A model generated the notes under the pieces. That model was not told the DNA's origin. It saw only the letters and a program-made list of their open reading frames with translations, and made no database searches. Below, piece after piece: positions 1 to 64,000 of a DNA stretch of 64,000 nucleotides (within the stretch, counting starts at the first letter, position 1; each line of letters begins with the position of its first letter). A program made the translations under genes and the position numbers. Location of the stretch: positions 62,001 through 126,000 of the forward strand of contig JANNQV010000065.1 in the NCBI GenBank assembly GCA_031400935.1, read 5' to 3'. This stretch comes from Armatimonadota bacterium (GTDB taxonomy: Bacteria > Armatimonadota > Fimbriimonadia > Fimbriimonadales > Fimbriimonadaceae).

Positions 1-1
1 T

Positions 2-160
2 TACAGCTATGTCCTCAACGAACTTGTCCTTGCAAACATGAATGACGATGTCGCACCGATTGATCGGGCAATTCGAGTAATGAGCGATCTTCGTGAAAGC
101 TGGTCGCAGCTTGAAACAACTTTGAAAGAAGAGCCGGCGGAAATGAAAAAGGCCGCCTAA
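2..160 (+). CDS. fliS: Flagellar export chaperone FliS, 3' part (truncated by window edge)
   Basis: Frame from base 2 reads YSYVLNELVLANMNDDVAPIDRAIRVMSDLRESWSQL...KAA*, matching the FliS C-terminal pattern Y.Y...L..AN...D.........LR..W. A FliT-sized ORF follows. Confidence 0.8.
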   Translation, partial: YSYVLNELVLANMNDDVAPIDRAIRVMSDLRESWSQLETTLKEEPAEMKKAA

Positions 161-161
161 A

Positions 162-485
162 ATGAAGAGCCGCAATATTCTCAAACGACTGCAATTACTT
201 TCGCTTTCTCTTGAAAGTGCAATTCAAAGCGACGAATTGGAGTCAATCAACCCAATTTTGAATGAACGTGCCGATTTGATCGGACAACTTGAAGATACGC
301 CTCTGGACGCAAAAATGACCGAGTGCTTTGCCGATCTTCGTAGAATTGACGATCGTGTTTCTTCTCTACTAACTGCTTCGAGGGCAGAAATTGCCAACCA
401 AGTTAGGTCAGCATCTGGGCGCAATCAGAGCGTCCGATCTTACTCTGCGAACCGTGAAGCAACACTTGCTGAGCAAGCCAGTTAA
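162..485 (+). CDS. FliT-like flagellar chaperone
   Basis: 107-aa helical protein directly after fliS; 'ILNERADLIGQL' and a C-terminal 'VRSY' resemble FliT/FlgN. Confidence 0.55.
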   Translation: MKSRNILKRLQLLSLSLESAIQSDELESINPILNERADLIGQLEDTPLDAKMTECFADLRRIDDRVSSLLTASRAEIANQVRSASGRNQSVRSYSANREATLAEQAS

Positions 486-511
486 GTACCAAACCAGGTA
501 CATTTTGTTGA

Positions 512-1628
512 ATGCTGAACCACGAACAGCTTCAATCTTTGTCTGAATCTCGAACGAGATTGGACGTAATTCGGAGGCATCTTTGACCTGCCTAAACTCG
601 AATCAGAAGCCAAGCGCTTAGAAATACTTTCGGAAAAGCCCGATTTTTGGGATGAACCTGCTGCGGCAAATCGTGAGCTCAAAAAGCTTTCCAGGTTGCG
701 AAATCAAATTCAGCCTATGCAGAAGCTAGAAAAGACATTTGGCGATGTTGCTGAAATGTACGATCTTCTAAAGTTAGAGCCTGATGCCGATTTTGAATCT
801 GAAACAGACACTATGGCTTCGCAGTTTCTGAAGGACTTGGACGCTTACGAACTTGAAACCCTCCTTAGCGGCGAGTACGACGACCGCAACGCGATCGTCG
901 AAATCAATGCAGGCGCTGGCGGAACGGAGGCTTGCGACTGGGCATTAATGATCTTCCGTATGTATTCTCGATATGCTCAAAGGCACGGGTTTCAATTAGA
1001 AATTCTCAGCGAAACCTCCGGAGACGTAACTGGCTACCGTTTCATTAGTTTTCGAATATCTGGGACAAACTGCTACGGGTATCTGAAGGCTGAAGCTGGA
1101 GTTCACCGACTAGTTCGGATTTCGCCTTTTGATGCAAACAGCAAGCGTCACACATCTTTTTGCAGAGTTGAAGTTCTTCCAGAAATTGAGGCTTCAGAAG
1201 TTCAATTTGACGAAGAAGATTTGAAAGTAGAAACCCTTCGAGCTGGCGGTGCAGGCGGCCAGCATGTGAACAAAACCGAATCAGCAGTTCGCTTGACTCA
1301 CATTCCCACAGGAGTTGTTGTCCAATGTCAAAACGAAAGAAGCCAGCACGCGAATCGCGCTTCGGCAATGATGGTAATGGTCGCCCGCCTAAGCGAACTT
1401 CAGCGTGCGGAAGATGAACAAAAAATTCGCTCCATCAAAGGAGAAATCTCTCCTGCCGAATGGGGACGCCAGATTCGAAGTTACGTGATGCAGCCGTACA
1501 CGATGGTTAAAGATCATCGAACTGGCTATGAGACGGGGAACGTGATCGGGGTCCAAGACGGCGCGATTGATGAGTTCATCGAAGCCTATCTGCGGCAAAG
1601 GCCGAGTGCAGATGCGTTTCTAGAGTAA
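512..1628 (+). CDS. prfB: Peptide chain release factor 2, with programmed +1 frameshift
   Basis: ATG at 512 runs to CTT TGA C (581-587); the +1 frame joins the 696..1628 ORF, which has the SPF and GGQ motifs. Confidence 0.97.
573..587 (+). promoter_or_regulatory. prfB +1 frameshift site (internal SD plus slippery CTT-TGA-C)
   Basis: GGAGG-CAT-CTT-TGA-C, the canonical RF2 autoregulatory cassette. Confidence 0.95.
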
Positions 1629-1715
1629 TGTGTTTTGACCGTCTCGGTCAAGTGTGGAATTGGCGTCTCGCCAATTGCTGGCATTTCGACTTGACCGGGA
1701 CGGTCAAGACACATT
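1627..1715. repeat. REP/BIME-like triple-hairpin palindrome between convergent genes; probable bidirectional terminator
   Basis: Inverted arms 1627-1653 and 1689-1715 match 25/27, each itself a TTGACCG-nnn-CGGTCAA hairpin; central hairpin AATTGGCG-TCT-CGCCAATT at 1658-1676. Confidence 0.8.
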
Positions 1716-2570
1716 CTTGTCCGCACCAATTAGCGTTTTCGCGTATGCCAAATTTCTCGGCACGGCAGTCATAGGGTCTTCTTCACCCTCATATTCTAGG
1801 CTCAGCCAGCCTGTGAAGCCAGCCTTGTCAAGTGCCGAAACACAAGCCGCCAAGTCCACTTCTCCCTCGCCCAATGCCGTTCCAACAAACCTGAGATTCT
1901 CTGGTCCATACACAAAACCCTCTGAATCGTCCTTGGCATAACGAAAATCTTTGAAGTGAACCATGTAGGCGAATTTCGCGACTTTTTCCACCGCAACATG
2001 GCTTGGCGGATCAATGAGAAGAAAATTTCCGGTGTCTGGATTTGCTCCGAAAGCGTCGTTGCCAGCTCGTTGACGGACATCTTCGACGAGTCCGAGCACC
2101 TGTGCGGCTTTCCCTGCTAGCGTTCCATGATTTTCTAGGGCAAGCTTCAATCCAACTCTATCAGCAAGTACCGAAGCTTCCGAAAGTCCATCTACGATCC
2201 ACTCGCGTGCCTGACCGAATGTGATTCCTGGCGAAACATCTCCTGCGAACACTCGAACAACCTTCGCCCCATAGTGCTGCGCTTCTGCGATTCCAAAAAT
2301 GATCTTTTTGAGTTCTATGTTTCGTTCATCTGAAGTCAGCTTTGCAAAATTCTGTGCCACAGAAAAAACTGGACATGGCAAACCTGTTTTTCTGAGGGCG
2401 TCCTGTGCGGCAGAGCGTTTTTCTTCAATTCCTTCTCCTGCATAAAAGAAATCAAGAAGCTCAACCCCTTCCGCTCCAGCTTCCTTCGCCGCAAAGATGA
2501 ATCCAGGTATGTCCATCTCGCCAGCCTTCCACTTTCGGAAGTAGCTCCACATGGAAACCCCCAAATGCAT
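1704..2570 (-). CDS. Sugar phosphate isomerase/epimerase (xylose-isomerase-like TIM barrel)
   Basis: Motifs GVEL, LALENHG, DTGN, HFKD and SLEYE; TAATG overlap with nuoN. Confidence 0.85.
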   Translation of the reverse strand: MHLGVSMWSYFRKWKAGEMDIPGFIFAAKEAGAEGVELLDFFYAGEGIEEKRSAAQDALRKTGLPCPVFSVAQNFAKLTSDERNIELKKIIFGIAEAQHYGAKVVRVFAGDVSPGITFGQAREWIVDGLSEASVLADRVGLKLALENHGTLAGKAAQVLGLVEDVRQRAGNDAFGANPDTGNFLLIDPPSHVAVEKVAKFAYMVHFKDFRYAKDDSEGFVYGPENLRFVGTALGEGEVDLAACVSALDKAGFTGWLSLEYEGEEDPMTAVPRNLAYAKTLIGADKNVS

Positions 2571-4102
2571 TACCGGATGCCAACCCTTTCGCCTGGTTCA
2601 GTTTGGACAATTTGACCTTTAACGACTGTACCATCTGGGCCGAAGAGTGCATTCGAAATGGGTGCGAAAAATACCGTGACCAGGAAAACGCCAGCGACGC
2701 AGATTCCTGTCGCCATTCCAACAGATGGCGAGAACCGCATGGTTGGCACGTCATTGTCGGTTTGTTCATTGACGAAAGCTGCCATTGCGATTCCCAAGTA
2801 GTAATAAACGCTGATAGCTGAATTGACCGCTAGCCCGATCGCGAGTGGCCATAAATTTGCGCTAACCGCATCTTGAAAAATCTGTAATTTTGCCAAAAAT
2901 CCGGCAGTTGGCGGAATTCCTATCAAAGAAGCCATGAACACGACAAGAGCAATTGCAGCCCAAGGGCTTCGTTGCCAAAGGCCGTTCAAATGCTGAAGCC
3001 GAGTGCCCTCTTTGCCCCCTTTGGCGCCAAGCGAAATGACAATGAACGCTCCAATCGTCATGAGGCTGTAGCTCAAAAGGTAAATCGCAAGTGTTCCCCA
3101 TCCGACCTGTGACGGAACTTTGGCATGAGCGAGAATTGCTACCAAAATGTAACCGGCATGAGCGATGCTGGAATAAGCCAAGATTCGCTTAATATCTTTC
3201 TGAGCCAAAGCAACCAAATTTCCAACCGTCATCGAAAGTAGGGCAATCCAAAAGAGGACGGGTCCCCAGTACTCTTGCATTGGAGCACAGGCATCAAGGA
3301 ATCTGAATAACGTGGCCACTGCAGCAATCTTGGAAGCAGCCGCCATGAAAGCAGTTACATTGGTTGGTGCGCCTTGATACACGTCGGGCGTCCACTGATG
3401 GAACGGAACAAACCCAGCCTTAAAGCAAAATCCAACAAGCGCCAACGCAAGTCCCATGAGCATTAGCCCTGAAATCTGAGGCACTCTGCCATCCCAAACG
3501 CGGCCAATATCGTCGAAATGCAGCGAGCCTGTCGCGCCGTATATCAACGCAATTCCGTATAACAGAAATCCAGTCGCAAATGCCCCAAGTAAGAAGTACT
3601 TAATTGCTGATTCTTCAGATTTAGCTTCGTTTCGGCTCAAACCCGCTAGAACATAAAGCGCAATAGAGAGAATTTCTAGCCCTATGAAAACCATCAAAAG
3701 GTTCTTCGTGGTCACCATCATCATTGCGCCAGCGGTAGACCACAGGACAAGCGGATAGAACTCGCCAAAAGCGATCTTCTTTTCTCGCATATAACCTTCG
3801 CTGAACAAAATAGTTATGCCGCAAGCTAGTACAAGAAGAATCTGCATGACCGCGCCAAAACGATCTACAACCACCATGTTGCCGAGCGATTCAGATGGCG
3901 TCAATCCCAACTGTTGCCAAGCGAAAAACCCTGCAACTCCTAATCCCAAAATCGAAGCGATGTTCGTTCCAACATTGTTGTTCTTGGGTCGTGCCATTTC
4001 GAAAATGAGCGCGATAATTCCGGTCACGATGACGATGAGGACTGGCGCTATTGCCGCAACTTCAATCTGTGGCACTTGAAAACTTGGCAAAATTTCAGAC
4101 AT
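2570..4102 (-). CDS. nuoN: NADH-quinone oxidoreductase subunit N
   Basis: ESAIKYFLLG, FK...VPFHQWTPDVYQGAP, KRILAYSSIAHAGY. Confidence 0.95.
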   Translation of the reverse strand: MSEILPSFQVPQIEVAAIAPVLIVIVTGIIALIFEMARPKNNNVGTNIASILGLGVAGFFAWQQLGLTPSESLGNMVVVDRFGAVMQILLVLACGITILFSEGYMREKKIAFGEFYPLVLWSTAGAMMMVTTKNLLMVFIGLEILSIALYVLAGLSRNEAKSEESAIKYFLLGAFATGFLLYGIALIYGATGSLHFDDIGRVWDGRVPQISGLMLMGLALALVGFCFKAGFVPFHQWTPDVYQGAPTNVTAFMAAASKIAAVATLFRFLDACAPMQEYWGPVLFWIALLSMTVGNLVALAQKDIKRILAYSSIAHAGYILVAILAHAKVPSQVGWGTLAIYLLSYSLMTIGAFIVISLGAKGGKEGTRLQHLNGLWQRSPWAAIALVVFMASLIGIPPTAGFLAKLQIFQDAVSANLWPLAIGLAVNSAISVYYYLGIAMAAFVNEQTDNDVPTMRFSPSVGMATGICVAGVFLVTVFFAPISNALFGPDGTVVKGQIVQTEPGERVGIR

Positions 4103-4754
4103 GTTTTATATCCCTTTCAATCTTTGCAATTGCTTCCGTTTCACTCATTTTCGGATTCCAGGCCCATTCTGAATTCGGGTCGGAAGTGCATGTTGCACCC
4201 TTACTCATAATTTTCATTTCCGAAAGCGAATGGCCAGTAGCTTCAATGCTCCATCCCATTACATCGCAAGGCAGGTCGGAGACAATGTCCATATATGTGT
4301 TTTCGCTACCAACGACAAACAAAAAAACGAAAGCCCACTTTGTTGCTTCGAGAAGCACTTCTCGATCCCGTTCCAAATAGAGTCCGCCATACTGCATTGG
4401 GCTGCAATGCTCTTCCGTTGCTCCACAAACAGCATACAAAATCCCATGGGCACCATTAGATTTCGCGACCGAGATATCAGACAAACTTGCCTCGATGCAT
4501 TCCGAAAGCATCGCTTCTCCAATTTCGGGCGAGTCTGCAATCACAGAATTCAGATCAATGCCTTTTGAGAGCGCTTGGCCATACGGACCCAAAACCTCGG
4601 CTAACACCGGCAAATCGTTGGTGGAAGGGACATTTGTCGGCAAAAAGACAGAAACGGAGGCACCACAGCAACCACTCGGCCACGCAAGAATAGGCCGGAC
4701 ATTGTTCGGATTCAGGGTCAATTCGGATAGAGAAGGCTTAATCTGTGCGGACAT
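4095..4754 (-). CDS. Hypothetical protein resembling a truncated uroporphyrinogen decarboxylase (URO-D/MtaA)-family barrel
   Basis: 'GAHGILYA...CSPMQYGGLYLERDREVL...YMDIVSDLPCDVMGWS' resembles the central part of URO-D-family proteins; overlaps both nuoM and nuoN. Confidence 0.55.
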   Translation of the reverse strand: MSAQIKPSLSELTLNPNNVRPILAWPSGCCGASVSVFLPTNVPSTNDLPVLAEVLGPYGQALSKGIDLNSVIADSPEIGEAMLSECIEASLSDISVAKSNGAHGILYAVCGATEEHCSPMQYGGLYLERDREVLLEATKWAFVFLFVVGSENTYMDIVSDLPCDVMGWSIEATGHSLSEMKIMSKGATCTSDPNSEWAWNPKMSETEAIAKIERDIKHV

Positions 4755-6480
4755 TGCCGGAACCTCCTCGGCCTTGCACCTGCGGCGAATTGACTAACGG
4801 AGGAAAATAATAGTTGGCGGGACTCAAAACCCTGACTACAGCGGTCGTCGGATTGTACGAAGCAACTTGATCTGGTGTTCGGCTAGCGACTTCAACTAGG
4901 TCGCCTTCAGAATCAATGTCGTGGTTAATGTTTGCCCAAACTGGTCGTTTGTTTGCAGGATTTACAGCCATCATGCGGGTCGCGTTTAGGCTGGCCTCCA
5001 TAGGTTCAAGGAACGTAGACGGATACAAACCTCCCCAGAAAATGAGTACAACCAACGAACCTGCCATGACTGTTTCCCATGGCTTGAGGTCTTTCAAACG
5101 CAAAAGTGCAGGGTTTGTGATCGGCCCATAGAACATCTTTTGGAACATCCAAAGAAGATAAACCGCAGCTAATACAACACCGATTCCGGCCACGGCGGCA
5201 TACATCACATTTAAGCCGAACATATTCGCATAGGCAGCTTGGAAGAAACCGTACATGGCGAGGAACTCCCCGATGAACCCATTTGTTCCAGGTAGCCCAA
5301 CACTTGAAAGCATTACGATCAAGAAAATCGCCGCGAAGATCGGCATCTGAGCCTTCAAGCCACCGTAATCTTTGAACATTCGTGTATGAGTTCGCTCATA
5401 GAGCAAGCCGATCAGCAAGAACAAAGCGCCTGTGCTGATGCCATGATTCAGTTGCTGCATGGCGCCGCCCATGATTCCGTCATTGGTGAGCGAGAAGATT
5501 CCAATCAAGACGAACCCCATGTGAGCCACCGATGAATAGGCGACAAGTTTCTTGACGTCTGGCTGGACTGCGGCAACAATGGCTCCATAAATGATGCCGA
5601 TAATGGCTAGAACAGAGATGTACGGCACCATTTGAGGCAAAACATCTGGGAATATTGGAAGTACAAATCTCAAAAATCCGTACGTTCCCATCTTCAGCAG
5701 GACGCCAGCTAGGATTACAGAGCCAGCTGTCGGTGCCTCGACGTGAGCATCTGGAAGCCAAGTGTGGAAGGGAAACGCCGGACATTTCACCAAAAAAGCA
5801 ATAGCAAACGCCCAAAACAGCCATGGTTGCAGGTATTCAAATTTCGACCAAAGATCGCCGCTAGCAACCAGTTTCTGGATGTCCACGATGCTGAAAGACC
5901 AGGTTCCCACGGCTTCCTTGTGCAGATAGGCGAGCGCAATCATGCCTACGAGCATAAAGATTGAGCCTGCAAATGTGTAAATGAAGAATTTAAGGCCGGA
6001 ATAGATTCGGCGTTCACCACCCCAAATGGATATCAAAAGCCACATTGGAATCAAGCTGGCTTCAAAAAACGTGTAAAAAAGCACCATATCAAGCGCGCAA
6101 AACACGCCGAGCATGGCGGTTTGCAAGATCAGCATGCTGACCATGTACGCTTTTACGCGCTTTGTAATATAGAAGCTAAACCAGGTTGAAATGAAGCTGA
6201 GAAAGGTTGTAAGGACGAGCAACCAAATACTAACGCCGTCAACGCCGAGCTTGTATGAAATGCCAAGGCTCGGAATCCACGAACAGTTCTCTTCCATCTG
6301 AAAATGGAAGGTTGCGCCGTTGAATTTGGTTAGAATCCACAAGGACACCGCAAAGTTCAAAAGCGATGCGCCAAGGGCGACCATCCGAACAACTTGCACC
6401 TTTTTTTGGGGGATCAAACCTATCAGAATCGCCGCAATCGCCGGCAAGAAAACAAGAATGCTGAGAAGAGGCATCTGCAT
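4738..6480 (-). CDS. nuoM: NADH-quinone oxidoreductase subunit M
   Basis: FPFHTWLPDAHVEAPTAGSVILAGVLLKMGTYG; DVKKLVAYSSVAHMG. Confidence 0.96.
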   Translation of the reverse strand: MQMPLLSILVFLPAIAAILIGLIPQKKVQVVRMVALGASLLNFAVSLWILTKFNGATFHFQMEENCSWIPSLGISYKLGVDGVSIWLLVLTTFLSFISTWFSFYITKRVKAYMVSMLILQTAMLGVFCALDMVLFYTFFEASLIPMWLLISIWGGERRIYSGLKFFIYTFAGSIFMLVGMIALAYLHKEAVGTWSFSIVDIQKLVASGDLWSKFEYLQPWLFWAFAIAFLVKCPAFPFHTWLPDAHVEAPTAGSVILAGVLLKMGTYGFLRFVLPIFPDVLPQMVPYISVLAIIGIIYGAIVAAVQPDVKKLVAYSSVAHMGFVLIGIFSLTNDGIMGGAMQQLNHGISTGALFLLIGLLYERTHTRMFKDYGGLKAQMPIFAAIFLIVMLSSVGLPGTNGFIGEFLAMYGFFQAAYANMFGLNVMYAAVAGIGVVLAAVYLLWMFQKMFYGPITNPALLRLKDLKPWETVMAGSLVVLIFWGGLYPSTFLEPMEASLNATRMMAVNPANKRPVWANINHDIDSEGDLVEVASRTPDQVASYNPTTAVVRVLSPANYYFPPLVNSPQVQGRGGSGNVRTD

Positions 6481-8666
6481 CAGACCTTGCCTCCTAATGA
6501 GTTCGCGACGTAAACAAAGTAAAGGACGATGGCAAGCCCGCCAAACAGCATCATGAGGGCGTATGACCTAGCGTAGCCGCTTTGCGAAGCCTTGAAGAGC
6601 CTTCCAAGCCCTCCTGTGAATCCGGCAATTCCATTCACCAAGCCATCAACAATTTTTGAGTCAAACCACCATGCCAAGTTTGCAAGCATTCCTCCGCCGG
6701 TTACGCCCGCATCCATGATGGTCGAATCGTAGCCGAATTGGGCATTGGCCGACCGTCTCCAAGGCTTCCAAGAATCCTCGTCTTTTTCGTCCTTCGGCAA
6801 GCCATTTCGGTACACGAAGTAGCCCCAAACCATTCCCAATACACCTGCACCGATTCCCATCAGGAGTAAATATTGACCAACCCAACCTTTCGGATGGCCG
6901 TCCACTGCCTCATGCGGAATCAGCGTCAAACCGTGTGGATAAAGCCAGTGCTGAAGCAAGTGGTTATTATTGAGCAAAATTCCGCCTGCAACTGAAAGTA
7001 CAGCCAATACAACGAGAGGAATCCACATGCTTGGATACACCTCTTTGGGCGTGTGATCAGGGGTCAAATCGTGGTGATGCTCGTGTTCCGCGTGACGGGT
7101 TGCCATTTCTTTATCGGAGAAGAAGAATCCATGGACGTCTTCACCATGATCACCATGAACAGCATGATCATGCGAATTGTCTTCGGCATGATGAGCTTCG
7201 TGATGGTCTTCATGCGCTGGAAGCAGCCTCCACTGCTCTTTGGTGCCAAAGAAGGTTAGGAACGTCAGCCGGGTCATGTATCCGGCCGTCAGTAACGCAA
7301 CGGCAAGAGCAATCCAACCTGCAATTACGCCAACTGGGACGTCACCAATTACTGCGACCTGATTTCCAAGAGCACCGCCAAGTATCGCTTCCTTTGAAAA
7401 GAATCCGCTCAATGGAGGAAGTCCGGAGATTGCAAGCCACCCGATCACCATTGTGAATGCAGTGACTTTGATGTATTTCCCAAGATTCCCATATCGGCGC
7501 ATGTCTTGCTCGTGGTTCATGCTGGCAATGACTGCTCCCGAGCCTAAAAAGAGGAGGGCCTTAAAGAACGCATGAGTAATGACATGGAAAATTCCAACCC
7601 AAAACGCACCAACTCCACATGCAATAAACATAAACCCAAGCTGAGAAACAGTCGAGTAAGCCAAAACCTTTTTGATATCGGTTTGTCCAAAAGCAATCAG
7701 AGCCGCAAATAGCGCTGTGAAAGCTCCAATTCCCGCAACAATTGCCATTGCGACTGGGGAAAGCTCGAACAGAACGTGGAGCCGGTTCAGCATGAAAACG
7801 CCAGCAGTAACCATCGTGGCAGCATGGATAAGTGCAGAAACCGGCGTTGGACCAGCCATGGCATCGGGGAGCCAAAAATAGAGCGGGAACTGAGCCGATT
7901 TGCCCATGGCACCGATGAAAAAGAAGATTGCAATTGCAGTAGCGACGCCTGGATTTTGCTGGAGCAGCACCACACAATTTGGCAGAAACACGTCGTAGCT
8001 GAACCATCGAAGATCAGCCGGAATTCCCGCTTGCCCAGCATTCGCCATCAGGAATGCAACCAAGGTGAACATTCCAAGACAGAAACCCCAGTCGCCAATT
8101 CGGTTGACAATAAATGCCTTGTTAGCCGCCTTCGCATTGGCAACATCTTTGTACCAAAACCCAATCAGCAAGTAAGAGCAAAGCCCAACGCCTTCCCAAC
8201 CTATGAACATCATGAGCAAGTTGTTGCCCAAAACCAAGATGAGCATCATGGCGATGAACAGGTTCAAATAGGTGAAAAATCGTGCGTAGTCTTTTTCCTT
8301 GGCCATATAGCCAGTGGCGTAGAGGTGGATCAAAGCTCCGATTCCAGTGATGATCAGAGTCATCGTCATTGATAGCGGGTCAATTACGAGTTCGAAAGGG
8401 ATCCGCATTGATTTTAATGCAATCCAATCAAATGCTTCAAGCGGCTCTGGATAGTCGGCGGGTGAAAGGTTGGTGAGCCTCAGAGTTAAAAGTGCAGCAA
8501 TGACAAATGGAACTGCCACGAAAAACACAGCCAAAAAGCCCATAAGCCGCTTACCGGCTTCATCCGTGCCATTGCGGGTTATGCGTCCGCCCATTACTGC
8601 CTGAATGATGCTCCCGACTAGCGGAAGCGCAAGCACAGCCCAAATTAGCGTCCAGGGTAAATCCAT
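6480..8666 (-). CDS. nuoL: NADH-quinone oxidoreductase subunit L (with His-rich insert)
   Basis: GKSAQFPLYFWLPDAMAGPTPVSALIHAATMV; THAFFKALLFLGSG. Confidence 0.96.
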   Translation of the reverse strand: MDLPWTLIWAVLALPLVGSIIQAVMGGRITRNGTDEAGKRLMGFLAVFFVAVPFVIAALLTLRLTNLSPADYPEPLEAFDWIALKSMRIPFELVIDPLSMTMTLIITGIGALIHLYATGYMAKEKDYARFFTYLNLFIAMMLILVLGNNLLMMFIGWEGVGLCSYLLIGFWYKDVANAKAANKAFIVNRIGDWGFCLGMFTLVAFLMANAGQAGIPADLRWFSYDVFLPNCVVLLQQNPGVATAIAIFFFIGAMGKSAQFPLYFWLPDAMAGPTPVSALIHAATMVTAGVFMLNRLHVLFELSPVAMAIVAGIGAFTALFAALIAFGQTDIKKVLAYSTVSQLGFMFIACGVGAFWVGIFHVITHAFFKALLFLGSGAVIASMNHEQDMRRYGNLGKYIKVTAFTMVIGWLAISGLPPLSGFFSKEAILGGALGNQVAVIGDVPVGVIAGWIALAVALLTAGYMTRLTFLTFFGTKEQWRLLPAHEDHHEAHHAEDNSHDHAVHGDHGEDVHGFFFSDKEMATRHAEHEHHHDLTPDHTPKEVYPSMWIPLVVLAVLSVAGGILLNNNHLLQHWLYPHGLTLIPHEAVDGHPKGWVGQYLLLMGIGAGVLGMVWGYFVYRNGLPKDEKDEDSWKPWRRSANAQFGYDSTIMDAGVTGGGMLANLAWWFDSKIVDGLVNGIAGFTGGLGRLFKASQSGYARSYALMMLFGGLAIVLYFVYVANSLGGKV

Positions 8667-9020
8667 TTATCCTCTAAGCAAGTTCATTTCATCCACATCA
8701 ACGTTTTGCCTCAACCGGAAAATCGCCATGATGATTCCTAGTCCTACAGCAACCTCGGCAGCGGCCACCGCCATTACAAATACGACCATCATCTGCCCCG
8801 ACATATAGATTTGCGGGTCAGCAACATCGTGCAGTGCAGGCGAGGGCCGGAATCGAGCAAAAGTGAGAAAAGTCAGGTTCACTGCATTGAGCATGAGTTC
8901 GATGCACATGAAGATCACGATTGGGTTTCTTCGGACGATGACGCCGACAACTCCCACGATGAACATAAACAATCCAACGCTTAGGTAGCCGGGGAGGAGC
9001 AAGTTGGACCCTTCCATCAA
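8667..9020 (-). CDS. nuoK: NADH-quinone oxidoreductase subunit K
   Basis: [30 protein letters not shown]. Confidence 0.96.
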
Positions 9021-9520
9021 ATTCTCCTCTTTGCAAGCAGAATTGAACCTACAATGCCAATCAATAGCAAAATGCTCGCCATTTCAAACGGCCATGCATA
9101 CTGAGTAAAGAGTGCCTTGCCGATGTTCATCGGCGACCCCCAGCCTTCGACAGGCGGAGCATTCTCGGATTTCAAGAAAGGAAACATGATTTGGCTGGCA
9201 ATCGCTCCAAATAGCCCCAATCCGCAAAGCCCACCTAAAAACCACTTGATTTCCGGTTTTTCTTGCAAAGAACCTGGACCGGACACTTTTAGAAGCATGA
9301 TCACGAACAAAAACAAAACCATGATCGCGCCGGTGTAGACAACGATTTGGGTAATCCCTAGTAATTCTGCGTTCAAAGTGAAATAAAGAAAAGCAAGGGT
9401 GAAAAAATTAACAACAAGGCAAAGCGCGGAGCGAATCGCATCGCGGAACGCCACCACCCCGATAGCAGAAATCATGGCCATCCCAGCCAAAGCTCCAAAG
9501 AACATCATCTCGGTATTCAT
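9017..9520 (-). CDS. nuoJ: NADH-quinone oxidoreductase subunit J
   Basis: [30 protein letters not shown]. Confidence 0.95.
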
Positions 9521-9544
9521 AGGAATTGAAATCAGGTCCGCAAA

Positions 9545-10852
9545 CTATTTTGCGGCGACTTCAGCCTCCTCATGAACAATTCGTGGGGCAACGGATACCA
9601 TTTGCACCGTTCGAGTTTGGAACGCGGCACTTGTTTTTCGCTTGCCTGCAGTTAAAGCAAAGTAGGCTCCAGCGACGATTGCCCACCCGCCCAAGAAACA
9701 TACCCAGCCAACTAATGCTCCATAGCTGGCTGTAGCAACAATCCAAAAAGCAACCAACATGAAATTTGCTACTGCCATTGGCAAAAGCGATCTCCATCCA
9801 AGGTTCATCAACTGGTCATATCGAAGCCTCGGGAGCGTGGCACGGAGCCAAATGAATACTGTAACTCCAAACGCGCACTTTCCAAGGAACCATAAAGGAG
9901 CGCCCCAATAATTTAGTGTGTGATAGAACCCAGTTGCTCCGCCAAGTACTTCTTCTCGAAGAGGCAGCATGTTGTATCCGCCTAAGAAAAGCGCCGCGAA
10001 AATCCCAGAGAAGACAAACATCGCCGCGTATTCGCCCATGAAAAACACGGCGAATTTCATCGAAGAGTATTCGGTGTGGTAGCCGGCGATTAGTTCGTTT
10101 TCGGCTTCTGGAAGGTCGAAAGGTGCACGGTTCGTTTCTGCAACGATACAAATGGCGAAAATGATTGCCACCAAGAATCCGAGCGGGTTCAATAGATTCC
10201 AGTTCTGAAAAACTGTCACGAACCCCCAAAGCGGTTCCATTTGCGCGGCAACCATGTCGGTCATCTTCAATGATCCGGTAGCCAAAACGATAGAGGCGAC
10301 TGCCATGCCCATGGCTAGTTCATAGCTGATGAGTTGCGCAGAGGCACGAAGCCCACCCATCAGCGAATACTTGTTGTTCGAGCTATAACCAGCCAGAACA
10401 ACGCCATAGACTCCGAGCGAACTGATCGCCATGATATACAGCACGCCGAAATTCACGTCAGCTACGGGCTGGAACAAACGAAGCGGCCCATCCAGCGGCC
10501 CCCAAGGAAGCGTCAACCCAAGGGCAAACGCCGGAAAAAGCGCAACTGCTGGCGCGATGAAATAAATGAATCCGTCAATTGCGGTTGGAGTAATGTCCTC
10601 CTTGAAAAAAAGTTTGACGCCATCGGCAATCGGTTGGAGCAGTCCGAATGTGCGAATTTTCTTGCCGCTTTTGAGAGTGATCGTGCCAGTTCGATTCGGG
10701 CCGATGCGATCCTGCATCCAGCTAAGAAGCCTTCGTTCGTACCAAATTAAGCCCGGAACAAGCGTAAGAATTGGAACAACGATTAATATGACACGGACTA
10801 ACGCCCTGAACCATTCCGGTTGGCTTGCAAGCCATTCAAAGACGTTCCCCAT
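9545..10852 (-). CDS. nuoH: NADH-quinone oxidoreductase subunit H
   Basis: ERR...QDRIGPNR, GLLQPIADGVKL, AETNRAPFDLPEAE, RLRYDQLM. Confidence 0.96.
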   Translation of the reverse strand: MGNVFEWLASQPEWFRALVRVILIVVPILTLVPGLIWYERRLLSWMQDRIGPNRTGTITLKSGKKIRTFGLLQPIADGVKLFFKEDITPTAIDGFIYFIAPAVALFPAFALGLTLPWGPLDGPLRLFQPVADVNFGVLYIMAISSLGVYGVVLAGYSSNNKYSLMGGLRASAQLISYELAMGMAVASIVLATGSLKMTDMVAAQMEPLWGFVTVFQNWNLLNPLGFLVAIIFAICIVAETNRAPFDLPEAENELIAGYHTEYSSMKFAVFFMGEYAAMFVFSGIFAALFLGGYNMLPLREEVLGGATGFYHTLNYWGAPLWFLGKCAFGVTVFIWLRATLPRLRYDQLMNLGWRSLLPMAVANFMLVAFWIVATASYGALVGWVCFLGGWAIVAGAYFALTAGKRKTSAAFQTRTVQMVSVAPRIVHEEAEVAAK

Positions 10853-10902
10853 TCCCCGGTAACTTTACCTCCGGTTGGGTATGAAATGGGTGGCTCGTTG
10901 AG

Positions 10903-10929
10903 TTGGGTGAATGGGGTGAAATGGGTGAA
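10903..10929. repeat. Short tandem repeat, 9-bp unit x3
   Basis: ttgggtgaa tggggtgaa atgggtgaa, between divergent nuoH and the TauE gene. Confidence 0.65.
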
Positions 10930-10969
10930 GCAGGAGAATTGTGTGAGCAAGTTCCGTCCACAATAAGGC

Positions 10970-11404
10970 GTGAATATCGTTATCGGCTTCCTTATCGGCA
11001 TGGTTGCAGGCGCACTTGGCGGAATGTTTGGCATCGGTGGAGGCATCTTGATGGTGCCTGCGATGGTCTATTTTCTTCACTTTTCACAGAAAATGTCACA
11101 AGGAACATCGCTTGCGGTCCTTTGCTTGCCTGTTGGGATTTTAGGAGCTTTCAATTATTATAAATCGGGCAACGTTGATCTCAAGGTTGCAGGAATTCTC
11201 GCTCTTGGCTTTGTTGGAGGTTCTCTTTTTGGATCCAGGCTGGCACTTGGTTTGCCTGAAGCCGCCATGAGAAAGGGATTTGCGATATTCCTAATCTTGG
11301 TGGCAGTTCAAATGTGGTTTAAGCCAACTCCTCTTGAATCGGCGCCCGCCGAATCTTCAATCCAGGCATCGGCGTTGAATCCGGTTGCAGAGAGTTCCAA
11401 ATAA
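10970..11404 (+). CDS. Half-size sulfite exporter TauE/SafE (TSUP) family protein
   Basis: GALGGMFGIGGGILMVP...QGTSLA motif; about four hydrophobic segments. Confidence 0.85.
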   Translation: MNIVIGFLIGMVAGALGGMFGIGGGILMVPAMVYFLHFSQKMSQGTSLAVLCLPVGILGAFNYYKSGNVDLKVAGILALGFVGGSLFGSRLALGLPEAAMRKGFAIFLILVAVQMWFKPTPLESAPAESSIQASALNPVAESSK

Positions 11405-13613
11405 GCTGGCCGATTGTTCCGTTGCCGCTTGGCCCAGCTACTATGCATAGCTTTTTTTGGCTTCTCGTCATCGCAACATAGAGTGCGCGAAGTTCCTCTG
11501 CCATTTCCATTTCTTGCCGCCGAACAGCAATCCAGTCGCAGATTGCACTTGCGCCTTTCGACGGCTTGTAGGCGATGATCCCAAATTCCCGGTCAATCTC
11601 AAAGGAGGTTTTGTTTCTCTTTAGCTTCTCCCGAGTCGCAGGGAGGACAACGACAGGAAATTCCAGGCCCTTTGAGCGGTGCACGGTCATGATCGTTACA
11701 GCCTGAACTCCATCGTCAATCGCCCCCGCATCGCCTTCCCGAATGTCTAGTGTCTGAAATTCTCGAAGCAATCTCGAGAATTGTTTCGGATTCAGTTCTG
11801 GTCTTTCTGTCGCCATCATAAACAGTTTGCGAACATTTGCAAGCTGCTGCCTTCCATTTGGCCTTCGAACCAGATTTTCCCAGTACGGCGTTTCAGCGAA
11901 TAGTCGGGAAAGCACTTCCCAAGCTGAGAGCCTTGGTGCTACCAAGGCAACAGATTCAAACCATTCTGCAAACTCAGTCAGCTTTGCCTGATCGGATTTG
12001 GTGAGTTGAAAGTCTGTTCGTAGGTTCAAAGCCACGTCGCCCGCAAGTGCAAGTTTGACGACTGCATCTAGCGAAAGTCCAACTATTGGACTTCTTAAGA
12101 CAGCGAGTAAGGAGAAATCGTTTTGAAGGTCCGAGAGAGCCTCTAGAATGTTGGCAAGGTCTCGAACTTCTAGTCGGAGAAAATAGTTTCTTCCCGTGCC
12201 AACTGTTCGAACAGGAACGCCCAAAGCTTCCAACCGGTGATTCATCTCCGCGATTTGATAGCCCTTTCGAACAAGAATCGCGATCTCATTTGGCGAATGC
12301 TCCTCGCAAAGATCGGCAACCCATTCTGAAGTTTGGTCAAAACCATCGCACATCCAAATCTCTGTTCCTTCGAAACCTTTGCCGTCGTCCGAAGAATCGG
12401 GAACCATCGTTTTGTAGCCTTCCCAATGATTTCGAAACAACGCATCAATGGTTCGTAGTACCCCTGGTTTTGAACGGAAGTTTTGAGGCAGGTCAAGTGT
12501 AGTGGTGGTTTCCATTCTGCGCTCAAAGAGCCGAACATCAGCCTGCCGAAAACCATAAATGGACTGTTTTACGTCGCCTACCACCAGCACAAACTCGCCG
12601 CCAATCGCACGAACGAGTTGGTCTTGGATCGGGTTAAGGTCTTGCCCTTCATCAATCAAAACCACAGGATATTGTTGGCGAATCCGACTCTGAATTCGTT
12701 GGTTTTGAACGATGGCTTGAACCGCAAGCGCTTCAAGACGCGCAAAATCAAACGATTGAGTTTCGTTCATTTGTTGTTCAATATCAGCCCAAGTTCGGCC
12801 CGCCAAATCGGCAATTCCACACGACCATTCAGCTGACTCAAGTTCCGAATCATAAATTGTTTCGCAGACTTTAGCACTCGGAATCCAAGAAGGCATATCA
12901 GCTTTCGCAGCCTTGAATGCGTTTCGCAATCTAGTCCAAAAGTCAGAGACTTCACCTGGAAGCAATTGTTTTTTGACTTCCGAAAAAAGACTGCTTTTAA
13001 TCGCCTGATAGGACGTTTCAATGAATGCCATTGCGGATTGGTGATTCTGCTTGATATCTAGGGCTCCAAAACTGGTTCCTCTCAATTGTTGAAGTGTCTT
13101 TCGAATTGGAACTAATAGTTGCCCGTTCTCCGATACCTTTCCGTAGCTATGTTTTCCTGAAAGACCGTCAATAACCATTCGGGCTGGACCTTCGTTCGGA
13201 GTTTCCGAGATTGTAAACCGAATGGATTTCTCGATCATCGAGTGCAAATCAGATTCGCCCATGATTTTGAAATCCGGGTCAATTCCTGCATCAAGGGCGT
13301 TTTCGCGAAGAATACGCTCACAAAAACTGTGGAGAGTTTGGATAGGGCCGGTCTCAGCAATTTGAGCTTCCCGAACCTTTCCCGCTTTGCGAAGTTCCTC
13401 GACAATTCGGCGCTTCATTTCAGCCGCCGCCTTTTTTGTAAACGTCACGCAGAGGATTTGGTCAGGCTGAATTCCCTGCTCTACGACTCTTCGAACATAA
13501 GATGCAACCAGAACTCTGGTCTTACCGCTCCCGGCTGCAGCTTGAACGACAAGAGCTGAATCTTGCGTCGCCACAACCGCCGACTGTTCATTTGAAAGTG
13601 GAAAACTATTCAT
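11319..13613 (-). CDS. addA: AddA-like UvrD-family helicase without a C-terminal nuclease domain
   Basis: AAAGSGKT, TFTKKAA, TLHSF, IDEGQD, VGDVKQSIYGFR, NFRS, TVHRSKGLEF, YVAMTR; the protein ends about 45 aa after motif VI. Confidence 0.85.
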   Translation of the reverse strand: MNSFPLSNEQSAVVATQDSALVVQAAAGSGKTRVLVASYVRRVVEQGIQPDQILCVTFTKKAAAEMKRRIVEELRKAGKVREAQIAETGPIQTLHSFCERILRENALDAGIDPDFKIMGESDLHSMIEKSIRFTISETPNEGPARMVIDGLSGKHSYGKVSENGQLLVPIRKTLQQLRGTSFGALDIKQNHQSAMAFIETSYQAIKSSLFSEVKKQLLPGEVSDFWTRLRNAFKAAKADMPSWIPSAKVCETIYDSELESAEWSCGIADLAGRTWADIEQQMNETQSFDFARLEALAVQAIVQNQRIQSRIRQQYPVVLIDEGQDLNPIQDQLVRAIGGEFVLVVGDVKQSIYGFRQADVRLFERRMETTTTLDLPQNFRSKPGVLRTIDALFRNHWEGYKTMVPDSSDDGKGFEGTEIWMCDGFDQTSEWVADLCEEHSPNEIAILVRKGYQIAEMNHRLEALGVPVRTVGTGRNYFLRLEVRDLANILEALSDLQNDFSLLAVLRSPIVGLSLDAVVKLALAGDVALNLRTDFQLTKSDQAKLTEFAEWFESVALVAPRLSAWEVLSRLFAETPYWENLVRRPNGRQQLANVRKLFMMATERPELNPKQFSRLLREFQTLDIREGDAGAIDDGVQAVTIMTVHRSKGLEFPVVVLPATREKLKRNKTSFEIDREFGIIAYKPSKGASAICDWIAVRRQEMEMAEELRALYVAMTRSQKKLCIVAGPSGNGTIGQLIWNSLQPDSTPMPGLKIRRAPIQEELA

Positions 13614-16467
13614 TTCCTTCCATCAAATCTGATTGTTCGCCGAATTCCTTGGAACGGCGACACAGTTCGCCAAAATCGCAAAAAGTGCATTGGTCGCCCG
13701 GAGCCACTTCCATCGAATGGCTACGCGAATTCAAAACAGCTTTCTTGACAATTTCGCCAGCCTGAGATAGAAATTTGGTTTCTCTAGCATTTACGGATAC
13801 GGCCTTCAAACCGTCGTTTGGCTGCGATTTCGGCTGGCTTCCGGGAATTATTTCATTGCAAACCAATAACCGTTCGCCGTCATCGGCACTAAATTCGATA
13901 GCTGCGCCTGGCGTGCTGTTTCCAAGTGCAGCGAAATATAGTCCGACTTCAAGCCGTTCTTCGTCTCCCCACTTTTCGATGCTATTGAATAGTGCTTTTC
14001 TTGCGTGAAAAACATGTGCGACGCGATATGGACCCATTTTTGAGACTGCTGGAATTCTGCCCGATAGTCGCAATTTGTCATCAGCAGAAAGTTTGATTTC
14101 CCCGACCAAAGAGTCACTAGCAAAATCAACATCCAACTCGGTTTGCCCAGGCTGTTTTGGCCATAATTCCCGCGCAATGAACTCGGCCTCAATACTTCTA
14201 TCAATGTTTCTTTTCGCAGATGAAGAAGCCATGGCGACGGCTTCGGGAGAAGTTTCTGACTCGACATCCTCTAGATGTTGATTCCAAGCCAATATAAGTG
14301 CCTTGCGTGCTGATTCTGAGTCAGAGTGTTTAGGTAATGATTCTACGTTAGGCAATCGCCTGAGCCGCTTTTCACCGACATTGCGCCTCAGGTTCAATTT
14401 TCGCTGAGAAGCAGAGCGAAATGCGCATCCAGAAGCACTTCGGAGATCAAAAATTGAATGACGTTCTTCTGGAATGGTTCGCAATGCAACCAGAGAAGTT
14501 TCGTCTTCAACTAACTCGTTTGAGAATGAAATCATTGGCGAATCAATTGCTCGCCTCAAAGAAATGTCCGCTTCGCAAAGGCAATCGTTGGCTTCAGGTG
14601 CCCAAACTCCCTGGAGGCGGTGCGACTTTTGAGCCTTTTCGCCAAGTGAATTGGATAACTCCGTGAGGTAGTAAGCAGGAACGTTGTCCCTGTCTTCACT
14701 TGTAGTTGGGTAACTAAGGGTCAACTGTTTATTAGCTGCGCCTAACAGACACAAAAATAGCTCCGCCTCCTGAGCTGCAATTGAATGCGAGTTCAAGAGT
14801 GCATTTGGCAATGAAGTATCAACAAGGATAGACCGCTCCCAATCAGAGAGAATTGGATCTTCGGTTCTTCTTCTTGGAAACATTCCTTCAAGCAATCCCA
14901 GAGCGTGAATGCAATCTTTTCCCAGTAGCGCCAACGGAGAATCACACACTTCAACCCCACCGGAATGAGTTCCAATATCTATGCTGGCCAGTTCCCAAAC
15001 TTCATCGAGCTCTTTAACGAACTTAGGAAACGACAATGAGCTTGTATTTGCATCCGCAAAAACGTGCCTTGCGAAGGATTTCCGCATTTCTTCCAACGCA
15101 ATTTGGTCGCGCTTGCCCCCCGAATCTTGCTGCTCGGCCAATTTTTTAATCGGCTCGATCTGCAAAAACTCCACGAAAGCCTGGTTCCATTCTTTCAGGT
15201 TCTCGATTCGCGTTTCTGAAACTCTTTGCCAAAGAAGTGCGACTTGAATCCATTCCGGCAAAATCTCCAATTGCTCATTTAGCCGTTCCCATTCTCCGCC
15301 TCGAATCCGCATAGAGTCAAAAATGATTCCTTTCACACCTGATAATTCTTCAACATGGAGATTTGAATATGGCGAAGCAATAACTTCCAATAGGAGCCTG
15401 AGATTCCTGTGGGCCAATGTTCGTAGCAGTGCGAGCACCCAAATCGCAAATTGGGAAGTCAGGAGTTCAACATTTTGCGCCAAACTCAATGGAACACCTA
15501 AGCGCAACGAAGCGGCAGATAGAAATGGAGCATAAAACCTTAAATTACGAACAAAAATACCGATCTGTGCTGGTTTCAGGCCCGATTTCAAGTCGCTTTG
15601 CACCCGCCTAAGTGCCCATTCGCTTTCTGCCATTTCGTCTGTCGAAGACTCAATTTGCACGCTCAAATTTGAACTGGACTTCTTGGAAACTCGGCAAAAA
15701 TCGGCGACAAGCTCTGGCAATTCTCCGACCTGCTCAATTGGCGAGTTGCAGGAGGCTGCTAGGTTTTGAGAGCCCGTCCACGAAAGAGGCAAATGCGAAT
15801 GGAATGGCGTGACGATCCAAACGATTGAGCCGTTTTCTTGGCACCATCGAAGCCAATCAATAATGAGTGGCTCGAGATGCCCACTTGCAAACACTAAAAT
15901 TCGATTGAGTTCTGCTGACTTGGAGAGTTCAGCTACCATAATTCTCTCAAGTTTGGATTCCTCCAACTCAAGATGGGCGTTTTCGATGGAATGTCGAACT
16001 GACTCCTCAAGGTCGGCCAAAGCTAAAAACTTTTCCACAGAAACAGAATCGAGGCGACTGTCTGATTTTCGAAGTTGTTCCGCCCCAATTCGCCATTGCC
16101 TGAGTTCGCACATCGCTGAATGCAATTTTCGTTGCACGCCGCCGTAACCACGCACAGAGTCAAACGGCCCCAAATTTTCCGCAGATAGAAGAACCGATCG
16201 GACGAATTCGGCTACTTGTTTCGAGTCTGCAATTGGAGGCGATGGCTGATTAGTAAGTACAAGCCGGACTCCTGCAATTTCGGCTGGATTCGAGGTGGAT
16301 AGATTGGGATGTGCCTCCAATAACTCATGAATTCGATTGCTCAGCCCGCTTTCTAGAATGCACACTTTCCCTGAACCCAATTCAGCAAATTCTTCAATAA
16401 TTTTCCTATAGGAATCCATACTTGGAAACGTTCCCAAGATGCGTAGCGGAAATAGCGACATCGGCAT
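13606..16467 (-). CDS. addB: AddB-like partner subunit with a degenerate PD-(D/E)XK domain and Fe-S cysteines
   Basis: Inactive helicase-like fold (GLLEGMFP, LTLSYP); SGCAFR plus a terminal CTFCDFGELC; overlaps the addA start. Confidence 0.75.
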   Translation of the reverse strand: MPMSLFPLRILGTFPSMDSYRKIIEEFAELGSGKVCILESGLSNRIHELLEAHPNLSTSNPAEIAGVRLVLTNQPSPPIADSKQVAEFVRSVLLSAENLGPFDSVRGYGGVQRKLHSAMCELRQWRIGAEQLRKSDSRLDSVSVEKFLALADLEESVRHSIENAHLELEESKLERIMVAELSKSAELNRILVFASGHLEPLIIDWLRWCQENGSIVWIVTPFHSHLPLSWTGSQNLAASCNSPIEQVGELPELVADFCRVSKKSSSNLSVQIESSTDEMAESEWALRRVQSDLKSGLKPAQIGIFVRNLRFYAPFLSAASLRLGVPLSLAQNVELLTSQFAIWVLALLRTLAHRNLRLLLEVIASPYSNLHVEELSGVKGIIFDSMRIRGGEWERLNEQLEILPEWIQVALLWQRVSETRIENLKEWNQAFVEFLQIEPIKKLAEQQDSGGKRDQIALEEMRKSFARHVFADANTSSLSFPKFVKELDEVWELASIDIGTHSGGVEVCDSPLALLGKDCIHALGLLEGMFPRRRTEDPILSDWERSILVDTSLPNALLNSHSIAAQEAELFLCLLGAANKQLTLSYPTTSEDRDNVPAYYLTELSNSLGEKAQKSHRLQGVWAPEANDCLCEADISLRRAIDSPMISFSNELVEDETSLVALRTIPEERHSIFDLRSASGCAFRSASQRKLNLRRNVGEKRLRRLPNVESLPKHSDSESARKALILAWNQHLEDVESETSPEAVAMASSSAKRNIDRSIEAEFIARELWPKQPGQTELDVDFASDSLVGEIKLSADDKLRLSGRIPAVSKMGPYRVAHVFHARKALFNSIEKWGDEERLEVGLYFAALGNSTPGAAIEFSADDGERLLVCNEIIPGSQPKSQPNDGLKAVSVNARETKFLSQAGEIVKKAVLNSRSHSMEVAPGDQCTFCDFGELCRRSKEFGEQSDLMEGNE

Positions 16468-16522
16468 TGAGTGTATTCTACGAGCCGTGGCAAATAAAGT
16501 GTGGACAACAAGGCGAAAGCTA

Positions 16523-17077
16523 ATGGGAAATTTGCTTCCGCTACTGGTTGCTGTTCCGTTTATTATTTATGGTGGCCTGCGCGCCACCGCCGCTCATAAC
16601 TGGTTTGCCATCGAGGCGATAGTTAGCTTCGTGCTCGGACTCGTCGCGGCTTACTTGGGTGTAAATTTTTTCGGTCTCTATGCCAATCGCAAAATGCGAA
16701 TGGAGCTTTGCCGACGATTCTCGAAAGGCGATGAAAGCGACCTCGGATGGTTTGTCGGAGTCGCAACGCCTGGCTACATGAACTTATGGGATCCCCACGA
16801 GGATATTGGATTCTTGAAGCTTAGTGCGGAGCACCTAATTTTCCAAGGCGATTCTAAGAAACTAGAGATACCGCGAAATTCAGTCAGAAGAGTTTCTAGA
16901 AAGGCAAATCCACACAGTTTTTTACTTCTTGGAGGCTGGATTGTTATTGACGGCATCCTCGATCACAAACCGATTCGGCTGCTCCTTGAACCCCGAGAAA
17001 AGAATAATTTGCTCGGCAACAAACGAAAGTCTCGACATTTTCTGAAAGAGATTCAAGATTGGGCGTTCAAAAAATAA
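16523..17077 (+). CDS. Hypothetical membrane protein (two N-terminal TM segments plus a soluble domain)
   Basis: ORF 16439..17077; likely start MGNLLP at 16523, which avoids overlap with addB. Confidence 0.6.
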   Translation: MGNLLPLLVAVPFIIYGGLRATAAHNWFAIEAIVSFVLGLVAAYLGVNFFGLYANRKMRMELCRRFSKGDESDLGWFVGVATPGYMNLWDPHEDIGFLKLSAEHLIFQGDSKKLEIPRNSVRRVSRKANPHSFLLLGGWIVIDGILDHKPIRLLLEPREKNNLLGNKRKSRHFLKEIQDWAFKK

Positions 17078-17103
17078 GCGAGCCCCATGGAGGGGGCTCG
17101 CTT
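17069..17103 (-). terminator. Intrinsic terminator of the flagellin gene
   Basis: Stem AAGCGAGCCCC/GGGGCTCGCTT (17076-17103) followed by a T-run on the minus strand. Confidence 0.85.
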
Positions 17104-17130
17104 GGATGTTGCTCGGAGAAACCCGATTGT

Positions 17131-18582
17131 TTAGCCTCGAAGCAAACTCAGAACCGATTGAGGAGCTGAATTAGCTTGCGCAAGCATCGCCATACCTGAT
17201 TGCTGGAGAATCTGCAACTTCGTGAAGTTGGTCATTTCAGCAGCAACGTCAGTATCTCGAATTGTTGATTCGGCTGCAGCGAGGTTCTCTCGTGCAATTC
17301 CGAGTGCTCGAACGTTAGATTCGAGAACGTTTCGCTGGAAGCTACCAATCTCTCCACGAGACTTAGCAACTTCGCCGATAGCAACGTCAATGATCTTCAA
17401 TGCATCAGTTGCTCCGCTCGCCGAAGTAACGTCTAGATTAGCTAACGTGTAGCCAGAAACGACGTTCTTGCCGAGTTCACTTGCAGCAAAGTTCGCAAGC
17501 GAAAGATTTGCTGTTTGGTTAGCGTTTCCACCGATTTGGAACTGCGCGGAACCTACTGACAAGTAACCTGCAGCAAAGGCAGCTCCTGTAGCATTTCCAA
17601 CTTCAGTCATTCGGATCGAGTTACCATACTGATCTGTCAGAGTCAGGCCATCGTTTCCAAGTCGTCCACCTGTAAAGGTAACTGTTGAAAGGCCGCCGGC
17701 AGTTGCGCCGTTTGTGTCAATGATAACGCTTGCAACTCCGTCAACGCCAGTTGCCGCAGTTGTTCCTGCAGTATTGACGATGCCCGCTGCATCCGATATC
17801 GAGAAGTTTCCAGCTACACCGAACTTGGTTGCTCTGAAAGTAATACCCGCAGCAGCAGTAAAGTCAGCTGTAACTCCAGTTGCACCACTGGCATTGTTGA
17901 CCAAGTTCACTACATCTGTAACGGTTTGACCCGCAGATACTGTGAACGAAGTTCCATTGATTGCGAACTGTCCAGCAGTAACTACAGTTGCAGCAGTTGC
18001 AAATGTGACTGATCCAGTTGCAGATGCTCTTGTTGCAGCAGTGCTCATGGATACAGTTGCGGTTGTGTTCGTTGTAACAGCAGCTGCATTGAAGTTGCCA
18101 CTGAAGCTCATGCCGGCGATATTTGCCGAGCTGAGGTTGGCGGCACCGACACCAGCCGAACCGTCAAGAAGTTTCTTTGTCCCGAACTGCGTATTTGAAG
18201 CAATTCTGGAAACCGAAGCCATAATTGAGTTCAACTGGCTCTGATTCGCTTGAATTTGAGTCGAGCTGAGTGTTCCGGTGTTACCGGCAGCAATCGTTAG
18301 GGCACGTGCATCGTTGAGAAGTCGGTTGACCTCGTCAAGAGCGCCTTCAGCAGTCTTCGAGTAGTTAACTGCATCTTGGTTGTTTCGAAGTGCTTGGTCA
18401 ATACCAGCAATTTGTGATCGGAAGTTCTCCGAAATGATCAAACCAGCAGGATCGTCTGCCGCAGAGTTGATTCGAAGACCAGTTGATAGTCGGGTTACCG
18501 ATTTTGCAAACATATCGCCTGTTTGGCTTACGTTTCGCAATGCACCCATCGCCGAAATATTTGTGTTAACGCGAAATGACAT
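17131..18582 (-). CDS. fliC: Flagellin
   Basis: MSFRVNTN...RLSTGLRINSAADDPAGL N-terminus; ESTIRDTDVAAEM...QANSAPQSVLSLL C-terminus; GGAGG RBS 4 nt before the ATG at 18582. Confidence 0.97.
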   Translation of the reverse strand: MSFRVNTNISAMGALRNVSQTGDMFAKSVTRLSTGLRINSAADDPAGLIISENFRSQIAGIDQALRNNQDAVNYSKTAEGALDEVNRLLNDARALTIAAGNTGTLSSTQIQANQSQLNSIMASVSRIASNTQFGTKKLLDGSAGVGAANLSSANIAGMSFSGNFNAAAVTTNTTATVSMSTAATRASATGSVTFATAATVVTAGQFAINGTSFTVSAGQTVTDVVNLVNNASGATGVTADFTAAAGITFRATKFGVAGNFSISDAAGIVNTAGTTAATGVDGVASVIIDTNGATAGGLSTVTFTGGRLGNDGLTLTDQYGNSIRMTEVGNATGAAFAAGYLSVGSAQFQIGGNANQTANLSLANFAASELGKNVVSGYTLANLDVTSASGATDALKIIDVAIGEVAKSRGEIGSFQRNVLESNVRALGIARENLAAAESTIRDTDVAAEMTNFTKLQILQQSGMAMLAQANSAPQSVLSLLRG

Positions 18583-18586
18583 TTTT

Positions 18587-18657
18587 CCTCCGTGAATTTC
18601 CTGTACGTTTTCGCTTGCTTCCCACCAAGAAAGTCTGCGAGCCCATCTGTCCGTAGA
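18587..18657 (-). promoter_or_regulatory. Putative CsrA-binding sites in the flagellin leader
   Basis: Minus strand carries TCT-ACGGAC-AGA (mini hairpin), GTACAGGA, and ACGGAGG overlapping the RBS. Confidence 0.5.
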
Positions 18658-18788
18658 GCAGTACGATAGGTTCATTCCCTCTTAGGTTGTTGACTTGGCT
18701 GGCGAAATTACCAGGCTCGAAAAATCCTGGTAGAAAGGCTGGCTGGTAGGGTTGCTGGGGCGATTCGGAAGAGCGGAGAGCGGATTCA

Positions 18789-18905
18789 ATTGTGGATTGT
18801 GGATTGTGGGTTTTGGATTGTGGATTGGCGAAGTAGGCAAGTCGACGTGCCCATAATGACCTATTGACCCAGTGACCCCTGTGACCCAATGACCCTATGA
18901 CCCCA
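18789..18905. repeat. Intergenic short tandem repeats (ATTGTGG 7-mers, then TGACCCnn 8-mers)
   Basis: attgtgg x~5 at 18789-18827; tgacc-containing units x6 at 18857-18905. Confidence 0.8.
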
Positions 18906-18922
18906 TTTCATCCATAATCTCC

Positions 18923-19260
18923 TTGGAGTCGTTCGGGTGACGGCCTCGACTTGTCGAGGAGGAAAGTCCGGACTTCGAAGGGCGCGGCGCCCTCGGCAAC
19001 GGGGGAAGGGGCGACCCTATGGAAAGTGCCACAGAAACAAACCGCCAGGTAGGACAGGATTTATCCTGTCTTCAACCTTGGCAAGGGTGAAATCGTGAGG
19101 TAAGAGCTCACGCCATTTCGGCGTAAGTCGGAGTGGGGGTAAACCCCGCCGGAAGCAAGGCCAAATAGGAACGGGATGACGCTGCCCGCCGACCGTTCGG
19201 GTTGGCCGCATAGATAAATCGTCACACAAATACAGAATCCGGCTTACAGAGCGACTCCAA
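18923..19260 (+). ncRNA. rnpB: RNase P RNA (bacterial type A)
   Basis: GAGGAAAGTCCG, GGAAAGTGCCACAGAAA, AAGGGTGAAA, GGTAAGAGC, GGTAAACCCC, AGAATCCGGCTTA; ends pair (TTGGAGTCG/CGACTCCAA). Confidence 0.97.
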
Positions 19261-19334
19261 ATCCTTTGTATGGGTTGTATCGAGGATGCAAGGGAAAGAT
19301 TTTAAGTCGCTTAAGTTCTGGTTGAGTGTTTTGA

Positions 19335-19393
19335 GACTTAATAATTGGGTCATATGACCTATTATTTATGTCATATGACCCATTATTTAAGTC
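19335..19393. promoter_or_regulatory. Double palindromic operator (2x GTCATATGAC) upstream of the wHTH-NTase pair
   Basis: Perfect 10-bp palindromes at 19349 and 19370, 21 bp apart, inside a 24-bp imperfect inverted repeat. Confidence 0.7.
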
Positions 19394-19414
19394 GAATCTG
19401 CCACAATCATTCTC

Positions 19415-19762
19415 ATGGCTCTACTTCAAGAACCTGGACTCTTCGGCACAAAGAAGCAAACAGAGCTTCTCATTCTCCTATGCCTCTTAGAAGAAACCTA
19501 CGCAAGAGAAATGTCAGCTCTAACAGGCACATCGCTCATCAGCGTTCAAAATTATTTTGAAAAGCTAGAACGGCTCGGCATCGTCGCCACAAGGATAATC
19601 GGAAAGGAACGAAGAATAACACTAAACCCAAGATACTTTGCACTCAAGGAACTGAAAGTACTACTTGCTAAGCTTCAAGAAGCAAGCCCGCGAATTGAAG
19701 AGTTAGCGGCATCCATCCGGCGAAGGCCACGTGCAAAAGGAAAGAGCCTTGATTATCAATAA
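19415..19762 (+). CDS. Winged-helix DNA-binding protein (putative antitoxin/autorepressor)
   Basis: LFG...TELLILL...YAREMS......SVQ....KLERLGIV...IGKER wHTH pattern; basic C-terminus. Confidence 0.7.
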   Translation: MALLQEPGLFGTKKQTELLILLCLLEETYAREMSALTGTSLISVQNYFEKLERLGIVATRIIGKERRITLNPRYFALKELKVLLAKLQEASPRIEELAASIRRRPRAKGKSLDYQ

Positions 19763-20285
19763 GTCGCAAACTATAAGAGAAATCGCATTTATCGTTTGTA
19801 CAGCCCTAAACAACTCCAAAGAAATAGCCGTACTGACAGGAGGCGCAGCAGCCCATGTTCATGCTCCAAATTCTGTAACTTCCGATGACCTGAACTTTGT
19901 CCTCTCCATTTGGTCTCAAGACGAATTAGCCAGACAATCTCTGGTGGCAATTGGCTTTTATCGTGAGGGCAGATACTTAAAGCATCCCGAAACCCCCTTT
20001 TGGATAGAATTCCCCAATGGTCCCCTCAGTATCGGCGACGACACCCAAATTTCGTACATGACAATTGAAGAAAACGGACAACTACTCCACGTATTGAATC
20101 CAACTGATTCCGTACGTGACCGACTCATAGCGTACTACGCTTGGAACGACCTATCGAGCCTACAATCGGCGATAGCCGTTGCCCTCAACAACGAAATTGA
20201 CCTCGAACTCATTCGTACATGGTCACAAAAAGAAAACTCGCTCGAGAAGTTCGAAGTGTTCCTTCGACGTCTTGAGCGAGCCTGA
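19731..20285 (+). CDS. Nucleotidyltransferase-fold protein (AbiEii/DUF6036-like putative toxin)
   Basis: AVLTGGAAA...TSDDLNFV (GG..D-x-D-like motif), WIEFP; overlaps the wHTH gene. Confidence 0.6.
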   Translation: MQKERALIINKSQTIREIAFIVCTALNNSKEIAVLTGGAAAHVHAPNSVTSDDLNFVLSIWSQDELARQSLVAIGFYREGRYLKHPETPFWIEFPNGPLSIGDDTQISYMTIEENGQLLHVLNPTDSVRDRLIAYYAWNDLSSLQSAIAVALNNEIDLELIRTWSQKENSLEKFEVFLRRLERA

Positions 20286-20306
20286 CTGAAATCAAATGAA
20301 ACCCTG

Positions 20307-22049
20307 CTATGCAGCCTTTTCCATTTCTGAGAAAACGGCCTCGTCAAAGTCAATGTCATCAATTCCAATAATCCTTTGAACTTCTGAAATTGAAGTTTCG
20401 CCCAACACCACTTTTCGCAAAGCGTCAATGATCATCGGCTCGAATCCTGTGGCTTTGGCAGCACGAACGACTTCAACAAGCGGGACTTGGTTCGCAATTG
20501 CGTTTGCAATATCATCGCTGATGGACATTGCTTCATGAACACCAACTCGTCCTCTGAAGCCGGTTCGGGAACATTTTGCACAGCCCTTTTCTTCAAAGAG
20601 CACGGCTCCATCAATGCCAAGAGCTTTAGAAACAAAGCTCGAAACCTTTGGATTATTTGATGGCACACGACAATCCGGGCAAAGCCTTCGAACTAGTCTT
20701 TGAGCTGTAACACCGACCAAACATGTGCTAAGCATATACGGATCAATTCCCAGATCAATGAGTCTCGGAATCGCATTGGGTGCATCGTTGCAGTGCAGCG
20801 TAGACAAAACCAGATGTCCTGTCATTGCTGCTCGAACAGCCGTTTCAACTGTCTCTGTGTCTCGGATTTCGCCAACGAGAATCATGTCTGGGTCTTGGCG
20901 AAGGCACGACTTCAACAGATTTGCAAATGTAAGGCCAACTTTGTCGTGTGTACTCGCTTGGCTTATGCCTTCAATCTCATATTCGACAGGGTCCTCGCAA
21001 GTCATGATGTTTTTTGCATCATTGCGCATCGCCTTTAGAGCAGCATACAGCGTAGTCGTCTTTCCTGAACCTGTTGGTCCAGTAACGAGAACTAGGCCGT
21101 GTGGCTTCCGAATGAAGCTCTTGAATCGAGAATGATTTTGCTCGCCAAAACCGAGTTCACCCAATTCTCTCAACGAGATGGTTTTGTCCAGAATTCGAAG
21201 AACGATTCTTGGACCATGATATCCCGGTTGAACGGAAACGCGGAGGTCAATATCTCGCCCGTCAACTGATGCGTTGATTCGGCCGTCTTGAGGAACTCGA
21301 TGTTCTACAACATCAAGGTCGGCCATGATTTTCAAGCGCACTGCGACCATCGGCAACATTTCCATCGGAAAATCGAGAACCTTTCTAAGTTGCCCGTCTA
21401 CCCGATATCGAACACAAAGTTTGTTGGAGCCCGGTTCAATATGAACATCGGATGCGCCAAGCCGAACTGCCTCGGAAAGGATCTGATTCACGACTTCGAT
21501 GACAGGACGTACGTCTTCATCCGAGAGCATTGATTTTTCGCGAACCTTGCTGTTTTTCGAGCCAAAGTCTTGAATCGCCCGATTCACAAGAGAATCCATT
21601 CCGGCAAATTTGTTCTCAATTGAACTCAGTTTGCCGAAAAGTTCGTCAATGTCTTCGGCGTCAACGTACACAGTTTCTATCCGGTACTTTGTAAAGTTTC
21701 TAGCTAAATCAATCCCTTGAATATCAAGGGGGTTTTTCATCGCTAAAGTCAGCAAATTGCCTCTCAACTGAACTGGAATGAAGTCATGCTTCTTGCATAT
21801 CTCCAGCGGAATCATGTTGATTACTTCTGCAGAAGGTGGGTCTTCACTCAAGAACCAAGGACCGACTCCCAACTGTGCTGAAAGTGCCTTGACCACCATT
21901 GGCCTTGTTACGAATCCGCATTGCACCAATATCTTTCCCAATGGCGCTGGATTCTGTCTCTGAATTTCTAGCCCTGAATTCAGTTGCTCTCGAGTTATAA
22001 GCCGCTGTGATATCAGTAGCTCGCCTAATACTTGTCCTTGTTTAGCCAT
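20307..22049 (-). CDS. GspE/PulE/PilB-family assembly ATPase with a MshEN-like N-terminus
   Basis: ASDVHIEP, PQDGRI, GPTGSGKTTTLY, EDPVE, LRQDPD..LVGEIRD, GHLVLSTLH, CPDC/CAKC; start taken at MAKQG. Confidence 0.92.
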   Translation of the reverse strand: MAKQGQVLGELLISQRLITREQLNSGLEIQRQNPAPLGKILVQCGFVTRPMVVKALSAQLGVGPWFLSEDPPSAEVINMIPLEICKKHDFIPVQLRGNLLTLAMKNPLDIQGIDLARNFTKYRIETVYVDAEDIDELFGKLSSIENKFAGMDSLVNRAIQDFGSKNSKVREKSMLSDEDVRPVIEVVNQILSEAVRLGASDVHIEPGSNKLCVRYRVDGQLRKVLDFPMEMLPMVAVRLKIMADLDVVEHRVPQDGRINASVDGRDIDLRVSVQPGYHGPRIVLRILDKTISLRELGELGFGEQNHSRFKSFIRKPHGLVLVTGPTGSGKTTTLYAALKAMRNDAKNIMTCEDPVEYEIEGISQASTHDKVGLTFANLLKSCLRQDPDMILVGEIRDTETVETAVRAAMTGHLVLSTLHCNDAPNAIPRLIDLGIDPYMLSTCLVGVTAQRLVRRLCPDCRVPSNNPKVSSFVSKALGIDGAVLFEEKGCAKCSRTGFRGRVGVHEAMSISDDIANAIANQVPLVEVVRAAKATGFEPMIIDALRKVVLGETSISEVQRIIGIDDIDFDEAVFSEMEKAA

Positions 22050-22207
22050 ACAATAATCCCTAGATGGATTTTCGGAATTGGCACTGTCGGAAATTAGGCA
22101 TTCAGCAGCATTAGATTGCATTCAGTTCAATAACTGGCAATTTGACGGGCTAACCACCTTTAGGATTTGGTTTAATTTGCCGGGATTCGACTCAGGCAAG
22201 TGTGCAT

Positions 22208-23467
22208 CTACGGCTTAAACTTTCGAAAGACGAGCGAAACATTGTGCCCGCCAAATCCGAAACTGTTCGAAAGTGTTGCGTCAATCGTTGCTTTCCGAGC
22301 CAAATTGGGTACGTAATCTAAATCGCATTCCGGATCGGGAGTATTGTAGTTAACTGTTGGTGGAAGCATCCCGTCCCGCATTGCCAAGAGGCAAAATACA
22401 GCTTCGATCGCACCCGCAGCGCCAAGCATGTGCCCAATCATGGACTTTGTCGAGCTAACCGCAAGCTTGTAAGCGTGATCTCCAAAAACAGCCTTAATTG
22501 ACCTCGTTTCCGACTTGTCGTTCAATTGCGTTGACGTACCGTGCGCATTGATGTATTGAATTTCTTCCGGCTGCATATTGGCATTTCGCAGTGCCATTTT
22601 CATCGCCCGAATAGCGCCTGATCCTTCAGGGTCGGGAGCAGTGATATGGAAAGCGTCGCCCGTCATGCCGTATCCTACGATTTCGCCGTAAATCTTTGCG
22701 CCTCGCGCCAACGCATGATCCATGTCTTCAACTATTACAATTGCGCCACCTTCTGCCATTACAAAGCCATCTCTGTTCAAATCAAATGGACGGGATGCAC
22801 CCAAGGGATCGCTGTTATTTGTTGTCATTGCGCGCGCCGCACAAAATCCAGCCAACCCAATATCGTTAATTGGAGCTTCGCAACCGCCTGTTACCATGGC
22901 GACTGCATCACCCCTTTTGACAGTGTGGTAGGCGACGCCAATTGCGTCCGCGCCTGTGCTGCATGCGCTTACGACGCAAGTATTTGGACCTTTAAGACCA
23001 TGCTGAATCGAAGTGAAACCCGACGCCATATCGGGAATCATATATGGCACCAAGAACGGCGATACTTTGCTCGGGCCCTCTGCATGAAGTCGTCTGCACT
23101 GGTCGCTTACAAGCGTCATTCCGCCGATGCCCGAACCGATGAGGACTCCAATCTCTTCGGCTATGTCCCCTTCTGTGGGAATTCCGGAGTCTCGAAGCGC
23201 CATTGTTGATGCGGCTGCTCCAAAAATGATGAACCTGTCCAAGCGGTTGGCGTCCTTTCGGTCAACCCAATCTTCCGCAGTAAAATCAGTTACTTCGCCT
23301 GCAATGTGCGTGGCAAAATCGGTGGGATCAAGCAAAGTGATCGGCGCAATGCCAGATTCGCCTTTAAGTATTCGCGGCCAAAAAACATCAACACCAGTAC
23401 CAAGGGGTGTTACTCCCCCTACTCCGGTCACTACCACCCGGCCTGAAGGACGGAACGAATACCCCAT
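22208..23467 (-). CDS. fabF: 3-oxoacyl-ACP synthase II
   Basis: SACSTG, INAHGTST, KSMIGHMLGAAG, SNSFGFGGHN; follows acpP. Confidence 0.96.
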   Translation of the reverse strand: MGYSFRPSGRVVVTGVGGVTPLGTGVDVFWPRILKGESGIAPITLLDPTDFATHIAGEVTDFTAEDWVDRKDANRLDRFIIFGAAASTMALRDSGIPTEGDIAEEIGVLIGSGIGGMTLVSDQCRRLHAEGPSKVSPFLVPYMIPDMASGFTSIQHGLKGPNTCVVSACSTGADAIGVAYHTVKRGDAVAMVTGGCEAPINDIGLAGFCAARAMTTNNSDPLGASRPFDLNRDGFVMAEGGAIVIVEDMDHALARGAKIYGEIVGYGMTGDAFHITAPDPEGSGAIRAMKMALRNANMQPEEIQYINAHGTSTQLNDKSETRSIKAVFGDHAYKLAVSSTKSMIGHMLGAAGAIEAVFCLLAMRDGMLPPTVNYNTPDPECDLDYVPNLARKATIDATLSNSFGFGGHNVSLVFRKFKP

Positions 23468-23478
23468 AGTGTGAAACG

Positions 23479-23715
23479 CTACTTCTTTTTAGTGATATAG
23501 TCAACGGCACTTTGCACCGTCTTGATGTCACCAACTTCTTCGTCAGGAATGTTGATGCTGAATTCGTCTTCGAATCCCATAACCAACTCAACCACATCAA
23601 GCGAATCTGCACCCAAATCTTCTTGGAACGAAGACTTTGGCGTCACTTCTTCTTCCTTTACGCCTAGTTTCTCGACTGTAACTCTCTTAACTCTTTCTAA
23701 AATCTCTGCTGACAT
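23479..23715 (-). CDS. acpP: Acyl carrier protein
   Basis: [14 protein letters not shown]. Confidence 0.97.
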
Positions 23716-23813
23716 TGTTGCACCTTACCATTTGAAGTACGTTTTTCGTATCCCCGCAATTCTTCAAGGACCTTTATTATGCAAGATTTCGGTGCGAAAG
23801 GCCTAGGGATTTG

Positions 23814-23890
23814 TTTGTGAGTGCGCGGGCTTGATCGCGCTTTGGAATTGGATACGGGAAAATGCGCGGTCAAGACCGCGCACTCACAAA
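23814..23890. repeat. REP-like inverted repeat element (copy 1)
   Basis: Arms 23814-23840 and 23864-23890 are 25/27 complementary; the unit AGTGCGCGGGCTTGAYCGCGC recurs at 61772-61924. Confidence 0.85.
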
Positions 23891-24823
23891 TTACGAACGC
23901 ACCTCAATTTGAACCTGAGGCATCAAGCGATCAATATCTTCTTTCGAGCCTATAGAAGCGCCATCCGAAAGAGCCGTCGCAGCGCCAGCTGAAACACCCC
24001 ATCTCATTGCATCTTCAATCGTTTTCCCCTGAATCAGCGATGCTAGGAACGCACCGATGAGCGAATCACCGCTTCCGATTGTGCTCTTCGCTTCAATTTT
24101 CGGCGGTCGAGCTAGAATTGCAACTCCTTTAGTTGCAAGCGCTGCACCGAGCGAACCCATACTTACGATTGGGATATTGATACCGCGCTCCAACAGCATT
24201 CGAGACGCTAAGAGTGCTTGATCCAGATTTCCGATTGAGATGCTCAAAAGGCGCTCGATTTCTTCCCGATTCGGCTTCACCATATCTGGCGATTGTGAAA
24301 TGGCAGCCAACATTGATTCACCATCTGCATCGAGGCACACTTTTTGGTTTGCTTCATGAACCCTCTGAACCAGGTCCGAATAGACTGAAGTTGGCAATTC
24401 TGGAGGAATCGAGCCTCCGATTTCTACCCATTCCGCCTTCAGAAGCCAATGGTCAAACCGTTCCAAAAACCGTTGCCAGTTTTCCTCAGTAACGGATGGG
24501 CCGCGTTCATTTAAAGTCGTTGGCGGATTCCCGGAACCATCCTCAATCGAAACATTGAGTCTAGTTTCGCCTTTCACGTCAATAAAATCATGGTGAACGC
24601 CTTCTTTATCGAGAACGTGGCGCACAAATTGCCCTGGGCCACCTGCGACAAAGCCCAAAGCAACCGTTTCGACGCCCATAGCCTTGGCAATTCGAGCGAC
24701 ATTGACTCCCTTTCCCCCTGCATCCGTTTCAGATCGAGTGATCCGATTGGTTTCGCTTGGGGTAAAGCCGTTCACAAATACCGTTCGATCTACGCTTGGA
24801 TTTAGGGTGACGGTTACGATCAT
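23891..24823 (-). CDS. 1-phosphofructokinase family hexose kinase (PfkB/FruK)
   Basis: TVTLNPSVD, AGGKGVNVA, KPNREE, STIGSGDS. Confidence 0.92.
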   Translation of the reverse strand: MIVTVTLNPSVDRTVFVNGFTPSETNRITRSETDAGGKGVNVARIAKAMGVETVALGFVAGGPGQFVRHVLDKEGVHHDFIDVKGETRLNVSIEDGSGNPPTTLNERGPSVTEENWQRFLERFDHWLLKAEWVEIGGSIPPELPTSVYSDLVQRVHEANQKVCLDADGESMLAAISQSPDMVKPNREEIERLLSISIGNLDQALLASRMLLERGINIPIVSMGSLGAALATKGVAILARPPKIEAKSTIGSGDSLIGAFLASLIQGKTIEDAMRWGVSAGAATALSDGASIGSKEDIDRLMPQVQIEVRS

Positions 24824-24826
24824 TTT

Positions 24827-25789
24827 CTATTGCGCCATCATCTCAGCCAAAAGCAGCTTATCAGGATTGACCGTTCGCTCCGTGCTCAAAACGTATTTTA
24901 GAGGATGCGAAACAAGCTTCCCTCCATCTACTCCGGCCATTTCGCACGTAAAACCTGAAATCAGCCTATTGGCTGCAAACGCTCCCAGCCTAAGCGCCAA
25001 TACTCGATCAAATGCAGTCGGAGAACCGCCCCTTTGAATGTGCCCAAGCACCATTACACGTACATCAAAGTCGCTGTTCTTTTCAATGAATTTCTTGATG
25101 TCTTCGCCTCGCGCGGCACCTTCGGCAACCAAAATCATGCTGCTGTGCTTGCCCCGTTTCGCGGCAAGGCGCAAGTTTTCACAAATGTCGAACAGTGAAA
25201 ATGGAATTTCTGGAATGAGGATTTCTTCAGCGCCTCCCGCCAATCCAGCTTCGACCGCAATGTATCCATTTTTTCGGCCCATGACTTCAATGACGAAGAC
25301 TCTTTCATGTGAATATGCCGTGTCCCTAAGGCGATCAATTGCTTCGACTGCGGTATTCACTGCGGTATCGAATCCAACCGAATAGTCGGTCCCCGAAATG
25401 TCATTGTCGATGGACCCTGGGACACCCATAACAGGAAAAGTGAATTCATTTGAAAGGATCAATGCGCCGGTAAGCGAGCCATCACCTCCGATCACCACCA
25501 ATCCTTCGACTTCATTTGCAACTAAATTGTCGTGAGCCTTCTGTCGTCCTTCGGGAGTTCGAAATTCCTGGCTCCGGGCCGTTCGCAGAATTGTGCCACC
25601 ACGGTCAATAATGCCTCCTACAGCCTTTGACGGCAGGTCTATGAATTCATTTTCAATCACTCCTTGCCATCCGTGAAGGAAACCGATGGAACTGCATCCT
25701 CTGCCAAGGGCGGCACGAACTACAGCCCGAATCGCCGCATTCATGCCTGGAGAATCACCTCCGCTCGTAATTACTCCTATTTTTTTCAT
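24827..25789 (-). CDS. pfkA: ATP-dependent 6-phosphofructokinase
   Basis: TSGGDSPGMNAAIR, GGDGS, PGSIDND, EVMGR, LGHIQRGG. Confidence 0.96.
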   Translation of the reverse strand: MKKIGVITSGGDSPGMNAAIRAVVRAALGRGCSSIGFLHGWQGVIENEFIDLPSKAVGGIIDRGGTILRTARSQEFRTPEGRQKAHDNLVANEVEGLVVIGGDGSLTGALILSNEFTFPVMGVPGSIDNDISGTDYSVGFDTAVNTAVEAIDRLRDTAYSHERVFVIEVMGRKNGYIAVEAGLAGGAEEILIPEIPFSLFDICENLRLAAKRGKHSSMILVAEGAARGEDIKKFIEKNSDFDVRVMVLGHIQRGGSPTAFDRVLALRLGAFAANRLISGFTCEMAGVDGGKLVSHPLKYVLSTERTVNPDKLLLAEMMAQ

Positions 25790-25873
25790 TTGCGTAAGGT
25801 AGGGACGGGGGGAATGTCGTTTTGGGATTTGACTTTGGGTTAGATCGGGTTGGTTCGTGTGTTCAGGAAAGAG

Positions 25874-25938
25874 ATAGGACTAATTGGACAGATAGGACAC
25901 ATTCGTCCTACAAGTCCTACCAGTCTTACAAGTCCTAT
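25874..25938. repeat. Bipartite inverted microsatellite (9-bp units ATAGGACnn then nnGTCCTAY)
   Basis: ataggacta attggacag ataggacac, followed by gtcctacaa gtcctacca gtcttacaa gtcctat. Confidence 0.75.
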
Positions 25939-26006
25939 GAAAACTATCCACCTTGAACCAACCCAGACAAATCCGCACCAGAAAGAAAGAGTAGAATCTC
26001 GGTTCA

Positions 26007-27125
26007 TTGCAATCGCCTAGCCCACTACAAAACCCCGCCATCGCCTTGGCGAGAGAAACAGCAATCTTAGACCGATTCGATTCGCTTGGCCGAGCAGCCC
26101 AAGCGATACGCGATTTTGGGTGCGATACAGCAATCGTCACGGAATCGGGAAAGGTTGTCGGCTGGATTGACGAAAAGTGTCTTTTGAAAGCGCAAATGGA
26201 GGGTGATGTTGGCACATCCTCAATCGAAAGCTATTTTGACCGTGAGTTCCATTCGATTCAAGCAAACGAAACAGGCGCATCTGCATTGAGGCAATTCGAG
26301 TTTTCTGGAGCTAGATGTTTAGTCGTTCTCGACTCGTTTGGTGCCGCCGTAGGGATACTTTATCCATCTGATCTCCTTTCGCGCCCGCTAGCCGAAGCTA
26401 GACCCCAAATGGTTGGAGGAATGGCGACTCCATTTGGCGTTTATTTGACGAACGGAAAAATTCGGGCTGGAGCAAAAGATTTCCCTCTATTGGCAACGGG
26501 AGCTTTGCTGTTCTCGATGTTCATCTGTGCAATGTTTGCGTCCGATGCGATAGCAACTCTTTGGGTTCAGTCTTTTGGAAATAGTGACCTTGTAGCCACA
26601 ATTCAACAAGATGCATTCCCCACTTTCTTGTTCCTTCTTGCAATGCGGCTTCTGCCGCTAGCGGGCATTCATGCTGCAGAACACAAAGTCGTCCACGCAA
26701 TTGAGCGAGGCGAACCTTTGATTCCTGAAATTGTGGAAAGAATGCCCCGGGTTCACCCAAGGTGCGGTACGAATTTGGCGGCCGCTGCTGGCTTGTTTTT
26801 GGGATTGATGAACTCGACTTGGATTGCAGATTCTGAATTAAGGTTGCTTGTTGCAGCTCTAGCAACGTTGATGTTTTGGCGGCCCTTGGGCAGTTTGCTT
26901 CAGTTTTGGGTAACGACGCGACCCCCAAATGCGAACCAACTTGAAATGGGAATTTCAGCAGGAAAAGAATTGCTCCAAAAGTATCAAGTAGATCGAGAGC
27001 GAACTGCGAGCCCGTTTGTTCGGATTTATTGCAGCGGAATGATTCATGTAATGGCGGGCTCGATGCTAATGTACGGGTTGCTTGAACTTATTGCATGGGC
27101 ATTTCAAATCAACATCCTGATCTGA
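26007..27125 (+). CDS. CBS-pair plus DUF1385 membrane protein
   Basis: N-terminal CBS-like repeats (VVGWIDEKCL; AVGILYPSDL); GGMA..FGV, HAAEHK and HPRCGT of DUF1385. Confidence 0.75.
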   Translation: MQSPSPLQNPAIALARETAILDRFDSLGRAAQAIRDFGCDTAIVTESGKVVGWIDEKCLLKAQMEGDVGTSSIESYFDREFHSIQANETGASALRQFEFSGARCLVVLDSFGAAVGILYPSDLLSRPLAEARPQMVGGMATPFGVYLTNGKIRAGAKDFPLLATGALLFSMFICAMFASDAIATLWVQSFGNSDLVATIQQDAFPTFLFLLAMRLLPLAGIHAAEHKVVHAIERGEPLIPEIVERMPRVHPRCGTNLAAAAGLFLGLMNSTWIADSELRLLVAALATLMFWRPLGSLLQFWVTTRPPNANQLEMGISAGKELLQKYQVDRERTASPFVRIYCSGMIHVMAGSMLMYGLLELIAWAFQINILI

Positions 27126-27165
27126 TGTTGACCCAGCAGGTACAATGACTTTTTGAGGTTGGACT

Positions 27166-27411
27166 TTGGGATCTACTGGCTATACAATTTTTCTGGTACT
27201 TGGGTGCGTAGTCGCGCTCGCATTTTCAGTTCTTGTCTTTTTTACAAGCAAGGGCGATGCGATGTCTGGCGGAAGCAATGTTCGAACTACTTACAAAGGC
27301 AAAGCCGGGTTTGACGATTTCGTTTCAAGACTCGTTTTAATTCTGGGATGCTCATTTATGGGCATTATGCTAATCCTTGATATTCTTGCTGCTCGCGCTG
27401 CCAGTAACTAG
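27166..27411 (+). CDS. secG: Preprotein translocase subunit SecG
   Basis: 81 aa; two TM segments joined by the loop SKGDAMSGGS. Confidence 0.7.
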   Translation: MGSTGYTIFLVLGCVVALAFSVLVFFTSKGDAMSGGSNVRTTYKGKAGFDDFVSRLVLILGCSFMGIMLILDILAARAASN

Positions 27412-27475
27412 TGTTCGAGTAAGCAGAACTGGGAACGCTCCATGCAATTGCAGTAGCCCTCACCCTTAACCCTGA

Positions 27476-28222
27476 TTATCCGAGCAGCGCTCTCAAATCT
27501 TGACCATACCATTGGTTCTTTGGCGGCTTGGCGGTCGTCCCCGTCAAAACTAGAAATGTCTGGCAGTTGGCACGATTTCCTGCCTCAATGTCGGTATCCA
27601 TGCGATCACCGATTACGAGCATGTTTTCAAAATCTACTTTGGAATCCTCACGGATTCTTTCAAGCAAAAAAGTTTCTGGCTTTCCAATAACGATTGGCTC
27701 AATCTGAGTGCAAGCTCGAATAGCCGCAACTGTCGCCCCAGCGCCGGGTTGAAAGGCTCCATTTTCGATTGGATAGGCAGAATCATTATTCGTGGCAACG
27801 AAGGTAGAGCCTCCTGAAACTAGCTGCATTGCTTCGTTGATCCAGGCATAAGTCAGCGAACGGCAAATCCCGGCAATAACAACCTCGGGATTTGTTTTGG
27901 TTACCGAAATTCCATAATCCAACAGAGTTTCAGTTAATCCGCTTTCGCCCACCACGAACGCACGATTGAGGTTTCTTTGCTGCATCCAAAGTACTGCGCC
28001 CATCGCGGAAGTGTAGATTTCGTGCAGTTCAGGATTGAATCCCATTGAACTCAATTTCGCGCAAATTTGCTTTGGATGGGAACCGGAATTATTGGTTAGA
28101 AAGCGTATTTGGGCACCCTCTTTTCGCAAGCTTTGGATAACCTCTACGGAATGAGGAATAACCTCCGAGCCTCGATACAAAGTGCCATCAAGGTCAAAGA
28201 CGTACAACTTAGGCGGGCTCAT
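27476..28222 (-). CDS. HAD-IIA family hydrolase (NagD-like)
   Basis: FDLDGTLY, LTNNS, IGKP, IGDRMDTDI. Confidence 0.92.
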   Translation of the reverse strand: MSPPKLYVFDLDGTLYRGSEVIPHSVEVIQSLRKEGAQIRFLTNNSGSHPKQICAKLSSMGFNPELHEIYTSAMGAVLWMQQRNLNRAFVVGESGLTETLLDYGISVTKTNPEVVIAGICRSLTYAWINEAMQLVSGGSTFVATNNDSAYPIENGAFQPGAGATVAAIRACTQIEPIVIGKPETFLLERIREDSKVDFENMLVIGDRMDTDIEAGNRANCQTFLVLTGTTAKPPKNQWYGQDLRALLG

Positions 28223-29226
28223 TTCGATCGCAGAATGACAAAATCTGAAACGCTTCGCAAAACGTCAACTTCGGGACTATTTGGGAGCTGGTTTAGAGCA
28301 TCTTTGGCTTCAGTAACAAACTTCATGGCCTCAACTTCAGCCGAACGAAACGCACCGGATTGGGATATCAAATTGTAAATCTTCTGGCCTTCCAATTCTG
28401 TTAACGCCTTTCCAAAGTGGCCCGCCAATTCATCTGTTTTCGGGCTATCCGATTTCTCTATAAGTTCGATCAACGGCAAAGTCGCACATCCTTCTTGGAA
28501 GTCTGCTAATTTTGGCTTGCCAGTTGACTTCGAATCGCCGCAATAATCAAGCAAATCGTCCGCAATTTGAAACGCCATTCCGATTGAAAGTCCAAACGAT
28601 TCGAGCGCATGGCCCTTGAAATCTTCGGCTTTTGCAGCCATTGCTCCAACTGCACAGCAACACTCGATAAAAGTGGCCGTTTTCCTTCGAAGGACTTCAA
28701 AATATTCTTCCTTTGAAAGGTAAAGATTGCCCCTGTGACTCAGTTCGAGCGTTTCCCCTTCCGCAAGATCAACAACGACCGAAGAAACGCGCTGAATGAT
28801 CTCAAGATCGCCATCGAGAGCTAGAATTCGCATGGCTTTGGCAAGCATCACATCGCCAGACAGTATCGCAGCCGTATTGCCAAAGACTGATGCTGCGGTT
28901 GGGACGCCTCGACGGGTTTTCGCCTCGTCAATCACGTCGTCATGAACCAGAGTCGCCATGTGGATGAGTTCCATGCAAGTACCAAGTCTTCTGGTTCGGT
29001 TGGCATCATAGTCGTTGCCCGTCGCCGCTGCGCTCAGGGTAACCAATGCCGGTCGCAATCGTTTCCCGCCAGCGTTCAAAGTGTGTAAGCCAATACTTTG
29101 GACCAAATCTACTTCAGAACAAAGTTGTTCTCTCAACTCATTTTCGCCCAAGGCGATTTCCTCACTCAACCTGGCGAGAACTTCTGCGGCTCCAGGATCA
29201 GCGGAAGCGAGAAATGCGGCGGTCAT
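28219..29226 (-). CDS. Polyprenyl diphosphate synthase
   Basis: GGKRLRP, LVHDDVID..RRG, FQIADDLLD; start MTAAF forms an ATGA overlap with the upstream methyltransferase. Confidence 0.93.
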   Translation of the reverse strand: MTAAFLASADPGAAEVLARLSEEIALGENELREQLCSEVDLVQSIGLHTLNAGGKRLRPALVTLSAAATGNDYDANRTRRLGTCMELIHMATLVHDDVIDEAKTRRGVPTAASVFGNTAAILSGDVMLAKAMRILALDGDLEIIQRVSSVVVDLAEGETLELSHRGNLYLSKEEYFEVLRRKTATFIECCCAVGAMAAKAEDFKGHALESFGLSIGMAFQIADDLLDYCGDSKSTGKPKLADFQEGCATLPLIELIEKSDSPKTDELAGHFGKALTELEGQKIYNLISQSGAFRSAEVEAMKFVTEAKDALNQLPNSPEVDVLRSVSDFVILRSK

Positions 29227-29966
29227 AGCTTTACTCCTAGGAAAATGCAGATATTTCCGAAAAACAGGTCGGTACAAGTTACGTCAGCAAAACCAGCAGC
29301 CTTCATTTGGCCGCAAATTTGATCTCTCGTCCCAAACGTTTTCACACTTTCTGGCAAGTACTTGTATGCAGACCCCTTGCCAAGAATCCGGCCCAAGGTT
29401 GGCAATCCAAACTTATTTACTATATTTGCGGCCCCGCGAATCAATGGATTTTGAGGAATTGAGCAGTCCAAGGAAACAAATCTGCCTCCCGACTTCAGCA
29501 ACCGAAAAATCTCTTGATGTGCCGAATCCAAATCGGCGACATTCCTCATTCCCCAACCAACAGTAACCGCATTGACAGAATTGGAGGCGATGGGAATTCG
29601 GCAAGCATCGCCAACCGCCAAAAGAGTTGCCAATTTGTCTTCAGATATTTTTGGCAAGCATAATTCAAGCATCGGCTTGCAAAAATCAATCCCGAAAATC
29701 CGTCCATCTGAACCTACAGCATCGCGCAATGGCTTCAGAAAATCTCCAGTGCCGGTACATAAATCTACAACTGTGTCGCCTTTTGAAAGTGCCAACTGCT
29801 GAACCGCAAAATTCCGCCAGCGATGATGCAATCGGAGCGACATGACCCCATTCATTCGATCGTAAACCGGTGCGATTTCGGCAAACATTTGGTGGACAAA
29901 CGTTCGCCGTTCATCGCCAGATGTGTTCCAAGGTTTCGCGGAAGTTGATCGTCCTGCCATGCCCAT
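29223..29966 (-). CDS. ubiE: Demethylmenaquinone methyltransferase (UbiE/MenG)
   Basis: MFAEIAPVYDRMN..MS...H..W, DLCTGTGD, GMRNV, YKYLPESV; start uncertain (29966 or 29960). Confidence 0.9.
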   Translation of the reverse strand: MGMAGRSTSAKPWNTSGDERRTFVHQMFAEIAPVYDRMNGVMSLRLHHRWRNFAVQQLALSKGDTVVDLCTGTGDFLKPLRDAVGSDGRIFGIDFCKPMLELCLPKISEDKLATLLAVGDACRIPIASNSVNAVTVGWGMRNVADLDSAHQEIFRLLKSGGRFVSLDCSIPQNPLIRGAANIVNKFGLPTLGRILGKGSAYKYLPESVKTFGTRDQICGQMKAAGFADVTCTDLFFGNICIFLGVKL

Positions 29967-30029
29967 TTGATTTAACCTGATTGACGATATAGAAATTACG
30001 AAAATTTCAAGAATTGTTGAAAATTCAAT

Positions 30030-30043
30030 TGTTAGTATACAAA
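30030..30043 (+). promoter_or_regulatory. Putative extended -10 promoter overlapped by a motif shared with the lexA promoter
   Basis: TG-T-TAGTAT; TAGTATACAAA (30033-30043) vs TAGTAGACAAA (54988-54998). Confidence 0.35.
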
Positions 30044-30082
30044 GTTCGGTTGACTGCTGTGTTATCGCCCATCGAACGGAGC

Positions 30083-31417
30083 ATGACTTCATTTCTCAAG
30101 GCAATGGCGCCAATTTGGAAACCGCATCCTGGCCAAACGGCATTTTTGAAGTCGAATTCACCGATCAAAGTGCTCGCTTGCGGTCGGCGATGGGGAAAGA
30201 CAGATGCATGCGCGGCGGAAGTCATTCGCTCGTTAACCACAAAACCTGACGGAAAGCACTTGCTCATTGCTCCGACTTTGGATCAGGCAACGATCCTATT
30301 TGACCGTGTGGTTGAACTTCTCGATTCCTTGAAGGAAATCTGGCCATTTGGAAGTCAGATTCCCGAAATGTCCATTCGCAGAACACCATATCCCAAACTT
30401 CGGTTCGGCGACCATCAGTTGAGCGCAAGATCGGGTCATGTTGGACGTTCGCTTCGAGGCAATGAGGCCAATCATATCGTGATTGACGAAGCTGCATTTG
30501 TTCCTGAAGAGTTGATCACCGAGATTGCGATGCCGATGCTTGCCACCACTAAAGGTACTTTGACCATGATTAGCACGCCTAGGGGAATGAACCATTTTTG
30601 GCGGTTCTTTCGGATGGGGCAAGAAGGCAGGAATCGCGTTTGGAGCCGAACGGCGCACTCAGCGGAATCTCCGTTTGTTTCCAAATCGTTCTTAGAGACC
30701 CAAAGAGATTTGATAAGCGAACGCGCCTATCGAATCGAATATGAAGCTGAATTCTGCGATTCGGAAGGGCGAGTATTTAGAACGGAAACGATTGAGCGAG
30801 CACTCGTTCCCTCAATGGATCGAAAGACTGATGCCCCCATTTGCATTGGAATTGACTGGGCACGATATACGGATTATTCAGCGGTAACAGTGGTTGCCGG
30901 GCATCGAAATGACGCTCAGTTATGGGAAACCGACCGATTTCATGGCCTGGCATGGGCACAGCAGATTGAGCGAGTTGGAAGGATTCTGGAAAGGTTTCCA
31001 AATGCCTCAGTTTTCTGCGATGCGACTGGAATTGGCGATCCGCTCCTTGAGATGCTTCGCGACCGCTTTACAACCTACTCGATCACTGGAACGACGTTTA
31101 CGGCAAGTTCAAAGGCGTTGCTAATTGATCGCTTGGCTTGGATGTTTGAAAACGATGCCCTTGTAATGGAGCCCCAACCCGATTTGATGCGGGAACTGCA
31201 ACATTTTGAATCCAAGGTGTCGAGTTCAGGAAACACGAAATTGGCGGCTGCACAGGGATTTCACGATGACTTGATCATGTCGCTCTCTTTGGCTTGCCAA
31301 GGTTGGAGGCAATCCTATTTTCCGGCAATACAACTTGGCGGCGAACGAGAGTTCAGCAAGAATCGCAAAAAACGAAATCAACGAATTGAGATTGAAAACA
31401 GCAAGAGGAAAAACTAA
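30083..31417 (+). CDS. Phage terminase large subunit (Terminase_6-like)
   Basis: PHPGQ, Walker A GRRWGKT, Walker B IVIDEAAF, ISTP coupling motif, RNase H-fold residues IGIDWA / FCDATG / HDDLIMS; start at 30083 or 30104. Confidence 0.92.
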   Translation: MTSFLKAMAPIWKPHPGQTAFLKSNSPIKVLACGRRWGKTDACAAEVIRSLTTKPDGKHLLIAPTLDQATILFDRVVELLDSLKEIWPFGSQIPEMSIRRTPYPKLRFGDHQLSARSGHVGRSLRGNEANHIVIDEAAFVPEELITEIAMPMLATTKGTLTMISTPRGMNHFWRFFRMGQEGRNRVWSRTAHSAESPFVSKSFLETQRDLISERAYRIEYEAEFCDSEGRVFRTETIERALVPSMDRKTDAPICIGIDWARYTDYSAVTVVAGHRNDAQLWETDRFHGLAWAQQIERVGRILERFPNASVFCDATGIGDPLLEMLRDRFTTYSITGTTFTASSKALLIDRLAWMFENDALVMEPQPDLMRELQHFESKVSSSGNTKLAAAQGFHDDLIMSLSLACQGWRQSYFPAIQLGGEREFSKNRKKRNQRIEIENSKRKN

Positions 31418-32508
31418 TGGCAAAGATATGGTCTTCATTTTCTCGCCGCAAAAAGCGGCTTGAACGAGAGGTGGCACCCCACCTGAATTTGGCTCAACGG
31501 ATGTCCCTCGAACAACCCGGCGTTCCTCCAAACGGACTCGCCTACTCGGTTTACGAACAGATGCAACAGGATGCAATGGTGCAGACTTCGCTTACATTGA
31601 AGAAGCTAGGGGCAATGGCACCTGAGTTCAAAATTGAAACCGATTCGGATTCAGATGAGGGGCAACGCCGTATTAATTTTGTGCTTGAAAATTTTGAGCA
31701 TATGAACGGTTCGCCGCATACGATTTTGCATCATGCGATGGACGCATTTGCCAAAGGCTGGTCTGTTCAAGAACTGATTTGGGAGGAGCGCAATGGCAAA
31801 ATCTGGCTAAGCGAAGTGAAAGCAAAGGACCCTAGCGTGTTTGGAATCGAAGCAGACGGTTATGGAAATGTCCAGTCGCTTCGCTTGCAGGTTCCTGGGG
31901 AAACGCAGCGGGAAGTGCCGAGCAGCAAGTTCGTGATCTATTCAAACCGGAGCAACTACTTGTTGCCAAAGGGAAAGAGCGATCTTGACGCGGCGTATCT
32001 TCACTGGAAGTACAAGCAATCGTTGCTAGGAGCTTGGAAGCTGCACTTGGAGCGATTTGCTTCTCCAACTGTGCTTGGCAAGTTCGCTAGAGGACTTCCT
32101 GCTAACGATCAGGCTTCTATTTTGGGACAGCTTCGACAATTGCATCAAAATACGGCGATAGTTTTTCCTGAAGAAGTCTCGATAGACACGCTTCGATCCA
32201 ACGGCGAAGGAACAACTGCCTTTCTTGAAGCTATTGACTATCATAATCGGGAAATTGCTAGAGCCATTCTAGGGCAGACATTAACTACAGATGAGGGCAG
32301 ACGGGTAGGTTCGCTAGCACTTGGCAAAGTTCATTTGCAGGTGCTTCTGATGCAGCTTGAATCCGTTCGCCGCGAATTGGCCGATATCGTAATGACAGAG
32401 CAAATCATTCGGCCCATGATCGAGATGAACTTTGGCGCAGGACCAATTCCACGGTTCGTATTTGAAAAGGTCTCTCTCAGTTCTTTCACAACCGGTGAAC
32501 TTAGCTAG
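31417..32508 (+). CDS. Phage portal protein, DUF935 (Mu gp29-like)
   Basis: DA..KGWSVQELIW, W..HLERFASP...GK, EIARAILGQTLT, GSLALGKVH, IIRPMIEMNFG; TAATG coupling with the terminase. Confidence 0.88.
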   Translation: MAKIWSSFSRRKKRLEREVAPHLNLAQRMSLEQPGVPPNGLAYSVYEQMQQDAMVQTSLTLKKLGAMAPEFKIETDSDSDEGQRRINFVLENFEHMNGSPHTILHHAMDAFAKGWSVQELIWEERNGKIWLSEVKAKDPSVFGIEADGYGNVQSLRLQVPGETQREVPSSKFVIYSNRSNYLLPKGKSDLDAAYLHWKYKQSLLGAWKLHLERFASPTVLGKFARGLPANDQASILGQLRQLHQNTAIVFPEEVSIDTLRSNGEGTTAFLEAIDYHNREIARAILGQTLTTDEGRRVGSLALGKVHLQVLLMQLESVRRELADIVMTEQIIRPMIEMNFGAGPIPRFVFEKVSLSSFTTGELS

Positions 32509-32528
32509 CCAGTGAAAATACTGGGCTA

Positions 32529-32558
32529 TTGCAAAAAACGTTGGAACTTTGCTATTCT
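32529..32558 (+). promoter_or_regulatory. Sigma70-type promoter of the secreted-protein gene
   Basis: TTGCAA-18 nt-TATTCT with TGn extension; AGGAG RBS at 32577. Confidence 0.5.
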
Positions 32559-32591
32559 CGCGCTAGACTAATAGGCAGGAGCTGTTTTTTT

Positions 32592-33887
32592 ATGCGACGA
32601 TTATTATTTGCTTCACTGTTTGCAATAGCTGGAATGGCTGTGGCTTACGATCCTGATCCATTGGGCGGATTCTTTACTGTTCAACATGGAAAAATCCGCC
32701 AAGCTGATGGTTCATATAGAGACATTTCTGGATTGAAAATACCGTTTACTGTCGAACCTGTTGGCAAGACGATTTGGAGGGGATATAAACCCTCAAGCTA
32801 TCGTCCCGGAGGAGAAAGCGACTCCCTACAAAAATGCTACGAAAATGACCGGCCAAACTTCTATTTCGGCAATGGATTACCTCAGCCTAGTGCTCTTGAT
32901 GATCTAACAACCAGCGGAATCGCTGTTGGAGCCGTTTGGCAGCGGCTAACTGTTGGCTGGTCCATCCCAAATCGAACAATTCCGTTTATAGTTTGGGGTG
33001 CTTACGATACGTTTTTGGGAGATATGGGCCCCGGTAACAGTGCATTTTCAAACCTCGTCGTAGATTCGTTTGGTGGACCGTTCACCCAGGTAGTTAATAC
33101 AACGATTTTCCCGCAAGTGCCTGGCGACTACATGATCACGTTTAACATCGCTGCGGCTGGCATTGTTCAAACCGACGATTCAATCTTCTTCTTCCAGCAA
33201 TTTCGGTCGGGCAACCATCTAGGGCCATTTCGAGACGATTGGGCTTGCTTTTTTTCGGGAGGTGGAGTGCCACAAATCGGTTCGAGCGAAGATCAATTCT
33301 GGTTTGACGACCCTGCGGATGGCATCTACGAATTCATGGAAGTTGATCTCTTCAATGCTGAAGGAGCAACGGACTTCCCAGCAAATTTTGCAATGAAATT
33401 GGAAGTAGATTCAAACTCAACACTGAGCGAGTTACCAGCGGCTGAGGTGCGAGTGATTGCCGGTACTGTCACTTCGGGAAATTACGTGAGCACGTGGAGC
33501 AGCAACAATGTGTACTTTACGATTAATACCGGAAGAACTAGAGGAATTGTCGTTTGGCCGATTGCGGTCGAATTCAAGACGTTTGCTCCGTCAGCCACCC
33601 TTCTGAGCCTTCAGGCGTTTCTTGAAGTTGGATCGAGTGCTGCCGGCCAAGATTTGCAGGTCTCGCTGTGGAATTACACCCTCGGAACTTGGACGCAATT
33701 GGACCTGGAGCAAACCACATTGGCAGACCAAACAATCACAAGGGTAATTGGAATCGGCCCGAGCCAATACGTGCATCCCTCGTCGCTTGAAATGAAAATG
33801 CTTGTCCGTGCGAAACCAGGCGGGAGCAGCCCCCGAACCTGGAACCTGAAAACTGACATGGTTAAGTGGCGAGTTTCGACGCTGTAA
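32592..33887 (+). CDS. Secreted beta-rich hypothetical protein
   Basis: Signal peptide MRRLLFASLFAIAGMAVA; aromatic/Gly/Asp-rich body; beta-sandwich-like C-terminal domain. Confidence 0.75.
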   Translation: MRRLLFASLFAIAGMAVAYDPDPLGGFFTVQHGKIRQADGSYRDISGLKIPFTVEPVGKTIWRGYKPSSYRPGGESDSLQKCYENDRPNFYFGNGLPQPSALDDLTTSGIAVGAVWQRLTVGWSIPNRTIPFIVWGAYDTFLGDMGPGNSAFSNLVVDSFGGPFTQVVNTTIFPQVPGDYMITFNIAAAGIVQTDDSIFFFQQFRSGNHLGPFRDDWACFFSGGGVPQIGSSEDQFWFDDPADGIYEFMEVDLFNAEGATDFPANFAMKLEVDSNSTLSELPAAEVRVIAGTVTSGNYVSTWSSNNVYFTINTGRTRGIVVWPIAVEFKTFAPSATLLSLQAFLEVGSSAAGQDLQVSLWNYTLGTWTQLDLEQTTLADQTITRVIGIGPSQYVHPSSLEMKMLVRAKPGGSSPRTWNLKTDMVKWRVSTL

Positions 33888-33897
33888 CTGGTTGATC

Positions 33898-33961
33898 GGA
33901 AAAAGGAAAAGGGAAAAAGGATAACGAAACACGTTTTTCCTTTTTCATTTTCTTTTTTCCG
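33898..33961. repeat. Purine/pyrimidine bipartite inverted microsatellite between convergent genes
   Basis: A/G-rich GGAAAA-type units followed by complementary TTTTCC-type units. Confidence 0.7.
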
Positions 33962-33995
33962 TGTTCAAGAAACTGATTCATAGGCAGCCGCTAAA

Positions 33996-34958
33996 TTACT
34001 TTCGTTGCGTTACAGCAAATTGGCTCATGTACTTTTGACAGCAAGCTTTCACCCGGTTTCGTACCCGATTGATGTATACCGCGCGTTCAGAAACGGAGAT
34101 TGCACCTCTTGCATCTAGTAAATTGAACAAGTGCGAACATTTGAGCGCAAGATCAAAAGCTGGAAAAACCAATGCTAGCGGCCCCGCTTTTTGAACGACT
34201 CCCTCGGCTTCTACCTCAGACAGAGCTGGCTGTTCGCTGGAGGTCATGATTCCCTGTTCACGGTCCCAAAAAACCTCAGTCTCGATTACCCTTTTTGATT
34301 CCGCTTCATAAAGGTCAAAAAGCTGTCGCAAAAGGTTGGTGTCTGCAATCTCGAAATTGTAAACGTTATGCTGCATTTCCAGCTGAAAGTCAACTTCACG
34401 GTAGCTCAATGTGTCATTCCACATCAGGTCTTCCCAAAATGAATTCTGCTTGCTGACCATTAGGCAAAGCCGTTCTGGGCCGTAGGTGATCTCTGCGCAG
34501 ACCGGATTGCATTCGATACCACCCATTTGTTGGAAGAATGTGAACTGAGTGATTTCGGTGCCATCGAGCCAGACTTCCCAACCCACTCCGCTTGCTCCTG
34601 CCGCTTGGTCTTCCCAATCATCTTCTACAAGCCGGACATCGTGCTTGCTCGTGTCAAATCCCAATGCATCAAGCGAACCCATATAAAGGTCTACGATGTT
34701 GTCTGGGCTCGGCTTCATTATCACTTGGTATTGGTAGTACCGTTGGCTCCGCTGTGGGTTACGAGTATATCGACCATCTGCTGGCCTGCGGCTTGGCTGG
34801 ACGTAAGCTACATTCCAAGGATTCGGCCCTAAAACTTTGAGCGCGGTGGCTGGATGCTTTGTTCCGGCACCAACTTCGGTGTCGTACCCTTGCAATATGG
34901 CGCAACCTTGCTTCGACCAATAGTCGTTGAGTTGGAAGACAATGTTTTGGAACGTCAT
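33996..34958 (-). CDS. glyQ: Glycine--tRNA ligase alpha subunit
   Basis: MTFQ..., AYVQPSRRPADGRY, YYQYQV, GWEVWLDG.EITQFT.FQQ, KCSHLFNLLDARGAISV. Confidence 0.96.
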   Translation of the reverse strand: MTFQNIVFQLNDYWSKQGCAILQGYDTEVGAGTKHPATALKVLGPNPWNVAYVQPSRRPADGRYTRNPQRSQRYYQYQVIMKPSPDNIVDLYMGSLDALGFDTSKHDVRLVEDDWEDQAAGASGVGWEVWLDGTEITQFTFFQQMGGIECNPVCAEITYGPERLCLMVSKQNSFWEDLMWNDTLSYREVDFQLEMQHNVYNFEIADTNLLRQLFDLYEAESKRVIETEVFWDREQGIMTSSEQPALSEVEAEGVVQKAGPLALVFPAFDLALKCSHLFNLLDARGAISVSERAVYINRVRNRVKACCQKYMSQFAVTQRK

Positions 34959-35122
34959 GAACTGAAAGAGAATACCTTTCAGTCTCGCTCTAACTTAGAC
35001 TAGGGTGGAACGAGTCCCAGCTTGCTTATAAGGCCAGTACAAATAATCCGTATCTATGACAGTGCCTCCAGGCTGCTCGACGACCAGTGCGATATGCCCT
35101 CGATGATAGAATCCATGGGTTG

Positions 35123-35971
35123 CTATTGAGAATTGTCATGAATGGTTTTGCGATGCAGACTAGCCACAACAGCAAAGCAAACAACAAGCAAGCACCATGC
35201 CGTGAATTTGCCTGGGTCAACCCAAGTCCAGCCATCTTTCTGATATGGGTATTGGTAACCACCTAGAGCTGAGCAGATATGTTCTGCAAACCAAACGAAG
35301 AGTCCCAACAGAAAGAAAGTAGCATTGAGAGGGAGCTTGAAGCGACGATCAATATTGATGAAGGTTACTTTCGTGCTCCAAAAGATAGAAACTACGAGGA
35401 GGACTACGAACCATCGGCTCTCTGTCCAGAACTTGTTTAGGAAGAAGTTCATATAGATAACAATGCTGATAGCAAGAATCCACTTCCAATTGGGATAGTT
35501 CTCAAGTTGAAGCTGAAAGTGCTTCCAGGCCTGAAGCATGTAGCTTGCTACGCTTGCATACATAAATCCTGAATAGACAGGCACAGAACCAAGACGCCAA
35601 TTCCCTGAGTCTGGATAGCTCCATGAGCCGTGATTCACCTTGTATATCTCTAAGCCCAATCCGCAAAGATGAAAGATTCCCAGCACGTAAATCTCGCGCA
35701 ACGATTCCAGTTTGGCGATAACAAGCAAAAGCTGAGCCGACAAACATGCGATGAAAATGAAGTCGTAACGCGCCAGTCCTGCATTCCAAAAACTCGAAGC
35801 TGCAATCGTTGCAAAGAGAAACAATGGGAAGAGGGCTGAACGAAAGTGAATTGCAACAAATGCAACCGCTTCGGCTACAACGGCACGACTCGCTTCGTTG
35901 AACTTGACTTGAAAGAAAGAGTGCATGAACGATCTCTGGAAGTAACACTTGAAACCCGCGAGAGATTCCAT
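35123..35971 (-). CDS. DUF817 family membrane protein
   Basis: RYDF, KLES..E, GSWSYP, VPVYSGFMYASVASY, Y.YP.Q..GW. Confidence 0.85.
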   Translation of the reverse strand: MESLAGFKCYFQRSFMHSFFQVKFNEASRAVVAEAVAFVAIHFRSALFPLFLFATIAASSFWNAGLARYDFIFIACLSAQLLLVIAKLESLREIYVLGIFHLCGLGLEIYKVNHGSWSYPDSGNWRLGSVPVYSGFMYASVASYMLQAWKHFQLQLENYPNWKWILAISIVIYMNFFLNKFWTESRWFVVLLVVSIFWSTKVTFINIDRRFKLPLNATFFLLGLFVWFAEHICSALGGYQYPYQKDGWTWVDPGKFTAWCLLVVCFAVVASLHRKTIHDNSQ

Positions 35972-36074
35972 GTGCCCTTTTTGAACCCTCAGTTCGATAG
36001 ACGGACTAGAAACTGAGATCCTCGCACTCCCTTTGCATGACCGTTACAGGTTTGATTCCAGGTAACTTCCCCAC

Positions 36075-38672
36075 ATGCCCGAAAAGCACCTCGTGATCAT
36101 TGACGGATTCAGCCTTTTGTTCCGCGCTTTTTTTGGCACGAGGTACCTCAGTACAAGCGACGGACGCCCTACTAATGCCCTTTTTGGCTTCACTGGAATG
36201 CTCTTTTACATTCTAGAAAATACTAAACCTGACGCCATCGTAATCGCTATGGATGCCCCAGGAAAGACATTTCGCCATGCCGAATACGCCGAATACAAGG
36301 GCACTCGAAGGGAAACCGACCCTGCGATGATCGCCCAAATTCCTCCCACCTATGAACTAATACGCGCTTTAGGAATTCCTCTGATCGAAATGGTTGGATA
36401 CGAAGCCGATGATGTTGTTGGTACTTTGAGTCTAAAAGCGGAAAAGAACGGCTATACCACAACAATCGTTTCTGGCGACCTCGATCAGCTCCAATTAGTA
36501 GATGAACACATTTCCGTTCTAACCACTCGCCAAGGGGTCACAGATACCGTAATTTATGATCCTGCAAGAGTTTTTGAGCGATACGGCGTGACACCCACAC
36601 AGCTTCCGGATTGGAAAGCGATAGTCGGAGATTCAAGCGACAATATTCCGGGAGTGCCCGGTATCGGGGAAAAGGGAGCGACCATCTTGATTCAGGCTCA
36701 CGGTAGCGCGGAGGGAATTCTGGAAGCGTTAGAAGGGGGCCAAGTCGAGCCGAAATTGGCTAAAAAGCTCACGCCAGAAGCTTGTGAACAACTAAGAAAA
36801 TCGAAATGGCTGACTACGATTGTTCGAGATGTGCCAGTCAAATACGATTTTGCCCCGTTCCAGGTAAATGCAACTCAGATCGAGGCTGCAAAGGCCTTCA
36901 TGGAATCTTTTGAGCTTCGGACACTTGGAAAGAGATCGGTTACTGTGCTCTCTGCGTACATGGAAGGTGGAGCCGTTGCTCCGCCAATGGAAGTTGTCGA
37001 AGAGTCAATTGCGATCAAGCAACGGGAAGAATCTGATCCGCAAAAACTGCTGAATTGGGTTGGGGATCGGCCCTACGCTTTGCTGTTTGAGGCGGCGATT
37101 GTCCAGGCTTCTATGTTCGATGAACCAGAACGAATTGCTTATATTGCGATTGGAAGCGAGGTCACAAAAACCACCGAATCGGCGGCACTAGTGGTTTTCA
37201 GCGAACGAACTAAGAATGCCATTGGTCACGACCTAAAACCGCTTTACAAGAAGATTAAGCGCACATTCACGCCTCCCAAATTCGATGCGATGTTGGCAGG
37301 ATATGTTTTGCAATCGGCAAGGTCGGGTTATGCGCTTCGAGACCTAGTTCAAGGCTATCTGGATATTGCGCCCCCCGGAACAATGGCCGACATGGCGGCG
37401 GCGTTAGTTCAGCTTGAAGCTGTTATGTCGGACCGCTTGGCCAAAGAAAGCCAAACCACTGTTCTAACAGAAATCGAGCAGCCGCTCATGCCAATTCTCG
37501 CGGAAATGGAGCAATGGGGGATTGCTCTGAATTCTAGCTATCTCGGCGAATTTTCAATAAAGTTAGCGACTGACATTGAATCTGTTGCCAAAAAGGTTTA
37601 TGAACTTGCTGGAATGGAATTCAACATAGGTTCTCCAAAACAGTTGGGCGAAGTGCTTTTTGACAAACTTCAGATTCCGGGCGAAAAGAAGACCAAGACA
37701 GGCTATGCGACTGGAGCAGAAATTCTTCAAACTCTCGCTCCGAACTATCCGATCTGCGCGGAAATCATGAATTACCGCGAACTCACAAAATTAAAGTCCA
37801 CCTACTCAGACGCACTGCCAAAAATGCTCTCCGAAGACGGAAGAATCCATACGACTTTCAACCAAACGGTCGCCGCAACTGGCAGATTGAGTTCCATTGA
37901 TCCCAATTTGCAGAACATCCCGATTCGCACAGAACTCGGAAGACAAATTCGGAAAGCATTTGTTCCTGCAAGCGGATTCGACCTAGCTTCATTTGATTAT
38001 TCACAGATCGAACTTCGAGTCCTTGCCCACATGTGCGGCGAGCCTGCGCTTGTCGAGGCGTTTTCGAAAGGCGAAGACATCCACGCTGCAACAGCTTCGC
38101 TGATGTTTCAGATTCCACAGGATGGAGTTAGCAAAGAGCAACGGCGGTACGCGAAGCTTTTGAATTTCGCTGTGCTTTATGGCGTCACCGATTTTGGATT
38201 GGCGAATCAGCTGGGCGGAGAGTTTTCGGTCTCTGACGCCAAGGCCCTTATCGCACAATACAATGAGCGGTTTCCAATGATAAAATCCTTTATGGAAGGC
38301 ATAGTGGCTGATGCAAAAACGAAAGGATTCACGACCACCCTTCGCGGAAGAAGACGATTTTTCCCCGATATCCATGCTCAAAATCGGAGCGAGAGAATGG
38401 GTGTCGAGCGTCAAGCTATGAACGCACCCTTGCAAGGAACAGCCGCCGACATGATTAAGGTTGCTATGATAGATGTTCGGAAACGCTTAGGCGTCGAAGC
38501 AACTCGAATGCTGCTTCAAGTCCATGATGAACTTGTTTTTGAAATGCCAGTTGCAAATCGAGAACTAGTCGAACCGCTGCGTTCAGTAATGGAAGACGCG
38601 CATCCTCTCAATGTTCCTGTCGTTGTTGAGGCAAAAATTGGAGGGGATTGGTTAGAAATGAAAGAAATTTGA
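36075..38672 (+). CDS. polA: DNA polymerase I
   Basis: 5'-3' exonuclease motifs (IDG, YKGTR, YEADD, GDSSDNIPGVPGIG); polymerase motifs DYSQIELR, AK..NF...YG, QVHDEL. The 3'-5' exonuclease region looks degenerate. Confidence 0.97.
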   Translation: MPEKHLVIIDGFSLLFRAFFGTRYLSTSDGRPTNALFGFTGMLFYILENTKPDAIVIAMDAPGKTFRHAEYAEYKGTRRETDPAMIAQIPPTYELIRALGIPLIEMVGYEADDVVGTLSLKAEKNGYTTTIVSGDLDQLQLVDEHISVLTTRQGVTDTVIYDPARVFERYGVTPTQLPDWKAIVGDSSDNIPGVPGIGEKGATILIQAHGSAEGILEALEGGQVEPKLAKKLTPEACEQLRKSKWLTTIVRDVPVKYDFAPFQVNATQIEAAKAFMESFELRTLGKRSVTVLSAYMEGGAVAPPMEVVEESIAIKQREESDPQKLLNWVGDRPYALLFEAAIVQASMFDEPERIAYIAIGSEVTKTTESAALVVFSERTKNAIGHDLKPLYKKIKRTFTPPKFDAMLAGYVLQSARSGYALRDLVQGYLDIAPPGTMADMAAALVQLEAVMSDRLAKESQTTVLTEIEQPLMPILAEMEQWGIALNSSYLGEFSIKLATDIESVAKKVYELAGMEFNIGSPKQLGEVLFDKLQIPGEKKTKTGYATGAEILQTLAPNYPICAEIMNYRELTKLKSTYSDALPKMLSEDGRIHTTFNQTVAATGRLSSIDPNLQNIPIRTELGRQIRKAFVPASGFDLASFDYSQIELRVLAHMCGEPALVEAFSKGEDIHAATASLMFQIPQDGVSKEQRRYAKLLNFAVLYGVTDFGLANQLGGEFSVSDAKALIAQYNERFPMIKSFMEGIVADAKTKGFTTTLRGRRRFFPDIHAQNRSERMGVERQAMNAPLQGTAADMIKVAMIDVRKRLGVEATRMLLQVHDELVFEMPVANRELVEPLRSVMEDAHPLNVPVVVEAKIGGDWLEMKEI

Positions 38673-38755
38673 TGAGCGAATGGAGCGCGGAGCTACTTGT
38701 TCGCATAGTATTCAAGTTTGTCGCAACTAAGCTCCGTATTCTGGTACCTGGACGT

Positions 38756-40012
38756 CTACATCCGGTCTGAACTCTCAAAGTGTTGCCACAGCATTGTTAA
38801 CGCAGCTGCAACACTTCGACGTCTAACAAATTCTCGATTTCCGCGAAACCGGTGCTTCACTACCTCGGAAACCCATCGACTGCAAAAGCCAATATAAACA
38901 AGCCCAACAGGCTTATCTCCCGTCCCGCCGTCAGGCCCTGCAACTCCAGTAATGGAAATCGCCCAATCGCTTCTCAGCCGATCTCTAGCTCCACTTGCCA
39001 TTTCTCTTGCAATCTGTTCCGATACCGCTCCAAATTCCTGCAGCGATTCTTCACTAACTCCAAGAAGCGACACTTTCAGTTCATTTGAATACGAAATCAC
39101 TCCTCCAAGAAACACATCGCTGCTGCCAGAAACCGATGTAATTGATTCTCCCAACATTCCACCCGTGCAACTTTCGGCAACAGCAAGGGATTGTCCTTGG
39201 TTACGAAGTAACTCCAAGACAGCCGAAGCAAGCGTTGTCTCGTCGTATGCAAAAATGTTGCCGCCAATCCTCGACTGAATTTCTTCAATCACAGGCTTGA
39301 TAATTTTGTTAGCCGTCAAACTATCTGATGCAGAGCCGGTAACTCTCAATTCCACTTCGCCGGGATGAGCATAGATGCCGATTGAAGGATTCGAGCCGTG
39401 GAATAAATCACGAAGCGATTCCTCGACCATCGCTTCTCCCATTCCGCAAATCTTAACCGCCCTTGAAACAATAACAGTGCCGCCAGTAAACCCAGCTAGA
39501 ATTGGGCGAACCGATTTTTCAACCATCGGAACAAATTCGAACCTTGGACCTGGCAAGGAAATGACTACTTTCCCATCCTTTCGACAAACCAGCCCAGGAG
39601 CCGATCCGTTTGGATTTTCGATAAGTTCGCCGCACTCCGGACGATCAGCCTGCTTTAACTGAGCCTCAGTCCAAGGCAGATTACGTTGAACGAAAAGGCT
39701 CTTGATGCGTTCGGCAAATTCTTCGTCCCGAACCAATGCTTCACCAAGTGCATCGGCGATGCCTTCGCGGGTGATGTCATCCTCCGTTGGCCCTAGGCCC
39801 CCAATCGTAAAAACTATATCAGAACGAGAAAGGGCTAGCCTTACAGCCTCGGCGATCCGCGACCGATTGTCGCCAACTGTCTGCCGATGGCAATGATGAA
39901 TTCCGTACTCGGGCAATATTTTGCCTAGAACCTGTGAATTGGTGTCAACAATCTGCCCGAGTAGAATCTCGGTTCCAATCGCAACGATTTCAGCTACTGG
40001 CGGATGGTTCAT
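38756..40012 (-). CDS. cinA: Competence/damage-inducible protein CinA (MoCF-like plus PncC domains)
   Basis: IGTEILLGQIVDTNS, GGLGPTEDDIT, AVAESCTGG, GAVSE, SITGVAGP; start MNHPP. Confidence 0.93.
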   Translation of the reverse strand: MNHPPVAEIVAIGTEILLGQIVDTNSQVLGKILPEYGIHHCHRQTVGDNRSRIAEAVRLALSRSDIVFTIGGLGPTEDDITREGIADALGEALVRDEEFAERIKSLFVQRNLPWTEAQLKQADRPECGELIENPNGSAPGLVCRKDGKVVISLPGPRFEFVPMVEKSVRPILAGFTGGTVIVSRAVKICGMGEAMVEESLRDLFHGSNPSIGIYAHPGEVELRVTGSASDSLTANKIIKPVIEEIQSRIGGNIFAYDETTLASAVLELLRNQGQSLAVAESCTGGMLGESITSVSGSSDVFLGGVISYSNELKVSLLGVSEESLQEFGAVSEQIAREMASGARDRLRSDWAISITGVAGPDGGTGDKPVGLVYIGFCSRWVSEVVKHRFRGNREFVRRRSVAAALTMLWQHFESSDRM

Positions 40013-40041
40013 TTCGGTTCGAGCAAGAAATAGTCTAGCCC
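40007..40041. repeat. Direct repeat copy A: orphan 3' end of the DUF2961 gene overlapping the cinA start
   Basis: 32/35 identical to 41744-41778; encodes GLDYFLLEPK* on the minus strand. Confidence 0.9.
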
Positions 40042-40119
40042 TAATACACACTCCTTGTGTGCACTTATTCATTTGATCGAGCTCGGGTTTGAGCGAGCAA
40101 AGTCGCTTCGAGTGCCTCA

Positions 40120-40854
40120 CTAATTGTTTAGAAATTTTCCTGGGGTTGTGCCGAATTGTCTTCGGAACGACTGAATGAACCCACTGGAAGTATCAAATCC
40201 GGAAGCCATCGCTGCCTCAAGAACGGTAGCCCCACTTGCAATGGTGCGCAACCCAATTAAGGCGCGAGCTTGCTGGCACCATTGCCCTAAAGTTAAGCCG
40301 GTTTCTAAAAGGACTCTGCGCTCAAGAGTTCGCCGTGAAAAACCTGCTTCAAAAGCGACTGAAGGATCATCAAAAAAAGCTTCAGCCCAATTTCGCAGCC
40401 AGTCCGATTCTGGCATGGGGATGCACATCGGTATTAAAGGTGCGGCTCGAGTTTCTAGCTGGATAATAGTAGCAATAGCTTCAGATTCGCGATTCCCCCT
40501 TCTCAGCGGGCCCACTCGGCAAGCTTCCCCGATTAGCTCTCTGAACAATGGTCGAACGTCCATGGGACCAGTTTCGCGAATAACACCAAGCTCTGGAGAA
40601 AAGTAAAGCGTTCGCACTCGTGCCTTTCCCAATGTTCGGGCAGGATGCGGCTCGCCTGGCTGTACCCAAAGTGCCCGATTTGCAGGCAGTATGTGTAGCT
40701 GCCGCTTTGTCTCCACGTGGAGTGTTCCCTCTAGGGCGAAAACCAACTTTGGCCACGGGCTCTCTGGCCAAAGAATTGGTTCCGCTCGATGGTGATCTAG
40801 AGACCAAAACCGTATAAGTACGCCAGAATCGCTTGACTGTCGTGATCGCGACAT
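40120..40854 (-). CDS. AraC-family transcriptional regulator (cupin plus HTH)
   Basis: LPANRALWV..GEPH cupin; SRRTLERR...ETG.T..QW, GF...SGFI..FRR.FG.TP. Confidence 0.9.
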   Translation of the reverse strand: MSRSRQSSDSGVLIRFWSLDHHRAEPILWPESPWPKLVFALEGTLHVETKRQLHILPANRALWVQPGEPHPARTLGKARVRTLYFSPELGVIRETGPMDVRPLFRELIGEACRVGPLRRGNRESEAIATIIQLETRAAPLIPMCIPMPESDWLRNWAEAFFDDPSVAFEAGFSRRTLERRVLLETGLTLGQWCQQARALIGLRTIASGATVLEAAMASGFDTSSGFIQSFRRQFGTTPGKFLNN

Positions 40855-40908
40855 TTATTGTCATTTATTATAGATCACGTCAAGAAAAAGTATCTTCATA
40901 ATGAGCAC

Positions 40909-41280
40909 ATGTCATCAACGTATCAACCAAACACCCTTTCTCATTTTGCGATCAACGTAGAGGATTGCGACCGCGCAATTTCGTTCTATGAGTCCGTTTT
41001 TGGGTGGAATTTCACTGCTTGGGGGCCACCAGGATTCTTTTTGACACAGGTCGGCGCACTTCATGGAGCAATTCAGAAGCGACAAGATGAGCCATTTCCT
41101 ACGCTCATCGGAAATTTTGAGTGTTCAATCGCAGTTGACGATGTTGATCGTATCGTAGCTTTGATAGTCGAGAATGGTGGCCAGGTCACGATGCCGAAAG
41201 TGACGATTCCCTCGGTTTGTGATATCGCCCGAGTTAGGGATTGCGAAGGGAACACCTTTAGTGTGGCAAAATATCTTTGA
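40909..41280 (+). CDS. VOC/glyoxalase family protein
   Basis: HFAINVED..RA..FY..VFGW, VDDVD, D.EGN. Confidence 0.9.
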   Translation: MSSTYQPNTLSHFAINVEDCDRAISFYESVFGWNFTAWGPPGFFLTQVGALHGAIQKRQDEPFPTLIGNFECSIAVDDVDRIVALIVENGGQVTMPKVTIPSVCDIARVRDCEGNTFSVAKYL

Positions 41281-41735
41281 CGATGGACTTGCCCGAGCCT
41301 CCTGAATTCGTAGAATTTCTCGCCCCATACCCCACTTCCACTCAAGAATTGGCCCGGGGATTGAGACGGAAGCTCGTGAAGATTCTGCCGCCGTGTATCG
41401 AGATAGTTTGGGATGCGATCAATACCGTTGGCCCCTCATATGGTTTTACGGAGAAGAACGCCGACCACTTCATTCACCTTCCGGTCTACACGAATTACGT
41501 GAATATCGGATTCTCGCATGGTGCGCTACTCAATGATCCTCAGGGTCGGCTAAAAGGAAGCGGTGCAAGAATACGACATATTCGTTTGAATCAGGTTGAA
41601 GACCTTGATGACCCTTATTTGTATGATTTGATTCAACAAGCCCACCTTGGTGCAACCCAAAGTACCGAGCCCGTTGAGCCCAGCACGATTGTTCGCGTAA
41701 TGGATGGTTTAAAACGGCGCCCAAATTCAAAGTGA
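41277..41735 (+). CDS. DUF1801 family protein
   Basis: VNIGF.HGALL.DP..RL.GSG..IRHI. Confidence 0.8.
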   Translation: MTMDLPEPPEFVEFLAPYPTSTQELARGLRRKLVKILPPCIEIVWDAINTVGPSYGFTEKNADHFIHLPVYTNYVNIGFSHGALLNDPQGRLKGSGARIRHIRLNQVEDLDDPYLYDLIQQAHLGATQSTEPVEPSTIVRVMDGLKRRPNSK

Positions 41736-41743
41736 TAGCCGTT

Positions 41744-41778
41744 GTTCATTTTGGTTCAAGTAAGAAATAGTCTAGCCC
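41744..41778. repeat. Direct repeat copy B: functional 3' end of the DUF2961 gene
   Basis: 32/35 identical to 40007-40041. Confidence 0.9.
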
Positions 41779-43743
41779 GAACATGTTGCCTTCTAGTGCT
41801 CCCTTCCGATGTCCGAGTGACTGCACTACGACCCGAAGTGTCTTCCCAAACGCTTTAACTTCACCTAAATCCATCTTTTCCCAAAGCAACTTGTCTGAAT
41901 AGAAGTCAATTGTCTTGGTCACGCCGCCAACTTCAATTCGGTGAATTCCGTAATCCCTTGCCTTGCAGAAGTTGCCGATCAATCGATAATTGCCCGGCCG
42001 TGGAACAGGAATTTCCAAGACAAGCGTATCGCCAGACTTCATATGTGTCCACCAAAGCTGCTCGCCACTAGAGAGCTCAAAGAATCCGCCTTGTACTTCA
42101 ATTTTCCCTCCGGTCGGTTTGGTGAATTTGAGCGATTCGCCTTCGATCGCGCCTTTAATGGGAGCCGATGGCGCTAATTCGGCTGGAAGCAAGAGCGATT
42201 CGTCAATTTCGGCGATCGTGGTTCCTCCAGGTTGCTCGTACCAGTAAGTGACCCTTGAAAATTTGACCTTACATGACGCCCAATGCCAAAGCTCCATATC
42301 AAATTGAAGGCTTTTTTGAAAAGGGATGGCATCGGCTGTGAACCACCGATTCACGCTTGTATGACCGAAATTTCCAGGGCCATCTACCCTTGGCTGAGCG
42401 TGAAACGGCCTTGCAAAAACTTCCGGCCAACACCATGCGTAATTATAAAAATCTTCTGTTCCGGTGCCAAAGAAGCTTGGAAACGCCTCGCCATCCACGA
42501 AAATCTTCTCGTCGCCTTCGCCCCACCATTCAGGACGCGAGTTTTCAATGTAGAGCGCGGATCCGACAAGCCAACCCGAGCCTTTGGCATGAAGCATTTC
42601 CATATCACGCTTTGGTTGCGAATCGCCATAATACGAAAGCCATTGAGCCTTGAAGTGGTTGCGAGAAGGAGCTTTTGGTGTTCGCTCAACTTGAAAGTCG
42701 TAGTCAACATCAACTGGTCTTTCATTCAAATTTTGAATCTCGATGCGGGCTTTCTGATTGAATGGCATTGGAAACCAGCAAGTCATGAGGCCATTTTTGT
42801 CAACAGTCATAGAAACCGATCGGTAAGGATTAATGCCGACTCCAGAACCGAAGAAATCACTAAGTGGCACTACGATGCACTTTTCTCCATCGAACCAGGC
42901 TCGAAGGATCAATTTGCGAAGAATGTTATGAGTTCGCCTGGGGTCTTTCCAGGATAGTCCAGGCACATCAGAACGACATGTCACACGCAACGAAAACGAG
43001 CGTATCAAACCGGAAAACCCAAACTCTTGGAGAGTTTGCGACTTTCCAGTTGGGATCGTCTTGGAAGTTTTCGGAATCGGCAGGGAATCGTGTACCAGGT
43101 ACCTCGTCGAAAGAAGCGTAGCCGGCGATACAACCGGGCTGAAAGAATACGTCTCCACCTTTGCTGAATCCGAATAATGCCTGTAACCAACGTGATAATA
43201 CATGCTCTCAGTTCCTGCTCCTTCTGCCGTGATTTTCAGAGACTTCGCATATGGGAACGGGTAATACAGGTTCCAACCTCGCGCAGAAACGTAAGAAAAC
43301 GGATCAGGAAAAGAAGGAACTTTGCCGCTCAGCAAATCTCCGGCTGGAAATGACATTTGGGGAGTTTCGGAGCCATCAAAATAGAACCGAAGTATGCCAG
43401 CGGGGTTGGCAGACCAAATGCTCATGACCGCCCCAGGTCCTTTTGCGTTCATCATCACCCGTTCCGTTCGACCTCCATTCGTTTCAACACGAATGTACTG
43501 CCCTGCATCGCCGTTTGCGAACCAAGCGTCGTTTCCAGCTGTCTTTGAAGCTCGATCGTAACTCGAATCCTGCTTCATAACGTAGTTTGTCGGTGAAACC
43601 AACAGATGATCGAACGAAGCGTATTCTCGCAAGAGGCCGGATTCAGTAATTGGAATCTGGCCAGCAAAAAAGGGTAACAAAACGAGTACGGACAACATAC
43701 TTTCAAGCTTCGACAACATTGTGGCCGACTCCTGCGAACACAA
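41746..43743 (-). CDS. DUF2961 / GH172-like glycoside hydrolase, probably exported
   Basis: SSYDR, GPGAVMSIWSANP, PMPF, WWGEGDE, GTGTEDFYN; true start probably a little downstream. Confidence 0.85.
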   Translation of the reverse strand: MCSQESATMLSKLESMLSVLVLLPFFAGQIPITESGLLREYASFDHLLVSPTNYVMKQDSSYDRASKTAGNDAWFANGDAGQYIRVETNGGRTERVMMNAKGPGAVMSIWSANPAGILRFYFDGSETPQMSFPAGDLLSGKVPSFPDPFSYVSARGWNLYYPFPYAKSLKITAEGAGTESMYYHVGYRHYSDSAKVETYSFSPVVSPATLLSTRYLVHDSLPIPKTSKTIPTGKSQTLQEFGFSGLIRSFSLRVTCRSDVPGLSWKDPRRTHNILRKLILRAWFDGEKCIVVPLSDFFGSGVGINPYRSVSMTVDKNGLMTCWFPMPFNQKARIEIQNLNERPVDVDYDFQVERTPKAPSRNHFKAQWLSYYGDSQPKRDMEMLHAKGSGWLVGSALYIENSRPEWWGEGDEKIFVDGEAFPSFFGTGTEDFYNYAWCWPEVFARPFHAQPRVDGPGNFGHTSVNRWFTADAIPFQKSLQFDMELWHWASCKVKFSRVTYWYEQPGGTTIAEIDESLLLPAELAPSAPIKGAIEGESLKFTKPTGGKIEVQGGFFELSSGEQLWWTHMKSGDTLVLEIPVPRPGNYRLIGNFCKARDYGIHRIEVGGVTKTIDFYSDKLLWEKMDLGEVKAFGKTLRVVVQSLGHRKGALEGNMFGLDYFLLEPK

Positions 43744-43757
43744 TCAGGCATGTTGGA

Positions 43758-44324
43758 TTAGCCCGCATTTTCAACGCGTAGCTTAGCAAGTACTTCAAGT
43801 CTTTCTGGAAATTCGATAAGCTCCAAGAGTTCGGGAAGGGTGCTTTCAACAATGGTCCAATCAATTCTTTTCCCCTGCCTGACAATGATCCCGCGTACAT
43901 CCTCCCAATCCCTTGGACGCCCCGCAAAGACTTTCATAGTAATCATGTCTTCTGCACTGGCGAGAGGAAGAACAACGCCATCAGTAAGCTCGATGACTGT
44001 GCTTCGCGCCAAAACATCTTCTTCAAATGGAAATGCTGCTAGACCAATGTCAATGCCGATTCCGTTCGGAGATTGGCAGAGTAGCACTCTGTATTTCAAC
44101 GCTTGTTCGAGGGCACTTTCCGACCGAGCAGGAATTCGTGAAAGGATTGTCCCTACCTTTTGTTCTTCGTCATCGAATCCAGTCAGAACCGAAACATCCA
44201 CGTCCCTCGTGACTCTTGATTCGCCCCACGCTTGAAGGGCAATACCACCAATAAACGCATGCTGCAAACCAAGGTCAGAGAGTTCCGAATGAACCCACGC
44301 GGCGACGTCAAAAACATCGTTCAT
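43758..44324 (-). CDS. Nucleotidyltransferase toxin-like protein (MenT1/AbiEii/DUF6036-like)
   Basis: AFIGGIA...SRVTRDVD and AEDMITMK..AGRPRDWED. Confidence 0.8.
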   Translation of the reverse strand: MNDVFDVAAWVHSELSDLGLQHAFIGGIALQAWGESRVTRDVDVSVLTGFDDEEQKVGTILSRIPARSESALEQALKYRVLLCQSPNGIGIDIGLAAFPFEEDVLARSTVIELTDGVVLPLASAEDMITMKVFAGRPRDWEDVRGIIVRQGKRIDWTIVESTLPELLELIEFPERLEVLAKLRVENAG

Positions 44325-44542
44325 TGTGATTTTTTAAGTGCTTCGTAAAATTGAATCAATCCGCTCGAAGTGCGCGGGGGCTGTGACTTTGCGGCAAGCC
44401 GAAACGCCTTGCGAAGGGATCGGATTCCATCTGTGGTTGATGTCGTTCGAATTCTATGGTCGCGCTCTTCCTCGGCAATTCTGTAGCCCTCTTGCATACG
44501 TTGATAAATCTCGCGAAATCGGAGTTTTTCTACTTCGGTCAC
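44321..44542 (-). CDS. Small helical protein, putative antitoxin
   Basis: 73 aa; ATGA overlap with the NTase; -10 box TACGCT 6 nt upstream of the GTG start. Confidence 0.65.
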   Translation of the reverse strand: MTEVEKLRFREIYQRMQEGYRIAEEERDHRIRTTSTTDGIRSLRKAFRLAAKSQPPRTSSGLIQFYEALKKSQ

Positions 44543-44565
44543 TTGAACAGCGTACCTCGTGAGCC

Positions 44566-44641
44566 TGGCGGCCCCGGAGGGAATCGAACCCCCGACGCCC
44601 TCCTTAGGACGGAGGCGCTCTATCCACTGAGCTACGGAGCC
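44566..44641 (-). tRNA. tRNA-Arg (CCT)
   Basis: GGCTCCG/CGGGGCC acceptor stem, CCTCC-GTCCTAA-GGAGG anticodon arm, TTCGATT T-loop, encoded CCA; 76 nt. Confidence 0.96.
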
Positions 44642-44668
44642 ACTATTGCAAGTTTATCTTATGGGGGC

Positions 44669-44777
44669 GTTGGAAGGTAGTTGGCAAGTTGCAATCAACT
44701 TGCAAGCAAGTAGTAGTATTACGGCTTGCCGGTAACCTGCAGACCACATGCCAACCACTTGCCGACTACCTGCCAAC
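44669..44777. repeat. Degenerate ~11-bp-unit inverted microsatellite
   Basis: gttggaaggtagttggcaagt at the left end mirrored by acttgccgactacctgccaac at the right end. Confidence 0.65.
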
Positions 44778-44785
44778 GCGCCTTA

Positions 44786-46135
44786 TCACCCACGAATCAA
44801 CCCCAAGAGCTCCTCTGTCTTCTCCCGCATCAGAGCCGGATTTCCACGAGTTTCTACGTTCAAACGAATCACCGGTTCCGTATTCGAGCCTCTCAAATTG
44901 AACCGCCATTGGCCAAATTCAATAGAGATTCCGTCAAGCCTGTCAATTTTCCCATCAGAGTAAGCAGCTTCGACTATAGCCAGCACTGTAGGCACATCTG
45001 CAACAATGGAATTCACCTCTCCGCTACAAGGGTAATTAGCCATCATTTCTCTGACCAATTCGCCAAGTGATTTGCCGGAAACCGAAACAAGCTGAGCGAC
45101 TAAAAGTAACGGAATCATTCCCGAATCGCAGTACCAATGACCTTTGAAATAGTGGTGCGCACTCATTTCGCCACCATAGGAAGCATCCTCGGCACGCATC
45201 TTTTCCTTGATGAACGCATGCCCCGATTTGCAAATCACTGCTCTCCCGCCGTATTTCGCCACGATGTCCAGCGTATTCCAGGTCAAACGAGGGTCGTAGA
45301 TTACTGTCTGATTGGGATTTGCGCTCAACAGTGCATGCGTCAGCAATCCGACGATGTAATAGCCTTCAATGAAATTGCCATTCTCATCCAAAAAGAAGCA
45401 TCGGTCGTAATCGCCGTCCCAGGCGACGCCGAAATCGTAGCGACCCGGATTTGACCTCATCTTCGCTTCCATCTCTGCACGGGATTCTTCAAGGATCGGG
45501 TTTGGAACACCGTTTGGAAAGGTTCCGTCCGGAGCAAAATTCATTCGATCCAGTTTGAACGGCAAATGAGCTGCAAGAGCTTCCATGGCAACTCCCGCAG
45601 CCCCATTTCCTGGGTTCGCGAGAATCCGTAATGGCTTCAGTTTTGAAACGTCAACTTGGTTCAATAAGTGAGCGACGAAGTCGCGGTAAACGCCTTTGTC
45701 AGTAATCGTGCCTGTGCCATTTCTCTCCCAATTCCCTTCAAATGCCCTCTTTTCGATGTTGTACAGTCCTGTGTCACCACTGATCGGGCGACTTTCGGAA
45801 CGAACCATTTTCATGCCATTGTATTCGGCAGGGTTATGGCTTGCTGTTAGCATTATTCCACCGTCATAACCATAGAATGCAGTTGCAAAATACACCATTT
45901 CGGTCCCAACCATGCCAAGGTGAATGACATCCACACCAGCGTCGTTTAGACCCCTTGCCAAGGAATCGTATAGCTCTGGTCCTGAAAGTCGAATGTCGTA
46001 GCCAACACAAACCGTTTTTGCGCCCGTTTCGTCGGCAAAAGCTCGACCGATTTTATACGCAAGTTCGGGATCTAGTTCGCTTGGGACTTTGCCACGCACG
46101 TCGTAGGCTTTGAAACAGGGAAGATATTGACCCAT
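44786..46135 (-). CDS. Phosphomannomutase/phosphoglucomutase (ManB/CpsG-like)
   Basis: FKAYDVRG, TASHNP, DGDYDR, GGEMSAH, R.SNTEP. Confidence 0.93.
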   Translation of the reverse strand: MGQYLPCFKAYDVRGKVPSELDPELAYKIGRAFADETGAKTVCVGYDIRLSGPELYDSLARGLNDAGVDVIHLGMVGTEMVYFATAFYGYDGGIMLTASHNPAEYNGMKMVRSESRPISGDTGLYNIEKRAFEGNWERNGTGTITDKGVYRDFVAHLLNQVDVSKLKPLRILANPGNGAAGVAMEALAAHLPFKLDRMNFAPDGTFPNGVPNPILEESRAEMEAKMRSNPGRYDFGVAWDGDYDRCFFLDENGNFIEGYYIVGLLTHALLSANPNQTVIYDPRLTWNTLDIVAKYGGRAVICKSGHAFIKEKMRAEDASYGGEMSAHHYFKGHWYCDSGMIPLLLVAQLVSVSGKSLGELVREMMANYPCSGEVNSIVADVPTVLAIVEAAYSDGKIDRLDGISIEFGQWRFNLRGSNTEPVIRLNVETRGNPALMREKTEELLGLIRG

Positions 46136-46422
46136 TGGTGGAAATTGTTGTACCCATTTCTGGAGATTGGCTGGGTGTGGATGGGAATCGGTGGAGTTTG
46201 TTGGGAATTGCCACAGTTTTCAGAGTTGCCTTGACTCATCAGTTACTTGCTATTTTCACACTCTGTTGCCATATTCATCCACTCCCATCCTCTCTCAGCT
46301 ACACCTAGCACCCCCAATCAACTCCCAGCCAACACTAGGAATCGGGACTTTTGGGCAATTTTGGCATCAAACCTGCCATAATGATCTTGCTCGGGCGCGC
46401 AGTCTGCGGTTTGAGTTTTTTT

Positions 46423-46468
46423 TGTGCCTAACACAAGAAACATAGACTAATGTGCTAGACACAAGAAA
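46423..46468 (+). promoter_or_regulatory. Tandem mini-hairpin repeat in the 5' UTR of the DEAD-box helicase
   Basis: TGTGCCTAACACAAGAAA (46423-46440) and TGTGCTAGACACAAGAAA (46451-46468), downstream of a TGC-CATAAT extended -10 at 46374-46382. Confidence 0.5.
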
Positions 46469-46479
46469 TACGAACCTTT

Positions 46480-48465
46480 ATGCCTGAAACAAACACCCCC
46501 AACGGATTTGGCGAATTAAATTTGCCTGACCGAATATATCAAACCCTGAACCGACTCCAGTTCCACACTCCAACGCCAATCCAAGCCAAAGCAATACCTG
46601 TCGGCATGAATGGTAGCGACCTCATTGGAATTGCAAAAACCGGCACCGGCAAAACGCTCGCATTTGGGATTCCAATTGCGGTGCGGCTCAAGCCTGGATT
46701 GACTGCCCTCGTTTTAGTTCCCACACGAGAACTTGCGATTCAAGTTCAAGAGAATTTAGGGCAGCTCGGTTTGCGAACTGCCTGCGTCATTGGCGGAGCG
46801 CCAATGCATCGCCAAGTTCGAGAATTGCGCTCAAATCCTGCTGTAATCGTCGCTACTCCGGGCAGGCTTATTGACCATTTGAACCAGCGAACAACGAATT
46901 TGAACCGAGTTTCAATCGTCGTTCTCGACGAAGCCGACCGGATGTTTGACATGGGGTTTGCCCCAGCCGTCCGAAATATCCTTGACCAGATTCCTGCAGG
47001 AAGGCAGACTATGATGTTTTCGGCGACTATGCCGAAGGAAATCTGCGACCTTGCCAACGAGCAGTTGGTGAACCCGGTTCGAGTTGAAATCGAACCTGCT
47101 GGAACGATAACCGATAATGTCGCACAAGAGGTTTGGACTGTTCCCTTCGAGCAGAAACAAGCAACTCTGGAGCACATTTTGTACGAGCACAAAGGCTCAA
47201 TTCTCGTATTTACCCGAACTCGGCACGGCGCAAGAAAACTGGCGAAATCCATTCGAGTGCTAGGTTTTTCGGCGGACGAAATTCACTCTGACCGAACTCT
47301 AAATCAGCGCCAAAGCGCAATGTATAGCTTCAAAACAGGAGCAATTCGAATTCTCGTCGCAACAGATATTGCGGCGCGAGGAATTGACGTCAAGGAGATC
47401 GGCCTAGTCCTGAACTTTGACGTTCCCGAAAACCCAGAAGACTACATCCACCGAATCGGCAGAACTGGTAGAGCTGGAAGTTCGGGTCGGGCCATAACAC
47501 TGGCAACACCTCAGCAACACCGAGACATTAAGGACATCGAACGGCTTCTGAAAGCTCCGTTGCCTCGATTCAATGCAAGCGGAATTGCCGAGAAGCCGAG
47601 AGTTGAGGAATCGTCTGAAAGGCGTCCAAACCGAAATTCTCGAAATGATCGCCAGGATTCAAGACCTGCTCCGCGAATCGAGCGACCAGAAGCAACCCAG
47701 GATCCATCCCAACAGCCAGCATTTGAAGGCCAACGGCAACAACGAACAGATTCACGGCCAGCTTCAAACAATCGGAGTTTTCAACCTAGATCAAGTTCAA
47801 ACCATCATCCACGGTCAACTTCAAATGCAAAGCGCTCAGGAAAACCGACTTGGAAGCGAAACGATGGTCGTGCAGCCCAGCCAGATCGAAATGGCGCGAT
47901 GAAGGCTGAAGCACAATTTGAGCAGCCAAACTTCTCAGACAATCGAGATTCCAGGCCGAATTTTTCTGACAATCGTCCTCAAAGGCCGAACTATTCGGAT
48001 AATCGAGATTCTCGGAATTCAAATTCCGATAATCGTCCTCAAAGACCGAACTATTCGGATAACCGAGATTCACGAAACTCAAATTCCGACAACCGCCCAC
48101 AAAGGCCGAACTTCTCGGATAACCGAGACTCACGAAACTCAAATTCCGATAATCGTCCTCAAAGACCGAACTACACGGATAACCGAGATGCAAGACCTTT
48201 CAACTCGGACAGCAGACCACAAAGGTCAAATTATTCAGATAGTCGAAGTCCCAATCCGTCTAGCGGCGAGAATCGAACTCCGAACCAAGATAAGCCTTGG
48301 TCAGACAATCGGCCACAGCCGCCAAAAGCCTTCAGAAAGGCTAAAAAGGCAAAGTCTCATGTTGCCAGGCAGTTGATTGCCAACAAGAGCAAATCGAAGG
48401 GCCCAAGCCGATTTGAGCGAGTATTGAGTGCATCCAAAGCTGGCAAGCCTGCAAAGAGAAAATAG
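46480..48465 (+). CDS. DEAD-box RNA helicase with a long repetitive C-terminal tail
   Basis: Q motif PTPIQ, AKTGTGKT, PTRELA, TPGR, DEAD, SAT, ARGID, HRIGRTGR. Confidence 0.96.
   Translation: MPETNTPNGFGELNLPDRIYQTLNRLQFHTPTPIQAKAIPVGMNGSDLIGIAKTGTGKTLAFGIPIAVRLKPGLTALVLVPTRELAIQVQENLGQLGLRTACVIGGAPMHRQVRELRSNPAVIVATPGRLIDHLNQRTTNLNRVSIVVLDEADRMFDMGFAPAVRNILDQIPAGRQTMMFSATMPKEICDLANEQLVNPVRVEIEPAGTITDNVAQEVWTVPFEQKQATLEHILYEHKGSILVFTRTRHGARKLAKSIRVLGFSADEIHSDRTLNQRQSAMYSFKTGAIRILVATDIAARGIDVKEIGLVLNFDVPENPEDYIHRIGRTGRAGSSGRAITLATPQQHRDIKDIERLLKAPLPRFNASGIAEKPRVEESSERRPNRNSRNDRQDSRPAPRIERPEATQDPSQQPAFEGQRQQRTDSRPASNNRSFQPRSSSNHHPRSTSNAKRSGKPTWKRNDGRAAQPDRNGAMKAEAQFEQPNFSDNRDSRPNFSDNRPQRPNYSDNRDSRNSNSDNRPQRPNYSDNRDSRNSNSDNRPQRPNFSDNRDSRNSNSDNRPQRPNYTDNRDARPFNSDSRPQRSNYSDSRSPNPSSGENRTPNQDKPWSDNRPQPPKAFRKAKKAKSHVARQLIANKSKSKGPSRFERVLSASKAGKPAKRK
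47928..48240 (+). repeat. Coding tandem repeat with a 60-bp period (30-bp subunits)
   Basis: About five copies encoding N(Y/F)SDNRDSRNSNSDNRPQRP. Confidence 0.9.
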
Positions 48466-48546
48466 GGGATTCGGGATTCGGGAATCGGCACTCGGAATGC
48501 ATGGATGCGTTACAATCCAAAATCCAAAATCTACAATCCAAAATCC
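48466..48546. repeat. Bipartite heptamer repeats (GGATTCG units, then AATCCAA units)
   Basis: gggattcgggattcgggaatcgg ... acaatccaaaatccaaaatctacaatccaaaatcc. Confidence 0.75.
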
Positions 48547-48570
48547 CCCCATCTCCGGTAAAGTTATCAA

Positions 48571-49416
48571 ATGCCGTCCCACCTTCTCGGAGCTCATATG
48601 CCCGCTGGAAAGGGGATCGGCAACGCGTTACGAGAAGGCAAGAGGATTGGATGCAACGCGGTCCAAGTCTTCACAAGCAGCCCGCAAATGTGGAAGGCTT
48701 CGCCCCCAACTCCCGAAAAGATTCAAGATTTTCAGAAGGCAAAAGTTGAGACCGGAATTGAAATCGTCGTTTCCCACGACAGCTACCTAGTTAATTTTTG
48801 TGCTACGAACCCAGAAATCAAAGAAAAGAGCCTCGCTGGATTGAAGGCCGAGATTCAGCGATGCGCCGACTATGGAATCGGTTTTGTTGTTTCGCACATG
48901 GGATCGCACCTTGATCAAGGCGAGGAAGAAGGACTTCGAATCGTTGCGGAAAGCGCCCTCGAAGTTCTCGCGGAGACGCCTGAATCCGTCATGCTGCTCG
49001 CCGAAACAACAGCCGGACAAGGAAGCGCTCTCGATTACAAATTCGAACACCTTGCGATGCTTTTTGAACTCTTGAAAGGTCATCCGCGCCTCGGTGTTTG
49101 CCTCGATACTTGCCACATTTTTGCGGCTGGTTACGAAATTCGAACTCCAGAGACTTACGAATCCACATTTGCTGAATTTGACCGGTTAGTCGGAATCGAG
49201 AAAATCAAAGCGATTCATTGCAACGATAGCAAAATGCCGTTCGCATCCAAAAAAGATCGCCACAATCACATCGGCGAAGGGGAAATTGGGATGGAAGCGT
49301 TTCGATGTTTGGTCAATGATCCTAGATTTTTCAATGTTCCAATTCTGTTAGAGACTCCGGAAGCTGAAACGGAGCATGAGCGGAATTTGGCGACGCTAAA
49401 GTCGCTGTGTAAATAG
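48571..49416 (+). CDS. nfo: Endonuclease IV
   Basis: LGAH, HDSYLVN, ETTAGQG, CLDTCH, HCNDS, DRH..IGEG, ILLETP. Confidence 0.95.
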   Translation: MPSHLLGAHMPAGKGIGNALREGKRIGCNAVQVFTSSPQMWKASPPTPEKIQDFQKAKVETGIEIVVSHDSYLVNFCATNPEIKEKSLAGLKAEIQRCADYGIGFVVSHMGSHLDQGEEEGLRIVAESALEVLAETPESVMLLAETTAGQGSALDYKFEHLAMLFELLKGHPRLGVCLDTCHIFAAGYEIRTPETYESTFAEFDRLVGIEKIKAIHCNDSKMPFASKKDRHNHIGEGEIGMEAFRCLVNDPRFFNVPILLETPEAETEHERNLATLKSLCK

Positions 49417-49504
49417 CATCGCATTTCGGTTCACCGCCACACGAACATCGCCCTTCCTTGTCCCATCACGGCAGAAGGAATTGGACCTGGCATGAAAGTG
49501 AAGG

Positions 49505-50452
49505 CTAATAGCCCGAGTCCAGATTTCCTTCCGATTCAAGAACCTCAATCCCCCTCAACCGACGAATTCTTTCGTCTGTCGGCGGATGCGTGCTAAAGAC
49601 GCTTGTTAGCGACCGCTGTTCAGGATGGAGTGGATTGATAATGTACAAGTGCTGCGTCGCCCTGTTAGCGACCTCCAACGGCTCTCTATCAAGCGCGATC
49701 TTCTCAAGAGCCGAGGCGAGCCCTTCGGGATAGCGAGTGAGCTCAGCGGCGCTTGCATCAGCGAGATACTCCCTTTGACGACTTACGGCAAGCTCAAGCA
49801 GCTTCGACAAGATCGGGGCAATGATTGACAGCACGATCACCAAAACTAGAAAGACAATCTGAAGCTGCCCGTTGTCCTTATCTCGGCTACGACTCCGACC
49901 TCCGCCGTACCAGAGCATTCTGCGCATCCAGTCAGCCAGCAAGGGAATCAGTCCGGCCACCATCGCTAAGGTAGTCATCAGCCGAATATCATAGTTCCGA
50001 ATGTGCGATATCTCGTGCGCCATCACGCCCTGAAGCTCTTCTCGGTTCAACTTCTCAATGATTCCAGTTGAAAACACAACCACAGCGTGTTCAGGGTCTG
50101 GGCCGGTTGCGAATGCGTTTGGAGCCGAATCGTCAATAACAAGCACCCTCGGCTTGGGAATTCCGGCGGCAATCGCCATTTCCTCGGCGACGTTTTCCAA
50201 TATCTGGCCGGAAAGTCCGTCAGGCTCGTGAGCGCCAGACATACGTAAAATGATTCCGGGTCCCGCATACCGAGCGACGATTGCGCTGATGATTCCTGCC
50301 ATTCCAGCTAGCGCGGCGCCAATCATCCAAGAATCGGGATCGTAATATCCTGCAATGACCGCACCCATCAATGTCAGCAACATCGCGAGAAGCGCAACGT
50401 AGAATGCACTCGCTCGCTTGTTGCGGGCGATCTGTTCGGGAATATTTTGCAT
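49505..50452 (-). CDS. htpX: M48 zinc metalloprotease HtpX
   Basis: PNAFATG, AHEISH, SRQREYLAD, LASALEKI, STHPP...RI; start MQNIP. Confidence 0.9.
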   Translation of the reverse strand: MQNIPEQIARNKRASAFYVALLAMLLTLMGAVIAGYYDPDSWMIGAALAGMAGIISAIVARYAGPGIILRMSGAHEPDGLSGQILENVAEEMAIAAGIPKPRVLVIDDSAPNAFATGPDPEHAVVVFSTGIIEKLNREELQGVMAHEISHIRNYDIRLMTTLAMVAGLIPLLADWMRRMLWYGGGRSRSRDKDNGQLQIVFLVLVIVLSIIAPILSKLLELAVSRQREYLADASAAELTRYPEGLASALEKIALDREPLEVANRATQHLYIINPLHPEQRSLTSVFSTHPPTDERIRRLRGIEVLESEGNLDSGY

Positions 50453-50552
50453 CGGGCAGGGTCTTCTGTGATATACGTTGGAAATGCTTAACTGGATGCG
50501 AATGCAGTGGAACTCACTACTAGGACAACTTCTTTCACAATATTGAACAAAT

Positions 50553-50966
50553 ATGGTTATTGTAAATTGGAAAGGCGAGCAAGTATTTGAGGCAGACACC
50601 CCGACAGGCAGCAAAGTTGTGATGGATGCGTACCCAGATCAGCTCGGCACGGCAAAGGGTGCCACTCCGGTAGAGACATTCCTGTCCGCAATTGCAGCAT
50701 GCACTGCCATGGATGTGGTTTCCATTCTTGAAAAGAAGAGGCAAGTCGTCACCTCCTATCGCGTTGAAATTGATGGGGAAAGAACACCCCAAGGTGAGTT
50801 CCCTCGGCCGTTTCAATCAATAAAAGTACGGCACATATTGACTGGAGAAAACTTAGACCCCAATGCAGTAGACCGCGCGGTAAAGCTAAGCGATGAAAAG
50901 TATTGCTCGATTAGCGCAACGGTTCGGGCGGCTCCCCCAATCATCACTGAATGGAAGATTGAGTGA
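50553..50966 (+). CDS. OsmC family protein (YhfA-like)
   Basis: G.TP.E....IAACTAMDV..IL.K, SDEKYCSI. Confidence 0.9.
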   Translation: MVIVNWKGEQVFEADTPTGSKVVMDAYPDQLGTAKGATPVETFLSAIAACTAMDVVSILEKKRQVVTSYRVEIDGERTPQGEFPRPFQSIKVRHILTGENLDPNAVDRAVKLSDEKYCSISATVRAAPPIITEWKIE

Positions 50967-51013
50967 GGATGCAAGGATTCTAGGGTGCTGTGCGAACAAA
51001 ACCGAACTAATAC

Positions 51014-51952
51014 TTATCTGAATATTCGGAATCCGAAAATTCCTTCGCTAAGCGACCTTTGGATAAAGAAAGCTGCATTCACAAAAGTACCAATATCTTG
51101 AATGTTTGGCGTCTTGTTAAATGAAACATAAACCATGTCTCCAGCGATAAGCTCAATGTTTTCGGGCCCAATCCGCTTATCCTTAAATTTCACCATGTTA
51201 AATGTCAATCGGCTGACATAGTTTGGCTGACCCAATTGAGGTCGGATCACGTAAATCTCGCTCACTTTTGATCGGCCAGGAATATCACCTCGTGCCATAG
51301 AAAGAGCATCCATGACTCTCATTCCTGCACGAAATGGATAGGTGTTGGGTGCCTGAACTGCTCCCATTACACTAATCGTATTGGATAGGCCGCTAGTCAC
51401 ATCGTCCGGCACCGTCAAAATGTCGCCGTCTTCGATCACATAATCTTGGCTGGCATCGCCGTTCTGCATAGCTTGCAAGTCAACCGGAATAACTTCTTTA
51501 GAATTAGCACGACGGAAAGTTGCGCGGCGAATAATCGCTCGATCCACGACAGGGCTTCCACCAAAGCCTAACAGTGCCATGATCGTGTCTCCAGGACGCA
51601 TTTCATAAGTGCCTGGGCGGTTTACGGCTCCACTTACGGTTGCCCGAACAGTTCGGTATCGAAAAATAGTTACGGAAACTTTTGGGTTCCGAAGTTGAAG
51701 CTTCTCTTTGTAAAGGCGAATCAAGTCGGCTTCAATGTCTGATGTTGTTCTTCCCTCAGCCTGCAATACTCCGACAAACGGCGCCGAGATGTTGCCATCG
51801 GGGCCAACGGGCACCTGAGAAGTAATCTGTGTTTCGCCGTATACCGCAATTACAAGAATATCGTCTGGCTTCAAGCGATACGTGCCCGATTGACCAAGCG
51901 CCCCTGCAACGCATACCAGCATCAACATTACGATTATTCCAAATCTAGCCAT
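51014..51952 (-). CDS. Polysaccharide biosynthesis/export protein (Wza-like, SLBB repeats)
   Basis: Signal peptide; YRL.PDD.L, VGPDGNIS.PFVG, GAV.RPG.Y, GD...V. Confidence 0.85.
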   Translation of the reverse strand: MARFGIIVMLMLVCVAGALGQSGTYRLKPDDILVIAVYGETQITSQVPVGPDGNISAPFVGVLQAEGRTTSDIEADLIRLYKEKLQLRNPKVSVTIFRYRTVRATVSGAVNRPGTYEMRPGDTIMALLGFGGSPVVDRAIIRRATFRRANSKEVIPVDLQAMQNGDASQDYVIEDGDILTVPDDVTSGLSNTISVMGAVQAPNTYPFRAGMRVMDALSMARGDIPGRSKVSEIYVIRPQLGQPNYVSRLTFNMVKFKDKRIGPENIELIAGDMVYVSFNKTPNIQDIGTFVNAAFFIQRSLSEGIFGFRIFR

Positions 51953-52016
51953 TCTATAAATCCTTAAAAAGCGCACTTTTTTGCGCTTAGGCGTGCCAAT
52001 TATACTTCAACTCACG

Positions 52017-52706
52017 TTATTCATCGGCAATTCGTCGCACACCTTCGATCACAATTGTGAATTCTCCCTTGCGAGGAACCTGTTTCTCTGTTGGTATTAT
52101 CGGCAACTTTTCTCGAAACACCTGCTGATGAACTTTAGTTAGTTCCCTGCATATCGCATAATTTCTTGCCCCCAAAGCTTCATAGGCGCAAAAAAGCAGA
52201 TTTTCTATCCGATGTTGCGATTCAAAGGCGATTAGGGTTAGGGGGGAATCCTTAAAAAATGAAAACTCCTTCTTCATGGGCCCCGGCTTGCGCGGGAGGA
52301 AGCCCAAAAAGGCAAATCTCTGCCCAAAGAACCCACTAAGAGTCAATGCCAGAATCGGTGCAGACGGTCCAGGAGTAGCTTCGATTTCAATTCCCAGCGC
52401 TACACATGCTTGGACGACAAGCGTACCTGGATCGCTGACTACGGGACTTCCGCCATCCGTTATTAGCGCAGCTGACTTTCCGCTAACGATTTCAGCAACA
52501 TATTTTGCAATCGTAGCTCCCGAAGTATGCTCGTTGCATACCGACATTGGCTTTCGGATTCCAAAATGGGATTGAAGCTTTCCCGAAATCCGAGTATCTT
52601 CGACGATCCAAAAATCAGCCAGTTTGAGAGCCTCTTCCGCCCGAAACGTAAGATCGCCAAGGTTCCCAATAGGCGTTGCAATTAGGGTTAGCTTGCCGTT
52701 TTCCAT
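52017..52706 (-). CDS. rsmI: 16S rRNA C1402 2'-O-methyltransferase
   Basis: IATPIGNLGD, EDTR, DGG.P.VSDPG, RELTK.H, KGEF. Confidence 0.95.
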   Translation of the reverse strand: MENGKLTLIATPIGNLGDLTFRAEEALKLADFWIVEDTRISGKLQSHFGIRKPMSVCNEHTSGATIAKYVAEIVSGKSAALITDGGSPVVSDPGTLVVQACVALGIEIEATPGPSAPILALTLSGFFGQRFAFLGFLPRKPGPMKKEFSFFKDSPLTLIAFESQHRIENLLFCAYEALGARNYAICRELTKVHQQVFREKLPIIPTEKQVPRKGEFTIVIEGVRRIADE

Positions 52707-52762
52707 TGCGACCTAATTTTGGGAGTACTCACGAAAAACACTCCCAAACCAATTCCAAGACA

Positions 52763-54895
52763 TCAATTGCCCGATTTGCCAGTTGGATTCAAAAGGTCGC
52801 TGCTACCTGGCGCAGATGGTGTTTTCTGCTTCGAATCAGGCTTGGGAGCACTCTTAGCGAGTTCTGCATCGTATGCCTTTTTCTTTTCCCTCCATTTGCC
52901 CTGGAGAGCCAACAGATCGTCTCGTTCCTTTGCCGTGATATAGTTGGCCTTAAAGAACCGGTCAATCCGAGCATTTATGTTTGAAAACTCTGCTTGGCCC
53001 GGCTCCGAATAGTCTTCGTTTAGTGCGATTGCAGCCTTCACATCAACTGCCACATTTTGCTTCCACTTATTCAACTCAGTTCGTAATCCTTTGGCAACAT
53101 CTGACTTAAAGTAGCCTGCCTTTTCAAACCGGTCAACATTTGCCAATTGAGCCTCAAACTCAGCTTCGCCAGCATCAGAATGGTCGGTATTTCCTTCTGC
53201 AGCCAACTTAATCTCTTCCTTCAAGTCTGACTCCCAACGCGCATAAAGATTGCGCAAATCTTGAATCTGGTCTGGCTTTGCAATGTTAGCTGCAACCAGT
53301 CGCTCGATGAGAATTTTTTGAGATTTGTGCTGGTTTTCAGCTTCAGGAGAGCTTCCTGAAGTCAAATCCATGGCCCCCGTCAATGCTTGGACGACCACGT
53401 CAGCGTCCTTTTGCTCCAAAGCAAGCTTTGCAAGCTCATGAGAGCTTTCGATATGCGGGGCTGCTTCCAAAACTTTTGCCATCAGTTCCAGGCGTTCGGC
53501 GGCCAATTCCTTCATTTCTTCCGGAGAAAGTGAATCGAAATAGTCCTTAAAAATAGCGTATTGCGCGATTGAAAGAACTGTTTCGCCAAGAATTGGTTCC
53601 TCCAAGTTCTTCACAGCCTCGTACGATTTTTTTAGACTTTCCTTACGCTTTGCCTTGTCAGCGGAAATCTCGGGATCAGACATGGCGACTCGCCAATCAA
53701 CAAGCTCCTTGAGCACTTTACTGTCATATTTGACATCCTTCAGTCGCTTTCGAAGATCTTCGCTTGCAGCCTTATTTGCCAATTCGTTGATTCTGCCTTC
53801 GCGAATCGTAACTTTTGATTTTTCAAAGTCGGCTGGGATTTTTGACTGAATCTTGTAAAGTTTGTAAATCGCAGGACCAGATGATGTTTGAAGAATTGCT
53901 GAGACTTCGCCTAGCTTTAGTTTCAAAATTGGTTCTAAAGCTTTATCAAAAGTCAAAATTGAATACTGTAGGTCAACCGTAGATTCGCCCTTAGTTTTCA
54001 TCGTTGCAGGTTTTGGATCGTCTGAAAACTTGCCCATTGCGTCTTCAAAGCTCATTCCACCTTTCAGTGCCGCTTGGGCGTCGGCGAGCAGTTTGTCCTG
54101 GCTTGCCTTTGAAATCGCTTCCCACTTGCCGTTAACCTGTTTGTTCGAATAAGCGATGATACGCTTGGTTGTATATGTGTCAAACCCTTTTTTCAGGTCC
54201 GCGTCGGTCAGATTGATGGACGACTTGTACGAGTTCGTGACCTTCTTTCCTAAAGTGGAGAAAGCGAGATCGGCCCGCTGTCCAGGGTCTGCAATTGCCT
54301 TTTCCAAATCTGCGTCAATTTGTTTTTTGACATCCGCAAGTGATCTGCCAGCTTGAATTTCGTATGCTGATGCAAAATCGGCTTCCGTGGCATCGGACTT
54401 TAGGAGCTTGCTCTGAATCATTTGCATCTTGTATTGCAAAAGCGAGGAATCAACAGATGCTCTTTGTTCATCTCGAATTTCCTGGTCTGAAACCGACAGC
54501 CCCTTTTCACTCGCAATAGATTGAACTAGTGCACGGCTGACCAGGCTTTGAGCCACATTTGCATACATCAGGCCAGTCGTTGCCGGGTCGGTTGAACCAC
54601 CCATAGACTGAACTTGCCTCTCGATCAGAGTCGAAAACTCTTTCAAAGTTACGCTTGCGGCACCTATTTTGGCGAGCACAACCTTGCTTCCTTCATCTTG
54701 CGTAGAGTTTGGGTCGTTGCCGCACGAACGTAAATTAAACAGGCTGAACACCATAACGACCATTAGGGCAATCCCGACGGCAAGGCCGCAGCCACTCTTT
54801 TCAAGAAACGATCTCGCTGTACTTATGGACACAATAACACCTTGAACAATGAAATGCTTCGCATCGTTCGCAATTTTCGAAAAAGCGTTCAACAA
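52763..54895 (-). CDS. Membrane-anchored SurA/PrsA-like chaperone (SurA N-domain, parvulin-like region, helical extension)
   Basis: N-terminal TM; 'A.EKGLSVSDQEI'; 'SFEDAMGKFSDD'; 'LKLGEVS.ILQT..G..IYK'. Start may be the GTG at 54832. Confidence 0.7.
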   Translation of the reverse strand: MLNAFSKIANDAKHFIVQGVIVSISTARSFLEKSGCGLAVGIALMVVMVFSLFNLRSCGNDPNSTQDEGSKVVLAKIGAASVTLKEFSTLIERQVQSMGGSTDPATTGLMYANVAQSLVSRALVQSIASEKGLSVSDQEIRDEQRASVDSSLLQYKMQMIQSKLLKSDATEADFASAYEIQAGRSLADVKKQIDADLEKAIADPGQRADLAFSTLGKKVTNSYKSSINLTDADLKKGFDTYTTKRIIAYSNKQVNGKWEAISKASQDKLLADAQAALKGGMSFEDAMGKFSDDPKPATMKTKGESTVDLQYSILTFDKALEPILKLKLGEVSAILQTSSGPAIYKLYKIQSKIPADFEKSKVTIREGRINELANKAASEDLRKRLKDVKYDSKVLKELVDWRVAMSDPEISADKAKRKESLKKSYEAVKNLEEPILGETVLSIAQYAIFKDYFDSLSPEEMKELAAERLELMAKVLEAAPHIESSHELAKLALEQKDADVVVQALTGAMDLTSGSSPEAENQHKSQKILIERLVAANIAKPDQIQDLRNLYARWESDLKEEIKLAAEGNTDHSDAGEAEFEAQLANVDRFEKAGYFKSDVAKGLRTELNKWKQNVAVDVKAAIALNEDYSEPGQAEFSNINARIDRFFKANYITAKERDDLLALQGKWREKKKAYDAELAKSAPKPDSKQKTPSAPGSSDLLNPTGKSGN

Positions 54896-54987
54896 TGCAA
54901 ATGGCCGAGCGAATCATCGCTACAACCAGGGCAAAGTATGACATGATTGGCCGAATTTGACCATATTTGTTTTGAATGTGCATACTA

Positions 54988-55021
54988 TAGTAGACAAATT
55001 GGGTGTATAATTCGTCTACAA
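54988..55021. promoter_or_regulatory. Candidate LexA operator region
   Basis: TAGTAGACAA and TCGTCTACAA (GTAGAC-N18-GTCTAC inverted pair) flanking a TATAAT just upstream of lexA. Confidence 0.5.
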
Positions 55022-55043
55022 TCGTGAAGGAAGTGATTGTGCT

Positions 55044-55673
55044 ATGGCAAAAGGATTAACCAAACGACAAGAAATGATTCTGCATTATGTGATTGATTAC
55101 GTTCAGCGCATAGGGTATCCGCCCTCCATTCGTGAAATTGGTGCCGACTTTGGCATCGGGTCTCTTCGGGGCGTAACCGTTCATCTTGATGCTTTGGCGC
55201 GAAAGGGATACATAACGCGATCAAACACGCCCCGCTCGATCAAGGTGATTCACCCCCAAATGCAGGTCAACAACCGGGTCATTATGTTGCCGCTGATTGG
55301 CACCATTGCCGCGGGCGTACCCATTTTGGCTCAGGAAAGCGTTGAAGACACGCTTCCAGTGCCGTACGAAATGGTTCGGAACATAAACGATGCTTTCTTG
55401 CTTCGTGTAAAAGGTGATTCGATGATCGGCGATGGCATCATGGCTCGTGATCTCGTCGTAATCAAACCCCAACAAACCGCAAGCAATAACGAAATCGTGG
55501 CAGTAATGATCGAAGATGAAGCAACTGTGAAGAGATTCACAAGAGATTCGAAGGGCATCGCTCTCATGCCCAGCAATGAAGCCTACGAGCCGATCCGCAT
55601 CGAAACGGAAAATGCGAGAATCATCGGGAAGGTCGTTGGCCTGATTCGAGACTATACGGGCTCATCTTTTTGA
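55044..55673 (+). CDS. lexA: SOS repressor LexA
   Basis: LTKRQ, GYPPSIREI, IAAG cleavage site, V.GDSM, ATVKR. Confidence 0.96.
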   Translation: MAKGLTKRQEMILHYVIDYVQRIGYPPSIREIGADFGIGSLRGVTVHLDALARKGYITRSNTPRSIKVIHPQMQVNNRVIMLPLIGTIAAGVPILAQESVEDTLPVPYEMVRNINDAFLLRVKGDSMIGDGIMARDLVVIKPQQTASNNEIVAVMIEDEATVKRFTRDSKGIALMPSNEAYEPIRIETENARIIGKVVGLIRDYTGSSF

Positions 55674-56779
55674 AAAATTGAATCGAGTTCTTGGATGACC
55701 AACTTTGCTGTCTCGGTCAATGCGGTTGGGCTTCCAAGATACTCGTTTAATTCCTGAAACGCCGCAATTTGAGTTGACCGGTATTCGCCATCAATGATTA
55801 GCTGGTCAAGCGACTCTCGGATTCGTTCAGGAGTTGCAAGGTCTTGCAGGAGTTCCCGAACGATAGGCCGCCCCATCAGTATGTTGGGCTGGCTGATAAA
55901 ATCGGGCACGACACGAATGATATACGACTCGAATTCAATTAGCTTCGAAACTCGGTAAACAACAACGAATGGACAACCACATAACGCTGCTTCTAAAGTA
56001 GCAGTTCCGCTACAAATGACTCCAGCGCGAGCCCGTCTAAGAACGCCGTACGTATCGTTCGCAATGAATCGGTCAGTTACGCGGTGTGGGCACAACTTCA
56101 GCCACCTAGATCGCATTTCTTCCTCAGAGAATGACGGAGCGACTGCGAATTCAAAAATTCGTTCATTGTCCCCAATCGCTTTAGCAATCGCAGGCAATAA
56201 TTGCACGATTTCAGCCCGACGGCTGCCAGGCAGTATCGCAATCGTCTCTCCTCGCCCAATGTCGCCTGCCGTTTCAGAAATCAGTTGCTTTATCGGGTGA
56301 CCGAACCAATAGGCATCTGCACCCATCTTTTTGAGAATTTCTGCCGACCAAGGAAAAGGAGTTACGATCTTGTCAGTGAGGCGAGGCAAGTCTTTGCCTT
56401 GGCGGTCACGCCGCCAAGAGCCTGGCGGGTTCACATAAAGCACTTTCCAACCAGCGGCACGCCCCGCCTTAGCAATTCTCAAATTGACAACGCCGCAGTC
56501 AATCAAGATCAAGAGCCCTGGGTTGCCCAATTTTAGGTGATTGCAGGCATGCAGATAGCCACGTAGGCCGCTAAAAAACTGGCGAAAGACCTCGATCCAA
56601 CCGATGGCACCCCAAGAAGAAGAATCAAAGATGATCTTTGCGCCTGCTTCACGCAATTTCGCAGCACCAATCCCCTCAAACTCAATGTCTCGACCTTCTG
56701 CTAACGCGCGAACATGGGAAACGATCTCTGACGCGATGACGTCACCGCTGGGCTCGCCCGCAGACAAAAACACCCTCAC
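55652..56779 (-). CDS. lpxB: Lipid-A-disaccharide synthase
   Basis: SAGEPSGD, GHP, LPGSRRAE, SGTATLE, PNIL. Confidence 0.92.
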   Translation of the reverse strand: MRVFLSAGEPSGDVIASEIVSHVRALAEGRDIEFEGIGAAKLREAGAKIIFDSSSWGAIGWIEVFRQFFSGLRGYLHACNHLKLGNPGLLILIDCGVVNLRIAKAGRAAGWKVLYVNPPGSWRRDRQGKDLPRLTDKIVTPFPWSAEILKKMGADAYWFGHPIKQLISETAGDIGRGETIAILPGSRRAEIVQLLPAIAKAIGDNERIFEFAVAPSFSEEEMRSRWLKLCPHRVTDRFIANDTYGVLRRARAGVICSGTATLEAALCGCPFVVVYRVSKLIEFESYIIRVVPDFISQPNILMGRPIVRELLQDLATPERIRESLDQLIIDGEYRSTQIAAFQELNEYLGSPTALTETAKLVIQELDSIFQKDEPV

Positions 56780-57564
56780 GGTTGATCGCCGCGGCCGTTC
56801 TTTCCCTTAAACAGTCGCTCCATAAACTGAACTAGGTAATCAACTTCAGCACTGTTATCAACTTGCTCTTTGACCAAATTCAGTGCATTTGTCAAGCCTA
56901 ACGAGGACTTAAAGATCAATTTGCATGCCTTGTGAACTGCAAGTCTTGATTCCGCCGTAACACCCATCCGACGAAGGCCTACAGCATTGATGTCATGGAC
57001 TTTGCCCGTTGAAGAATCCATGAGCATGAATGGCGGCATGTCGCGGACGATCTTTCCAAATCCGCCAACCATGGCAATTTTGCCGATTCGGGCAAACTGA
57101 TGCACTCCCACCATCCCGCCGATCGTCGCAAACTCTTCGACCGTAACATGCCCTGAAAGATTGCACGAATTCGCCATGGTAACGTTGTCAAACAGCGTTC
57201 CGTTGTGGCCAACATGGCAAAACGCCATCAAGAAGCAATGGTTGCCGATGACGGTTGACTTCCCTTCGCCAGAGGCACGATGAATCGTTACATATTCGCG
57301 AAAGATATTGTCATCGCCGATTTTCAAAAAAGTCGGTTCGCCCTTATACTTTCTATCTTGCGGGTCGCCGCCAATTACCGAACCTTGCCCAAAGAAATTG
57401 TTCTTGCCGATTGTTGTATTGCCTTTGATCGTTACGTGGGAATCAAGCTTGCATCCTTGACCAATGACTGCGCCAGTTTCTATGTAGCAATAGGGACCTA
57501 CAATCACATCAGGCGCAATATCTGCACCCGTCGCAACATAGCTCAGATCGTGAATCTTAGCCAA
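56776..57564 (-). CDS. lpxA: UDP-N-acetylglucosamine acyltransferase
   Basis: Hexapeptide repeats; PQD.KY.GE, REYVTIHR, HQF.RIG, N.VGLRR. Confidence 0.96.
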   Translation of the reverse strand: MAKIHDLSYVATGADIAPDVIVGPYCYIETGAVIGQGCKLDSHVTIKGNTTIGKNNFFGQGSVIGGDPQDRKYKGEPTFLKIGDDNIFREYVTIHRASGEGKSTVIGNHCFLMAFCHVGHNGTLFDNVTMANSCNLSGHVTVEEFATIGGMVGVHQFARIGKIAMVGGFGKIVRDMPPFMLMDSSTGKVHDINAVGLRRMGVTAESRLAVHKACKLIFKSSLGLTNALNLVKEQVDNSAEVDYLVQFMERLFKGKNGRGDQP

Positions 57565-58003
57565 TTTTCAACTCATCCACTAGTTTGAATGCGCATTCCA
57601 TTGAAGCAACAACTTCGCCATCGACCGAGGCCTCGCCAGAAAATTTGCCAACACCACTTCGGTAGAATATCAAACGACAATCGCTGATCAACTGATCACC
57701 AGGCACAACTGGCTTTCTAAATTTGACATTGTCAAAAGAGCCGATTAGCGGAATTTTGCCCTTGTGAATTGGATCTGATAGGAGCAAGATTGCTCCAGCT
57801 TGAGCGATGGCTTCGATAATCAATACTCCGGGCATCACCGGAATTCCGGGATAATGTCCCAGGAAAAATGACTCGTTGATTGAAACGTTTTTCAGGCCAC
57901 GGCTAGAAACTCCGGGAATCACTTCCAACACGCGATCAACCAGCAACATCGGATACCGATGCGGCAGGTATTCCATTATTTTTTCGATTCGGATTTCACT
58001 CAT
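57557..58003 (-). CDS. fabZ: 3-hydroxyacyl-ACP dehydratase
   Basis: LPHRYPMLLVDR, F.GHYP..PVMPGVL..EA.AQ. Confidence 0.96.
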   Translation of the reverse strand: MSEIRIEKIMEYLPHRYPMLLVDRVLEVIPGVSSRGLKNVSINESFFLGHYPGIPVMPGVLIIEAIAQAGAILLLSDPIHKGKIPLIGSFDNVKFRKPVVPGDQLISDCRLIFYRSGVGKFSGEASVDGEVVASMECAFKLVDELKIG

Positions 58004-58096
58004 GGGTCAACAATTGGACTGAGTTGTACCCGGTTCTCTGCAACGTGGGCTTATGTAGGGTTATAGCAAGTCAAATTGGACCAACTACCCAATGAC

Positions 58097-58864
58097 CTAC
58101 TCAATATCCTCACGAGGCAGATACTCGTGTGTTGAGAACCATAACGAGCTGATCACAAGGCACGCAACAACGCCGACAAGTGTCGCCAACCATGCCATTT
58201 GCGGTGTGAGAGTCGAGACCATCAGCGAATTCATCGCGTCTTGCATCTGGTTGCCTGTCGTTACCGATGGTCGCCTTGAAAGAACTTCCAAATAGTAGCC
58301 AATTGATAGCATTTTGAGATCACCAGGCATATTCCCAAAGATCGTTTCCGCTCCAAATGCGTAAAGCAAATTCACGATCATGGAACGGTTGATCCAAAGC
58401 GATAGCAACACAAAAAATGAAGTGTAAAAAACCGAACCAACGACAATTCCCAAAATGTCGCGGTGGAAATAGTTGTGCCCCAACCCTGAAACACCCATTG
58501 AAGCCACAGCCAATGCCGAACCTGCCATGATCCCAACGATCACGCACATCGTCATCGCCGCAAAGGTGCGTCCGAGAAGTAACTGCCATCTTGGAATGGG
58601 GCGAGTGAGCAGATAAACAATGGTCTTTTGCTCGATTTCGGCACTCACAACAGCCGTGCTGATAATGGCAGACGCTAACGCCAAAACTCGGAACAAGAAC
58701 AGGTCCGCTAGTCGGAGGTAAGTTTTTACGCCGTCTGGCTCCCTTGAAACAATTGCAACGAGTTTGACGATGCCAAATAGGACTCCGACTACAAAAATCC
58801 AAGCAAGCAAGCGTCGAACCCGTAAGAAATCCCTGAGAGCAAATGTATAAAGGAACGTGATCAT
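58097..58864 (-). CDS. ABC-2 type transporter permease
   Basis: E.EQKT..YLLTRPI.R..LLLG; multi-TM; start MITFL with TAATG coupling. Confidence 0.88.
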   Translation of the reverse strand: MITFLYTFALRDFLRVRRLLAWIFVVGVLFGIVKLVAIVSREPDGVKTYLRLADLFLFRVLALASAIISTAVVSAEIEQKTIVYLLTRPIPRWQLLLGRTFAAMTMCVIVGIMAGSALAVASMGVSGLGHNYFHRDILGIVVGSVFYTSFFVLLSLWINRSMIVNLLYAFGAETIFGNMPGDLKMLSIGYYLEVLSRRPSVTTGNQMQDAMNSLMVSTLTPQMAWLATLVGVVACLVISSLWFSTHEYLPREDIE

Positions 58865-59781
58865 TACTCTCCCACCAAATATCGGAAAACCGATTCGAGG
58901 TTGTTGTCCGGGCTCGAAATACCTTCTATCGGAAGCCCATGATCTAGACAAAGCTTAGGAAGCTCTTCGTAAAATTCCGCGGGAGATTTGGTTCGCAATT
59001 CTATTGCATTTCCGCGAGCATCTAAGTGAACGCTCTGAACATAAGGAAGTGCGACCAGCTTTTCAGCAACGTCGCGCGGACGGTCTGTTTGAATCCGAAT
59101 TCGGTGAGGATGCTTGTCAATCAGCTCTCGAATCACTCGCAAATCCCCCGAAGCCAGAAGCCTTCCTCGATGAAGCAAAAGGATGTTTCTGGTCATTTGT
59201 TCGACCTCGAACAAAATATGGCTGCTCACCAAAATGGTCTTTCCTTGTTTGGCAAGGATGTTTAGCAAATCCATGAGCTCGCGCCGGCCAATCGGGTCAA
59301 GTCCGTTCAGCGGCTCGTCTAGCAAGATGATATCCGGCTCGTGCAGCATGGCTTGCGCCAGCTTTATGCGCTGCCTCATGCCTTTGCTATAGCCGAGAAT
59401 GATCTTGTCGCAACGCTCCGCCATGCCGACTTTCACCATCATTTCTTGGGTTCGTGTCTTTGATTCTGCGGCATCGAATCCACTCATTCGAGCCATCGCT
59501 TCGACGAACTGACGCCCTGACAGATGCTCGTAAAAATTGTCAATATCGGGGCAGTAGCCTATCTTTCTGAAAACTTCTGGATTGCAGAACGGCTCAATTC
59601 CGCATACGGTTATGGAGCCAGTGGTAGGCATCATTTGACCTGTTATCAGGCGCATGAGGGTCGTTTTGCCCGCTCCGTTGACGCCAAGAAGTGCTGTGAC
59701 TCCGGGTTCGATCTTGCAAGTTACATCGTTCAAGCCGATGACTTGCCCGTACCAGCGAGATGCGTTCTGAAGTTCGATCAT
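58864..59781 (-). CDS. ABC transporter ATP-binding protein
   Basis: GVNGAGKTT, YSKGMRQR, LLDEP, SSH. Confidence 0.93.
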   Translation of the reverse strand: MIELQNASRWYGQVIGLNDVTCKIEPGVTALLGVNGAGKTTLMRLITGQMMPTTGSITVCGIEPFCNPEVFRKIGYCPDIDNFYEHLSGRQFVEAMARMSGFDAAESKTRTQEMMVKVGMAERCDKIILGYSKGMRQRIKLAQAMLHEPDIILLDEPLNGLDPIGRRELMDLLNILAKQGKTILVSSHILFEVEQMTRNILLLHRGRLLASGDLRVIRELIDKHPHRIRIQTDRPRDVAEKLVALPYVQSVHLDARGNAIELRTKSPAEFYEELPKLCLDHGLPIEGISSPDNNLESVFRYLVGE

Positions 59782-60758
59782 CCGACCACCTCTACGGCTC
59801 GAACTCGCTTCCAAGCAATCAACATGCTAAGCATCGAAACTATGATAATGATTGCGAAAGCGGCTAGAAATGGAGGCGCGGGTACCTGTTCCATCCTGTC
59901 TGGAATCCCAAATGGTGGAGATCCGCTTGTAGCGAGCGTTGACTTTGCCAATCCGATGTTCAATCCGTCAACAGATCCATAAAACAGCTTGCTTACGATT
60001 CCCTTGGCCGTTGCATTTCCGTCGTCCTGAAACGCCATCCAAGCTCCGCTCATCGCTTGAGTAAAGAAGTTTGAAAGGAAATAAACTGCAGCCATCGTTG
60101 CACCAGCAAGTCTGCCCTGATTGAACAGCGACGATATTCCAATAGCCAGGCTCGCGTAGATTGCAGCGTTAGTGACTAACAGAAAAAGTAATTTGAAGAG
60201 CAATAGCTTGTCGCCAGTGAAGAAACCGTAGTCCCGATAGCTGAGAATTCCATAGGCATAAAAGAACAAGCTTGGAATTGACATTCCAATCAACAGAGTC
60301 AAAAAGACTCCCATCCATTTACCAAGGAGGTAATCCTTCTTGTCGCATGGCTTGCTTAAATAGACGAGAAGGGCGTTGGCACGATTGTCGTTGGCAATTG
60401 TCCCAACTCCGACGACCAACGACATGATCAAGAACCACATTTGTCCCATCGAAATGCCATGCACAAATTGATCTTTCCAGATAATCCGATCCATAAGCTG
60501 CTGAAGCGGATTCATGGCAGGCATATTGCTCCCAGTCATCATCGGAGCCGTAGATTGCGACATCCGCTCAGTAAAGAAGAAGATCGCCATCATGATCGCG
60601 AAATAGCTTCCTGCCAAAAACGACATAACCCACAAAATACGCTTTTTCAAGCTGACTCGCAATATCTGCCTTGCGATCACCCACCAAAGCTTGTTGGGCG
60701 ATTCAAGTGCGCCATCGTAATTTCGATAGCTTAGGTCGGCAATTGGGGCTGAGCTCAT
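59778..60758 (-). CDS. ABC-2 type transporter permease
   Basis: IANDNRANALLVYLSKP....YLLGK; multi-TM. Confidence 0.88.
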   Translation of the reverse strand: MSSAPIADLSYRNYDGALESPNKLWWVIARQILRVSLKKRILWVMSFLAGSYFAIMMAIFFFTERMSQSTAPMMTGSNMPAMNPLQQLMDRIIWKDQFVHGISMGQMWFLIMSLVVGVGTIANDNRANALLVYLSKPCDKKDYLLGKWMGVFLTLLIGMSIPSLFFYAYGILSYRDYGFFTGDKLLLFKLLFLLVTNAAIYASLAIGISSLFNQGRLAGATMAAVYFLSNFFTQAMSGAWMAFQDDGNATAKGIVSKLFYGSVDGLNIGLAKSTLATSGSPPFGIPDRMEQVPAPPFLAAFAIIIIVSMLSMLIAWKRVRAVEVVG

Positions 60759-60768
60759 AGATTTTTCC

Positions 60769-61692
60769 TTAGCGAATTGCCTCTAAAAATGCGTCTTCGA
60801 GAGAGCGCTCGGCAACGCTGAATTCTCGAACCTGGGCGCCCGTTTGCCTTGCGGCTTGAAATGCTAATTTGCTGACTTGGTCTGGAGTTCCGGGAGCCTG
60901 AATTCTATAACGGTAGCCCTTGGATTCAAGGAGCGTCGCTCCCAATGTTTCAATCGCGGCTACAAATGCTGGGCTCGCTTCTCGCAACTCAATATCGCAC
61001 GGATGCCCTTCAATTTTCTTCAGGTCTCTGATCAATCCTTCCGTCCTTAGTTTTCCGCCGACAACGACGATCACATGATCGCAAATGCGCTCAATGTCTG
61101 GAAGCAAGTGGCTTGAAACGATGACATTGAGTTCCTTTTCATGGGTTATCGAACGAACCAGTTCGAGCATATCTTCCCGCCCTTGCGGGTCTAGTCCGTT
61201 GGTAGGTTCATCCAGAAGCAAAAGTTTGGGTCCGTGGATCAGTGCTTGCGCCAATTTGATGCGCTGTTTCATTCCCGTCGAATAGGTTTCGACATTTCTA
61301 TACCTCGCTTCACCAAGCCCGCAATATTCGAGGACTTCATGGGCACGGCGAAGGGCTTGTGCGGCGGGCATTCCGGCCAGCTCTCCCGCAAACGCCACGA
61401 ATTGAACTGCGCTCATACCCGGAATGTGACAATCTTGCTCTGGCATTAAGCCAATTTTTTGCCGAATCAAGCGGCCATCCTTTTTGATATCGTGGCCAAA
61501 AACTGTTCCCCCGCCCGCAGCCGCATCAATAAATCCGAGCAAGGTCTTGATGAGAGTCGTCTTACCAGCACCATTCGGCCCTAAAAGCCCAACGCACCCG
61601 TTCGGCACTTCCACCGAGAAATTATCAAGGGCAGTAAAGCGGCCGTATCGAACGGTGAGATTTTGTATGCTTGCGACAGACACAGATGACAC
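60769..61692 (-). CDS. ABC transporter ATP-binding protein
   Basis: GPNGAGKTT, YSTGMKQR, LLDEP, SSH. Confidence 0.93.
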   Translation of the reverse strand: MSSVSVASIQNLTVRYGRFTALDNFSVEVPNGCVGLLGPNGAGKTTLIKTLLGFIDAAAGGGTVFGHDIKKDGRLIRQKIGLMPEQDCHIPGMSAVQFVAFAGELAGMPAAQALRRAHEVLEYCGLGEARYRNVETYSTGMKQRIKLAQALIHGPKLLLLDEPTNGLDPQGREDMLELVRSITHEKELNVIVSSHLLPDIERICDHVIVVVGGKLRTEGLIRDLKKIEGHPCDIELREASPAFVAAIETLGATLLESKGYRYRIQAPGTPDQVSKLAFQAARQTGAQVREFSVAERSLEDAFLEAIR

Positions 61693-61771
61693 TTTACCAA
61701 CCTCCCATCAGGCGGTGTTTCGGTTAGGAACGGTTTTGGCACTGAAATGGTTTCTCGGTGGGACTTTTGAC

Positions 61772-61924
61772 TTTGGAAGTGCGCGGGCTTGACCGCGCTT
61801 TTGAACGGGAAATTGAATGAAGGATAATGGATAAAGGACAAACCTTAATTCGACTTTTTTCATTATCCTTTGTCCCTTTTCCGTAAGTGTGAGAAAAGCG
61901 CGGTCAAGCCCGAGCACTCCCAAA
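61772..61924. repeat. REP-like inverted repeat element (copy 2) with a nested bipartite microsatellite
   Basis: Arms 61772-61802 and 61894-61924 are 29/31 complementary; inner GGATAA.../...TTATCC units. Confidence 0.85.
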
Positions 61925-61962
61925 CAGAACTCCAAAGGGTACAATCGAACCCGAAATCAACC

Positions 61963-62370
61963 ATGGAAACCACACTCGTACTCATCAAACCAGGCGGAGT
62001 CAACCGCAATCTCATCGGCGAAATTTGTCGCCGAATCGAAGCCAGAAACCTGAAAATTGTCGGTCTCAAGCTCATGAATGCGCCTCGCGCAACTGTTGAA
62101 GAGCACTACGCCGAGCATAAGGGAAAGGGCTTTTATGAAGAAGTTGTGGGATACCTTTGCAGCGCGCCTGTTGTCGCGATCGCCGTCCAAGGAACAAATG
62201 CAGTAAGGGCTGTTCGAACCATGATGGGAGCCACAAACCCTCTCGAAGCCGATCCTGGAACCATACGTGGCGATCTTGCTTTGAGCATTGATGACAATCT
62301 GACGCACAGCTCAGCCGATGCTGAGGCTGCCGCTAACGAATTGAAATTGTGGTTTTCTGAAGGGGTTTAG
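61963..62370 (+). CDS. ndk: Nucleoside-diphosphate kinase
   Basis: TLVLIKP, HYAEH, MGATNP..A.PGTIRGD, N.TH.S; start METTL. Confidence 0.95.
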   Translation: METTLVLIKPGGVNRNLIGEICRRIEARNLKIVGLKLMNAPRATVEEHYAEHKGKGFYEEVVGYLCSAPVVAIAVQGTNAVRAVRTMMGATNPLEADPGTIRGDLALSIDDNLTHSSADAEAAANELKLWFSEGV

Positions 62371-62390
62371 TGGGAAGGTGTGAGGGAAAA

Positions 62391-62468
62391 TAGGACAGAT
62401 AAGTCTTATAAGATAAATGGGACTTATTCGTTCTAATTCCTTATGACCCTATGACCCAATTACCCCAA
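62391..62468. repeat. Degenerate short tandem repeats (TAGGAC/GGGAC and TGACCC units)
   Basis: Same unit types as at 25874-25938 and 18857-18905. Confidence 0.55.
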
Positions 62469-62472
62469 GAGC

Positions 62473-63894
62473 CTACTTCTTCCCTTGATCCAAGTTCACC
62501 ATAGTGCCCATCAGAGTCTTTTCAGCCCCAGCGGTGTCGCCTGATTGAATCGCTCGCATAGCAAGAGTAACTTCTTGTGCCTCTTGAGTTCGCCCTTCTT
62601 GCAGCAAAAGCATTTGAGTTTTCTGAAGATCGGCAACGGCTCCCATTACCGTAATCTGCCCAGATTTCAAGCCCATAATCGTCTTTTCGACAACCCTGGA
62701 CGCTGCCTGAATGTCGGCGGCTTGGCGCACCTGCGGATTTACCGGAACCGAGTATTTCGAAGCGTCGGCGGTGAATTCTATCGCCATATCAATGTCAACT
62801 GTTTCTGTTCGTCCAGAAAGACAATTGTCAAAAGTCAATCGTCCAGCAACCACTCGGTAGTGCCCAAGCGGGTGATTTTGGAATTCAACATCTACCACTT
62901 GCTGCATGGTTGCACCACGTTCCATATCGGCTAACGCGATGGAAAACTCGCGATTGTCGGCCCCTTTTGCTTCCCATCCAGTTGACCGAAGTGAAACCCA
63001 ACGTGCCAATTTGACTTCCAAGCGTAGGTTCTGCGCGACCACGGTTGACAATTTCTCCAGTTCAGTTCGAAAAACTTCAGGAATCAAATCAGGACGCGGA
63101 ATAAAGTAGTAATTTCCACCCGTTCGCTTTGCCATTGCCGCCAAAAGCTCTTCGTTGTAATCGGGCCCAAATCCTAAGAACGTAACGGTTATCCCGCGAT
63201 TCTTTATCTCATGGGCATGCTGAACTAATGACTGAAAATCCTTGATGCCCGCAGTCGGGTCGCCGTCGGAAAGCACGATCATTCGCGTTGCTCGATTCGC
63301 GTCTGCCGTTTGTAAAACTTGCGCCATTCCAAGGGCCAGGCCATCGTACAGATTCGTTGTATTGCCTGGCGTCAGCCTTGAAATGCCTTGCTTGATCGGG
63401 TCCTTAGCCGTAACTCGCTGCGGCGGCATTAATACGTCAACTGTTTCTTCAAATGTGACAATGCTCAGCACATCGTTTGGCGAAAGGAGGTCAACCACGT
63501 AGCAGCAAGCCTGCTTTACATATTCGAGCGGAGCGCCCTCCATCGAACCTGATCGGTCAATCACCAGGCACAAATTCAACGGTGTTCTGGTTACTCCGAC
63601 ACCCAATCCTGGAAGTGCTGTTTGTCCAGCAGCTTGAAGTTCGATCAAGAACTGTTCTCTCGCAGGGCCATTTGCCATCGTGGCGTCGCGGCTAGAAATG
63701 ATGGAAGCTGAAAGCGCGGCTTCTGGAGCCATTGGAGCCATCATCGAAGTCTTGTTTGGGTCCATCGCACCCATGGCTCGGGTCTTGTTCGGATCTGTGG
63801 CAACGGGCGATCCAAGCACAGTTCGGTTCGGGTCTATGGTCGGTGCTCCAATAACGGTTTTGTTTGGGTCAACTGGCTGCATAACAATTCTCAA
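62473..63894 (-). CDS. vWA domain protein (YfbK-like) with N-terminal DPN(K/R)T repeats
   Basis: MIDAS motif DRSGSM, TNL, LSDG; four DPN[KR]T motifs; start possibly 63882. Confidence 0.88.
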   Translation of the reverse strand: MRIVMQPVDPNKTVIGAPTIDPNRTVLGSPVATDPNKTRAMGAMDPNKTSMMAPMAPEAALSASIISSRDATMANGPAREQFLIELQAAGQTALPGLGVGVTRTPLNLCLVIDRSGSMEGAPLEYVKQACCYVVDLLSPNDVLSIVTFEETVDVLMPPQRVTAKDPIKQGISRLTPGNTTNLYDGLALGMAQVLQTADANRATRMIVLSDGDPTAGIKDFQSLVQHAHEIKNRGITVTFLGFGPDYNEELLAAMAKRTGGNYYFIPRPDLIPEVFRTELEKLSTVVAQNLRLEVKLARWVSLRSTGWEAKGADNREFSIALADMERGATMQQVVDVEFQNHPLGHYRVVAGRLTFDNCLSGRTETVDIDMAIEFTADASKYSVPVNPQVRQAADIQAASRVVEKTIMGLKSGQITVMGAVADLQKTQMLLLQEGRTQEAQEVTLAMRAIQSGDTAGAEKTLMGTMVNLDQGKK

Positions 63895-64000
63895 AACGAC
63901 TTTTGATTTATTAGTTTATCGGTATTTCGGGCAAATTCATTCGACACGGAACGTCGTTACACCTATTTTGACGAGATCACCTGGTCGAATCGTTGTTGTT

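What the first reader, a model, noticed from the sequence alone, without database searches (positions are those of the whole stretch)
30083..32508. Orphan terminase + portal pair among core genes: candidate domesticated, GTA-like DNA-packaging module
Seen: a large terminase with all recognisable ATPase motifs (PHPGQ, GRRWGKT, IVIDEAAF, STP) and nuclease acidic motifs (GID, CDATG, HDD) is translationally coupled (TAATG) to a compact 363-aa DUF935 portal. It starts about 120 bp from the divergent ubiE and is followed by a secreted-protein gene with its own promoter. I recognise no integrase, att repeat, small terminase, capsid, tail, lysis or replication gene in the 64 kb, and no decayed phage fragments flank the pair. 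Known: gene transfer agents are host-maintained, phage-derived packaging systems whose genes can be split over several loci. Inference: this may be one piece of a dispersed, host-owned particle system in this lineage rather than prophage debris.
Basis: partly seen in the sequence, partly recalled or inferred. Interest (0 to 1): 0.88.

Follow-up and report, generated by a model that had tools for sequence, protein, structure and literature searches.

The report
Host-inherited phage DNA-packaging gene pair
Two intact phage genes (a DNA-packaging motor and the portal it docks on) sit among core genes of an Armatimonadota bacterium and have been inherited vertically, under strong selection, as part of an ancient tail-less phage-head gene set that is spread through the phylum, although the capsid half of that set is not found in this genome.

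Summary
Window 30083-31417 encodes a large terminase with every ATPase and nuclease motif, joined by TAATG to a 363-aa Mu-type portal (31417-32508); the other 56 ORFs of the window are host genes. It is not prophage debris. Related portals occur in 32 of 41 related genomes, TerL in 29 and a Mu-like capsid in 28. Portal, TerL and capsid trees each recover the taxonomic families and subclades seen in the PolA tree. The genes lie between different housekeeping genes and are often unlinked by about a megabase. Relatives carry a head operon: protease-like gene, structural protein, capsid, adaptor and stopper. No conserved sheath, integrase or replication gene was seen. Outside the order the set is one cluster with a small terminase and, in 4 of 6 loci, a cell-wall hydrolase.

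For this genome it is only partly supported. No capsid, protease-like gene, adaptor, stopper or small terminase was found in the 95.6%-complete assembly, nor the capsid in its genus mate. Yet the pair evolves at dN/dS 0.04-0.07, like PolA. No function was tested and no RNA data were available. No paper found in my searches describes the system.

The parts
30083..31417 (+). Large terminase (TerL): N-terminal packaging ATPase and C-terminal RNaseH-like nuclease. 444 aa from ATG 30083; an alternative TTG start lies at 30014.
   Evidence: Pfam Terminase_6N 9.2e-10 and Terminase_6C 7.8e-07; phrog_2 7.6e-49. Closest solved chains by sequence are entries titled 'Phage terminase large subunit': 4zni over query residues 12-183 (2.1e-23) and 5tge/5m1f over residues 246-422 (about 5e-16). 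Walker A GRRWGK, Walker B DE, S/P of STP and nuclease Asp residues are invariant in 25/25 relatives. Single copy in the genome. dN/dS against the genus mate is 0.05-0.07.
31417..32508 (+). Mu-type (DUF935) portal protein, 363 aa
   Evidence: PF06074 2.6e-64; phrog_113 5.1e-70. The portal profile matches chains named 'Portal protein': 9khx_X 1.4e-24 and 8rka_A 1.7e-23 (titles entry 9khx 'Neck structure of Escherichia phage Mu'). No singleton deviation at otherwise invariant columns. dN/dS 0.043. Related contigs in two other runs cross the site of the G001 deletion without gaps.
31415..31419 (+). TAATG stop/start overlap between TerL and portal (translational coupling inferred)
   Evidence: Read directly.
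29967..30082 (.). Short divergent intergenic region between the probable ubiE start and TerL; presumed control region of the pair (inferred, no signal identified)
   Evidence: Sequence. No sigma-70-like site was called here. The ubiE Pfam match begins at residue 61 of the longest ORF.

Best explanation
The pair is the DNA-packaging half of an ancient phage-derived head system that Armatimonadota inherit vertically like ordinary chromosomal genes. The half consists of the TerL motor/nuclease and the portal it docks on. The system derives from a Mu-like phage and has no tail genes.

In relatives the full set is TerL, portal, a protease-like protein, a small structural protein, a gpT-type major capsid protein, a head-tail adaptor and a stopper. 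Outside the order Fimbriimonadales there is also a small terminase and often a peptidoglycan hydrolase.

Inferred mechanism, by analogy with the named phage families and not tested here:
- The portal ring seeds a procapsid.
- TerL binds the portal, pumps DNA in with ATP and cuts it with its nuclease.
- The adaptor and stopper close the filled head.
- Cell lysis releases the heads.
- In Fimbriimonadales the TerS recognition subunit is gone, so packaging would be unspecific, as in gene transfer agents.

In this genus only TerL and portal are found. Both are intact and under purifying selection as strong as in genomes with the complete set. I therefore read them as still functional. The head operon has most likely been lost here, and the capsid partner or new role of the pair is unknown.
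For: Shown:
- Portal in 32/41 related genomes (one a 29%-identical prophage-type hit), TerL in 29/41 (including a pseudogene, a 37-aa remnant and a 25%-identical hit), gpT capsid in 28/41. Of the 31 genomes with the orthologous portal, all but G000, G001 and G016 have the capsid. None of the 10 genomes without the portal has it.
- In the portal, TerL and capsid trees every taxonomic family is one side of a branch, with the minimum possible number of label changes (0 of 200 shuffles as low). Subclades match the PolA tree. Patristic distances correlate with PolA at r = 0.88, 0.80 and 0.88; the portal and capsid values exclude family f2 and are 0.74 and 0.57 with it.
- Identity to G000 falls off much as for PolA: portal 59 to 42% and TerL 58 to 40% (f1, f3-f5), PolA 66 to 46%.
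- In the 12 relatives' portal loci first fetched, the genes around the pair or portal are host genes that differ from locus to locus, for example L28, S20, L19, DnaK/DnaJ, RpoC and biotin carboxylase. The exception is G020, where the head operon sits beside the pair.
- TerL, portal and capsid are unlinked in several genomes, for example G039 at 2.27, 1.23 and 1.41 Mb.
- The core of the head operon (p319, p146, capsid) is present in 10 of the 12 relatives' loci fetched around a capsid or TerL hit; the capsid is in 11, and L044 was fetched around the unlinked TerL of G039. Capsid phrog_371 5.5e-60, p146 phrog_1731 1.3e-20, p319 weakly phrog_976 protease 1.6e-05.
- s140 has a head-tail adaptor fold (VIA Z 6.2-8.6 to HK97 gp6, the P74-26 neck, the Mu neck and the RcGTA virion). 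s100 has a stopper fold (lambda neck E 1.6e-03, TM 0.61; SPP1 gp16).
- Sheath PF04984 is in only 3/41 genomes.
- Phylum scan of 301 genomes: portal 104, capsid 92, both 77.
- Six clusters outside the order lie in one stretch with host flanks (DnaA, accA/accD, AcrB), and a hydrolase lies beside the cluster in 4/6.
- TerS (phrog_2538 in 6/6) lies upstream of TerL in 5 of those 6 clusters and in viral contig L126, that is 6/7. It is found in 0/37 genomes of f1, f3, f4 and f5.
- Closest cultured-phage portal 27% identical; best of 2.9 million viral contigs 39%.
- G000 against G001 dN/dS: TerL 0.05-0.07, portal 0.043, PolA 0.036. Pairs with full systems give 0.06-0.15.
- All catalytic motifs are kept.
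Against: - In G000 no capsid (PF05065, PF10124, PF25209, PF04454; PF03864 only 15 bits), no Mu F, and no second TerL or portal family was found.
- Custom HMMs for the head-operon genes found no significant hit in G000, and none at all for five of the six; the TerS HMM found none.
- Of 1587 ORFs from Mu-like viral loci, only TerL and portal relatives hit G000 with more than a few queries.
- A packaging motor and portal without a capsid have no known function.
- The genus mate's portal carries a 1-bp deletion, which could be early decay.
- About a quarter of the relatives lack the whole system, and G016 and G040 show decay states, so it is dispensable.
- No expression data exist: no RNA run holds the locus. 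No particle, packaging or transfer was observed.
- Family f2 sits on very long branches and may be a separate acquisition.
- Genus g89 has multi-copy portals and capsids, so related elements may still be active phages. Vertical descent at the phylum level rests on family-wise presence only, not on trees.
Confidence: 0.6

Rival explanations
1. The organism has the complete dispersed system, and the head operon lies in the unassembled or unbinned part of both MAGs of the genus. The reader's interpretation would then hold fully for this genome too.
For: - The pair evolves under the same constraint as in genomes with the full set and keeps all motifs, which is most simply explained if the capsid partner exists.
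- G000 is 95.6% complete and G001 85%.
- The closest genus, G022, has the capsid on a 6.1-kb contig.
- Apart from this genus, all 25 related genomes with an intact TerL and the portal also have the capsid.
Against: - Two independent assemblies both lack the capsid.
- G000 keeps contigs down to 1.66 kb, so short contigs were not discarded.
- All six head-operon HMMs and the TerS HMM gave no significant hit in G000.
- A naive joint chance of missing a 4-5 kb operon in both assemblies is about 0.044 x 0.15, under 1% (my estimate).
Confidence: 0.2
2. The pair is a non-functional relic. The head operon was lost very recently, and TerL and portal have simply not yet accumulated disabling mutations.
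For: - The system is lost often: 10 of 41 relatives lack all parts.
- Intermediate decay exists elsewhere: G016 has an intact portal, a frameshifted TerL and no capsid; G040 keeps a 37-aa TerL remnant.
- G001's portal has a 1-bp deletion in an A-run.
Against: - dN/dS of 0.04-0.07 over dS 0.5-0.86 between the two species, both of which lack the capsid, means selection acted over most of that path.
- Both ORFs are intact, and G000 shows only 2 (TerL) and 0 (portal) singleton changes at otherwise invariant columns.
- Contigs from other runs cross the G001 deletion site without a gap, so that deletion is private to G001 or an error.
- This reading needs two independent, very recent losses.
Confidence: 0.1
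3. The pair is ordinary prophage debris or a recently acquired mobile element, that is, horizontal and not host-inherited.
For: - Both proteins are of phage origin.
- IMG/VR lists a related 10.6-kb contig as viral (L126).
- PHASTER-type tools have called similar regions 'incomplete prophage' in Fimbriimonadales MAGs (PMC8597652, table passage seen).
Against: - Trees follow the taxonomic families and the PolA tree.
- No integrase, transposase or att was seen beside the pair in the flanks scanned, except one IS inside G020's head operon.
- GC equals that of the host.
- Single copy.
- Purifying selection.
- No close phage relative.
Confidence: 0.04

Closest known systems
Gene transfer agents (RcGTA-type and other viriforms)
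   Same: - Phage-derived head and packaging genes inherited vertically with the host and under purifying selection.
- Split over several loci.
- No integration or replication genes seen beside them.
- TerS specificity altered (in RcGTA, recalled) or TerS lost (here).
- A hydrolase is linked in clusters outside the order.
- The RcGTA adaptor is among the structural matches of s140 (6tba, Z 6.2).
   Different: - No tail genes go with the system: sheath in 3/41 genomes, and none in the 86 Mu-like loci that I compared with G000.
- The ancestry is Mu-like (DUF935 portal, gpT capsid), whereas RcGTA is HK97-like (that description is recalled).
- No particle, packaging or transfer has been shown.
- In this genome even the capsid is missing.
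Capsid-forming phage-inducible chromosomal islands (cf-PICI)
   Same: The gene content is a head-only set (TerS/TerL, portal, protease, capsid, adaptor/connector) with no tail. Such heads could in principle take tails from a helper phage. The properties of cf-PICI are recalled from the literature and were not read here.
   Different: cf-PICIs are mobile islands with integrase, regulation and replication modules and a patchy distribution. Here none of these was seen in the flanks scanned, the genes are scattered among core genes, and the trees follow the host.
Bacteriophage Mu head module (gp28 TerL, gp29 portal, gpI protease/scaffold, gpT capsid, neck proteins)
   Same: - The portal is PF06074 and the capsid PF10124.
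- Chains of the Mu neck entry 9khx are among the best portal sequence matches and among the adaptor fold matches.
- A true Mu-like phage contig with downstream genes of tail-like sizes holds homologues of the portal, s140, s100, p319, p146 and capsid (L127).
   Different: - The portal is shorter: 363 aa here against 512 aa for the solved chain 9khx_X.
- No transposase, Mu F (PF04233 absent in G000) or tail.
- Not one contiguous late operon.
Cryptic or defective prophage remnants
   Same: Isolated phage structural genes in a bacterial chromosome, of the kind flagged 'incomplete prophage' by prediction tools (PMC8597652, passage seen).
   Different: Remnants are lineage-specific, decay neutrally and sit at former att sites. 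This pair is conserved across an order and phylum with dN/dS of about 0.05.

Membership tests
Large terminase, Terminase_6 (T4-like) family | N-terminal ATPase domain scoring above Pfam's cut-off, with Walker A, Walker B and the coupling motif | tested here: met
   PF03237 scores 39 bits against a cut-off of 22. GRRWGKT, IVIDE and STP are present, and their key residues are invariant in 25/25 relatives.
Large terminase, Terminase_6 (T4-like) family | C-terminal RNaseH-like nuclease with conserved acidic residues | tested here: met
   PF17289 scores 29.6 bits against a cut-off of 22.6. The Asp residues of GIDWA, CDATG and HDD are invariant in 25/25. Sequence match over query residues 246-422 to terminase large-subunit chains 5tge and 5m1f.
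Large terminase, Terminase_6 (T4-like) family | ATP-driven DNA translocation and cleavage activity | not testable with these tools
   Needs biochemistry.
Mu-type portal (PF06074, DUF935) | Profile match over the portal core, above the curated cut-off | tested here: met
   218 bits against a cut-off of 23.9, covering profile positions 1-302 of 336. The portal profile hits solved portal chains 9khx_X (1.4e-24) and 8rka_A.
Mu-type portal (PF06074, DUF935) | Dodecameric ring at a unique capsid vertex | not tested
   No complex or structure prediction was run for the portal, and no capsid gene was found in this genome.
Gene transfer agent / viriform | Phage-derived structural genes inherited vertically with the host lineage | tested here: met
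   Families are monophyletic in the portal, TerL and capsid trees, and subclades equal those of PolA. Distance correlation with PolA is 0.80-0.88.
Gene transfer agent / viriform | Purifying selection on the genes | tested here: met
   dN/dS 0.04-0.07 for G000 against G001; 0.04-0.15 in three other unsaturated pairs.
Gene transfer agent / viriform | The genome encodes a complete particle (capsid and so on), possibly at several loci | tested here: not met
   - In G000 no capsid, protease-like gene, adaptor, stopper or TerS was found.
- In relatives a complete head set exists, but no tail.
- The G000 assembly is 95.6% complete, so absence is not proven.
Gene transfer agent / viriform | No autonomous replication, integration or excision genes with the structural genes | tested here: met
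   Flanks of 12 loci in the order and 6 outside it are host genes. The only mobile-element genes seen are one IS (rve) inside G020's head operon and a tyrosine recombinase of the phage-integrase family about 3 kb from the pair in G009.
Gene transfer agent / viriform | Particles package random host DNA and deliver it to recipient cells | not testable with these tools
   Needs particle purification and sequencing.
cf-PICI (capsid-forming phage-inducible chromosomal island) | Mobile island with integrase, regulatory and replication modules next to the packaging genes | tested here: not met
   No such genes flank the pair in the window or in the relatives' loci scanned; one tyrosine recombinase lies about 3 kb from the pair in G009, but no regulatory or replication module. 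Inheritance is vertical.
Defective prophage remnant | Patchy, lineage-specific presence with neutral decay | tested here: not met
   Portal in 32/41 genomes, with dN/dS of about 0.05 and intact motifs. Decay is seen only in some other lineages.

The most novel reading that the evidence does not exclude
In this genus the terminase-portal pair has outlived its own capsid and is kept by selection for a role that does not need the ancestral head. It might load DNA into capsids supplied in trans by another element, or act as a capsid-independent DNA-translocating or DNA-cutting machine. The wider reading is that Armatimonadota carry a phylum-wide, ancient, tail-less GTA-like head system that has lost its TerS in Fimbriimonadales and is here reduced to its motor and portal.
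Probability: 0.2. Interest if true: 0.9.

Novelty: new variant of a known kind. Interest (0 to 1): 0.78.

Why it matters
Known gene transfer agents come from a handful of lineages, most with tails (recalled). Here a Mu-like, head-only gene set is conserved and inherited vertically through a whole order. Family-wise presence suggests that it spans much of a poorly studied phylum. The set is being scattered among core genes and has lost its DNA-recognition subunit in one order.

If particles are made, this would be a new, independently domesticated, tail-less DNA-packaging system. The phylum has cultured members (for example Fimbriimonas and Chthonomonas; close portal homologues are annotated as Chthonomonas sp. 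and Fimbriimonas sp. MAGs), but whether the cultured strains carry the set was not checked.

The genome in hand adds a sharper puzzle: a packaging motor and portal kept under housekeeping-level constraint with no capsid in sight. This bears on how phage parts are exapted. In practice it also shows that 'incomplete prophage' calls in these MAGs are a conserved host feature.

Tried and rejected
- The search of earlier findings was not open.
- Expression: no RNA holder is listed for the locus, so nothing can be said about transcription.
- Read laying on four DNA runs gave contigs only. It served only to show that related contigs cross the G001 deletion site without gaps.
- A clean deletion scar for the head operon could not be sought. 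Synteny with relatives is almost nil: flanks of the head operons in G022, G017, G021, G013 and G010 map to scattered G000 contigs.
- The single-protein scan of viral contigs found nothing; the alignment scan was needed.
- Profile searches of solved-structure sequences for s140, s100 and p146 gave only chance-level hits. Foldseek for s140 was weak, E at best 0.2, so I relied on VIA-align.
- The downstream 452-aa secreted protein was considered as a possible partner. I set it aside because it has no Pfam or PHROG match, the Atlas gave only unnamed clusters at 0.90, and outside the genus only a weak partial match was seen.
- The promoter/terminator scan gave fewer sites than the shuffles.
- I did not scan the whole G000 proteome against PHROGs because the caps do not allow it, so an unrecognised capsid family cannot be excluded.
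- I did not build trees at phylum level.
Full report
OBSERVATION

The window is G000:C65:62001-126000, from a 2.97-Mb assembly of 67 contigs that is 95.6% complete.
- The ORF ending at 31417 on the + strand gives 444 aa from ATG 30083. Relatives' TerL alignments begin at that residue.
- The portal ORF, 31417-32508 +, gives 363 aa. The two overlap as TAATG.
- TerL scores Terminase_6N 9.2e-10, Terminase_6C 7.8e-07 and phrog_2 7.6e-49. The portal scores PF06074 2.6e-64 and phrog_113 5.1e-70.
Their catalytic residues are invariant in 25 of 25 aligned TerLs.
- The neighbours are ubiE, a polyprenyl synthase and a HAD hydrolase upstream, and glyQ, DUF817 and polA downstream.
- The remaining 48 ORFs of 80 aa or more are host genes, including nuo subunits, UvrD, flagellin, FabF, PFK, LexA and LpxA/B. 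None belongs to a phage-type Pfam family.
- GC content is flat across the locus.
- Names attached to portal homologues place the organism in Armatimonadota, family Fimbriimonadaceae.

NOT DEBRIS, BUT INHERITED
- Among 41 related genomes, G000 included, a portal relative is present in 32 (one of them, G011, a 29%-identical hit that I count as another phage's). A TerL relative is present in 29, including a pseudogene in G016, a 37-aa remnant in G040 and a 25%-identical hit in G015.
- Identity to G000 falls with taxonomic distance. For the portal it is 51-59% for full-length matches within the family and 47-51%, 42-44% and 34-37% in three other families. This is much like PolA: 54-66% for full-length matches within the family and 46-56% in the other families.
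- In maximum-likelihood trees of the portal (28 rows), TerL (25 rows) and capsid (26 rows), every taxonomic family is one side of a branch, with the least possible number of label changes (0 of 200 shuffles as low).
- The groupings f1+f5, f3+f4, {G009,G012,G024}, {G031,G034}, {G028,G036} and (G027,(G030,(G033,G039))) recur in the PolA tree.
- Patristic distances correlate with PolA at r = 0.88 (portal, f2 left out; 0.74 with f2), 0.80 (TerL) and 0.88 (capsid, f2 left out; 0.57 with f2).
- Rows dropped: sequences shorter than 300, 380, 290 or 780 aa, and G035 from the correlations because its PolA was badly extracted.
- In the 12 portal loci first fetched, the pair, or the portal alone, sits between housekeeping genes that differ from genome to genome. 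Further loci fetched later also share no flanks with the window.
- The ubiE-TerL-portal-452aa order is kept only in the genus mate G001.
- In families f4 and f5, and in G022, TerL and portal are unlinked.
- The closest portal of a cultured phage is 27% identical (best of 519 matching records). The best of 2.9 million viral contigs is 39% identical.

THE REST OF THE SYSTEM, IN RELATIVES
- A Mu-like gpT capsid (PF10124) is present in 28 of the 41 genomes. Of the 31 genomes with the orthologous portal, all have it except G000, G001 and G016. None of the 10 genomes without the portal has it.
- HK97-type PF05065 capsids occur in only 3 of 41 genomes.
- The capsid is 65-75% identical across families f1 and f5, about 50% in f4 and 34% in f2.
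- It lies in a conserved operon: p319 (weak protease match, phrog_976 1.6e-05), p146 (phrog_1731 virion structural protein, 1.3e-20), capsid (phrog_371, 5.5e-60), a variable small ORF, s137, s140 and s100. The three core genes are present in 10 of the 12 loci fetched around a capsid or TerL hit, and the capsid in 11; the twelfth locus holds only the unlinked TerL of G039.
- A model of s140 (pLDDT 79) aligns almost only with phage head-to-tail adaptors: HK97 gp6 Z 7.8, the P74-26 neck 8.4, the Mu neck 6.2-6.8 and the RcGTA virion 6.2. These Z values are middling, but the hit list is consistent.
- A model of s100 (pLDDT 93) matches stopper or head-closure proteins: the lambda neck at E 1.6e-03 and TM 0.61, and SPP1 gp16.
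- The operon is usually far from TerL and portal. In G009 it is at 1.25 Mb against 0.49 Mb, and in G028 at 1.88 against 0.10 Mb. In G020, G023 and G008 it is adjacent.
- A contractile sheath (PF04984) is found in 3 of 41 genomes. No tail, integrase or replication gene flanks the operon.

ACROSS THE PHYLUM
- In 301 genomes the portal profile hits 104 and the capsid 92. Both are present in 77, portal only in 27, capsid only in 15, and neither in 182. Related genomes are not independent, so I give no test.
- Several families carry both genes almost throughout: f18 15/18 and 17/18, f25 14/15 and 14/15, f22 6/7 and 6/7.
- Six loci from four such families hold the genes in one stretch of about 8 kb. 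Five run TerS, TerL, portal, p319, p146, capsid, s140, s100; in the sixth (L209, f18) no TerS or TerL was seen and the portal lies beyond s140.
- Single host genes are inserted within these clusters: an aquaporin, a GNAT, a GDSL lipase, an ABC ATPase and a LamG protein.
- A peptidoglycan hydrolase lies beside the cluster in 4 of 6 loci: after s100 in three, next to the portal in L209. The flanks are host genes such as DnaA, accA/accD and AcrB.
- The small gene upstream of TerL is a small terminase (phrog_2538 in 6 of 6, best 1.3e-10). It is present in 6 of 7 clusters (five of the six loci and viral contig L126). It was found in none of the 37 genomes of families f1, f3, f4 and f5, and only marginally in 2 of 3 f2 genomes.
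- Genus g89 has up to four copies, which may be active phages.

THIS GENOME
G000 has one TerL and one portal and nothing else of the set.
- No hit for PF05065, PF10124, PF04233, PF25209, PF04454, PF03354 or PF04860. PF03864 gave only a 15-bit sub-threshold hit. PF03237 hits only this TerL.
- HMMs built from the relatives' capsid, p146, p319, s140 and s100 found nothing at E up to 10 among 59,349 six-frame ORFs. s137 gave only E of 0.23 or worse. The TerL and portal controls scored 7.6e-188 and 1.8e-169. The TerS HMM found nothing.
- Of 1587 ORFs from 86 Mu-like viral or prophage loci, only TerL relatives (21 queries) and portal relatives (69 queries) hit G000 with more than three queries. All other places were hit by one to three queries; those I looked at were flank-type or unannotated ORFs.
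- Contigs down to 1.66 kb are in the assembly.
- The genus mate G001, 85% complete, also lacks the capsid.
- The nearest genus by PolA, G022, has TerL, portal and capsid.

The pair nevertheless looks functional.
- Nei-Gojobori dN/dS for G000 against G001 is 0.05-0.07 for TerL, 0.043 for the portal, 0.036 for PolA, 0.10 for the polyprenyl synthase and 0.19 for ubiE, at dS 0.5-0.86 (1.47 for PolA).
- Pairs that own the complete system give similar values. G031/G034: TerL 0.08, portal 0.058, PolA 0.077. G030/G039: 0.149, 0.106, 0.099. G025/G029: portal 0.058, capsid 0.038. More distant pairs were saturated.
- G000 shows 2 (TerL) and 0 (portal) singleton changes at otherwise invariant columns, against a maximum of 5 elsewhere.
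- G001's portal has a 1-bp deletion in an A4 run near window position 31798. Contigs of related populations in two other runs cross that site without gaps, so the deletion is private to G001 or an error.
- Decay is seen elsewhere. G016 has an intact portal, a TerL broken by a frameshift and stops, and no capsid. G040 keeps 37 residues of TerL.

READING
- Shown: phage origin; intactness; vertical descent within the order; purifying selection; the existence of a head-only partner operon in relatives; loss of TerS in the order; and no head genes found in this assembly.
- Inferred: that the system builds DNA-filled, tail-less heads released by lysis and packages DNA unspecifically (GTA-like); and that in this genus the head operon is really lost while the pair retains a function.
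- My rough weighting for this genome: true loss with a retained function about 0.6; head operon present but unassembled about 0.2; recent relic about 0.1; horizontal debris under 0.05.

LITERATURE
- Six searches of the held library found no description of this system. The term sets were: Armatimonadetes + terminase + portal; Fimbriimonas + gene transfer agent; Armatimonadota + gene transfer agent; Chthonomonas calidirosea + prophage; gene transfer agent + Mu-like + domesticated + portal; Armatimonadetes + Mu-like.
- The Fimbriimonas ginsengisoli genome paper (PMC4072686, passages read) reports only an inducible 45.5-kb prophage.
- PMC8597652 (passages read) lists an 'incomplete' 7.1-kb 'portal; head; capsid' region without an att site in a Fimbriimonadales MAG and does not interpret it.
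- Supplementary tables of these papers were not opened and might list the genes.
- The properties of RcGTA, cf-PICI and phage Mu used for comparison are recalled from memory, except where a call is cited.

Noticed in passing
window 32529-33887 (+); probable start about 32592: A 452-aa protein with a signal-like N-terminus lies just downstream of the portal. It has no Pfam or PHROG match. It is conserved in the genus mate (89% aa, dN/dS 0.08), but among the relatives' loci compared only a weak partial match was seen. The nearest Atlas clusters are unnamed hypothetical proteins (score 0.90), with lectin-like leads.
   Followed up: partly
relatives' capsid genes, e.g. G024:C3:205483-206379; also the prophage copy G039:C1:678313-679191: Every Armatimonadota gpT-type capsid matches Pfam PF10124 in three pieces, in the order 5-148, 217-289, 150-216. 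Two segments are therefore swapped relative to the model. This is seen in the domesticated copies and in a true prophage alike.
   Followed up: no
L083 (G039:C1:664000-683900); genus g89 genomes G323, G166, G148: G039 also carries a separate Mu-like region with its own portal (26% identical to the window's) and its own capsid. One genus elsewhere in the phylum has 2-4 portal and capsid copies per genome, which suggests still-active phage relatives of the domesticated set.
   Followed up: partly
L211 6409-7179, L206 12034-12639, L210 14561-15409, L209 9998-11347, L207 13553-14320: Single host-type genes are inserted inside the otherwise contiguous head clusters of other classes: an MIP aquaporin, a GNAT, a GDSL lipase, an ABC ATPase and a LamG-like protein. 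This looks like the start of the scattering seen in Fimbriimonadales.
   Followed up: no
L017 4374-5234 (G020): An IS element (rve integrase core) sits inside the head operon of G020, between the capsid gene and the small downstream genes.
   Followed up: no
L003 (G001:C406), aligned to window position about 31798: The genus mate's portal gene has a 1-bp deletion in an A-run that splits it into 130-aa and 189-aa ORFs. The deletion is not seen in contigs of related populations from other runs.
   Followed up: yes
window 10970-11401 (+): A 144-aa ORF matches only the first half of the TauE sulfite-exporter profile (positions 2-114 of 237), and its 3' end overlaps the UvrD-like helicase gene. It may be a truncated gene.
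   Followed up: no
window 43761-44324 (-): A 188-aa AbiEii-like nucleotidyltransferase (type IV toxin-antitoxin toxin family), with a partial profile match.
   Followed up: no
protein P0034: A portal 59% identical to the window's is labelled 'Methanoregulaceae archaeon' in a public record, while other close homologues are labelled Fimbriimonadaceae, Chthonomonas or Armatimonadetes. It is probably a mis-binned contig.
   Followed up: no
G034:C24:2656-3596 (L066): The capsid gene of G034 is read in two open frames (250 and 176 aa), and its dN/dS against G031 is raised (0.20, against 0.06-0.08 for TerL and portal). This may be a frameshift or an assembly error.
   Followed up: no
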